A stretch of 41,024 bases of DNA from positions 1 through 41,024 of the IMG/VR virus record IMGVR_UViG_3300042510_000134; one strand, 5' to 3'. How positions within the stretch are numbered: position 1 is the stretch's first letter; every line of letters begins with the position of its first letter. The notes beneath the pieces were generated by a model. That model saw nothing but the letters and a program-made list of their open reading frames with translations. It had not been told where the DNA came from and searched no databases. Source of the stretch: a virus. Its lineage: Duplodnaviria > Caudoviricetes. This document shows, in pieces, positions 1-41,024 of this stretch. Both the position numbers and the translations under genes were made by a program.

Positions 1-501
1 GCCAGACACCAAGTATTCTAGAGTGTCGATGGTATATCTACTTAGGTCAATCATCTCTCCTGTCCCAGAGTCTCTGGACATCCAGTAGTTTCCTTGATTG
101 ACGGTTACGCCAAGCATCATCTCTAGACCAACTTTATAAAAGCCAAGTTGTAGGTCAGATGTTGGTCTACGCGCTGATGTCTTAAGGTCAACAATGACTA
201 ACTCACCATTAACCTCAAAGACACGGTCAATCACCATCTTCACAGGCACGTCTGCGATGACAGGATTGAGTTCTATTTCGATTGCTTTAGCCCCTTGAGG
301 GGTTTTCCAAATCTTCCAATTCGTATTGCTCTTACGCCAAGATATGTAGTTATCGACCCACTGTGGGCCCTTCTCATTCCACCAGTTAGCATCTTCCTTA
401 TTCGGGTTAGCAATGGTTGCTCGTCCAGCAACTCTAGCCTTAGTAAAATCAAGGTCTTTGGTCTCATCACTCCAGGCTTTAGCCCATAACGCATTAGTCA
501 T
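1..501 (-). CDS. PD-(D/E)XK (Cas4/RecB-like) exonuclease, C-terminal catalytic part; runs off the window start
   Basis: Manual translation from ATG at 501: MTNALWAKAWSDE...AIEIELNPVIADVPVKMVIDRVFEVNGELVIVDLKTSARRPTSDLQLGFY. It has the E...IDR...DxKT...QLxxY motifs of RecB-family nucleases. Not in the ORF track because it is truncated. Confidence 0.8.
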   Translation of the reverse strand, partial: MTNALWAKAWSDETKDLDFTKARVAGRATIANPNKEDANWWNEKGPQWVDNYISWRKSNTNWKIWKTPQGAKAIEIELNPVIADVPVKMVIDRVFEVNGELVIVDLKTSARRPTSDLQLGFYKVGLEMMLGVTVNQGNYWMSRDSGTGEMIDLSRYTIDTLEYLVSG

Positions 502-682
502 TTGCTAGGTCCCATTCCTCAGTTGCTGCGTGGAATGCTCTACCGCCAGCAGACCAGATGCTTGGTTCTTCGGGTAGTTTTAATAGTCGACCTAGATAAT
601 ACTGATACCCACAGGTCAGGTAGGTAGTGAATGCCGAGTATGATACGTGGGCTGGCAGTTCATAGCCCTGTAATTGAATCAT
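494..682 (-). CDS. N-terminal part of the Cas4/RecB-like exonuclease, as a separate 62 aa ORF
   Basis: HVSYSAFTTYLTCGYQYYL...GRAFHAATE matches the S-x-S...C...Y...G..FH N-terminal signature of phage PD-(D/E)XK exonucleases. SD AGGAG upstream. Confidence 0.75.
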   Translation of the reverse strand: MIQLQGYELPAHVSYSAFTTYLTCGYQYYLGRLLKLPEEPSIWSAGGRAFHAATEEWDLAND

Positions 683-687
683 TTACT

Positions 688-756
688 TCTCCTGTCGTTA
701 GATATCCTAGCCCTAAGCGGAGGACAGGAGAGTACTCAACACTTGGGCTAGGAATA
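688..756 (-). promoter_or_regulatory. Predicted SD-sequestering pseudoknot leader (copy A)
   Basis: Stem 742-756 pairs with 703-717. Loop UCUCCUGUC (731-723) is the exact complement of GACAGGAGA (696-688), which contains the SD. Confidence 0.6.
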
Positions 757-763
757 TTTAGTT

Positions 764-842
764 GTATATATTATAATATATTATATATATAATAAGGGGC
801 TTCGCCCCTATATATATTATCTATTATAGATAAATTATACAC
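764..842. other. AT-rich palindromic element, candidate origin or promoter region
   Basis: Near-pure TA repeats flank a GGGGC-TTC-GCCCC hairpin; TTATCTAT-T-ATAGATAA palindrome; TATAAT on the minus strand at 834-839. Confidence 0.4.
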
Positions 843-878
843 ACGATGTCAAAGTTTTTACCAAACCGACACGCCGAC

Positions 879-929
879 AAAAAGAAAAAGAACCCCCTTC
901 CCAAGGTGATTACCTTAGGTTGGGGGTCT
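879..929 (-). terminator. Intrinsic terminator after holin (copy 1)
   Basis: Minus strand GACCCCC..CCTAAGGT-AATC-ACCTTGG..GGGGGTT followed by CTTTTTCTTTTT. Confidence 0.75.
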
Positions 930-965
930 TATGGTCTTAAATCGCCTTATAGGGCGTTTAAAGGA

Positions 966-1151
966 CTACTCTGCGTTTCTGCCGAACTCTTTTGCAGATG
1001 GGTCGAGCCACTTAAGAACTGGTCCGAGGAACCCTGCGAGGGCTGCTGCTCCGAGGGTCTTAAAGTTGGTCTCGCCTGCGAGGTAGAGTGCAATAGCAGC
1101 AGATGCTGCAGCACGGAACCAGGTCAGCGATACTTGCTTTAGTGTTTCCAT
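966..1151 (-). CDS. Holin (allele 1)
   Basis: 61 aa with two hydrophobic helices and a charged C-terminus, directly downstream of the endolysin. Confidence 0.7.
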   Translation of the reverse strand: METLKQVSLTWFRAAASAAIALYLAGETNFKTLGAAALAGFLGPVLKWLDPSAKEFGRNAE

Positions 1152-1676
1152 TTAGATTGCCTTTCGTTTTGTATTGTGAACCTTACAGCAGGTGCATACT
1201 GGTACCATTGTGGTACCTTTTGCTACCTTCTTCTTGGGTTGAGGCTGAAGTCCAGCCACAATCTGATTCACAATCTTTGGTTGATTCATCCACCAAAACC
1301 AGGGACTAGTGTCACTGCGGTGAGTATCATTAATAGAAATATGTAGATGCTTAACGTGAGGATTACTACCTGCATACTTCCTATTGCCTTCTTTGCGTCT
1401 GGCTCTTGACCAAATTTTTTTATTGTATATGAGGTAATCCACTCGTTCATCTTCTTTAAGTTTCTCAAAAATGACAGCACAATCAATACCGCTCTCAGGG
1501 TCGTGGGTCAAATCTACTGCTAGCCCAGTATTGTGGTCCGAATTCGGGCTGGCTTTCCGATGCGCTAACGAAGGTAACAATCCGTCTGACAGTTTCTTGC
1601 GCTTCGGATACAACGCTGTCGCTTGACGGAGCACAGCAATAGCAGCAGGTGACGCTACTTTGGCTACAGTTTTCAT
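1152..1676 (-). CDS. Endolysin, M15-like zinc peptidase
   Basis: SDHNTGLAVD and HVKHLHIS fit the SxH..GxAxD / HxH zinc motifs; next to holin. Confidence 0.7.
   Translation of the reverse strand: MKTVAKVASPAAIAVLRQATALYPKRKKLSDGLLPSLAHRKASPNSDHNTGLAVDLTHDPESGIDCAVIFEKLKEDERVDYLIYNKKIWSRARRKEGNRKYAGSNPHVKHLHISINDTHRSDTSPWFWWMNQPKIVNQIVAGLQPQPKKKVAKGTTMVPVCTCCKVHNTKRKAI
1375..1473. repeat. 99 bp exact repeat of the window end (40926-41024)
   Basis: Direct base comparison; the two bases immediately to the left differ (ca vs tg). Confidence 0.9.
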
Positions 1677-1762
1677 CAGATGTCTTCTTCATCGTCTTCC
1701 CAGTCAGGAAGGATAGGTACTATTGGGTCAATCGGATTATCCCAAGGTCTATGTATGCTCAT
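1676..1762 (-). CDS. Small acidic hypothetical protein (28 aa)
   Basis: MSIHRPWDNPIDPIVPILPDWEDDEEDI; TGATG coupling to the endolysin start; AAGGA upstream. Confidence 0.45.
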   Translation of the reverse strand: MSIHRPWDNPIDPIVPILPDWEDDEEDI

Positions 1763-2402
1763 TAGTTTCCTTTGTTTCTATGTCGTAATGAAATGCATTT
1801 GTATCTTCGGTTACCCACTTCTTCTTATCTTCTACATCCCACTTGCGGTCATTGATTATCCTGTGGATAAGTGGGTCGCCATACTTAGTTGTATATGATG
1901 GCTCAAAGACAAAGGTTCTATTGTTAGGTTGGATAGCATAGTTGCCATCTTCACGTTCTATAACGTGCCCACACTTGTGCTCATCGGGTGTCTCTGAGTA
2001 GCCATCATCTAACCTATTAGAGTCAGGGTTATGCCAGTCAAGGGTAAAAAGATACTTGCCATTAATTTTATTTTTATTTCTATCTGTGTAATGCAGACTT
2101 AAATTAGTCAGGTTAGCAAACTTGGTGGCTGTTATGTATGGGCTAAAAGAGTTCCAAAGCACTAAATTATGTAGGTCTACCTCTGGCACGCCTGGTTTAT
2201 TACAGAAGGCATTGATGGGCATACGCCACCATAGACCACCATCTTCCATCATAAAGTGAAAGAGTGGGCTTCTGTTCTGCACAGAACTAACTCCAAATAT
2301 TACACAAGGAAAGTACAGGTCGTGACTATCCTTCTGGTTACGCAAGAAGTTACCACGTACAAAGCAATCTATCGGAGGAATATTTGCATTTAACTCTGGC
2401 AC
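1749..2402 (-). CDS. Conserved phage hypothetical protein
   Basis: 217 aa; LNANIPP...RMPINAF...EHKC.H...GNYAIQPNNR pattern familiar from aquatic phages; function unknown. Confidence 0.6.
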   Translation of the reverse strand: MPELNANIPPIDCFVRGNFLRNQKDSHDLYFPCVIFGVSSVQNRSPLFHFMMEDGGLWWRMPINAFCNKPGVPEVDLHNLVLWNSFSPYITATKFANLTNLSLHYTDRNKNKINGKYLFTLDWHNPDSNRLDDGYSETPDEHKCGHVIEREDGNYAIQPNNRTFVFEPSYTTKYGDPLIHRIINDRKWDVEDKKKWVTEDTNAFHYDIETKETNEHT

Positions 2403-2605
2403 TATTTCCTCAGTGCTTCTTTTACAAACTCGGTGAGTAAATCTATCTGCTTCTCTAACCCATCTACCTTATCCTTCAGGCTTGAGCCACCATTAGGGCG
2501 TAGTTCATATAGATAATGCTTGACCAACCAGCGCACAGCGCCAGCAAATCCAGCAATCAAAGTAAATACGGCTACGGCTAGGCCAGCCCATTCAGTAGGT
2601 GTCAT
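2402..2605 (-). CDS. Small membrane protein of the lysis region
   Basis: N-terminal TM helix followed by LRPNGGSSLKD, a motif typical of actinobacteriophage lysis-cassette membrane proteins. Confidence 0.6.
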   Translation of the reverse strand: MTPTEWAGLAVAVFTLIAGFAGAVRWLVKHYLYELRPNGGSSLKDKVDGLEKQIDLLTEFVKEALRK

Positions 2606-4560
2606 TACACAGTCCTTACGAGTATGTCAATCGTTCCGCCATAGCCAGAAAATCCTCTATCTGGTGGAGTCATCCGAGTGAAGGTGATTTGTTCTATTAC
2701 AACCTGACGGCTTTCGCCAGTCTGTAAGTCCTGCCAAGTTACAATGTCTCCATTTTCTTCAATGGATTCTAACTGTCCTATACGGTCATTAGCACGGCCT
2801 TCATAGCCAAGTGTTACATTGTACTTATCTGTTTCTACGTCATAACAGAAAACAGGAAACTTAATTACTCGCTGTCTAGGTGTAGCAATAGTAGCCTTTG
2901 CCTGATACCCCTTAAAGAGGGGACCTTTACTGCTGTCTGTTGCATCTCTAGTTAAAAGAAATCTATACGCTAAAAATTCTTGTGCTCCTGTTGGCTGGCT
3001 AGTAGCCACCTCTACTGCTGGAACTGATGAGTCGTAAGTGACTGCGTCATATATTGTGCCGTTTGCGTCTACTGTTTGTAAAGACATAGACCCAAAAGTA
3101 AATACACCACGGCCTACTAAACGCTTAAAGTTTTTAGGTTCTAACGTGTTGTATCTAATGAATCCTGTTTTTATAAAACCACTAGTTACTTTTTCTGTAT
3201 TTTTTTCTATCCAGATACCATCACCTGTTACAGCAAAAGCCACCCTATCGCTAGAGCCTAAAAAGGCTACAGTTGCAGCAGTAGATGTAGTGCTGGTAGC
3301 AACTAAATCTTTAGCAAACGGAAAGAGTAATGTCTCTAATTCTACAGATAAATCAATACGGTATAATCCTGCTTCAGTACCAACCAGTCCTGATACATAG
3401 GCAAATCTATCCCTGAATGCTATGCCTTTAAAGTCACCTTCAATAATTATAGGGCCATACTTAATGCTGCCATCATCTTGGATTGCTGCGACTCTAACAC
3501 CTTTGCTAGTGCAGATAACCATATAGGTACCAAGGTATACATCTATAGCATTGACTATCTCAGTAACAGGGAACTGCGCTATCTCAGTAGGCGTAGCCAA
3601 GTTAGGAAAACCTAAAGCAGTTGTCCCTGTAGTCAAACCAATCTTAAAGATAGAACTATTGCTACGGTTCTTGCCAGCATAGTAAATAGCATTAGGTCCT
3701 TCACAGATACTGGTCCATACCCAAGCGCTAGTAGGATGGGTAAAGGTAGCAGTAGGCAGGGCTGTAGTAGCGTGACTACCAGATGGACTTATATTAGGAT
3801 TAAGTTCATAGATAGCATTTGCTACACCAGCCATCAAACGCTGCTTAACAAATCTAACAACAACGCTGCTAGTACCAGTAGCATAGGTAGTATCATCATT
3901 TGTAGAGCCACCGATATTACCTACGTGTAAAGCAGTTGTACAAGCAGCAAAGTATCTAGTTCCGTCTGTTGTTATGCTAACAATAGGCTGGTTAGTGTGT
4001 GCTGCTACTAGGCTATATGTGCTAGTAGTAGGTGTATCTGCCGACATAGTAATTTTCTTAAGAGCAACACCATCAGTAAAAACAATACAGTCATTAGTTC
4101 CATCATTGGCACTCATAACTGAAGGTGTATTAGTAGTCGAATAGGTTTCTATTGTGTCATTAAGAAGGGTTACTTCACCTTCTGTCCAGACATCTACCCC
4201 TTGGCTATCTGCAAAGCGAGATGTGCCTTCACCAGGAATAAGTGCTGGGTCATAAAAAGTAATGCCAGCCCCCTCGTGAAAGGAAGACTGGCTTCTAATC
4301 CACCAACCAGTGAGCGTTTGCTCACCAGGTTCTGTCTGATTATCAAATTGTTCTTTCTTATATGGAGCAGTCTGGCGTACGTAAGGTTTAGCATCAGAGA
4401 TAGCATAGATGAATGGCATACCACCGATAGCAACATCATAGGCTATATCAGTATTCTGCCAGATAGCATCAGTAGCAACTACACCAACATCAACAGCGAT
4501 AGCATAACCAACGTCCGCGACATTAGAACCGCGACCTTCTGTAATATCACGACCAGCCAC
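2605..4560 (-). CDS. Virion structural protein, probable tail nozzle/stabilisation protein
   Basis: 651 aa, beta-rich, within the tail cluster of a genome that lacks a tape measure gene. Confidence 0.5.
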   Translation of the reverse strand: MAGRDITEGRGSNVADVGYAIAVDVGVVATDAIWQNTDIAYDVAIGGMPFIYAISDAKPYVRQTAPYKKEQFDNQTEPGEQTLTGWWIRSQSSFHEGAGITFYDPALIPGEGTSRFADSQGVDVWTEGEVTLLNDTIETYSTTNTPSVMSANDGTNDCIVFTDGVALKKITMSADTPTTSTYSLVAAHTNQPIVSITTDGTRYFAACTTALHVGNIGGSTNDDTTYATGTSSVVVRFVKQRLMAGVANAIYELNPNISPSGSHATTALPTATFTHPTSAWVWTSICEGPNAIYYAGKNRSNSSIFKIGLTTGTTALGFPNLATPTEIAQFPVTEIVNAIDVYLGTYMVICTSKGVRVAAIQDDGSIKYGPIIIEGDFKGIAFRDRFAYVSGLVGTEAGLYRIDLSVELETLLFPFAKDLVATSTTSTAATVAFLGSSDRVAFAVTGDGIWIEKNTEKVTSGFIKTGFIRYNTLEPKNFKRLVGRGVFTFGSMSLQTVDANGTIYDAVTYDSSVPAVEVATSQPTGAQEFLAYRFLLTRDATDSSKGPLFKGYQAKATIATPRQRVIKFPVFCYDVETDKYNVTLGYEGRANDRIGQLESIEENGDIVTWQDLQTGESRQVVIEQITFTRMTPPDRGFSGYGGTIDILVRTV

Positions 4561-5292
4561 TTATTCTCCTTGTTGCTCTTGTTCTATAAGTTTTGTCTTT
4601 AAATGTTCGTTAGCCCAATACAATGCATAATAGTCATAGTCAACGCTAAAGCGTTTCATATGCTTTACCAGTGCTCCAGTATGGGCGTGTAGTGGTACAC
4701 CTGCTGCCTTCATACGGCGGAAGAAGATAATATCTTCGCCGACAAAATGCTCATCTTTACCGTCACCAGTCTCCATAAACATACCCTTACCAGGGTGTGC
4801 TTCACGCAGTTTAGGAATAATAGACTTGTGCATTAGGACAAAGCCAAACCCTGCACAGTCAACCTTGATAACTTGGTTATCAGGTAATGGGTGGTGATAG
4901 CGGACTTGAAACTCATCTACATCATCAAACAAGACTGGGAACGGGCGCATAAGACTGCCCTCGTTCTCCTTAGATATGAAGTAAACACCACTAACTACAG
5001 GGCGGTTAACCTTATCGGCTGTCTGCCAGAGTTTATGGATAGCCTCAAGACTTAGTACTATGTCTGAGTCTACCCATAGTATCCAGTCTGTCTTTAGTTT
5101 ATCTGCCCAGTAATCAAAGAGTATTTGGCGTTGTCTGCCTATCTGATTACCCTGCACACGTATGCTAGTAGTAAAGCGCATACCATTGTTAGGACCAGCA
5201 ATTACTGCTGTCATTAACCCTTCAGTAAACTTACCATCGGTGGTGCCATTGTCGCACCAACCGATAGCCACTGTCTCTTGCTTTTGTATCAT
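4561..5292 (-). CDS. GT-A fold (family 2-like) glycosyltransferase
   Basis: WILWVDSDI (DxD), VDCAGFGFVLMHK, GEDIIF motifs. Confidence 0.8.
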   Translation of the reverse strand: MIQKQETVAIGWCDNGTTDGKFTEGLMTAVIAGPNNGMRFTTSIRVQGNQIGRQRQILFDYWADKLKTDWILWVDSDIVLSLEAIHKLWQTADKVNRPVVSGVYFISKENEGSLMRPFPVLFDDVDEFQVRYHHPLPDNQVIKVDCAGFGFVLMHKSIIPKLREAHPGKGMFMETGDGKDEHFVGEDIIFFRRMKAAGVPLHAHTGALVKHMKRFSVDYDYYALYWANEHLKTKLIEQEQQGE

Positions 5293-5309
5293 ATTGTCCC
5301 CTCTATTTT

Positions 5310-5657
5310 TTAGACTAGTTCTATTTCATCCCAAGATAGTGTTTCTTCATTCCAAGAATAATGCTTGCCTTCTTCAACTGGCATTGGAGTTGGAGCGTTC
5401 CATAGATAAGTTGCCTCATCTTTTGTCCAAGAAGGATATGGCTGAGGAGCAAAGAAGCCTGTTCCATCCCAGTTGTATCCAATACCAGCATAGTTCTTAT
5501 GTAAGGCAGTTCCACCATCACGGGAATTGACTCCACCGTGTGTGTTATAGGAGGTCTGTATCCACTCGCCACCTAGATTTGCCTGACACCACTCTTTAGA
5601 ATCGGCAACAATAACTTGTGTTACGACTCCGTTTTCAACCTTTGCATAATGAGCCAT
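5310..5657 (-). CDS. Conserved protein accompanying glycine-rich fibres (possible assembly chaperone)
   Basis: MAHYAKV..W.QTSYN..KNYAGIGY..F..PQPYPSW..W.AP.PMP..W.E....W pattern, commonly found after glycine-rich phage genes. Confidence 0.55.
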   Translation of the reverse strand: MAHYAKVENGVVTQVIVADSKEWCQANLGGEWIQTSYNTHGGVNSRDGGTALHKNYAGIGYNWDGTGFFAPQPYPSWTKDEATYLWNAPTPMPVEEGKHYSWNEETLSWDEIELV

Positions 5658-5659
5658 TA

Positions 5660-5857
5660 TTATTCCTTTTCTTCTCCGTAGAGAACTGCTGAGTTTAGTA
5701 GTTTGACATCACGCTTTGTGACGATTCCGCCCTTTTCATCAAGTTGATTCTTGGCAGTAGTTTCATCGTCAGCAATGATGTGAACTAACATTGTTACTTC
5801 ATAACTAAAGCATTGTGTTTTCTTTGTATCTTTTATTTTACTTACATTGTCTTTCAT
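5660..5857 (-). CDS. Hypothetical protein (65 aa)
   Basis: ORF; ATG at 5857 preceded by GAGAGGGACAAT. Confidence 0.55.
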   Translation of the reverse strand: MKDNVSKIKDTKKTQCFSYEVTMLVHIIADDETTAKNQLDEKGGIVTKRDVKLLNSAVLYGEEKE

Positions 5858-5870
5858 ATTGTCCCTCTCG

Positions 5871-8486
5871 TTAGATTGCATATCTTACTATTACGATACC
5901 ACTGCCGCCATTGCCACCAGTTCCATTAGCACCAGTATCTTCACCTGATGCACCACCACCGCCTCCACCAGTATTGGCTGTTCCTGCAACTCCATTGACA
6001 TAAGGTGAGCCGCCTGAACCTCCTGCGCCACCGCCACCTGCACCGCCAACAGTTACATTTCCGCCACCATAGTTACCGCCACCACCGCCACCTGCGTAAG
6101 TTACTGATGAACCTGTAATAGAAACGGCTACACCTGCGCCACCATCTCCTTGAGTTCCCGCAGTTCCACCACTACCAGCAAAACCAGCCTGACCAGCACC
6201 ACCACCGCCACCACCGCATTGAAGTGCGCCACTGGTAGAGCCTGACCCACCACCAAATCCTTGATTCGCAGTTCCATTTCCAGGAGTAGTGGTTACACCA
6301 TCGTATCCGCCACCTCCACCGCCTGAACCAAATGTTCCTGAGTTAGCATTTGCTTGATACTCACCACCACCGCCACCTTTATTGGAAGTTATGGTAGAAA
6401 ATACAGAGTCATTACCATTGTTACCATTTGCAAATTGAACTCCTGCACCACCAGCGCCTACTGTTGCTGTATAAGAAGTTCCTGCTGTTAAAGATAAAGC
6501 AGTTTCTAAAGTTCCACCACCACCAGTTGCAGTTACAGTAGAACGCAAACCACCAGCACCACCAGCACCACCTCTGTAAGAGCCACCACCAGCACCGCCA
6601 CCTGCTACAACTAAGTAATCAGCAGTTAAGTCTTGGTAAGGAACAAAGGTTCCTGAAGTTGTAAATGTGTGAACCCAGTGAGTTCCAGTATTAGTAATAG
6701 TTCCGCCACTTGCTTTGGCTACGGAGTATCTGACAATAACTTTGCCTGAGCCACCTGAACCGCCTTCGCCATCATTTCTACTACCACCACCGCCACCACC
6801 GCCAGTATTTACTGTTCCAGCAGTTGCATTTGAACCAGCCCCTGAAGTTCCTTTAGAGCCGCTTCCACCGCCACCAGTTCCGCCATTATTAAGAAGTCCA
6901 ACAGAACCCTGAACTGCTCGCTGACCAGCGCCACCACCGCCAGCATAAGTAACAGATGAACCGCTAATTGTTGTTGCAATACCATTACCACCACTACCAG
7001 GAGTTGTGCCTACTGCATTACCACCTACCGCACCTGCACCGCCACCGCCACCTGCTTCAGAATCTCCATTAGAATTACCGCCATTATTTCCTTGTACTGG
7101 GCTCGCAGTTCGAGTACCACCAGTTAGGCTGGCATCACCTCCAGCACCACCACCTGAACCGCCTGAACCGCCGTTGCCAAAAGTACTACCGTTATATCCA
7201 TTACCATAACCGCCACCTGTTGAGGTTATAGTTGCAAATACAGAGTTAGAACCATTAGATGCTAATGGGGTAGTAGATGTTTGCCCTGCGCCACCTGCTC
7301 CTATTGTTACTGTATAAGCCTGAGCAGTTAAAGATAAAACAGATTCTAAACTTCCGCCGCCTCCAGTTGCGGTAACTGTTGAACGCAAACCTCCTGCGCC
7401 ACCGCCACCGCCATTATTTCTACCACCGCCGCCTCCACCTGCAACTACTAAGTAGTCAGCATATAAGGCTTGAGTTGGAGTAAATGTTCCAGAAGAATTA
7501 AATGTGTGAATAAAATAATAGTTGTCAAAAACAATATCTCCACCAGTTGCTAATGCAGTACCAGTATAGAAATTACCTGATGAATTAAAGGTATGGATTG
7601 TGTTACCACCTGATGCGGTTACAGTTCCGCCGTAGGCTTTTTGTGTTGTGCCTGAGTAACGGGCTATGACTACGCCTGAGCCGCCTGCGCCACCGACAAG
7701 AGCACTACCGTCCCAACCACCACCACCACCGCCACCGCCTGTGTTTGCAGTACCAGCGCCACCTGTCGTGCCTGTCGCACCTCTACCTGTACCACCGCCA
7801 CCTGAACCACCTGCATTATTCGTGCCACTGCCGCCATTTACGCTGTCAAACCCACCGCCACCGCCACCTGCATAAGTTACAGATGAACCTGTAATTGCAA
7901 CTGCTACTCCGTTACCACCAACAGCACCACCAGGAGTAGAACCACCTGTTCCTGCTACTCCAGCACCACCACCACCACCGCCGTTGAAAGGCGCGACACC
8001 TGTATTTCCTGCTCCAGCAAATCCTTGATTAGCAGTACCAGCACCACCAGTTCCAGATGGAGAATATCCACCGCCTGCCGCACCGCCACCTGAACCGCCA
8101 GTTCTACCATTTTTAACAACACCACTATCAGTACCACCACCACCACCACCAGTTGATGTAATAGTAGAAAATACAGAGTTATTACCATCTCCCCCTGCTG
8201 TTGTTGTCGTACTAGCAACACCACCAGCACCTACAGTGACTGTATAATTTGTGTTTAATGACAAAGTTAAAGCCGATTCTAAAGAACCACCTCCACCAGT
8301 AGCAGTTACGGTAGAACGAAGTCCACCTGCTCCACCACCACCACCTTTTGCGCCGCCTCCGCCGCCGCCAGCAACAACAAGGTAGTCAACTGTAAGGGTT
8401 GGGGTAATATTACCAGCCACCATACTGCCGTAAATAATTCTGCCATCTAATATAGAATTATTAGATAATTTATAGACAGGAGTCAT
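5871..8486 (-). CDS. Glycine-rich repeat virion protein, putative receptor-binding fibre/adhesin
   Basis: Three modules starting DYLVVAGGG..GGAGGLRSTVTATGGGG.LE and ending GG.GGSG.VI.RY, joined by GG.....HTF.SSG.F linkers. Confidence 0.7.
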   Translation of the reverse strand: MTPVYKLSNNSILDGRIIYGSMVAGNITPTLTVDYLVVAGGGGGGAKGGGGGAGGLRSTVTATGGGGSLESALTLSLNTNYTVTVGAGGVASTTTTAGGDGNNSVFSTITSTGGGGGGTDSGVVKNGRTGGSGGGAAGGGYSPSGTGGAGTANQGFAGAGNTGVAPFNGGGGGGAGVAGTGGSTPGGAVGGNGVAVAITGSSVTYAGGGGGGFDSVNGGSGTNNAGGSGGGGTGRGATGTTGGAGTANTGGGGGGGGWDGSALVGGAGGSGVVIARYSGTTQKAYGGTVTASGGNTIHTFNSSGNFYTGTALATGGDIVFDNYYFIHTFNSSGTFTPTQALYADYLVVAGGGGGGRNNGGGGGAGGLRSTVTATGGGGSLESVLSLTAQAYTVTIGAGGAGQTSTTPLASNGSNSVFATITSTGGGYGNGYNGSTFGNGGSGGSGGGAGGDASLTGGTRTASPVQGNNGGNSNGDSEAGGGGGAGAVGGNAVGTTPGSGGNGIATTISGSSVTYAGGGGAGQRAVQGSVGLLNNGGTGGGGSGSKGTSGAGSNATAGTVNTGGGGGGGSRNDGEGGSGGSGKVIVRYSVAKASGGTITNTGTHWVHTFTTSGTFVPYQDLTADYLVVAGGGAGGGSYRGGAGGAGGLRSTVTATGGGGTLETALSLTAGTSYTATVGAGGAGVQFANGNNGNDSVFSTITSNKGGGGGEYQANANSGTFGSGGGGGGYDGVTTTPGNGTANQGFGGGSGSTSGALQCGGGGGGAGQAGFAGSGGTAGTQGDGGAGVAVSITGSSVTYAGGGGGGNYGGGNVTVGGAGGGGAGGSGGSPYVNGVAGTANTGGGGGGASGEDTGANGTGGNGGSGIVIVRYAI

Positions 8487-8800
8487 TAAGAAATCTCCAC
8501 TCCTGAGATATGAAAGTTTACGCCAGTAGTAGATGCAAGTCCAGCAATTGTAGTAGCAGGACTTGTTGGTGGGATAACCTGCTTCATATCAATTACTGTA
8601 GTGTCAAAAGCACCAACATTTACTGATGATGCAGCAGTTACTCCAGCAATGGTTAATGTAAAGTTAGCCAGGCTGCTAGTAGTATTAGTCACCAACATAT
8701 TGGTGATTACTGTAGTAGTTGTAGTATTAGGTTGTGTGTATAGGGTTGTGCTTGTTGTTGCTGCTGCTGTTCTAGCCAGCGTTTTAGATGTTACAGCCAT
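8486..8800 (-). CDS. Small beta-rich virion protein
   Basis: 104 aa, Thr-rich, ending ISGVEIS; lies between two fibre genes. Confidence 0.5.
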   Translation of the reverse strand: MAVTSKTLARTAAATTSTTLYTQPNTTTTTVITNMLVTNTTSSLANFTLTIAGVTAASSVNVGAFDTTVIDMKQVIPPTSPATTIAGLASTTGVNFHISGVEIS

Positions 8801-8817
8801 TAGTTACTGTACCTTTC

Positions 8818-10593
8818 TTAGAGTGCGCCCATTACAACAAGTACTGGGTCGGTTCCTGCATCAATAGTAGCACTGCCTCCAAGGGAAACAGGAGTACCAT
8901 TGAGTGTAATGCTTGAATTAGTTAAAGATGCATTACCAATATTAGATAAAGTGTTATTTGCTCCGCTAATTGTTTTGTTTGTAAAAGTTTGAGTTCCACT
9001 AGTAGTTGCTACAGTTGAGTCAATAGATACTGCAGGAATTGGACCAGTGCTACTTGCTACTGTAATTCCTGTGCCAGCAGATACTGCTGTAATATCTCCT
9101 TGGTCATTAGCAATCCAGGCAAGACCTGTTGTGGTTGCAGAGTCAACAGCCAAGATATATCCATTGGTTGAGGCAACTGTTAAGACAGATGGAGTAGATG
9201 CTCCGCTTGCTGAGATAAGGGAACCTTTAGCGGTAAGAATTGCTTTGTCAATAAAGGCTGATGTATCAGGGGCTACTAAGTCCCAGGCTGCACCGTCATA
9301 GACTTTCATTGCTCCAACTACTGTGTTGAAGTACAACGCACCAGTTAATAGTGCTCCACCATCATTATCTAAAGTAGGGTCAGATGACTTGCTGCCTAGA
9401 TATCTATCATCAAACTGGTCATAACTAGCAGCAGCAGAAGTTGCTGATGTGGCTGCTGCGGTAGCAGATGCTGCTGCAGATGTAGCGCTAGTTGCTGCAG
9501 CCGTTACTGAGGCTGCTGCCGAAGTTGCAGATGTAGCAGCAGCACTGGCTGATGTAGCCGATGATGTAGCACTTGTCTGAGCAGATGAGGCTGAAGTAGC
9601 AGCCGAAGAAGCAGAAGTTGCTGCTGCGCTAGCCGATGTAGCAGATGAGGTAGCACTAGTAGCCGCTGCCGTGGCAGAAGCCGCTGCAGAAGTAGCCGAG
9701 GTGGCTGCGCTAGTAGCACTTGTCGCTGCTGCTGAGGCACTTGATGCCGAGGCTGTGGCGCTATTAGAGGCACTTGTAGCACTGGTAGCAGCAGAAGCAG
9801 CACTTGTAGCAGCCGATGCTGCTGAAGTGGCTGCAGCCGTTGCTGACCCTAGAATGCTATCTACATAATCCTTCGGCGTAGCCGAGGAGGCAACCATACC
9901 TGCGCTAGATAGACCAGTGATGACAGGGCTACCAGAGATGGTAGGGCTGGTCAGGGTCTTATTAGTCAGGGTCTGGGTAGCATCAACAATGACTACCGTA
10001 CCTGTGGTATTAGGTAGGGTGATTGTATTGTCCTGAGTAGGGTCAACTACAGTCAGGATAGTCTCGTAAGCATCAGCCGTAGCACCCTCAAAAGATATGC
10101 TTGCAGCAGCAAGCGGAGTACCAGTAAAGGTAGGGTTAGAAATTGTAGGGCTGGTAAGAGTCTTGGCAGTAAGGGTCTGTGTCTTGTCTGTACCTACTAC
10201 ATCACCTTCGCCAGATGCAATGCCGTGCATTGACTGGGCATTACCTGCGCCATCATTATAAGAGGCAGCAGCCTGGGTATGTAGGTTGGCATCACGGAAG
10301 TCTCTACCGATAGCCATATGTCTTACTACGGCACCTGCTGAGTGTGACTGTGCAGATGAACCATCAATGGCTCGGGTGATTGTAAATGTATTGGTAGATA
10401 CCGCCGTAGCATCTACGATTTCTTCAAGAGCAGTATCAACATCTATAACTAAAGTATATGTTCTGCCTGCGGGGATTGTTACACCACCAAGCAAGGCTGT
10501 GCCTGATACTACTGTCATAGTAGCAGCACCTGCGGTAATAGCACTAGTCAGTGTTGACTGTTGGCTACGGGACGAGTATTGACGTGTTGGCAT
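8818..10593 (-). CDS. Tail fibre protein with Ser/Ala/Thr heptad repeats
   Basis: Long (SAAATSA)n coiled-coil tract, repeated TQTLTNKT motifs, FDDRYLG..GALYFNT segment. Confidence 0.7.
   Translation of the reverse strand: MPTRQYSSRSQQSTLTSAITAGAATMTVVSGTALLGGVTIPAGRTYTLVIDVDTALEEIVDATAVSTNTFTITRAIDGSSAQSHSAGAVVRHMAIGRDFRDANLHTQAAASYNDGAGNAQSMHGIASGEGDVVGTDKTQTLTAKTLTSPTISNPTFTGTPLAAASISFEGATADAYETILTVVDPTQDNTITLPNTTGTVVIVDATQTLTNKTLTSPTISGSPVITGLSSAGMVASSATPKDYVDSILGSATAAATSAASAATSAASAATSATSASNSATASASSASAAATSATSAATSATSAAASATAAATSATSSATSASAAATSASSAATSASSAQTSATSSATSASAAATSATSAAASVTAAATSATSAAASATAAATSATSAAASYDQFDDRYLGSKSSDPTLDNDGGALLTGALYFNTVVGAMKVYDGAAWDLVAPDTSAFIDKAILTAKGSLISASGASTPSVLTVASTNGYILAVDSATTTGLAWIANDQGDITAVSAGTGITVASSTGPIPAVSIDSTVATTSGTQTFTNKTISGANNTLSNIGNASLTNSSITLNGTPVSLGGSATIDAGTDPVLVVMGAL
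9426..9845 (-). repeat. Degenerate 21 bp-period coding repeat (AATSATS-type heptads)
   Basis: Seen in both translation and DNA (gcagaagtagc / gcacttgtagc variants). Confidence 0.8.
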
Positions 10594-10601
10594 TTATGTT
10601 C

Positions 10602-11534
10602 CTATCGGGCGCTGTAATGAAGTCGTGGGGGATATTGAGTCTGTTGCTTTAATCTTTCCTCGTTAAGGCGTTGAGTATAAAGAGCAAACAACTGACGCAC
10701 TGCATTATTGCTAGCGCCAAATGGGCGCTTAGAATCAATCTCATCAGCCTGTGGGCTGTATTGAGCAGCACGGGCTGGGTCTAGATATTGTAGTAATCTG
10801 TAAGAAGCACCAAGAATTACCACATCTTTTACAGTTTCAGATAGTCCAGTCTGTATAGAGAAATCCTGATTAGTAGCAGTAAATGGAGTTGGATGGGTAG
10901 CATACATAACCTTAACGGTTCTACCAGCAATAATTACATCACCAATAGTTACAGTCTGGCTACCACTACCAGTCCAAGTCCCTGGAGTAGCATCTGCGAA
11001 CGGGTCAAAGTCATAACGCTTAACGCGTATCCATTCTTTAGTAGGTCCTATGTCCTGCCAAGAAATAGCAAGTATGTTTTCTATATTTAAATTATTAAAA
11101 TTATATGTAGTAATGGCTGCGTTGTATGTAAATGTAGTCTGTTTAGCAGCATATATGCTGGCGCCTACGGCTTCAATAGTATCGTTAATAGCCTTCTTAA
11201 TACTGTATCTTGGGAAGATAGGGCTAACAGTTACCTGGGTATCTACGGCAGCAGTAGCAGCAGTAGTTCCAAGATAGCCACGCCCGTAAGGAGCGATGGT
11301 AGCAGTGTTAGCAACACGGTCTACGCTATCTATCCATAGTAATTCATCGTTAATCTCAATAACACCTTTGCCAAAATCAGCAGTTGAGCCAAGGCTTAGC
11401 ACTGTAGGAGATGAACTAGGTGATGTTAATGTAGTAACAGCAGCAGTTAAATGTGTGCTTCTATCCTGTTGGAAGGTATATCCAGATAGATTAATCTTAA
11501 CTTCATCTATCATCTCGGCTAATGTGACTGTCAT
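10602..11534 (-). CDS. Probable head-tail adaptor / tail tubular protein
   Basis: 310 aa; position between head and fibre genes; TLAEMIDEV start and helical C-terminus typical of adaptors. Confidence 0.5.
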   Translation of the reverse strand: MTVTLAEMIDEVKINLSGYTFQQDRSTHLTAAVTTLTSPSSSPTVLSLGSTADFGKGVIEINDELLWIDSVDRVANTATIAPYGRGYLGTTAATAAVDTQVTVSPIFPRYSIKKAINDTIEAVGASIYAAKQTTFTYNAAITTYNFNNLNIENILAISWQDIGPTKEWIRVKRYDFDPFADATPGTWTGSGSQTVTIGDVIIAGRTVKVMYATHPTPFTATNQDFSIQTGLSETVKDVVILGASYRLLQYLDPARAAQYSPQADEIDSKRPFGASNNAVRQLFALYTQRLNEERLKQQTQYPPRLHYSAR

Positions 11535-11806
11535 ACGTCAATACTCCTTAACGCTGCTAGAGGTGAAAGGTTAGTAGTGCTAGCAAGTTCATTGCAGATA
11601 CCTCCCAATGCCTTAAAATCTTTAGGCTGACGGGTTGCATCTGCCTCTAGATTAAGGGCGCCTATAAGCGCCTTACCTGATGTACTTGCTAGTGAGTTTG
11701 CCGCAGCAGTAGCAGTCAGATATGAAGTCAATACTGGATATGTCCCACTATTTGCTAAGCGATTTAGTTCGCTTGTAAATGTACTACCTGCTGTGCCTGT
11801 TGCCAT
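11531..11806 (-). CDS. Hypothetical virion protein
   Basis: 91 aa ORF, translationally coupled on both sides. Confidence 0.55.
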   Translation of the reverse strand: MATGTAGSTFTSELNRLANSGTYPVLTSYLTATAAANSLASTSGKALIGALNLEADATRQPKDFKALGGICNELASTTNLSPLAALRSIDV

Positions 11807-12042
11807 TATCTATACCTTGCCGTTTTCTTTGCGATTGACTTGGGTTGTTTAACAAACTGTTTACCTTTTTTCTTGCCTGCTGCTTTAGCCTTATTAGTTG
11901 CAGCCTTCTCGGCTGGTGTCAGGTTAGCCCAGGCTGCCTCTGGTAGGTATCTCTTCTTGCCTTTAGATGGTTTGCCATCAGAAGTCTTCCACTTCTGACC
12001 AGTCCACTTCTTTAAAGACTGTTGAGATTTAGCCAGTGCCAT
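11806..12042 (-). CDS. Small basic protein (C-terminal half of a DUF5872-like family)
   Basis: QQSLKKWT.QKWKT.DG...RYLP.AAW..L...EK.ATN..K....KGKQFV. Confidence 0.55.
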   Translation of the reverse strand: MALAKSQQSLKKWTGQKWKTSDGKPSKGKKRYLPEAAWANLTPAEKAATNKAKAAGKKKGKQFVKQPKSIAKKTARYR

Positions 12043-12236
12043 TACTTGTAGCCTCCGCCTGCCTTCTTATACTGAACTGCTAGTAATTGTGCCTTACGTG
12101 CAGACCATTGCCCAGGGTTTCCACCCTTGGAGCCTGCTTTAATTTTATTGAATAGTGCTTTACGCATACCAGGCTTAGTGTAGTTGCCAGCCTCATTGAC
12201 TTTAGACTTAGGTTTTGCTTTGGCTTTCTTTTTCAT
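12042..12236 (-). CDS. Small basic protein (N-terminal half of a DUF5872-like family)
   Basis: NYTKPGMR...IKAGSKGGNPGQWSARKAQLLAVQYKKAGGGY. Confidence 0.55.
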   Translation of the reverse strand: MKKKAKAKPKSKVNEAGNYTKPGMRKALFNKIKAGSKGGNPGQWSARKAQLLAVQYKKAGGGYK

Positions 12237-12253
12237 TTTTTCTTCTATTCTAA

Positions 12254-12291
12254 TAAAAAAACCAGGTCTATTGTTTAATAAACCTGGCTTT
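12254..12291 (-). terminator. Intrinsic terminator-like hairpin inside the late operon
   Basis: Minus strand GCCAGGTTTATT-AAAC-AATAGACCTGGT followed by a T run. Confidence 0.6.
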
Positions 12292-12305
12292 ATTTAATTA
12301 ACAAA

Positions 12306-12605
12306 TTATCTCGAACGAGAAGTTCCACCGCCACCAAACTTTGGTGTTTTCTCTCGTCTTAAACTTGGCTTTTGAATACGAGAATCAGAAGCCTTTCCCT
12401 TCGATGCAGCAAGACGTCTTGCTCCATACATACGCTTTACGCCTTCTACAAACTGAGCATTTGAAGAAGTGCCAGCCTTCTTAATAGCGGCTGTCATTCC
12501 CATATCTTTAATCTTAGCAATGGTATTTTCAGAAACTTTAATCTTTGCAGCCTTAGGTTTCTTACTTCCACCGCCATCAATCTTACTTCCCATATATCTT
12601 GCCAT
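12306..12605 (-). CDS. Small basic hypothetical protein
   Basis: Lys/Arg-rich ORF; ATG overlaps the upstream stop (TAATG). Confidence 0.55.
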   Translation of the reverse strand: MARYMGSKIDGGGSKKPKAAKIKVSENTIAKIKDMGMTAAIKKAGTSSNAQFVEGVKRMYGARRLAASKGKASDSRIQKPSLRREKTPKFGGGGTSRSR

Positions 12606-12886
12606 TACCATTTTACCTTATCTGCCCAATATGCGGCACTCATTTTTCCTTTGGATATATTTTTTTGATGACGCGATTTAAAACTCTTACGCTTCATCTT
12701 CATTTTCTGGGATTCCCCAGACTTTGGCTTACCTGCGGTAGATGCACCTTGCTCGCCAAATCTAATTGTTTTTACTTGACTGCCTTCTTTAGCCACAACA
12801 ATGTGTGACTTCTTAGGGTGGCTAGGGGTGCGTTTAGGTTTATTAAAACCTGCTACACCTGCTCGTTTTAACCTTGGGTCAGCCAT
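12605..12886 (-). CDS. Small basic conserved viral protein
   Basis: K.IRFG.QG...RKSFKSRH...SAAYWA...W motif known from uncharacterised phage and large-virus proteins. Confidence 0.6.
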   Translation of the reverse strand: MADPRLKRAGVAGFNKPKRTPSHPKKSHIVVAKEGSQVKTIRFGEQGASTAGKPKSGESQKMKMKRKSFKSRHQKNISKGKMSAAYWADKVKW

Positions 12887-12888
12887 TA

Positions 12889-13095
12889 TTAGTTAGTACT
12901 TCCCATCGGATAGGCACCTGTTTTTTTCATAATCATTTCTTTTGCTTTTTGAAGACCACCTTGTGGTATGGTGCCTTCTCTTATCATTTTCTCAAGCATT
13001 GCATTGGCTTTAGCAATCTTAGCGTTTTCTCGTTTGTTTTCCCTCATAGGCTGTTTAGCCCTAGCCTCATCAGGAGACTTATCAACGTATGCCAT
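12889..13095 (-). CDS. Small basic hypothetical protein
   Basis: 68 aa ORF tiling the operon. Confidence 0.5.
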   Translation of the reverse strand: MAYVDKSPDEARAKQPMRENKRENAKIAKANAMLEKMIREGTIPQGGLQKAKEMIMKKTGAYPMGSTN

Positions 13096-13097
13096 AA

Positions 13098-13232
13098 CTA
13101 CTTCTTCTTGCCCATCTTCTTCATTACGGCTTTCTTCATAGCCATCTTCTTTGGCGCTGACTTCTTGCCCTTGGCTTTTCCAGCCATCTTCTCTTTGCCT
13201 TTTGCTTTCATCATTCCGTAATCCATTGGCAT
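13098..13232 (-). CDS. Very basic Lys/Met-rich peptide (44 aa)
   Basis: MPMDYGMMKAKGKEKMAGKAKGKKSAPKKMAMKKAVMKKMGKKK; SD AGGAG upstream; fills the gap exactly; below the ORF-track cutoff. Confidence 0.6.
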   Translation of the reverse strand: MPMDYGMMKAKGKEKMAGKAKGKKSAPKKMAMKKAVMKKMGKKK

Positions 13233-13233
13233 A

Positions 13234-13545
13234 TTATGCTCCTAGTTGATTTAGTACTGCTGCTGATTTTTTGGTTATATGTTTTGTTGGTGCCATTTTG
13301 CTAGAGTCATAAGGTTTACCTAGTATATCACTAGCCTTGACTGCCTCTTGAATCTTCTTCATAGAAGTTCCAGCAGGCTGGATACCCTGGGCTCTTGCCT
13401 CTTTGTAGGCATCCAATTCTTTATTGAACTTTTTATTCGGAATAGTTCTACGACTATCCGCATCTCCAGTGTTCATCTGTATACTCAAACCCTTACAGCC
13501 AAAGCATCCTTCTACTGGCTCAGGGTGGTGCTCCCAGTGTTTCAT
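13234..13545 (-). CDS. Hypothetical protein with N-terminal H/CxxC cluster
   Basis: MKHWEHHPEPVEGCFGCK. Confidence 0.6.
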   Translation of the reverse strand: MKHWEHHPEPVEGCFGCKGLSIQMNTGDADSRRTIPNKKFNKELDAYKEARAQGIQPAGTSMKKIQEAVKASDILGKPYDSSKMAPTKHITKKSAAVLNQLGA

Positions 13546-13814
13546 ATCGCTGTAAAGTTATCCTCTGTTACCCCTACACCGCCAGCAATAAGCGCTGCTT
13601 TGGTAGCAGCATCTACTGTGTGGTTGTAACCACCCTCATATACTTCAGGAAAGCCTCTTAAATCGCCATCAACTGGATAGCGAACCTGAGCATATCCACC
13701 AGTAGGTTTAAGAACTATAGTTATTCCACGGTTTAATTTATAAAAATGGAATAAACGTCCACTACCAGCAGGACCTTCTTCAACTATTGGAGTTGTAAAT
13801 ACAAACTCAGTCAT
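13542..13814 (-). CDS. Hypothetical protein downstream of the capsid gene
   Basis: AGGAGG SD before ATG at 13814. Confidence 0.6.
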   Translation of the reverse strand: MTEFVFTTPIVEEGPAGSGRLFHFYKLNRGITIVLKPTGGYAQVRYPVDGDLRGFPEVYEGGYNHTVDAATKAALIAGGVGVTEDNFTAI

Positions 13815-13841
13815 AAGTCCTCCTAATGAACTCACCCCGAA

Positions 13842-13869
13842 GGGTAGGCTGTTCTAATATGCCTACCCT
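13842..13869 (-). terminator. Hairpin after the major capsid gene (terminator or mRNA stabiliser)
   Basis: AGGGTAGGC...GCCTACCCT inverted repeat; weak U tract. Confidence 0.5.
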
Positions 13870-13883
13870 ACAGAGTCAATCAA

Positions 13884-15089
13884 CTAGAGAGCAGCGATTG
13901 AAGATGATGTTTCGATACGGAACAGTGCTTCTTCACGATAACGTGCAAAGCCGAGTACGCCGTACCAACCCATTGGGCGGAAGCGCATCAACTTATCGGT
14001 TACGTTTCCGATAACAATGTGTGGCTCTTCTGCAACAGCCTCAGCAAGTGCTTGCTGTCCGCAGAGGATAGTATCAAATACGCGTGTTACTGGAGTTACA
14101 GTTACAGTTGTTGTAGCGGTAACTGCAGCAGTGTTGGCTGTATCTACAGTAAATGTAGTAGTTGAGCCAGATGTGCTAATTGCAGTAATCTTTGCACCTG
14201 ATGCAATACCAGTTCCAGCAACCTTATCTCCAACCTCAGCGCGGGTTGCGATAACAGCAGAAGAAGCAACACCGAAGGTGAAGCCTGCTGATGTACCTGC
14301 AACGGTTACTGCGGTTGTAGCAAGAGCAGACTGGTCTGCGCCATCTTTAGCATTTGGCAAACGAGAAGACTCAACAAAGAATGCTCCTTCGTAATCGCCA
14401 ATTTCTCCAGCCCATACGTTATTAACGGCTGGGTCAGAGTTGATGTGAGCAAAGTTCCAGCCTAGGTTTCCAGACTCTGCACGCAGGTCGTGGGAAACTT
14501 CTGGGTGGATACCGCACCAGTAGTAAGAGCCACGGCGAGCCTTGGCCTTATTAGCACGGAGTTTAGCGACAGCCTTGCGGATGTCTGCTGAATCAATTGT
14601 TGCGGCTGCGGCAATTGTTGCGGTGCTTGTAGCAGTGCTACCACCGTAAATTACGTTAGTTCCGCCGACAAGAGTTGTTGAAACAACCTTGTCAATAGAA
14701 TCAGCAAGGTTGTATGCAATGATATTTGCAATTGCTGGGTCTACATCTGCTAATGAGAATAACTCAAGAGCACGGGTAACAAGAACAGCATTACCATACT
14801 CGTTAAGAGTAATGGTTACTGATGTTGGAGTCGTCATTGCGACTGCATCTGGGTCAGTAGTTTCTGTTAGTGTTGAAGTTTTTGCATCCAAGTCAACATA
14901 GCGTTGTAGCACTACGGTTGAACCTGGTATTGCTTGACGGGCAGGGCGTTTATCTGCGACAGAACGAAGTAGTGGTTCTGAACGGAGAGCGAATTCTAGA
15001 AGACGGTCATACGCCTTCTGAACTAGACCTGCGGCGCCAACTGTTCCACCGAGAGATGCACTGTCGGTAGAGATAAATGCGTTGGCCAT
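13884..15089 (-). CDS. Major capsid protein (HK97 fold, N4 gp56-like)
   Basis: 401 aa; VTITLNEYGNAV, GIHPEV..DLR, GEIG.YEG..FVES and D.L.R...GWYG..G motifs; strong GGAGG SD; follows the scaffold gene. Confidence 0.85.
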   Translation of the reverse strand: MANAFISTDSASLGGTVGAAGLVQKAYDRLLEFALRSEPLLRSVADKRPARQAIPGSTVVLQRYVDLDAKTSTLTETTDPDAVAMTTPTSVTITLNEYGNAVLVTRALELFSLADVDPAIANIIAYNLADSIDKVVSTTLVGGTNVIYGGSTATSTATIAAAATIDSADIRKAVAKLRANKAKARRGSYYWCGIHPEVSHDLRAESGNLGWNFAHINSDPAVNNVWAGEIGDYEGAFFVESSRLPNAKDGADQSALATTAVTVAGTSAGFTFGVASSAVIATRAEVGDKVAGTGIASGAKITAISTSGSTTTFTVDTANTAAVTATTTVTVTPVTRVFDTILCGQQALAEAVAEEPHIVIGNVTDKLMRFRPMGWYGVLGFARYREEALFRIETSSSIAAL

Positions 15090-15122
15090 AAGGTTTCGTC
15101 ACCTCCAAGTGACTATGAACGG

Positions 15123-15593
15123 TTAGGAATTGCGTAGAAGATGGATTAATTCATCCATCGAACCCGCGTTATCTAAACGCGTGTTCATATCTACGGCTTT
15201 GTCTGGAGTCATACCGCCTTGGGTTAAGATATCTTGCTGACGTAATGTCGCAAGGTCTTTCTGCGTATCTTCATTTTGAGTTTCTGGGGTATAGCCGATT
15301 AAATCTCCGTTATCACGGAGCCAAGAATCAATAGATTCCTCTGTGGCATCCTCTACATCTTTCAAAATAAGGCGTGCAGCCTTAGCGTTTACTCCTTTTT
15401 TAGCCAGGACTTCGGAGACAGTTTGATGCCGTTTTTCCTTGACGAATCCTTCAAGTTGTTCGGTGAGTTCCTTGATACGCTTCTCATCAGCACGTTTGGC
15501 TTTCCTTAGTCTTTTGACTAAAGCATCGCCATCTAGTTGATGTTCAGGTACTTCTACCTCTTCTTCTTCGTCATCCCAGTAGTTGTTGCTCAT
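15123..15593 (-). CDS. Capsid scaffolding protein
   Basis: Acidic N-terminus and coiled coil; immediately upstream of the capsid gene. Confidence 0.7.
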   Translation of the reverse strand: MSNNYWDDEEEEVEVPEHQLDGDALVKRLRKAKRADEKRIKELTEQLEGFVKEKRHQTVSEVLAKKGVNAKAARLILKDVEDATEESIDSWLRDNGDLIGYTPETQNEDTQKDLATLRQQDILTQGGMTPDKAVDMNTRLDNAGSMDELIHLLRNS

Positions 15594-15602
15594 AGCAACC
15601 AC

Positions 15603-15712
15603 CCTTTCTATTCGTTGTTAGTCGCAAGCCACAGTTCTGCTCAGGGGAGGGCAGGCTGGCTCTTGCTACCAGTCTTATACACTGCACGGGGCTGGTCGGT
15701 CCGTGTCAGGAA
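15603..15712 (-). promoter_or_regulatory. Structured leader / promoter region of the scaffold-capsid operon
   Basis: Two GC-rich hairpins separated by GTGTATAAG in one of the few sizeable gaps of the late arm. Confidence 0.4.
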
Positions 15713-15713
15713 T

Positions 15714-17165
15714 CTAGTATGTACCGCCTAGTTCGCGGCTTAATGAAAGATTACGAGCAGCACCTGCGCTGCCACCAAATCTGCCAAGTTCTTTTTGTTT
15801 TAATAAATCTAACTTACGTTGTTCTGATGCTAGATTTTTAAGCAATGCACCTTCTGCAACTTGTTGATTAACTTGATTATCTTTTGTAGGGTCAAGTCCT
15901 GAAAGTAAATCTATTCGTGGTTTATCATAAGCATAAGCAGAATAAGCCTTCTCTGCTTCTTCTTCAGTAACTCCTAAACCAACCAATTCTTCTGCTGTAG
16001 CCACATTAGTAACTAATCCTTGACGAACAGCAGCAGCGCCAACTTGTGCAGCACGAATTTTAGTTTCAAGTTTAGGTAAAGTTTCTTTAGGATTAAGAAA
16101 ATAAGATACAAGGTCTTTATCTGTTAACATAGGATAAAGTTCTTTCATAGTAGCCTTTGTTATAGCATCTTCTTGTGATGCTAAAACTGCCAACTGAACA
16201 CGACCCTTAATCTCATCTGGTGATTTAGTACCACCTATAAACTCAGCATACTTTGCTTGCCGTGCAGCCCTAGTATTACCTGCTGCTTCTTCTACACCAT
16301 AAGATGTAAATATCTGGTCATAGGCATTTTCTAAATCTAAATAAGTAGCCTCATCATAAACATTTAAACCAGCATCTAAACGTAGTTTATTGCCAGCAAA
16401 ACGCTTTAAATACTCAGGGGTTTCTCTAAGTCTAAGAACTACTTCTTCTGGAGAACTACCTGTAAGAATAAGATTTTTAACTGAATCTATAAGACTGCTT
16501 AAGCCATACTTATCAAATTCTTTTTTAAGAATTCCAAAAGCAGATTCTCGTTTTGACTGAAGTTCTGCAGCAGCCTGGGCTTTATTAAATGCTAATAAAG
16601 CATCAATTGATGCAGTATTCCCAGTATTGCCAGAACCAAAATTGCCAGAACCAAAACTTCCATCACCAAATTTAGTGCCATCGCCGTAATCAATATCGCT
16701 GCCGAATTGAAATCCTTTTACTTTTTTCCAACGACCTTCTTTAACATTATATGACCAAAAGTTACCTTCACCTGGGTCTTCCGTTGGTTTATCTTCATAA
16801 CGTCTTTGTTCTTCTTGGGCCTGTTGATTTTCTCGAAGAATTTTTAATTGGTCTATTTTTGATACATCAGTTAAGTCTGTCAAAGTCGTAAGAGAATTTT
16901 GCGCTGATTCAAGAGCAGCCTTTGCAGCAGTTAGTTCTGCTTGTGAAGCCTTAGAAGGATTATCTGCACGGTTTTTTTCCGCATCAGCAACTCTTTCTTC
17001 TGCTTTACTTAATTGATTTTCAAAATATTCTTCTATACCTTGGGCTCCAGGACGGGCTTGGTCTGCTTCAAATTCCTCAAAGGTTTGAGGTATTATGCTT
17101 GGGTCTACGCCTTCGCCTTCAACAAGTCTAGTACGTCCTTGACGAAATAATTTTTTTTCAGCCAT
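15714..17165 (-). CDS. Putative internal virion (ejection) protein
   Basis: 483 aa, largely helical, in the block between portal and scaffold. Confidence 0.45.
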   Translation of the reverse strand: MAEKKLFRQGRTRLVEGEGVDPSIIPQTFEEFEADQARPGAQGIEEYFENQLSKAEERVADAEKNRADNPSKASQAELTAAKAALESAQNSLTTLTDLTDVSKIDQLKILRENQQAQEEQRRYEDKPTEDPGEGNFWSYNVKEGRWKKVKGFQFGSDIDYGDGTKFGDGSFGSGNFGSGNTGNTASIDALLAFNKAQAAAELQSKRESAFGILKKEFDKYGLSSLIDSVKNLILTGSSPEEVVLRLRETPEYLKRFAGNKLRLDAGLNVYDEATYLDLENAYDQIFTSYGVEEAAGNTRAARQAKYAEFIGGTKSPDEIKGRVQLAVLASQEDAITKATMKELYPMLTDKDLVSYFLNPKETLPKLETKIRAAQVGAAAVRQGLVTNVATAEELVGLGVTEEEAEKAYSAYAYDKPRIDLLSGLDPTKDNQVNQQVAEGALLKNLASEQRKLDLLKQKELGRFGGSAGAARNLSLSRELGGTY

Positions 17166-17167
17166 TG

Positions 17168-18166
17168 CTACCCCGTAAATCCAAAGTCTTTAAGGATTTT
17201 ATATGTATTTGCATAAACATCCTCTCTTGCTGTTTCGGTAAATTCCCAGCGCTTATCAGCGCGGAGACGTTTCTTCCAATCAAATAAATTTAATTGCCCA
17301 TCTTGACTAATAGCACTACGCAATAAAGGGTCATTAAGTTGTATTTCTTCTGGACTAATTTCTAACGTAGATGCCATTAATGTTTTATATGGCTGGTAGA
17401 TTTCTTTTAAGGTTAATCCTCGTTTAACTAAATCCCCAGTAACTTTACCTTCTGTCGCTGCTATGTTATCTCTAATAAGGTCTTTAAATACTTGAACAGA
17501 CTCACCACGGTCTAGCCTCTGAAGCCAATCAGATAAAGAAGATTTATAATCTCTTTCAAGGTTAAGGCCCATATCTGCAGCATATTCACGTAAGGTTGCA
17601 ATATTATCTGCAGCAGCACCAGCAGGTGCATCTGCTCCAAAAGTAATCTTTCGGTTTAAAAATCTACTTATAAAATTTGTATTTTTTTCATTAGCGTTTT
17701 TATAAATTTCTTCTGCCCAAGAGGACAATTGTCCTGGGGTATATTTAATACCTTTTTCAGTAAGAGTTTGTTCTAACTCTGCCTCAAAAGAATCTAACCC
17801 TCTAAAGTACTCGGTATCACCAGCAACTTTTCTTGCATTTTCTTTATAGTTTGGGTCTTTGCGGTCTAAACCTTTAGTTAAATCTTCATAGATACGTTTA
17901 TAAAATCCACGTTTTTGAACTGATTCAGCATTACTTTTAAACCAATTAGTAAGTGTTACAGCATTATAAAAACGTTGAGGAGTAAACTTGCCTTGGAAAG
18001 CATCTACTAATAGTTTTTGCAGTTCAGGGTCAGTAGCAAAAATATCATCAATATCGCCATACTCTTCTTCTACAAGACGAAAGATTTCTTCAATAGTTTT
18101 ATTAGCAACACCACCTAATGTGCCACCATCATCTACAAGAATTCCACTTTCTTTTATTTCAGCCAC
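17168..18166 (-). CDS. Putative internal virion protein
   Basis: 332 aa helical ORF in the same block. Confidence 0.45.
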   Translation of the reverse strand: MAEIKESGILVDDGGTLGGVANKTIEEIFRLVEEEYGDIDDIFATDPELQKLLVDAFQGKFTPQRFYNAVTLTNWFKSNAESVQKRGFYKRIYEDLTKGLDRKDPNYKENARKVAGDTEYFRGLDSFEAELEQTLTEKGIKYTPGQLSSWAEEIYKNANEKNTNFISRFLNRKITFGADAPAGAAADNIATLREYAADMGLNLERDYKSSLSDWLQRLDRGESVQVFKDLIRDNIAATEGKVTGDLVKRGLTLKEIYQPYKTLMASTLEISPEEIQLNDPLLRSAISQDGQLNLFDWKKRLRADKRWEFTETAREDVYANTYKILKDFGFTG

Positions 18167-19215
18167 TACTTAACTCCTATCGCTTGTTTAAAGGCATCGT
18201 AGTAACTTAAAATTCTTGTTGCTTTTGCTTCATCTTTTTGAGATAGTTTTTCAATTAAAAATTGTTGTTCGTTAATGCCAGTCTTAGTTTTAGTAGCAAC
18301 AGTTTTGCCTTCAGCATCTGTTGTAGTGCTAGTAAGTTGCGGATTTTTTCTTTGTTTCTTTTGAACTAACGGAACTAACTTTTCGTATTCTTCATCAGAT
18401 GCGCCTCTGCCCATAAGATTTGTAATAACATCGTTAATTAAAGCCCTTGCATCTGTGTCACTAAACTCTGTAATTTGAGATGTAGTTCTAGTTCCCGCAA
18501 GACTTTTAGCACTACCTTTCTTTAATCCTAGCCAATCATCAAAAGTAGAAAACTCTTTAATTTGTTTAGCCTTATAGGCTTCTACTTGGTCTACTGTATA
18601 TTGACCAGCAGCAGCATCAAGGGCTTCTAACATAGCATCTGTAGGAACATTTTTATTAGTAGTTAAATAACCAGCCTGATAAAGACGGTCTACAATTGCT
18701 TCACGGTTGCCATATTTTTTGTATAAATCTGCTAAGTGTTTATCTCTAGCAGCATCTGTTTTATCAAATGTAAACTCTGGTCCAACTATACCTGCTCTAG
18801 CATCGTCTGGGCTAAGAGATACTTTACCTCTGCCATCTACATAAAGATAAGATTTATAAGTAACTGGGTCGCCCTTAGGGTCTTTAGGGTTAGGTACAGT
18901 AAAGTTAACTACTGGACCGCTAGAATCCATAGTTATAGTAGCGGTTTGAACCGCATTATCTACTGCTATTTGGTCATTAGTTTTACCTTGGTATTTAGGA
19001 CCTGCTCCACCTCCGCCAAGGTCTTTTTCTTTGTAGGTTTTTGTTCCGCTAGACCAATCATTATAAGAAATTTGATTAGGCTTTAAATCGCCTCGTTTTA
19101 TAACACGCCATTCTTTTTTCTCTGTATCAAAAATAAGATTCCAATTACCAGGACCTAATCGCTGCCAAGAAAGTTGAGTTTCTTTAGAAGGTGCTGGTAT
19201 TTTATTTTCAGCCAT
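18166..19215 (-). CDS. Putative internal virion protein
   Basis: 349 aa ORF in the same block. Confidence 0.45.
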   Translation of the reverse strand: MAENKIPAPSKETQLSWQRLGPGNWNLIFDTEKKEWRVIKRGDLKPNQISYNDWSSGTKTYKEKDLGGGGAGPKYQGKTNDQIAVDNAVQTATITMDSSGPVVNFTVPNPKDPKGDPVTYKSYLYVDGRGKVSLSPDDARAGIVGPEFTFDKTDAARDKHLADLYKKYGNREAIVDRLYQAGYLTTNKNVPTDAMLEALDAAAGQYTVDQVEAYKAKQIKEFSTFDDWLGLKKGSAKSLAGTRTTSQITEFSDTDARALINDVITNLMGRGASDEEYEKLVPLVQKKQRKNPQLTSTTTDAEGKTVATKTKTGINEQQFLIEKLSQKDEAKATRILSYYDAFKQAIGVK

Positions 19216-22200
19216 TATGGAACCGCCTTATAGGAATCACGAGAGTAGTATGAAAGTAAAGACCTAAACACTGCACGAGATGCTTCACGCACAGCAAAAT
19301 CACCAGAACCTAAATCAGATAAAATACGCTCTACATTTTGACGGTATTCGCGTTTTAAAGCAGAAGCATTATATAACGCTCTTACATCTGGGCTTTCAGA
19401 AAAAGCCAAGAAATCATCCACTGCTTGTAGTGCAGTTCGCATACGTAATCTTGAAGCCTCATCTATCGGGGCATTAACATCATTTATCATCTCACGAATT
19501 GTTCTCATCATAGATTGCTCAGTAGCAATTTCATTACCACCGCCAGTAATAGCCTCTAATAGCAATGGGTTAGAATCAATTAAACCAGCGCGTGCTGCAG
19601 TAGAAGCATCAATAATAAATCTACGTTCTGAAATACTGCCTTCGCTGGCTAGTTTTTCCCGCTCCCAAGAAGCAACATCATAGTAACGTTGTTTATCTTC
19701 TGCTACTTGCACATCATCAAAATACTTTTCTAAATCTTTGTCCTTAACTAAATCATTAGCCTGCATCCAGTTATAGGCTGCTGCATTAAACTCGCCAGTG
19801 CGAGGAGCAAATATATAGGCTGCTTCTCCATACGTTTTAATTAACTTACGATTTTCTAAAGCCCAATTTTTCATCTCATCTGTAGACTTAATAAGAACTT
19901 TAGTTTGATTCTCATTACGAGATACAGTATAAACAATCTTTCCAGGATACTGACCAGTAAATATACTCAATGCCATTTCAAATGGGTCTTGAATATCACT
20001 GCCGTATTTTGTTTGTATTTTTTCTAATATATCGAAAAATTCTGGGCGTAATCCATTTATACCTACATCTAATAAATAGTCTGGAACTCCTTGGCTCTCT
20101 TGAACAGAAGGAGCAATTGGTGAAACCAAACCTAAAGCAGAACGCATAAACAATACATTGTGTGCGCTGATTCTAATATTTTTTAAATAGTCAGCCTTTT
20201 CTTGATTAGAAGCATTAGGGTTTAAATAAATACCATTGGCTGCATTGTATGCAATTGCTTGCATAGCAGCAGTAACTTCTTGTCTATCTTTTTCATTAGG
20301 GTCTATCATTGTATAAAGTTTTGCTAAAGTACTTGGAACTATAGCCCTGCGAACTGTAATGTTGTCGCCAATTGAACCTAATGCAAAGTTGTCAATATTC
20401 TCAGCAGTTTTTTGTGCTATTGGATTATCAAAATTACCTAAGAAATTTTTAATTCCTATAACTCCAAGTGCTGCAATAGGACCGCTAAACTGTGGCACAC
20501 CTGCTTCTGGGGCAAAAGAAGGGTTAGCAAATTCTAGTTTAAAAGTAAAATCGTTAAACAATGGTTGTTTGTATAATGAATCCGATTGTCCCGTTAAAGC
20601 ACGAAGGGTAGTGTCTGTTGCCTTAAAGATAACATTATCCATAGGCATCATTACATATTTCTTGCCATCAGCATCTTCATATACATCACCACTTGCATTA
20701 AGTCCGATGTGGGCTAAACGCATACGATAAAGCATTTGTGGTGTAACATCTTTAAGACGGTATACACGGCGATAAAAATCTTCAGTAGCCCTATAAAAAC
20801 GACCAACTGTACGAACCGATAAAGCAAAGTTACTTCGAATTGAAGGGTTATCAGCAAACTTAAGAACTTGGTCTACTGCTTCATTCATTCCTATTTCAGC
20901 AAAACGCTTCTGCCCTAAAAGTTCGGCTCTTCTCTCAAGCATAGTACTTGCATCAGGAGTTTTATATTTATCTGGAAAAGCAGCCTTTTGTTTAGCAACA
21001 TATTGGCTAACCCATTCACGCTGTAAACCAGAATATGCTTTACGATACTTTAAATAAGTAACAGAAACAATAGGTTGACGAAGAATAGAAGTTAGTTGCC
21101 TATCCATCATCTCCATTAAGTTATTTCCTACAGCGCGAAACGCTGAAGGAAAATCAGTAAACTCTTGAAAATCAATACGAGTATTAATAAAACCATCTAA
21201 AGAAAAACCTTTTGTTAAGTCATCAAATTCATCTATGTTTACAGATGCTGCAGACTTCTGCCATAGGCTAGTTTCTGTTTCAAATGTAGGTATAATTGCG
21301 CCCTTAAGTTGTCTGCGTTCTTCTACCTTCATTAAAAGATTATCGTGCTTATCCCTTATAGCATTAAATAAACCTTCGTTATAGCGACCAAAATCAGAAG
21401 TACCGTGAAAAGTATTACGCATATCAATTAACATACCTTCAGCGTAAATACGAACTATTTCTTCATCAGGCAATCCTTGCTGACGATAAGTAACGGTATC
21501 ACCAAAATATGACAAAAACTTTTGAATAGATGGCTCGGCGCCTTTTTTAATGCGGTATGCGTTTCCAACAAACTCTACGCCTACGCTTTGCATAATTTGC
21601 CCAACGCCTCTTTTTAAATCTTCAGGTGTTTTAAGAGCACGATTTTGAAAAAATACAGTAGCAGGTGCAACCTTAAAGCCATCTACTAATTCTAAAGCGC
21701 CGTGTTGACGAGGTACTGCAAAACGAATAAACCAGTTATCAAAATGAGCAATGGTTAAATATAATGGGTCTGTCTTTCTTAACTCATCAATCTCTATTTT
21801 TTTATAGTCACCATATTTTAAAGTATCTTTTTTGCCAAGCCTACCTGCCTCGCGCAATCTATCGGAAACTATATTCAAGGCACGAGTTAACTCAGATATG
21901 TTTATTTGACCCGTTGTAAAGGGTTCATCTAATTTTCCGCTAATAGTTTTAGTAGCAACAGAAGATGCCATTGCGCCTAAAGTATCTGGATGATGAATCA
22001 TTAACTCTGTCCACCAGCCTTTATCTTCATCGCTCAAGCCTTTAAGAAAAATAGATGCACGCTCAGCAACTTTTTTATTTAATGCAACGTGCATTATTTC
22101 AGAAGGCGCTAAAGCCAAGTCGTTAGATAGTTTATTAAGGTCATTTAACTCAGTCACAAGATTATCTAACAAAGTATTACGTTCTGCTAAAGAAATTTCA

Positions 22201-24398
22201 CTAACAGGAACTTTTGCTCCTACTAATTTTCGGAATTTATCTGTAATTAAAGGTGTAGCATCGGGTGAGCCAGTATAAGCAGTAGTGCTTCGACCAAATT
22301 TTCTTCCTGTTCCTTTAGCATAATTTAATATGTCTTTAGCAGGAGCAGAAATTGCGTACATAAAACCTTCGTCAATTGCTGAACGAATACCTAAACGTGG
22401 AAAAAGAGTAAAAATAGACCAAAAATCTACAAAATTACGGGCTAAACGATTTTGAGTAGCACCACCTATTGCATAAATAAGGCTTTGTTTAGATTTTACT
22501 TGATATGCAACTGAAGCAATTTCTTCATAAGGTAATGGCGCTATTGCACTGGCTAACTGTGATGGTTGAATAGCACCAGAACGAAGCAATTCTGACTGCC
22601 CATTTTGGACACGCACAGTATGTGGGCTAAGTAATTTAGCAATATCATCAGAAATAGCAGTTCTTGAAGTAGTTGTAAAGCCAGCCTTTTCATTTAAAGT
22701 TTTTGCTAAAATTTCTTCCATAAATTCATTACCCATAGGATTGCCGTGTAATCCAGAACGCATCATAATGGCGCCATATAGGTTGCGTATAATAACAACC
22801 TGTTCATCTTCACTAGATTTTAAAAACTTCTGTGTTGTAAACTCTGCTAAATCTCTGCTTAAAACTTGTCTTGCCATAACACGGAAAGTGTCTGCTGTTT
22901 TAATAGCATTATCACCGACCATAATAAATTGTCCGCCTGGATTACGTGCTCCAAGTCTTCCAATGCCTAGTAACATCTTACGAAATTTAGAAACATCTTT
23001 CTCAATATCTAAAAGTTGATTAATTGCTGGGTTAACAGCCTTATCTATTTCTTCCCCGCTTTTAGATAGAATTTTAATTACTTCTTCGCCTTTTGCGTTT
23101 AACTCATCTGTTGTTTTACGAACAGATAAAGCAGAACCTGTAGTTGCATTAAAGACATCGTCTAATATTTTGTTAAAGCCATAGGTTAAACGGCGTTGAT
23201 TACGGGCTGTAGCAACACCATTGCGCTTAAAAGAAATACCATCAAGACGTCCTGATAAAAGAAGCATTGTGTTTTCAGCATCAGAAAATACTTCTTGGGC
23301 TTTTTCAGCATTAAACATTTTATTGCGAACAAAAAAATCAATTGCTTCATCATTGTTATAACCTGTATAACGGCGACCAATGTATTTACGAACGACTGCT
23401 CTTTGAGCATCATCGGTAGCATCGGCTAAACGCTTTAAGTCTTTACCTAATTGCTCATCCCATAATTTGCGAACACCGTCATCTTGAAACACACGGGCTA
23501 CTGCTGCGCCAGAAGAATCCCCAGCGTTCATCATCTTAGTAGCCATATCTGCTAGTTGGCTACCACGAGTAATAGCCTTAGATGTTCCACCAGTAATCCA
23601 AGTTAATGGGTCAATAATAATCTGATACATAAAATCAATAGCACCAGAAACATTTTTAGTTGTGCCATCAATGTAATCGCCAGAAGGTCCACCATTTTTA
23701 GGTGGTTTAGTATCAAACATACGAACAAAATCTCTACCAGGAGATACTTGTGCGTATTTAGTTGCATCCATTACTTGCTTAAAACTATCAGGGTCATTAA
23801 ATGCTTCAGTAACTGCACTAACAATACCTGGGGTTAAACTTCCATAGGCTTCTAGTATTTCGCCTGGGCGCCTACCTTGTAGCAATTGCTTAGCAACAAA
23901 TACTTTTTCTTTACCAAAATTATCTATAGTTTCTGCTAAAGCACCATTGTCATAAATGTCTCTGCCGTCCCAAGCATCAGACCAAACTTTTGCATCAAAG
24001 ATTTCTTCGCCTTGAGCAATCTGGCGAGTAACCAAATAAGGTGTATTTATTATACGATTGTAACCACCAGCAACTTTAAATAATGAAATGAGTGGGCTTG
24101 CTGCAACTTTACCTACAAATTTAAGTGCACCAACTGCTCTATCAGAAAAAGTTGGGGGCTTTTTCATATATTCAGAATTACTATAAAAAAACTTAAGAGT
24201 TTCTTGAATGTCTGGGTCTAATGAATCATATCTTTTTCGTGCTTCTTCTACTGGCAAACGATTTAGTTCACGATTTTTTTTAATCGCCCAACTCATTTGC
24301 TCAATCTGATTACCTTCTCCAGGCGTCAGATTTGCTCTTAAAGCAGCCGAATATAAATTTGGATTTACCTCTGCCACAACTGGTGCGACATAGCGCAT
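19215..24398 (-). CDS. Large internal virion / DNA ejection protein (1727 aa)
   Basis: Size, helical composition and position are typical of podovirus ejectosome proteins; no tape-measure periodicity seen. Confidence 0.55.
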   Translation of the reverse strand: MRYVAPVVAEVNPNLYSAALRANLTPGEGNQIEQMSWAIKKNRELNRLPVEEARKRYDSLDPDIQETLKFFYSNSEYMKKPPTFSDRAVGALKFVGKVAASPLISLFKVAGGYNRIINTPYLVTRQIAQGEEIFDAKVWSDAWDGRDIYDNGALAETIDNFGKEKVFVAKQLLQGRRPGEILEAYGSLTPGIVSAVTEAFNDPDSFKQVMDATKYAQVSPGRDFVRMFDTKPPKNGGPSGDYIDGTTKNVSGAIDFMYQIIIDPLTWITGGTSKAITRGSQLADMATKMMNAGDSSGAAVARVFQDDGVRKLWDEQLGKDLKRLADATDDAQRAVVRKYIGRRYTGYNNDEAIDFFVRNKMFNAEKAQEVFSDAENTMLLLSGRLDGISFKRNGVATARNQRRLTYGFNKILDDVFNATTGSALSVRKTTDELNAKGEEVIKILSKSGEEIDKAVNPAINQLLDIEKDVSKFRKMLLGIGRLGARNPGGQFIMVGDNAIKTADTFRVMARQVLSRDLAEFTTQKFLKSSEDEQVVIIRNLYGAIMMRSGLHGNPMGNEFMEEILAKTLNEKAGFTTTSRTAISDDIAKLLSPHTVRVQNGQSELLRSGAIQPSQLASAIAPLPYEEIASVAYQVKSKQSLIYAIGGATQNRLARNFVDFWSIFTLFPRLGIRSAIDEGFMYAISAPAKDILNYAKGTGRKFGRSTTAYTGSPDATPLITDKFRKLVGAKVPVSEISLAERNTLLDNLVTELNDLNKLSNDLALAPSEIMHVALNKKVAERASIFLKGLSDEDKGWWTELMIHHPDTLGAMASSVATKTISGKLDEPFTTGQINISELTRALNIVSDRLREAGRLGKKDTLKYGDYKKIEIDELRKTDPLYLTIAHFDNWFIRFAVPRQHGALELVDGFKVAPATVFFQNRALKTPEDLKRGVGQIMQSVGVEFVGNAYRIKKGAEPSIQKFLSYFGDTVTYRQQGLPDEEIVRIYAEGMLIDMRNTFHGTSDFGRYNEGLFNAIRDKHDNLLMKVEERRQLKGAIIPTFETETSLWQKSAASVNIDEFDDLTKGFSLDGFINTRIDFQEFTDFPSAFRAVGNNLMEMMDRQLTSILRQPIVSVTYLKYRKAYSGLQREWVSQYVAKQKAAFPDKYKTPDASTMLERRAELLGQKRFAEIGMNEAVDQVLKFADNPSIRSNFALSVRTVGRFYRATEDFYRRVYRLKDVTPQMLYRMRLAHIGLNASGDVYEDADGKKYVMMPMDNVIFKATDTTLRALTGQSDSLYKQPLFNDFTFKLEFANPSFAPEAGVPQFSGPIAALGVIGIKNFLGNFDNPIAQKTAENIDNFALGSIGDNITVRRAIVPSTLAKLYTMIDPNEKDRQEVTAAMQAIAYNAANGIYLNPNASNQEKADYLKNIRISAHNVLFMRSALGLVSPIAPSVQESQGVPDYLLDVGINGLRPEFFDILEKIQTKYGSDIQDPFEMALSIFTGQYPGKIVYTVSRNENQTKVLIKSTDEMKNWALENRKLIKTYGEAAYIFAPRTGEFNAAAYNWMQANDLVKDKDLEKYFDDVQVAEDKQRYYDVASWEREKLASEGSISERRFIIDASTAARAGLIDSNPLLLEAITGGGNEIATEQSMMRTIREMINDVNAPIDEASRLRMRTALQAVDDFLAFSESPDVRALYNASALKREYRQNVERILSDLGSGDFAVREASRAVFRSLLSYYSRDSYKAVP

Positions 24399-24823
24399 TA
24401 GGACATACCGCCGTCTAATTTAGAACGCAAAATTAACTCTACTTCTCCAGAGTCATCAAACTGAACTAACTTTTGTAGCGTAGCCATAAGGCTTGGTTTA
24501 GTGACAGGCAAATCCATAGAAAATGCCGCAGAACCAATACCAGGACCGCGGTCAATACCAGCAGTACCAGGCTCTTCAGGGCGCCCAGTTGGCGCATCTA
24601 GAGTTAATGGTATTTGTTGAACCATCCCACCAGTTGGATTGCCTTGCATTTTTGCTCTAGTTTGATTTTCGTAAACTTCTTTACTTGTAGTTGTGCCATC
24701 GCGCATACCTGGAATATAACGAGCAGGTTGAGTTGCTCTACCGCTTTGTCCATTACCGCCAGTTGCTGAAACATTAGATGGACTATTCTGTGGTGCTGAT
24801 GGTCTATAACCGCCTCTTGGCAT
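24398..24823 (-). CDS. Hypothetical Pro/Gly-rich protein
   Basis: 141 aa, MPRGGYRP start, coupled to neighbours. Confidence 0.55.
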   Translation of the reverse strand: MPRGGYRPSAPQNSPSNVSATGGNGQSGRATQPARYIPGMRDGTTTSKEVYENQTRAKMQGNPTGGMVQQIPLTLDAPTGRPEEPGTAGIDRGPGIGSAAFSMDLPVTKPSLMATLQKLVQFDDSGEVELILRSKLDGGMS

Positions 24824-25077
24824 TAGTCTTCATCCTCTTCATCTAAATATTTCTTTAACTCTTCATCGGTAGGCGCTTTATACGCTACCCAACTTGGGTA
24901 AGAAGATTTTTCCATTACAAAACTTAACGCTAACTCGCTTTTAAATCCTGCCTTAAGCAAAGACTTATAGTATTCATTAAGCCAAATACAATACATTTCT
25001 AACTCTGTATATTGTTCATTTTCTACTGTGCGTGGCTTACGGATTCGTGGTTGTGGTTTTTTCTTACGTTGTGCCAT
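24823..25077 (-). CDS. Hypothetical protein
   Basis: 84 aa; basic N-terminus, YYKSLLKAGF..ELAL motif, acidic tail; SD GGAGG. Confidence 0.6.
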   Translation of the reverse strand: MAQRKKKPQPRIRKPRTVENEQYTELEMYCIWLNEYYKSLLKAGFKSELALSFVMEKSSYPSWVAYKAPTDEELKKYLDEEDED

Positions 25078-25079
25078 AA

Positions 25080-26831
25080 CTACCTCCGCATTACAGTTCT
25101 TGCGCTAGCGCTTCCTTTTCCACTAGCACTTAGACTAGATAATAAACTTTGTAAAGCCCCGCCTTGACCACCTTCAGGAGGAGCGCCTCCTGCTGGCGCT
25201 GTGGGAGCAGGGGACGTTTGCTCGACCATAGAAGTAGCCCCAGCAGGAGGTAATTCTTCTGGCTCAAAGATATCTTCTATAGCATCTTCAAGAGCCTGTC
25301 CCTTTTGACGGGACTTAATAACTCCAGCAATTTTACGAATAATATCCGTAGGGTCTCCGCCTTGAACCGCCATCTGCGGTATAGCAAGTGTGTACTGTTG
25401 TAGTGAGGCCATTAACGCACTGCGTAAATCTTCTACTTCAATTTTTTCTTGTTCTTGCGTAACGTTAATACCAAATGGTAATTCACGTTGCGCTAAATCT
25501 TTAGAAATAAGTTTGCCGCCCAAAGCCTGTAGCATAAAGATAAGACCCTGTGCTGGGTTAAGACCAGCAAGCATTCCATAACGAACATCGGCTGTGTAGT
25601 CATTTTTAATATCTTTGCCAGGAGTATACTCAATAGAGTAAGGAGAACCAGCATCTACACCACGAATAGTCTTTTGATAGTTAAAAAACTTTTCATCAAT
25701 TTCAAAACAAACAGAAATAACATCTTTAAGCGCTGAAGCAAAAATAGCCTGAGCAGACTTTACCTGTGTGTCAAAGCCTCCCATAAGTGCCTGCACACCT
25801 TGTCCCGTGATGATGCTGGCATCAATGTTTCCAGTACGTCCTTCTGGATAACGTGTTCCTAATCTTAATTCTTGCTGTAGTAAAGCCTGCTCAGTAAATG
25901 CTCCAGGTGGAATATTTAAATCAACACGGCGTACACCAGCAGGGTTAGCGGTGCGAATAACAGCATCGCCACCCATTTCAAGTTCATTGACATCCGATGG
26001 TAGGACAATTGGTGCTTGCACGGACTTCTCCGCTGCTTCCATCGCAAGTAATGCGAACCTGTTACGAAGCAACTGAATACCGAGCACGTCATCAAACTGA
26101 CCACGCATCTCATTATCAATAGATGGTCTCTTAGCAACAACAACCATCATCTTACCAAGAGGATTTTTCGCTTGAGATAGTAATAGATTGTTACGCTCAG
26201 GAACATATAACACAGATTGTTCTTTGTCGTAATAACGAACAATCTCAATCTGTGCTGTCATATCTGCTCGGTACATTTCTTTACCAAGTAAGATATTTGC
26301 GTACTCAGGGAACTGTGAGGCAATTTCGCCAACAGCCATATAGTAACGTTTTGCAAAGGCAATGCAGCGTCCATAGCGGTCAAACTCTGGGTAAGCGCCC
26401 ACTGGGTTTTCTATGCGGATACGCGGCAGCCCTGCTTCTTCGTCCAATTCAACTATGAAAGGAACGAAACCAAATGTTATGTATACATCGGCTCCTGTAT
26501 ACATCTGGACTTGTAAATCCGAGTTAGCAAAATAATTAGTAGCAATACGAGTACGGGTATCAGCAAACCTACGAGCGCGGTCAGAACCCTGATTCGCCGC
26601 CGAACAGTTAACTGCTGGTAGTGGTGCCATAACCTCGGAAAGGTCTCTCGCAACAATATCAATAAAATTGGCAACGACATTAGCATCCACACCTTCAGGA
26701 AAGAAATCTGGATATACAGTTGCAATCTGTCCTTTACGGACAGCAAGAACATCTTGTTGGCGCGAATCGCGCTCTGCAGCACGTTGGCGTAAATTCTCAA
26801 CGCGTGCTGAGATTTGTTCTATTGACAGCAT
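25080..26831 (-). CDS. Portal protein
   Basis: 583 aa directly after terminase; VVANFIDIV early motif, helical body, P/G-rich disordered tail. Confidence 0.8.
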   Translation of the reverse strand: MLSIEQISARVENLRQRAAERDSRQQDVLAVRKGQIATVYPDFFPEGVDANVVANFIDIVARDLSEVMAPLPAVNCSAANQGSDRARRFADTRTRIATNYFANSDLQVQMYTGADVYITFGFVPFIVELDEEAGLPRIRIENPVGAYPEFDRYGRCIAFAKRYYMAVGEIASQFPEYANILLGKEMYRADMTAQIEIVRYYDKEQSVLYVPERNNLLLSQAKNPLGKMMVVVAKRPSIDNEMRGQFDDVLGIQLLRNRFALLAMEAAEKSVQAPIVLPSDVNELEMGGDAVIRTANPAGVRRVDLNIPPGAFTEQALLQQELRLGTRYPEGRTGNIDASIITGQGVQALMGGFDTQVKSAQAIFASALKDVISVCFEIDEKFFNYQKTIRGVDAGSPYSIEYTPGKDIKNDYTADVRYGMLAGLNPAQGLIFMLQALGGKLISKDLAQRELPFGINVTQEQEKIEVEDLRSALMASLQQYTLAIPQMAVQGGDPTDIIRKIAGVIKSRQKGQALEDAIEDIFEPEELPPAGATSMVEQTSPAPTAPAGGAPPEGGQGGALQSLLSSLSASGKGSASARTVMRR

Positions 26832-26838
26832 CTATTTC

Positions 26839-28725
26839 CTATCCATAAGTTTGTTGCCATTGCTCGGCAATTATTTCATCAAGATTTACACTATAACGTT
26901 TTTGTGACTGTGCTCTTGTAGCCCAACGGTTATGGGCGTACCTTTGGACTACAGAATTCTGTTGCATAAACTCACGACATCTAAGTACACCAAACCACAT
27001 AGCCATCACGCAGTCAGTCTTACCTTTAGTCTCAGGCTTCCAAGTAAGTAGTTGTTGTACTAAAGCCTTAAGTCCTTCAGAACCTTCAGTAGAAGGGAGT
27101 TCGATAATATTGTTCTTTTGGTGTTTACCATTGACGACAGTTCCGAAGAGCGTTGACATAGATGCGACACCAAAGTTTGTGTCCCATTTGTTTTTTCCAG
27201 TGAAGTGAGCATTGAGGCGAACGCCATAAGTTGCCAGCCATTGCTGTAAATCTGTATCGAGGGCGTAGGCTTTTTGGTGGGCGTTAATTTCAACTCTGAG
27301 TTCTTGCGGTTTGTATTTCTGGACAAAGTCTTCTATTGCCTGCCTAATCTTCTGTGGGTTTGGCTCCGCCATATTATGGCAATCCAAAATATAAATCTTT
27401 CCATCCATCCTGTTGTAAGTCATAGCCACGAACGCAGCGTGCCCAGCACCCATAGCGGGGTCAAACCCAACTACAGTATAACCTTCAACTTGTGTTGGAT
27501 GTCCAGCAGCGCCAAGTCTTAACAGGCCTTTCTTACGCATACCGTTAACAGACCCCTGCACCAACTCAGGTGGGAAAATAGAATCTTCAGTTATGTCTTC
27601 TTGCTGGTAGACCAGTGCCCAGGTAGAGGGAGTTACTTCACCTCTGCGTCTTGCTAATGTTTGCCCATCCCATTTCGGGAAAAGTCCTTCTTCGTCAGGT
27701 GTCTCATCATCGCCATCCCACGCAACGTCCGACTTAGGCCAAAGCGTAACCCAGTCTTTCGGTTTATCCGCATACTCCAAAACAGCAGGCATACCCATAT
27801 ACGTAAATGGACTCTTACCGCTTGACCAATGCTTCGGGTCGCGGAGTTCTTTGTAGAAGTCGTTTGCCGCAATTCGGGTTCCTACTATCAACAACTTGCC
27901 GTTCTTACCCAGACGGGTAATAACTTCTTTCTGTAGCCAGTTAATCTGCTTTTCGTGTTCGTGAGCATTGGCTGTAGTTATACAGTCATCAAGAATAATT
28001 AAGTCAGCACGGGCACCGTAGATTTGACCCCCCATACCGAGTGCCTGAATTGTCGGGTCTTTCTCAGATGAATTACGGGCATCGTTTCCCAAATAGACTG
28101 TGTCAACACGCCAGGTATCAGAGTCTTCTTTCCATCCCCCTTCTGGTCCAAAAGTTGTTTGCAACTTCAACCAGCGCGGGTGGCTTAACCTTTGCTTTAT
28201 TGCGTACACGAATTCCCGTGCTTTGACAAGAGTCTTAGAAACTACGATGATTCTAACATTTGGGTCTAACGCTATGCGGTAGGTAGCGTAATTCACCGTA
28301 ATCACGGTGGACTTAGCGTGCTCAGGTGGCACGTTTACAAGAAGGCGATGTTTATCGCCAGGCTCGTAAATCATATTGCGGTGGAGCCAAGTAGGCTCTA
28401 CACCCTCCAGTAGGTCAATCCAGTCCTGATGATGGGGAAAGACTTTCTGGTCTAAAAACATTTTAGAGAACTGTGGAAAAGAGACATCCTCACGGGCTAC
28501 CCCTAAGGCTTTCAGGGAATTGTCCTTGGCGTTCTCTTTCGCATCCACTAGGTCAGAGGCAAACTTCTTATCCCTAGATACCCAGATACGGACAGTGTCT
28601 GGCTTTTTGCCCAACTGCTCCATAGCCCTATGTACAGGCATACCCTCAGATACAAGGGCTAAGACTTTAGCCTTGGCTTCTGCCATAGCCTTTGTCCTAG
28701 GGTTATTGCTAGTCTGAAAAGTCAC
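26839..28725 (-). CDS. Terminase large subunit with N-terminal HTH extension
   Basis: Walker A VNVPPEHAKST, GARADLIILDD Walker B, VGTR coupling motif, GFDPAMG nuclease motif and C-terminal D.VMA. GTG start at 28725 preferred over the upstream in-frame extension. Confidence 0.9.
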   Translation of the reverse strand: MTFQTSNNPRTKAMAEAKAKVLALVSEGMPVHRAMEQLGKKPDTVRIWVSRDKKFASDLVDAKENAKDNSLKALGVAREDVSFPQFSKMFLDQKVFPHHQDWIDLLEGVEPTWLHRNMIYEPGDKHRLLVNVPPEHAKSTVITVNYATYRIALDPNVRIIVVSKTLVKAREFVYAIKQRLSHPRWLKLQTTFGPEGGWKEDSDTWRVDTVYLGNDARNSSEKDPTIQALGMGGQIYGARADLIILDDCITTANAHEHEKQINWLQKEVITRLGKNGKLLIVGTRIAANDFYKELRDPKHWSSGKSPFTYMGMPAVLEYADKPKDWVTLWPKSDVAWDGDDETPDEEGLFPKWDGQTLARRRGEVTPSTWALVYQQEDITEDSIFPPELVQGSVNGMRKKGLLRLGAAGHPTQVEGYTVVGFDPAMGAGHAAFVAMTYNRMDGKIYILDCHNMAEPNPQKIRQAIEDFVQKYKPQELRVEINAHQKAYALDTDLQQWLATYGVRLNAHFTGKNKWDTNFGVASMSTLFGTVVNGKHQKNNIIELPSTEGSEGLKALVQQLLTWKPETKGKTDCVMAMWFGVLRCREFMQQNSVVQRYAHNRWATRAQSQKRYSVNLDEIIAEQWQQTYG

Positions 28726-29706
28726 AGAATTGTCCCATCTACATCCGTAAATACAGGCTGTCAGATACAGATAGAGATACAGTCTGTAACGCAAGCCCTC
28801 AAGGCTTGCTACTACCAGTGGGCACTTTGTGCCCCTATATACTATTAATCCGTTCAAACAGCCATTCCGAACGGTTTATAACAAAATTGTTATACAGATA
28901 ACAGTCTAATCAGGACAAAATAGGACAGAACAGGGCACAGGCTCTGTACGGAAAAATCTTTTATGGAGTTACTACTATAGGTTCAACCCGCCTTTAATAA
29001 GTCTAGGGTCAAACAGACTCAGTGCTGCTCATCTGATAGCCCTGTTACAGTGCTGTTCAGATAGTTCTGAGTCTACAGACTATCTGCCCGACAGGCTGAC
29101 TGTCGCGCTGGCTGGCCTATAACTATTCTGTCCAGCCTAATAATAAAATCTGAATCGGCAGGCCGATTACTAAGCCAGTGCCACAGGATAGAAACTATAA
29201 CTACCTTTCCCTCCGTGTCGCACAGCGCCACGCCCTCTGGCTGAGACACTGGACACTGCCATAATTTCTAGGCTATCAGCGTCCACGGACGCGCCGTGTC
29301 TGAAGCCACGCCTGCTCCGTTGTCGCCTCCATAGACCTATCGCTTTGAGGCTCAAGGTCTATGTTCAGCGCCACGACTGGCTAGCAGCCAGAAATCATTG
29401 CCTGGACGCTGGAACATCCTATCGGCATCGCCGTTTTGTCAAATGAGTCGCAGCCAGCGATTTTTTGCAAGCAAAAAATAACTGGGCTATCGTATTTGAC
29501 AAAATTGTGGGCGCTTCTCTGTTCACGTGGTTCTTCGGCTCAACGGCTCAATGTATCGCTGAAGCCTTTATATCTTTTGCCTAAAGGCAAAAGATGGACG
29601 GCTTCAAAGCACACGATACATAGCAGGTCAGCGCAAGCGCTGTCTGCTTCGCCTACCGATTTTAGTTAATTGCTTTTGCGTCAACGGGACGCAAGACAGA
29701 GAGGAA
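28726..29706. promoter_or_regulatory. Divergent non-coding control region, probable genome end/packaging region
   Basis: About 1 kb with no credible ORF between the two oppositely oriented arms; dense inverted repeats and ACAG/CTGT short motifs. Confidence 0.6.
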
Positions 29707-30093
29707 ATGATGAACGAAGTAAGCAACGGCATCTCAATACAAAATATGTGCTATCAGTGCCAAGCCCTTGAAACCCTATGTCCAGACTGTATGGAACTGA
29801 AAGACAGTCGAGACATCTACATTGCCCATCAGATAGTTGATGAGGGCAACCTACAATACCAGCATATCTGGAGTCGGTCTGACCTGCCTGTATCTGGTCA
29901 CGAATGGGTTGGTTCTATTACCAGAACCTACCGAGGAACTGAGCGTCAAGAGTTCCTTGAGCCTGTCACTAACTTATCTGACAGATTTATGGACTTAGAA
30001 ACGTCTATGACTGTCCTTGACTCGGAGGTAATATGCCAGTCCTGCCACCTGCTCTACAACAAATACCAAGCCGACTGCCCAGTCTGCTTCTAA
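29707..30093 (+). CDS. Early protein with two zinc-finger-like CxxC pairs
   Basis: CYQC..CPDC and CQSC..CPVC; GAGG SD. Confidence 0.65.
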   Translation: MMNEVSNGISIQNMCYQCQALETLCPDCMELKDSRDIYIAHQIVDEGNLQYQHIWSRSDLPVSGHEWVGSITRTYRGTERQEFLEPVTNLSDRFMDLETSMTVLDSEVICQSCHLLYNKYQADCPVCF

Positions 30094-30157
30094 CCGAAAC
30101 GGCGAGCCCTGTCGCAAGCGACAGGGGCTTCGCCCACAATAACCTAAGGAGAATAAG

Positions 30158-30484
30158 ATGACTACAGTAAACAAGTTCGAGTTCAACAATGCCCTACTCA
30201 AGGGTATCAAAGTCCGTGGCGATTTCGTCACAGGCCAAGTTCAGTCAAGACAAACTGAATACACGCCAGACGGCAATGTCCGTTCACGCTTCATAGCATC
30301 ACGCCAAGTGACCATCTATGACCCAGCGATAGTCGCAAGACTAAAGGAACTACTAGTCAGCACTGACGAACTTCCCGTCACCTGCTCAGGCTATATGACC
30401 ACCACTGTTCGTGAAAACGGCAACGGCGCAAAGCCAACTTGGTATGACAACCAAATCGTCACCGAGTTAGAGGTTCTTTCCTAA
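30158..30484 (+). CDS. Putative divergent single-stranded DNA-binding (OB-fold) protein
   Basis: C-terminal VTCSGYMTT...W....IVTELE resembles SSB strands 4-5; AAGGAG SD; followed by a terminator. Confidence 0.45.
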   Translation: MTTVNKFEFNNALLKGIKVRGDFVTGQVQSRQTEYTPDGNVRSRFIASRQVTIYDPAIVARLKELLVSTDELPVTCSGYMTTTVRENGNGAKPTWYDNQIVTELEVLS

Positions 30485-30491
30485 CAACTCC

Positions 30492-30536
30492 AGGCAGGGC
30501 AGGCGCTACGGTGCCTGCTCTGCCTTACTTTTTTTT
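30492..30536 (+). terminator. Intrinsic terminator with cUACGg tetraloop
   Basis: AGGCAGGGCAGGCGC-TACG-GTGCCTGCTCTGCCT followed by a T8 run. Confidence 0.85.
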
Positions 30537-30598
30537 ACAAACCCCGCTGTAACTAACACAGAGCACTACGAGTCCATTACTTTTCACAGGAGGCTACT

Positions 30599-30754
30599 AT
30601 GTATTTAGATAATATGACAACACTGGCAATCATCATAGCGCTGGTATCTACAATGACTATGACAGGTATTGCTGTATACAAAGCCCATCAATGGGAGCAG
30701 GCATACCACAACGCAGCAAGGAAATTAAAAATAGAAATGGCAGCCCGCAGATGA
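30599..30754 (+). CDS. Small membrane protein (51 aa)
   Basis: MYLDNMTTLAIIIALVSTMTMTGIAVY...; AGGAGG SD; ATGA coupling to the next gene. Confidence 0.65.
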   Translation: MYLDNMTTLAIIIALVSTMTMTGIAVYKAHQWEQAYHNAARKLKIEMAARR

Positions 30755-30972
30755 TGACTGTATATGCGACACGGCGCTGCGCTGTATGCCATAAGACAGG
30801 AACTATTATGGTAGATGAACAGGAATTGCTACACTATCTGCGTGGCAATTATGTTCAGGATTCTTTCAAGACTATGTCAGCACCACTCCGTGAACAGGTA
30901 ATAACTGGCACGCATCCTGAATGCTGGCAACAAATGTTCGGACAAGAACTAGAGGAGACTATCAATGACTAA
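30751..30972 (+). CDS. Conserved small zinc-binding phage protein
   Basis: CAVC...REQVITGTHPECW. Confidence 0.65.
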   Translation: MMTVYATRRCAVCHKTGTIMVDEQELLHYLRGNYVQDSFKTMSAPLREQVITGTHPECWQQMFGQELEETIND

Positions 30973-31141
30973 CTTAGAAGCAGAATGTTTCAAGTGTGGC
31001 ACCGCTATATGGGTGCCCAACTATGAGTATATATCAGACAGAAACTTCTGTTACCCGTGTGCCAACAGTTATATGGGCAACCTTGTAGGTGTAACACCCG
31101 AAGAACTAGACAAAGCCAGAACAGAACAGGGGATAGGCTGA
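30965..31141 (+). CDS. Small zinc-finger protein (58 aa)
   Basis: MTNLEAECFKCG...FCYPC; GAGGAG SD. Confidence 0.6.
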   Translation: MTNLEAECFKCGTAIWVPNYEYISDRNFCYPCANSYMGNLVGVTPEELDKARTEQGIG

Positions 31142-31305
31142 TGCGTGACGAGGACTATCTAAAAAACTTAGGAGAGATAGCCAAATGGTTAGACTCTCTA
31201 ATTGTAGAGATAAACAAAATAAACGAAACAGTTGAAGACCTGATAGCAGAAGCACCAGTATCATTGGAAGCGTGGGACAAAGTAGGAGAAGACATATGGA
31301 AGTAG
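31141..31305 (+). CDS. Hypothetical protein
   Basis: TGATG coupling; acidic helical 54 aa. Confidence 0.55.
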   Translation: MRDEDYLKNLGEIAKWLDSLIVEINKINETVEDLIAEAPVSLEAWDKVGEDIWK

Positions 31306-31514
31306 AACAAGGGTTGTTACCGTCACAGATGAAAGCCCAAGCCATATTACTTAGAGAGTTCTATGGTTTTGGCAAGAACGAAATGGTTGTAGTTCTAAGA
31401 CAGTTAGTAACAGAATGTGATGACCTTGATACTAACTCAAGGTTGATAGTATTTAATCTAATCAGAAAAGCACAGGAGATATGCCGTAGCACAAAGGAGA
31501 TACAGAGTGTATGA
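31296..31514 (+). CDS. Hypothetical protein
   Basis: AGGAG SD before ATG at 31296. Confidence 0.55.
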   Translation: MEVEQGLLPSQMKAQAILLREFYGFGKNEMVVVLRQLVTECDDLDTNSRLIVFNLIRKAQEICRSTKEIQSV

Positions 31515-31602
31515 AGTTATCTATCCGCACATATCAACACCAATCACCTGGCTATACCTCATTGGCATTGGGTATTGCATATACAGATGGAGTACTAGAT
31601 GA
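31507..31602 (+). CDS. Small membrane peptide (31 aa)
   Basis: GTG start after AAGGAG; MYEVIYPHISTPITWLYLIGIGYCIYRWSTR; ATGA overlap with the next gene. Confidence 0.5.
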   Translation: MYEVIYPHISTPITWLYLIGIGYCIYRWSTR

Positions 31603-32036
31603 GACGCAAGTTAGCCGCGCTATTCAGTTGGGCATTGACAGTATCGTATGCAATCTTTCCGACTCAGTCACACGCAATGCAAGCAGCAGAACAGTTCTTG
31701 GACAAGGACGAGTCGCAAAAGAATGTACAGAAAGAAATCATATGGACCAAATCATTGAGCAAATACTATGCGAAGGCGTTGATGTCAGCACAGTATGAAC
31801 AATGGGATACCAAATCAGAATTCCGTGCGTTGTCAAAACTATGGGGTAAAGAATCAGCGTGGGACCACACTGCTGCTAACCCTAAGTCATCAGCGTATGG
31901 GATACCGCAGTTGTTAAAACTAAAACCAGAAACGCCTGCGCCCGAGCAGATTGCTCGGGGCTTGGCGTATATCGAACATCGGTACGGCAAACCATCAGTA
32001 GCGTGGGCGCATTGGCGCAAGCACGGCTGGTACTAA
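31599..32036 (+). CDS. Secreted lytic transglycosylase (lysozyme-like fold, actinobacterial type)
   Basis: Signal peptide; KESAW...A.NP.SSAYGIPQ and QI..GL.YI..RYG.P..AW.HW...GWY motifs. Confidence 0.8.
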   Translation: MRRKLAALFSWALTVSYAIFPTQSHAMQAAEQFLDKDESQKNVQKEIIWTKSLSKYYAKALMSAQYEQWDTKSEFRALSKLWGKESAWDHTAANPKSSAYGIPQLLKLKPETPAPEQIARGLAYIEHRYGKPSVAWAHWRKHGWY

Positions 32037-32050
32037 ACAAAGGAGACAGT

Positions 32051-32479
32051 ATGGCAAAAGGAAACAACAAAACAATCAATGTAAAATTACCTACAGCAAA
32101 AGTAATTATTGCATTGCAACAAGCGCTAGCCAAGTTAGAACTTGACTACACATCACAAGACCAAGCCGAAAAAGAATATCAAAAGGCTACAGAAAAATGG
32201 CGCAAAGATGTTATCAAGTTTGCGACCGATAACATATCAAAAGCAGAAAATATGCGGACTAACTATCGTCAATGGTCTGGCAATCTCAATGTTGATTTTG
32301 ATTTAACTGTTAAGGAGAATGAGTTTCCAGTTGAACCACAACGTGAGTTCGAAATAATGCATATCAGTACTTACAAAGATATGAAGGAAGAAATAAGTAA
32401 TAGTATTCGTATCCTTCAACTGACTGATGAAGAAGTAATATCTACTTCTACATACAATTCAATAGCAAGATACCTATAA
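32051..32479 (+). CDS. Hypothetical protein
   Basis: AAGGAG SD before ATG at 32051; 142 aa. Confidence 0.6.
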   Translation: MAKGNNKTINVKLPTAKVIIALQQALAKLELDYTSQDQAEKEYQKATEKWRKDVIKFATDNISKAENMRTNYRQWSGNLNVDFDLTVKENEFPVEPQREFEIMHISTYKDMKEEISNSIRILQLTDEEVISTSTYNSIARYL

Positions 32480-32490
32480 AGGAGACAGCA

Positions 32491-32700
32491 ATGATAATCA
32501 AACACGTGATAGAACTAGAGACAGTAATCAATGAAGAAGTAAACGAATTAACTGTTTACAAAATCAAAGGTATGCCAGAGGCAACTCGTCAACAGTTCTT
32601 TACTGAAGCAGCAAAAGAAATGATAGGCGCAGCACTAGAAAAAATGAATGAAGGAAATACTTGGGCAATACTTAGAGTAGCAGAGGAACAATCTGTATGA
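32491..32700 (+). CDS. Hypothetical protein
   Basis: AAGGAG SD; 69 aa. Confidence 0.55.
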   Translation: MIIKHVIELETVINEEVNELTVYKIKGMPEATRQQFFTEAAKEMIGAALEKMNEGNTWAILRVAEEQSV

Positions 32701-33701
32701 CCACAGAGGTAGTTAATAGACCACAGATATCAGTAAGAAACGAATCAGCCTGGACTAAATCTGGTGTGGCAGTGACAGCCACATCAGCCAGCGATGTAGC
32801 CAGACAAGCAGGACTTGACTGGTCGGTATCACTACACGATGTGACCACTACCTATCAGATTCCAGGTAAAGGATTACCCTTCCACATACCAGTCAATAAC
32901 AAGAAAGCAGTTGTTAAGACAACACCAGCAGGTGAGGTAATACCACTTGGTATTGTCGGCAACAAGTACAAGCCGCTACAAAATGCTGAAATATTCTCAG
33001 TGCTAGATACCCTGATTGATTCAGGAGATGCACGGTATGCAGCAGCAGGTGAGTATGCAGCAGGTGCCAAAGTATGGATGCTTATGCAGTTGCCTATTGA
33101 AATGGAAATCAAAGGTGACCCACACGCAGCATTCCTGCTAGCCAAAACTACACACGATGGTAGTGGCTCTGTTCTTATCCGCCCTATTATCGAACGGTTA
33201 TTCTGTCACAATCAGATTAACAAAATCTATCGGGCTACTGATAAGAAGCGTACTTATATGCTACGTCATACAACTAACTCTAAGTTAGATGTTAATGATG
33301 TCCGTGGCATTCTTGATATTGCCTACACAACTATTGATGACTACACAGTTATGTCAGAAGCAATGCTTGAGCGTCAAGTTACCCGCCAGTATGCAGTGGA
33401 TTACTTCAAGAAAGTATTCCCACTACCTAGCAAGATAGAAAATGCACCCGTTCCACTGCTATCTGCAGGTGAAAAGATGCAACGCACCAATGCCCTCAAT
33501 CACAGAGCCAGAAGCCTAGACATATACGAGAACAGTCCTACTCAGGAGAACATCCGAGAGACTGCCTTCGGTCTATGGCAGGCAGTTATTGAGTATGCCG
33601 ACCACGGCAAACCAGGTAGGTCAAAGTCACTAGGCGTTAGAACAATGTCAGGTGGCAGTGATAGCCTAAAAATAAGAGCGCAAGAACTAGCACTAGCATA
33701 G
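32697..33701 (+). CDS. DUF932 family (phage/plasmid-like TIGR03299) protein
   Basis: AGLDWSV, LGIVGNKYKPLQN.E.F, HDGSGS, R.FC.NQ, RHT and TAFGLWQAV.EY.DH motifs. Confidence 0.8.
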   Translation: MTTEVVNRPQISVRNESAWTKSGVAVTATSASDVARQAGLDWSVSLHDVTTTYQIPGKGLPFHIPVNNKKAVVKTTPAGEVIPLGIVGNKYKPLQNAEIFSVLDTLIDSGDARYAAAGEYAAGAKVWMLMQLPIEMEIKGDPHAAFLLAKTTHDGSGSVLIRPIIERLFCHNQINKIYRATDKKRTYMLRHTTNSKLDVNDVRGILDIAYTTIDDYTVMSEAMLERQVTRQYAVDYFKKVFPLPSKIENAPVPLLSAGEKMQRTNALNHRARSLDIYENSPTQENIRETAFGLWQAVIEYADHGKPGRSKSLGVRTMSGGSDSLKIRAQELALA

Positions 33702-33711
33702 GAGACTAACA

Positions 33712-34152
33712 ATGGAAATTATTTATACAGATAAAGACGGAACAACAGTTAAGTTCACCGAAGAGATGGCTATCGCAGCCATCACTGAACGCGATGCACT
33801 ACGCACACAACTAAGCGCCTCTCAAGATAGAGCATCGGAACGCTATGGAAAGATAGTAGATATAAGAGATAAGGTTCATTTGTTCTTTACTGAACGTAAT
33901 GATGGTGATGACAATGATGATATAACCTGTACTGTAGAAGATGTCAACGAACTACTCAGAAGTATTGGCTCTGACGAACTCAAAACATTATGGACAGTAA
34001 TAGGCACCATTGATTTTACAGTTAATAATATCTATGCATCCAATGAAGAAGAAGCAAATGACTATGTAATGAATGAGTTATCTGCTGAACTTGGTGGAGA
34101 TGCTGAGTTATCTGACTGGCAAATTGATATCAAAAGCACAGAGCAAGATTAA
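33712..34152 (+). CDS. Acidic hypothetical protein
   Basis: 146 aa, AGGAG SD. Confidence 0.6.
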   Translation: MEIIYTDKDGTTVKFTEEMAIAAITERDALRTQLSASQDRASERYGKIVDIRDKVHLFFTERNDGDDNDDITCTVEDVNELLRSIGSDELKTLWTVIGTIDFTVNNIYASNEEEANDYVMNELSAELGGDAELSDWQIDIKSTEQD

Positions 34153-34155
34153 CTA

Positions 34156-34329
34156 ATGCCCAAGATAGCAGACCATACCTATGATGAGGCACTGCTATCT
34201 AGTAAATGTATGGCAGGTAAGCACAAAGAATGCGGTGGTATCGTGGTCATCGGTATCCGTGCATTAAGGAGACAGTGTGCTTGCCAATGCCATCTCACAT
34301 CAGAGCAATCAGATACCCGTTCTATCTGA
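34156..34329 (+). CDS. Small Cys/His protein (57 aa)
   Basis: SKC..GKH..C...CACQCH motif, common in actinobacteriophage small proteins. Confidence 0.55.
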   Translation: MPKIADHTYDEALLSSKCMAGKHKECGGIVVIGIRALRRQCACQCHLTSEQSDTRSI

Positions 34330-34335
34330 TACACT
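34327..34335 (+). promoter_or_regulatory. Extended -10 promoter element TG-A-TACACT
   Basis: Matches TGnTAnnnT and would start transcription just before the leader hairpin at 34345. Confidence 0.5.
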
Positions 34336-34344
34336 CTGCCTACT

Positions 34345-34402
34345 GAGATGGGCTGGAGTTTGATTAGTCTCCTTTTCCAGCCCGTCTCTTTTACAAGGAG
34401 AC
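34345..34402 (+). promoter_or_regulatory. Predicted SD-sequestering pseudoknot leader (copy B)
   Basis: 13 bp stem 34345-34357/34376-34388; loop GUCUCCUU (34367-34374) is the exact complement of AAGGAGAC (34395-34402). Confidence 0.6.
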
Positions 34403-34411
34403 AAGGGAAAT

Positions 34412-35197
34412 ATGAAAATAGAAATAGAACGTGATAGGTACGGACGACCATTAATAATTCCTAAAGCAGGAGGCAAGCCAGTTGCTTACACAAGAGCAAC
34501 TACAATTGCCAACAGTTTAGATGACGGCTCAGCACTAACAGCCTGGAAGATGCGTATGGCTGCAATAGGTTTAACAGTACGCAATGATTTACTACTAGCC
34601 ATCAGCGCAGCAGGCGATGACAAGATGGCTATTAACAAGTTGATAGAAGATGCTATGGAAGTAGCAGGCGCTAGCCGTGCAGCCAGTATCGGCACAGCAC
34701 TACACGCAATAGCAGAGAAACTAGATTTGGGACAGTCACCTGGCCCAATACCAGACGAATGGGCAGGGGACATCCGAGCCTATGAACAAACAACAGGACA
34801 TCTCAAGAAATTCTTTATAGAACAGTTCTGCGTGTTGGATAAGTACAAGATTGCTGGTACTCCCGACAGGATAATTGAATATAAAGGTGAGAAGTTCATT
34901 GCAGATATAAAGACTGGTCGCATTGACCATCCCAATAACATTGCTATTCAGTTAGCAATTTACGCCAACGGCTCCCCGTATGACGTTGCTACGGGTCGCC
35001 GTGGTAGTTGGGGTGATATCAATAAAGAAAAAGCAGTTATCATCCATCTTCCAGCAGGAACTGGTCTATGCAAATTAGTTTGGATAGACATTAAAGAGGG
35101 CTGGAAAGGAGTACAATTCGCAATGAAAGTAAGACAGTGGCGAGACAAGAAAGGTCTCGTTACTCCATTTGAAGAACAGGAGACAATCAGTGGCTAG
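34412..35197 (+). CDS. PD-(D/E)XK exonuclease (RecB/RecE-like)
   Basis: RDRYGRP..YTRATT start, GTALH, E..AGTPDR..IADIKTG..QLAIYA. Confidence 0.85.
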   Translation: MKIEIERDRYGRPLIIPKAGGKPVAYTRATTIANSLDDGSALTAWKMRMAAIGLTVRNDLLLAISAAGDDKMAINKLIEDAMEVAGASRAASIGTALHAIAEKLDLGQSPGPIPDEWAGDIRAYEQTTGHLKKFFIEQFCVLDKYKIAGTPDRIIEYKGEKFIADIKTGRIDHPNNIAIQLAIYANGSPYDVATGRRGSWGDINKEKAVIIHLPAGTGLCKLVWIDIKEGWKGVQFAMKVRQWRDKKGLVTPFEEQETISG

Positions 35198-35633
35198 CAC
35201 TGAAGCACCTATCAGTATCACAGTTAAGACAACAGCAGGCTCACTAGTAACAGTCCGTGCAGAGCACGGAGATGAACTAGACCAGTTGGTAGCAACAGCA
35301 TTGGAGGCTATCAAGTCAGCAGTAACAGAACTTGAATCAGCCATCAAAGCAACAGCACCAACAGTAATGGCACCAGCACAGATAGCAGCAGCACTTAGCA
35401 CATCTATCGTTGACACTGGAGGCTGGTCATCAGCACCAGTTGTTCAATCAATCGGTGGCAAGAATTGCCCTCACGGCAAGATGACTGCTATCCAAGGGAC
35501 AGGTAAAGATGGTTCCACTTATCGTGGTTACTTCTGCCCAGCACAGAAGGGTGCAATTGACAAGTGCAGAAATGTATATGTCAAAGCAGGCTCACCAGAA
35601 TGGAATACATTTGTTGCTGAACAAGTGAAGTAA
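35190..35633 (+). CDS. Conserved replication-region protein with C-terminal zinc ribbon
   Basis: GTG start after AGGAG; CPHGKM...G...YRGYFCP...C motif as in actinophage proteins located between exonuclease and helicase. Confidence 0.6.
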   Translation: MASTEAPISITVKTTAGSLVTVRAEHGDELDQLVATALEAIKSAVTELESAIKATAPTVMAPAQIAAALSTSIVDTGGWSSAPVVQSIGGKNCPHGKMTAIQGTGKDGSTYRGYFCPAQKGAIDKCRNVYVKAGSPEWNTFVAEQVK

Positions 35634-36442
35634 TGCGTACACTCAGACGCAGCATTAACAAAGCAGAGGTAGGCGGAGAACCATTACCGCCTGCCTTTGC
35701 TGCATTTGAACGGGCAGGAATTATCCTGCGCCGTGCAGAAATTACAATGATTGCTGGCGCTCCAGGTGCTGGTAAATCATCTATTGCACTGGCTATTGCA
35801 GCCAGAGCAAAGGTACCTACGCTGTATTTCAGCGCAGATACTAACGCTCACACTATGGCTATGAGATTACTTGCTATGTCTAGTCGCATTACACAGACAG
35901 CAGCAGAACAGATGCTCAAGCGTGAGCCACAAGCAGCAGAAGATATACTTACCCTTAATAATCATTTGTTCTGGTCTTTTGAATCCACTCCCACTCTTAA
36001 AGATTTAGATGAAGAGGTCAGTGCATTTGAAACAGTTTGGGGTAGAAGTCCTACACTTATAGTTGTAGATAACCTAATGGATATTGCAATGGATGGACAC
36101 GAAGAATTCCAGGGTATGCGTGCGGCAATGAAGGAGTTGAAGTATCTTGCAAGAGATACCAACTCCGCCGTGCTTGTTCTGCACCATACCAAGGAAGGCT
36201 TTGATAACTATCCTTGCCAGCCTAGGTCAGCAGTACAAGGGCTGGTCAATCAGATACCAGCAATGGTATTAACTATCGGTCAGATGAAACAGGGTGATGA
36301 AACCTATCTATGTGTAGCCCCAGTCAAGAACAGATACGGGCGAGCAGACCAGACAGGTAACAACTATGTCAGCCTAGCCTTCAACCCTGACAGTATGTAT
36401 CTAGAAGATGTACAAATCAAATACACACAGGAGACAATGTAA
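35633..36442 (+). CDS. DnaB-like (SF4) helicase, ATPase domain only
   Basis: GAPGAGKS Walker A, LIVVDNL Walker B, VLHH, VKNRYG. Confidence 0.85.
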   Translation: MRTLRRSINKAEVGGEPLPPAFAAFERAGIILRRAEITMIAGAPGAGKSSIALAIAARAKVPTLYFSADTNAHTMAMRLLAMSSRITQTAAEQMLKREPQAAEDILTLNNHLFWSFESTPTLKDLDEEVSAFETVWGRSPTLIVVDNLMDIAMDGHEEFQGMRAAMKELKYLARDTNSAVLVLHHTKEGFDNYPCQPRSAVQGLVNQIPAMVLTIGQMKQGDETYLCVAPVKNRYGRADQTGNNYVSLAFNPDSMYLEDVQIKYTQETM

Positions 36443-36618
36443 TGGAAATTAAAATATGGGATTGTTCATTCAGCAAAGAAGATGTAGAAGTATCAATAGG
36501 TAGAGCACTAACAGATGGTGAATGGAACATAGTAGTTGATGAGTTATATAATAACGACACTCTTTACAATACGGTTCAAGCACAAGTAACTAAGATTGCA
36601 TTGGCAGCAATTGAGTAG
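36442..36618 (+). CDS. Hypothetical protein (58 aa)
   Basis: MEIKIWDCSFSKEDVE...; TAATG coupling; AGGAG upstream. Confidence 0.5.
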   Translation: MEIKIWDCSFSKEDVEVSIGRALTDGEWNIVVDELYNNDTLYNTVQAQVTKIALAAIE

Positions 36619-36946
36619 TGCAGCCAAACGCAAAGGCAGCGGAGCAGAACGAGATGTAGTTGCTTGGCTTAAAGCCAACGGCTATGTCTATGCAGACCGC
36701 AGATTAGCAGGTGCTACCCTTGATAAAGGTGACATCAGTGGCATACCAGGAGTAACAATAGAAATTAAGAACCACGCTAAGTTAGACCTTGCAGGCTGGA
36801 TAGCAGAGTTAGAAGTAGAGATGAAGAATGATGGAGCGTGGACAGGAACTGTGCTTCACAAACGCAAAGGAAAAGGAGATGTAGGAGAATGGTACGCAAC
36901 AATGCCAGCAAAAGTATGGTTAGAATTAATAAAGAAAATCTTATGA
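36611..36946 (+). CDS. Holliday junction resolvase (Hjc-like PD-(D/E)XK)
   Basis: KRKG..AER.V..L...G...RR..G..DKGDI.G....IEIKN; TTG start. Confidence 0.7.
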   Translation: MSSAAKRKGSGAERDVVAWLKANGYVYADRRLAGATLDKGDISGIPGVTIEIKNHAKLDLAGWIAELEVEMKNDGAWTGTVLHKRKGKGDVGEWYATMPAKVWLELIKKIL

Positions 36947-37122
36947 AAGAATTAGAAGAACAAAAAGATTGGCATAATTATTTGTTTAATGTGTATAGTA
37001 AAAATAAAGAAACAAAAGTAGATGCAGAATGCCATATGATGGCTGCTTTTACATTGATACGTACAATGCAATCAATAGAAAAATATATAGAAGAAGCAAA
37101 CAATTTACAAATTGTTAATTGA
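36943..37122 (+). CDS. Hypothetical protein
   Basis: ATGA coupling; AT-rich 59 aa ORF. Confidence 0.45.
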   Translation: MKELEEQKDWHNYLFNVYSKNKETKVDAECHMMAAFTLIRTMQSIEKYIEEANNLQIVN

Positions 37123-37123
37123 A

Positions 37124-37516
37124 ATGGAGAAACATAGTATTGCTGCATACCTAGAGTATGTAGGCGCCGCCGTGCCGTCAGGCGGGCACGGCTGGCGCAA
37201 GATAAAATGCCCATTCCACACAGATAAACACGCATCTGCTGGAGTTAACTTTGATGAAGGTAGATTCAAATGCCACGGATGCGGTGTCGGTGGAGATGTT
37301 TACGATTTAATTATGCACAAAGAAGGAGGTAACTATCGTGAGGCTGTCAAATTCGCAGAGGCAATTTCTCCTACAGGCAGCGACAGAATACGCCAAACAC
37401 ATAAACCAAGCAGCAGACTATCTAGCAACGCGGGGTCTGTCGGTAGAAGACACAAAGATGTTTCACCTAGGAGTAGTGGACAATCCATTTCCAGGACACG
37501 AAGGCTACAAGGGTAA
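37124..37516 (+). CDS. DNA primase zinc-binding (CHC2) subunit
   Basis: CPFH.DKHAS...FKCHGCGVGGD.YDLI...EG..Y.EA. Confidence 0.85.
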   Translation: MEKHSIAAYLEYVGAAVPSGGHGWRKIKCPFHTDKHASAGVNFDEGRFKCHGCGVGGDVYDLIMHKEGGNYREAVKFAEAISPTGSDRIRQTHKPSSRLSSNAGSVGRRHKDVSPRSSGQSISRTRRLQG

Positions 37517-37964
37517 GTTAGTTATACCTTACGTCACCCCATCAGGGGTGGTTGACCTGCGGTTTCGTAGTATCGGGGGCGAAGACCCTAAGTACATAGG
37601 ACTACCAGGAGCAAAGACAACTATGTTCAATGCTCAGACAGTTCTAACAGCCAACGGATATATCTGTGTCACCGAAGGTGAGATAGATTGTATTACGGTG
37701 GCAGCCAAGACAGGACATCCAGCCGTAGGCATACCAGGTGCTAACAACTGGAAGCCTTATTACAGCAAGATACTTGATGACTTCGACACCGTGATAGTAC
37801 TAGCAGATGGCGACAGTCCAGGGCTAGAATTTGGTAAGAAGATAAGTAGAGAGTTAGGCAATGTTAATATAGTTCAGATGCCCGAAGGGCACGATGTCAA
37901 CAGCATCGTCTTACAAGAAGGGGCTGCGTGGTTAGATGAAAGAATCAGAAAGTGCTTCGTATAA
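37338..37964 (+). CDS. DNA primase catalytic (TOPRIM) subunit
   Basis: YLATRGL, IPY, PKY, VTEGEID, DGDSPG, DVN motifs; own AAGGAGGT SD before GTG. Confidence 0.85.
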   Translation: MRLSNSQRQFLLQAATEYAKHINQAADYLATRGLSVEDTKMFHLGVVDNPFPGHEGYKGKLVIPYVTPSGVVDLRFRSIGGEDPKYIGLPGAKTTMFNAQTVLTANGYICVTEGEIDCITVAAKTGHPAVGIPGANNWKPYYSKILDDFDTVIVLADGDSPGLEFGKKISRELGNVNIVQMPEGHDVNSIVLQEGAAWLDERIRKCFV

Positions 37965-38247
37965 TAACGAAGTAAATGTATGGGATTACATTAGAGATAA
38001 CCCTATGCTTATGGGGCTACCCATATCAGATACCAAGGGGATAGATATTCTTGCAGCACTGCGAGATATCTATGTAGCCTTAGGTGAAGATGTGACTCAA
38101 TCCAAAACCCTACTCAGCCTACTAGCCACAGTCCTAGTGGGAGCAGCAGAGGGTCAAGGCAAAGAAGTAATGGAAGAAGTAATGGTTATGGAAGCAATGC
38201 AAAAACTAGACAATAATCTAAAAGGGATACTTGATGAAGGACAATAA
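37936..38247 (+). CDS. Hypothetical protein
   Basis: 103 aa ORF tiling the operon; start uncertain. Confidence 0.5.
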   Translation: MKESESASYNNEVNVWDYIRDNPMLMGLPISDTKGIDILAALRDIYVALGEDVTQSKTLLSLLATVLVGAAEGQGKEVMEEVMVMEAMQKLDNNLKGILDEGQ

Positions 38248-38539
38248 GCATTTAGAAGACATCTTGCTAGAACTAAAAGTAATTATGATACGCAAGCATC
38301 AAGACTACGGCCCCTTAAATATAGCCAATGCCCCAGGTGGGGCAATGAATGGGCTGATAGTCAGGATGCACGATAAGATGACACGGCTAGAAAACCTCCA
38401 CTACAACAACAAAGGCAACACGCCCAACTATGAACCAATAGAAGATACCCTGTTAGATTTAGCAAACTATGCCATAATAGGACTAATGGTACAAAGAGGT
38501 TTTTGGGAAGGCTTGAATGGCACAGGAGTACATAACTGA
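38231..38539 (+). CDS. DUF1599 / nucleotide-modification-associated (MazG-like all-alpha) protein
   Basis: K..DYG...R..DK..RL...E.IEDTLLDLANYAII. Confidence 0.7.
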   Translation: MMKDNKHLEDILLELKVIMIRKHQDYGPLNIANAPGGAMNGLIVRMHDKMTRLENLHYNNKGNTPNYEPIEDTLLDLANYAIIGLMVQRGFWEGLNGTGVHN

Positions 38540-39182
38540 ATATGACGCTTTAGTAGCGTCACTTGCAGTCGAGTATCAACGAAGGTATCCGATGCTTGAA
38601 GTGTTAGATATACGACAGGTGTTATGGCTCTGGTTCCTAACCCATTCTAGAAAGTATGCCGAGTGGTCTGCGTTAGACCGAAAAGATAAAGACAAGTTGA
38701 TAGCCAAGTCTTTACGGAATGCAGCGTTAAAGTTCTGCGAAAAAGAAAAAGCCAACACGGTTGGCTACGAGTTGATAGATGTTTATTACTACGATGCCAC
38801 AGTTATAGAAGCATTCCTGCCTAGCATTATTTCTGAAACATATGAGATGCCAACCAAGATTAAAGACCTAAACTTTAAATTCAATAAGTCAGAACCCAGC
38901 AACGATGGCAACAACTGGCTAGTACTACGTTCAGATATAGCAGCAGCCTACTACAGGTTATCGGAAGCCAAACAAAACATACTCAGGATTAAGTTCAGCA
39001 CAGAGAACAGCGACTGGGCAGAGATAGGTAAAGATTTAGATACAACAGCAGATGGTGCACGTATGAAGGTGCAGCGTGCAGTCAATTCGTTAGTAAGAAT
39101 TTTAGGTGGATGGCGTCCATTTGCAGACAATGACTCTCCAGTTGTAGAGGAAGATGAAGATGAGCCAACCGAAACACATTAG
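38517..39182 (+). CDS. Sigma-70-like transcription factor
   Basis: Region 2-like N-terminus (DIRQ.LWLW...LRN.A..FC.KEK) and region 4 HTH (L....Q.IL...F......AEIG..L....A...V.RA...L). Confidence 0.65.
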   Translation: MAQEYITEYDALVASLAVEYQRRYPMLEVLDIRQVLWLWFLTHSRKYAEWSALDRKDKDKLIAKSLRNAALKFCEKEKANTVGYELIDVYYYDATVIEAFLPSIISETYEMPTKIKDLNFKFNKSEPSNDGNNWLVLRSDIAAAYYRLSEAKQNILRIKFSTENSDWAEIGKDLDTTADGARMKVQRAVNSLVRILGGWRPFADNDSPVVEEDEDEPTETH

Positions 39183-39399
39183 AGACCTGCTTCATATCAA
39201 GGACTATAGCAAGGCTATGGACCTACGTGGTGAGCCGACAGAGGTATGCGTCTGTGGATGTGATGTCTTTATTATGTTAGGTGGATTTGTAGATGGGGAG
39301 ATAGCCTTTTATTTTACAGACGGGGAGTGTGCTAGTTGTGGCAGTATGGTAACTCTGCCTACCCCATCAGGAGAGGATGACGGCATTGCCACTTTATGA
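39160..39399 (+). CDS. Small zinc-ribbon protein
   Basis: CVCGCDVF...CASCG. Confidence 0.6.
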   Translation: MSQPKHIRDLLHIKDYSKAMDLRGEPTEVCVCGCDVFIMLGGFVDGEIAFYFTDGECASCGSMVTLPTPSGEDDGIATL

Positions 39400-39547
39400 T
39401 TTTCAATGCAAGGCTTGCGGTGCATTGACAGAACACACAGAGAACATACCGCCAGCCTGTCATCTTTGTGGAGAGATGATGGCTAGACTATGGACATCAA
39501 CGCCAGTGCACTTCAAAGGCACAGGCTTCTATGTAACAGGAGGATAA
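39386..39547 (+). CDS. FmdB-family zinc-ribbon protein (53 aa)
   Basis: (M)PLYDFQCKACG...CHLCGEMM.R......FKGTGFYVT; TTG start after GAGGA. Confidence 0.75.
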   Translation: MPLYDFQCKACGALTEHTENIPPACHLCGEMMARLWTSTPVHFKGTGFYVTGG

Positions 39548-39549
39548 CA

Positions 39550-39735
39550 ATGCCATATTATGGACGTGATTTAACAAAAAATACTTCATTACATATGGGA
39601 TATTCAGTCAGGTTTGCACTTGGATTTACTATAACTAGATATGGGTTTGACTTAGATATAGGCCCTGCTTGGATATCTGTAGAGTTTAATAGATTATTTA
39701 AGAAACATTATGGGTTTGATTCGGATGACGAATGA
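39550..39735 (+). CDS. Hypothetical protein
   Basis: AGGAGG SD before ATG at 39550. Confidence 0.55.
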   Translation: MPYYGRDLTKNTSLHMGYSVRFALGFTITRYGFDLDIGPAWISVEFNRLFKKHYGFDSDDE

Positions 39736-39750
39736 TAGTAGAACTCAACC

Positions 39751-40047
39751 TTGCCTAGAACAAAAAATAAAACATATGATGAGCAGCGTATCTCACGGAT
39801 ACGTAGATATGGAATTGATGTTCCAGACTATAACCGTATCCTTGAAGAACAAGGCGGTGGTTGTTATATATGTGGTAAAAAACCAGAACCAAAACGAGCA
39901 TTGGATATAGACCATAACCACGCAACAGGAAATGTACGCGGACTACTTTGTTCTATACATAACAGAGGAATAGGTTTTTTTGAGGATAACCCAATACTAT
40001 TACTCAAAGCCATAGAGTATTTAATCAAGGATAGAAATGACAAATAA
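39751..40047 (+). CDS. Endonuclease VII-like (His-Me finger) nuclease
   Basis: YGI...Y......QGG.C.IC.....L.IDH.H.TG.VRGLLC..(H)N..IG. Confidence 0.8.
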   Translation: MPRTKNKTYDEQRISRIRRYGIDVPDYNRILEEQGGGCYICGKKPEPKRALDIDHNHATGNVRGLLCSIHNRGIGFFEDNPILLLKAIEYLIKDRNDK

Positions 40048-40435
40048 ATCTTCTTTTGATTTAGATTTTTCTTTTGGCAGAGAAGGAGAAGAATTAGTAG
40101 AACAACTCCTTACCAAAGGAAAACGAGTAGAAGTTAAACGAGATAGGAAATGGCAAGACACAGGGAATGTCTATATAGAGACCGCCTGTTTCTTTACTAA
40201 AAAAAATGAATGGGCACCTAGCGGACTAGCAGTAACAGAGGCAGAGTATTGGGCGTTTGTATTAAAAACAACAGTATTAATGATATCCACCCAAGTGTTA
40301 CAGTTTGCAGTCCAGACCTACGGCAAGGATATAACCTGCCAGATACCACCGAACTTATCCAAAGGCTACCTTGTAAAGGTGGTAGATTTAATAGAAGCAA
40401 CTAAAATGTTTTCTTTCCAGCCAGGGGAAGGCTGA
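40037..40435 (+). CDS. Conserved phage protein, PD-(D/E)XK-like
   Basis: FD.D..FG..GE...EVKRD....TGNVYIE....PSGL..T.A.YW. Confidence 0.6.
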   Translation: MTNKSSFDLDFSFGREGEELVEQLLTKGKRVEVKRDRKWQDTGNVYIETACFFTKKNEWAPSGLAVTEAEYWAFVLKTTVLMISTQVLQFAVQTYGKDITCQIPPNLSKGYLVKVVDLIEATKMFSFQPGEG

Positions 40436-40445
40436 TAGAAAGCAA

Positions 40446-40483
40446 AATAGACCCCCTATCCAATTAAGGTAGGGGGTCTATTT
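40446..40483. terminator. Bidirectional terminator between convergent arms
   Basis: AAATAGACCCCCTA...TAGGGGGTCTATTT inverted repeat. Confidence 0.8.
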
Positions 40484-40517
40484 GTGTCTGTAATCGCCTT
40501 ATAGGGCGTTTAAAGGG

Positions 40518-40703
40518 CTACTTAGCACCTCTGCCAAACTCAGGGGCAGATGGGTCTAACCACTTCAATACTGGTCCAAGGAGACCAGCAAGTGCTGCTG
40601 TTCCTAGAACCTTAAGGTTAGTTTCTCCTGCTAGGTAGAGTGCGATGGCAGCGGCTGCTGCGGCACGGAACCAAGTCAGCGATAGTTGCTTTAGTTGTTC
40701 CAT
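40518..40703 (-). CDS. Holin (allele 2)
   Basis: 61 aa, clearly homologous but not identical to 966-1151. Confidence 0.7.
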   Translation of the reverse strand: MEQLKQLSLTWFRAAAAAAIALYLAGETNLKVLGTAALAGLLGPVLKWLDPSAPEFGRGAK

Positions 40704-41024
40704 TAGATTGCCTTTCGTTTTGTATTGTGAACCTTACAGCAGGTACATACTGGTACCACAGTGGTACCTTCTGCAACCTTCTTCTTAGGCTGTGGCTGTA
40801 GTTTAGCCATAACCTGATTCACAACTTTAGGTTGATTCAGCCACCAGAACCAGGGGCTAGTGTCGCTACGGTGAGTAGCGCTAATAGAAATATGTAGATG
40901 CTTAACGTGAGGATTACTACCTGTGTACTTCCTATTGCCTTCTTTGCGTCTGGCTCTTGACCAAATTTTTTTATTGTATATGAGGTAATCCACTCGTTCA
41001 TCTTCTTTAAGTTTCTCAAAAATG
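40703..41024 (-). CDS. Endolysin C-terminal part (allele 2); 5' end continues at 1474 on the circle
   Basis: Homologous to 1152-1473, with substitutions up to 40925 and identity afterwards. Confidence 0.8.
   Translation of the reverse strand, partial: IFEKLKEDERVDYLIYNKKIWSRARRKEGNRKYTGSNPHVKHLHISISATHRSDTSPWFWWLNQPKVVNQVMAKLQPQPKKKVAEGTTVVPVCTCCKVHNTKRKAI

Follow-up and report, generated by a model that had tools for sequence, protein, structure and literature searches.

The replication operon and its leader hairpin

The DNA analysed here, referred to as the window, comprises all 41,024 nt of the viral record IMGVR_UViG_3300042510_000134. It contains a phage of about 39.5 kb whose structural genes lie on the minus strand; the plus strand carries the early genes and those for replication. 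Protein relatives within named collections are phages of Actinobacteria, and the nearest helicase (57% identity) is found in a record naming the cultured Planktophila phage E7 (PMC10202952); the presumed host of the window's phage is deduced from such protein relatives. The genes of the replication operon occur in the order exonuclease, gp49-like gene, helicase, resolvase and primase. The primase at 37112-37964 is encoded by two overlapping ORFs, for a zinc finger and a Toprim domain, in differing frames. Terminator-like hairpins are located at 30488-30536, 3' of a 108-aa early gene, and at 40440-40490, where both arms converge. The leader and the first genes of the operon comprise the following features:

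34327..34335, plus strand: extended -10 element TGnTAnnnT, here TGATACACT; T, G, T, A and T invariant in 21/21 aligned leaders
34345..34357, plus strand: 5' arm of stem P1; two-sided changes in 8/12 pairs
34358..34375, plus strand: loop of 18 nt; core 34367-34374 complementary to the early-gene tag AAGGAGAC
34376..34388, plus strand: 3' arm of stem P1; 13 bp with the 5' arm, including one U.G
34395..34402, plus strand: cis copy of the tag AAGGAGAC, possible pseudoknot partner
34412..35197, plus strand: PD-(D/E)XK exonuclease, type A, first gene of the replication operon (phrog_466, E 6e-62)
35190..35633, plus strand: L5/D29 gp49-like protein (weak match to PF25690; Atlas 0.96), without functional label
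35633..36442, plus strand: DnaB-like helicase (phrog_243, E 1e-74)

The coordinates that a preliminary description had given for the -10 element, the 13-bp stem, the loop and the downstream complement were all reproduced exactly. Based on the spacing from the -10 element, transcription is predicted to start near 34341-34342. Compared with shuffled sequences, the hairpin had a z-score of -2.88 (2/200 shuffles equally stable) and the fold of 34341-34414 one of -3.25 (0/200). An 8-nt complement to a given SD is expected by chance in such a loop at a frequency of about 1.6e-4. Loop bases 5' of the core 34367-34374 lengthen the complement to several early starts. A second SD-like element, AAGGGA, lies nearer to the ATG at 34412 than the cis copy of the tag does. 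The element at 34327-34414 is a real structured RNA.

Among eight RNA runs compared out of 24 listed, all of them consisting of contigs, two contigs cover the leader, one from X5 (34190-34408) and one from X3 (34167-34405), and one of these two ends is loose. Since both contigs run through the predicted promoter, they show only that the region is present in RNA libraries. A search of the window with Rfam 15, which includes preQ1, SAM-II and 6C, gave no match at the gathering score, and searches of 14 and 6 further loci and of 34250-34500 gave sub-threshold matches only; the element had initially been considered not to belong to a described family, and the Rfam search likewise gave none. No match to the leader was obtained by BLAST against 50,697 phage records. 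When viral contigs were scanned for the pattern, 43 stretches came up; of nine new ones inspected, two were exonuclease leaders and seven were seemingly unrelated. A search with the helicase P0122 yielded no loci, and a metagenome scan yielded one, equal in length to L351. We found no published description of the leader element in a literature search that most subscription papers lay outside, and the six supplementary files of PMC10690425 that were examined held no match to the motif.

A second hairpin of this kind is located at the left end of the window:

688..756, minus strand: B-type leader, loop complementary to the tag GACAGGAG, assigned to another phage lineage (fold z -3.0 and -3.2)
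1..682, minus strand: type-B exonuclease, split into a 62-aa N-terminal ORF (682-494) and a C-terminal ORF from 501

The features of 688-756 on the minus strand are as first described. The type-B exonuclease was split in 75/75 loci in which the N-terminal ORF was found; two loci (L353 and L361) have a further ORF between the halves. The window segment 934-1451 occurs again at 40486-41002 with 80-91% identity, and the two segments are diverged copies of holin-like and lysin-like genes. The left-end exonuclease is missing from 5/5 complete A-type genomes and the right one from 5/5 B-type genomes; as a positive control, exoA was found in 11/11 A, 6/6 C and 0/10 B genomes. Because the exonuclease types are mutually exclusive in complete genomes and the 934-1451 segment is repeated, bases 1-934 probably represent a foreign lineage in a chimeric contig. 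The two phage lineages were probably joined at the 934-1451/40486-41002 repeat, and the hairpin at 688-756 would thus probably stem from another phage. That both instances regulate one genome was rejected, as complete genomes have one exonuclease type or the other. Phage E7 itself (record OX376640, description LanE43-AprE7; PMC10202952) has a B leader (z -4.1) and eight starts with the tag.

Conservation of the leader and of its partner sequences

Leader type A was present at 76/80 loci of the same exonuclease; three loci had another leader and one was truncated. A strict B-leader pattern was found at 65/80 loci of the other exonuclease, and among the misses four still show the motif and seven begin too near the contig end. 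For the analysis of covariation, 21 A and 23 B leaders were aligned, picked for divergence among distinct leaders. In stem 1, two-sided changes occurred in 6/11 pairs of the B leaders, in addition to the 8/12 pairs of A, and the covariation score was reached by 0/500 shuffles. In slid controls pairing fell to 34-52%. On the sense strand G.U outnumbered A.C weakly in A (17 versus 11) and clearly in B (27 versus 6). The helix between loop and downstream sequence was paired in 95.8% (A) and 96.6% (B) of cells, with two-sided changes in 0/8 and 0/9 pairs and one-sided G.U changes only. Thus, covariation, which was to be checked in both stems, is present in stem 1 and is not two-sided in the loop-SD helix within lineages. 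What had been taken as natural covariation of loop and SD between the two instances of the window is a difference between lineages.

The loop (16-25 nt) is nearly invariant, whereas the stem drifts. Four U directly follow the stem in the window; among 22 distinct A leaders U occupies 1 to 6 of the 8 bases after the stem, and B leaders have no U run. In two B genomes a 49-aa gene separates the leader from the exonuclease, and the leader therefore belongs to the head of the operon and not to the exonuclease gene. A conserved structured 5' leader heading the exonuclease-helicase-primase operon, as originally proposed, is borne out by its presence at 76/80 loci and by the covariation of the stem. 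An extra copy of the tag is located at 34266-34273, inside a 57-aa ORF and about 100 nt upstream of the loop, and 24/41 distinct A leaders have a tag copy 40-150 nt upstream.

The sequence complementary to the loop had been described as an SD-like element before the exonuclease gene. The same AGGAGAC is shared by many early-gene starts. In the window, the tag is found at the following positions in addition to the cis copy:

30953..30959, plus strand: tag AGGAGAC of an early 58-aa gene; strongest predicted loop duplex (-18.7 kcal/mol)
32040..32047, plus strand: tag of an early 143-aa gene, tagged in 8/8 A and 0/2 C genomes
32479..32486, plus strand: tag of an early 69-aa gene
33700..33706, plus strand: tag of an early 146-aa gene; orthologue tagged in 10/11 A and 0/6 C genomes (duplex -16.4 kcal/mol)
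35178..35184, plus strand: tag of the gp49-like gene, within the operon; 4/10 A genomes tagged
36429..36435, plus strand: tag of a 58-aa gene after the helicase

Counting the cis site, AGGAGAC precedes 5-12 starts per genome in 11/11 A genomes, mostly those of small early genes, and 0-2 starts in six C and nine B genomes. The B tag GACAGGAG occurs at 3-14 starts per genome in 9/9 B genomes (cis site counted) and at 0-1 in A and C. The C genomes nest inside the A group in a helicase tree covering 31/32 genomes, with a long-branch warning on its deep joins; they have most genes in common with A and are without the loop (0/80 loci) and without the tag. This contrast in tag and loop between A and C is a single evolutionary event. 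The base following AGGAGA was C at 70/115 A sites versus 6/65 C sites, and the commonest flank upstream of AGGAG in B was GAC. In both A and B, conservation of the tag reaches past the predicted 16S-pairing core, and the tags recur as an asymmetric motif at the RBSs of non-structural genes. A de novo test of top 8-mers was noisy; strong loop matches were located in the leaders of A, B, E and F.

CTTAA often lies upstream of the B tag (early arms of G006-G009, G018 and G019); the loop has no match to it, and the B system may have a second determinant besides the loop. The early arm also contains CUGAUGAG in two genomes (G006 near 37918 and G008 near 22669), and G008 adds CGAAAC before a tagged start. 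We take this combination of CUGAUGAG and CGAAAC to resemble a minimal hammerhead core.

Each of four lineages (A, B, E and F) has its own tag and a leader loop complementary to it. Lineage E (L350) has a third tag, with a loop complement of at least 8 nt at eight starts; the fit of the E loop to its own SD is about 5 nt/bp. In A genomes, 2-6 starts fit the E loop as well, so this loop is not fully private. In lineage F (L361 and L364) the terminal loop matches a fourth tag at eight starts over up to 13 nt and has no match to its own SD. A separate bulge is complementary to the SD of F, and bulge and SD differ jointly between L361 and L364. In a loop-by-genome matrix the own loop was better than shuffled loops (0-4/300) in 11/14 genomes tested. 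In lineages G and I, the leader hairpin has a loop of pyrimidines, but no matching tag set was found (one start each); there, shuffled loops were equally good in 139/300 and 183/300 cases. The loop of lineage H matched no start, and the early arm of H is probably outside the contig. Most of 63 distinct exonuclease upstream regions of a wider set had no such hairpin, as judged by eye among the regions listed.

In type C leaders (L224-L303, e.g. L079 and L257) a compact H-type pseudoknot replaces the hairpin at 78/80 loci. TGnTAnnnT is found upstream of this leader as well, which has no anti-SD loop. Its SD lies outside the knot, and stem 2 of L257 shows a compensatory change. A type D compact knot, CUGAG...AAACUGCUC, precedes the exonuclease at 2/80 loci (L237 and L292) and, in some genomes, other early genes (G004 near 34965, G005 near 20860, counted along the joined stretches). 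No Rfam match was obtained for the type C knot or for the type D knot of L237 and L292.

Pairing in cis and in trans

The duplex of the loop with the cis site was calculated at -12.9 kcal/mol. Stronger pairing, at -13.5 to -18.7 kcal/mol, was obtained with five early starts and the start of the gp49-like gene, and 28 late-gene starts gave -4.0 to -13.0 kcal/mol. The complement continues at the tags outside the cis site, where the next base was T at 40/70 positions versus 0/8 cis sites. Between the cis copy and the start codon there are 10-14 nt, compared with 5-8 nt for 63/70 other tag copies; because of this distance, the cis copy is probably not the main SD. The linker of the knot has 6 nt and needs to span about 45-47 Å over a stem of 13-14 bp, using general helix parameters. 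According to this model, the cis knot would be sterically strained and feasible only with a frayed stem base. Of the SD-occluding pseudoknot put forward in the preliminary description, the ability of the loop to pair upstream of the first start is retained in nearly all cells of both alignments; the strained linker and the non-SD spacing speak against it. In lineages E and F, the terminal loop is matched to early genes instead of to the cis SD. No support was found for either regulator of a protein- or ligand-controlled switch as suggested there. The cis arm is favored by the maintenance of the cis copy at a non-SD spacing, by changes in it that preserve pairing, and by the dedicated bulge of F. 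Together, these sequence features suggest that both arms are retained and that pairing in trans would be the main function.

We therefore favor, with moderate confidence, a reading in which the leader is a trans-acting anti-SD RNA that would silence early genes and has an additional cis arm. When the replication promoter comes on, the transcript would start at the 5' side of the hairpin, and the loop could then pair in trans with the tags on early RBSs; the active RNA may be the full mRNA or a short leader fragment. By analogy to the C-rich loops of B11/6C, the duplex of loop and tag would block 30S binding and turn off early translation as a group. The same loop (in lineage F the second bulge) may pair in cis as a weak pseudoknot that would dampen the first gene of the operon or mask the loop. 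Trans anti-SD riboregulation itself is known; the form within a phage leader, with a lineage-specific loop and a cis arm, would be a new variant. Several points argue against this reading: any anti-SD loop fits SD cores to some extent, the matches of loop and tag at the level of lineages are four events, not dozens, and G and I have no tag set that fits their loop. Further such points are the matches of the E loop in A genomes, the CTTAA of the B tags, the K loop that does not track the SAS of cluster K (see below) and the scarcity of such hairpins among the 63 upstream regions judged by eye. A tentative extension, which we regard as possible, is a mutual switch consisting of RNA only, in which the loop would silence the tagged early mRNAs and the same pairing would free the cis knot and activate the replisome operon, tag and loop perhaps being rewritten jointly per lineage.

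The leader could instead act purely in cis, as a pseudoknot covering the operon's first SD until a protein or ligand opens it; the tag would then be a lineage habit that extends to the cis site. The helix kept in about 96% of cells, the separate cis bulge of lineage F, the loops of G, H and I, which can pair with their own SD in the absence of a tag set, and the different knots that relatives have in this place (types C and D) are consistent with this; it leaves unexplained, however, why tag and loop are jointly absent in C and why the terminal loops of E and F fit early genes. With no two-sided change in the cis helix, a strained linker and a cis copy off the SD spacing, we consider a purely cis role rather unlikely. 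A reversed direction, in which early mRNAs trigger opening of the cis knot and thereby activate the replication operon or serve as a titration timer, would agree with the stronger pairing of the trans sites compared to the cis site, with the marginal stability of the cis knot and with the use of one loop for both partners in A and B. There is, however, little cis pairing to relieve in E, the two elements are separate in F, and the K1 hairpin of cluster K phages has no SAS (see below) just downstream, which makes such a trigger quite improbable.

An unlikely possibility is that the tag is read by a phage or host protein, either a RegB-like nuclease or a RegA-like repressor, with the loop shielding the cis copy of the operon. 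T4 RegB cleaves early SDs at GGAG and is hindered by structure, according to the available part of PMC3014915; moreover, B tags have bases outside the reach of the loop, and cluster K retains its SAS where the loop has drifted. Yet tblastn, which is weak for small proteins, gave no window protein shared by A, B, E and F but missing from C, and the terminal loop of E and F has no good cis target to shield. Finally, the hairpin might simply terminate early transcription or stabilize the 5' end, its complementarity being incidental. The four U after the stem of the window, the ends of the RNA contigs at 34405 and 34408 (one of them loose) and the unrelated compact knots at the same site in relatives would fit such an element. 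The varying U content of A leaders (1-6 of 8) and the lack of a U run in B, a 16-25 nt loop that hardly changes on a drifting stem, the conserved -10 just upstream and the agreement between loop and tag across four lineages render it very improbable.

Relation to known systems

The start-associated sequences (SAS) of actinobacteriophages resemble the tags in that an asymmetric, over-conserved motif occurs at the RBS of non-structural genes, as far as they are described in the sources available. For cluster K, the motifs have been described and the available part of the report leaves open whether RNA or protein is the binder (PMC3203893); the same source notes one reversed SAS copy in four cluster K phages. 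The role of SAS is still given as unknown in the accessible sections of a report from 2024 (PMC11373665), and cluster EF Microbacterium phages are also described to have SAS-type motifs (PMC7302621, in part). In Anaya (record 22000-60835), the sole reversed SAS makes up the terminal loop in a long hairpin, and the region of this hairpin is common to 208 records. In Adephagia, genes 92 and 93 flank the reversed-SAS hairpin, and late transcription has been reported to begin there (PMC11373665, in part). The K loop was perfect in 5/13 cluster K phages. Bryler, Amgine and Shandong1 have a loop with two mismatches and keep SAS at 11-14 starts, Yuna and LeMond are without the loop, and three other K phages differ. 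Presence of SAS was checked in 8/13 K phages, namely those other than Yuna, LeMond and the three differing ones. Covariation of the K loop with SAS was rejected, as the loop does not track SAS in 8/13 phages, namely the three with two mismatches, the two without the loop and the three that differ. Since the loop is perfect in only 5/13 phages, SAS in K is not maintained by the loop. The late leader of cluster K (L334:37740-38010, L335-L346) follows a TAGACT element and is a conserved RNA with multiple hairpins over about 250 nt; it has several invariant blocks besides the anti-SAS hairpin and is often unannotated or covered by a hypothetical ORF. In contrast to SAS, the tags described here have 7-11 nt and are lineage-specific, and their loop stands at the head of the replication operon, with a copy of the tag in cis. 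The cluster K loop differs in heading a late transcript. The K1 loop matches 0-3 starts in the genomes studied here, and the K consensus is therefore not shared by them.

The leader also shares features with several RNA and protein regulators. The preQ1 and SAM-II riboswitches likewise have an H-type topology near the RBS. They differ from the present leader, which has no Rfam match, no metabolic gene context and a loop sequence that follows the tag of the phage. The operator of T4 gene 32 is, like this leader, capable of forming a pseudoknot on a phage replication/recombination transcript, but its knot is found 67 nt before the start, is described without SD pairing and is bound by gp32 (PMC3014915, in part). 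The compact leaders of types C and D come close to this layout and the A and B leaders do not; as far as tested, the leader is probably not a gene 32-type operator.

The B11/6C sRNA of Actinobacteria has hairpin loops that bind many RBSs and repress, as supported by compensatory mutations in the part of the work available (PMC10470900). According to the same source, B11 is a free sRNA of the host whose two loops have C runs and whose targets are G-rich and generic, whereas the candidate described here is a phage mRNA leader without Rfam match whose lineage-specific loop is complementary to many RBSs. T4 RegB would be similar to our proposal in shutting off early genes as a group via an SD motif (PMC3014915, in part); RegB is a protein nuclease, and the candidate reader of the motif is here an RNA loop. 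By analogy, the leader would belong to neither the B11/6C nor the RegB system; it would work like the former and serve the purpose of the latter.

If correct, the mutual RNA switch would explain how SAS of actinobacteriophages work, which has been unexplained since 2011. A leader loop that mirrors the tag and changes with it across lineages makes the SAS question directly testable, and it points to an economical layout with one loop governing a tagged set of genes. As a cultured phage-host pair (E7) carries the B version, the model can be tested in culture. The leader would then represent an RNA counterpart of T4 RegB, acting as an early-to-middle switch in phages of abundant freshwater bacteria.
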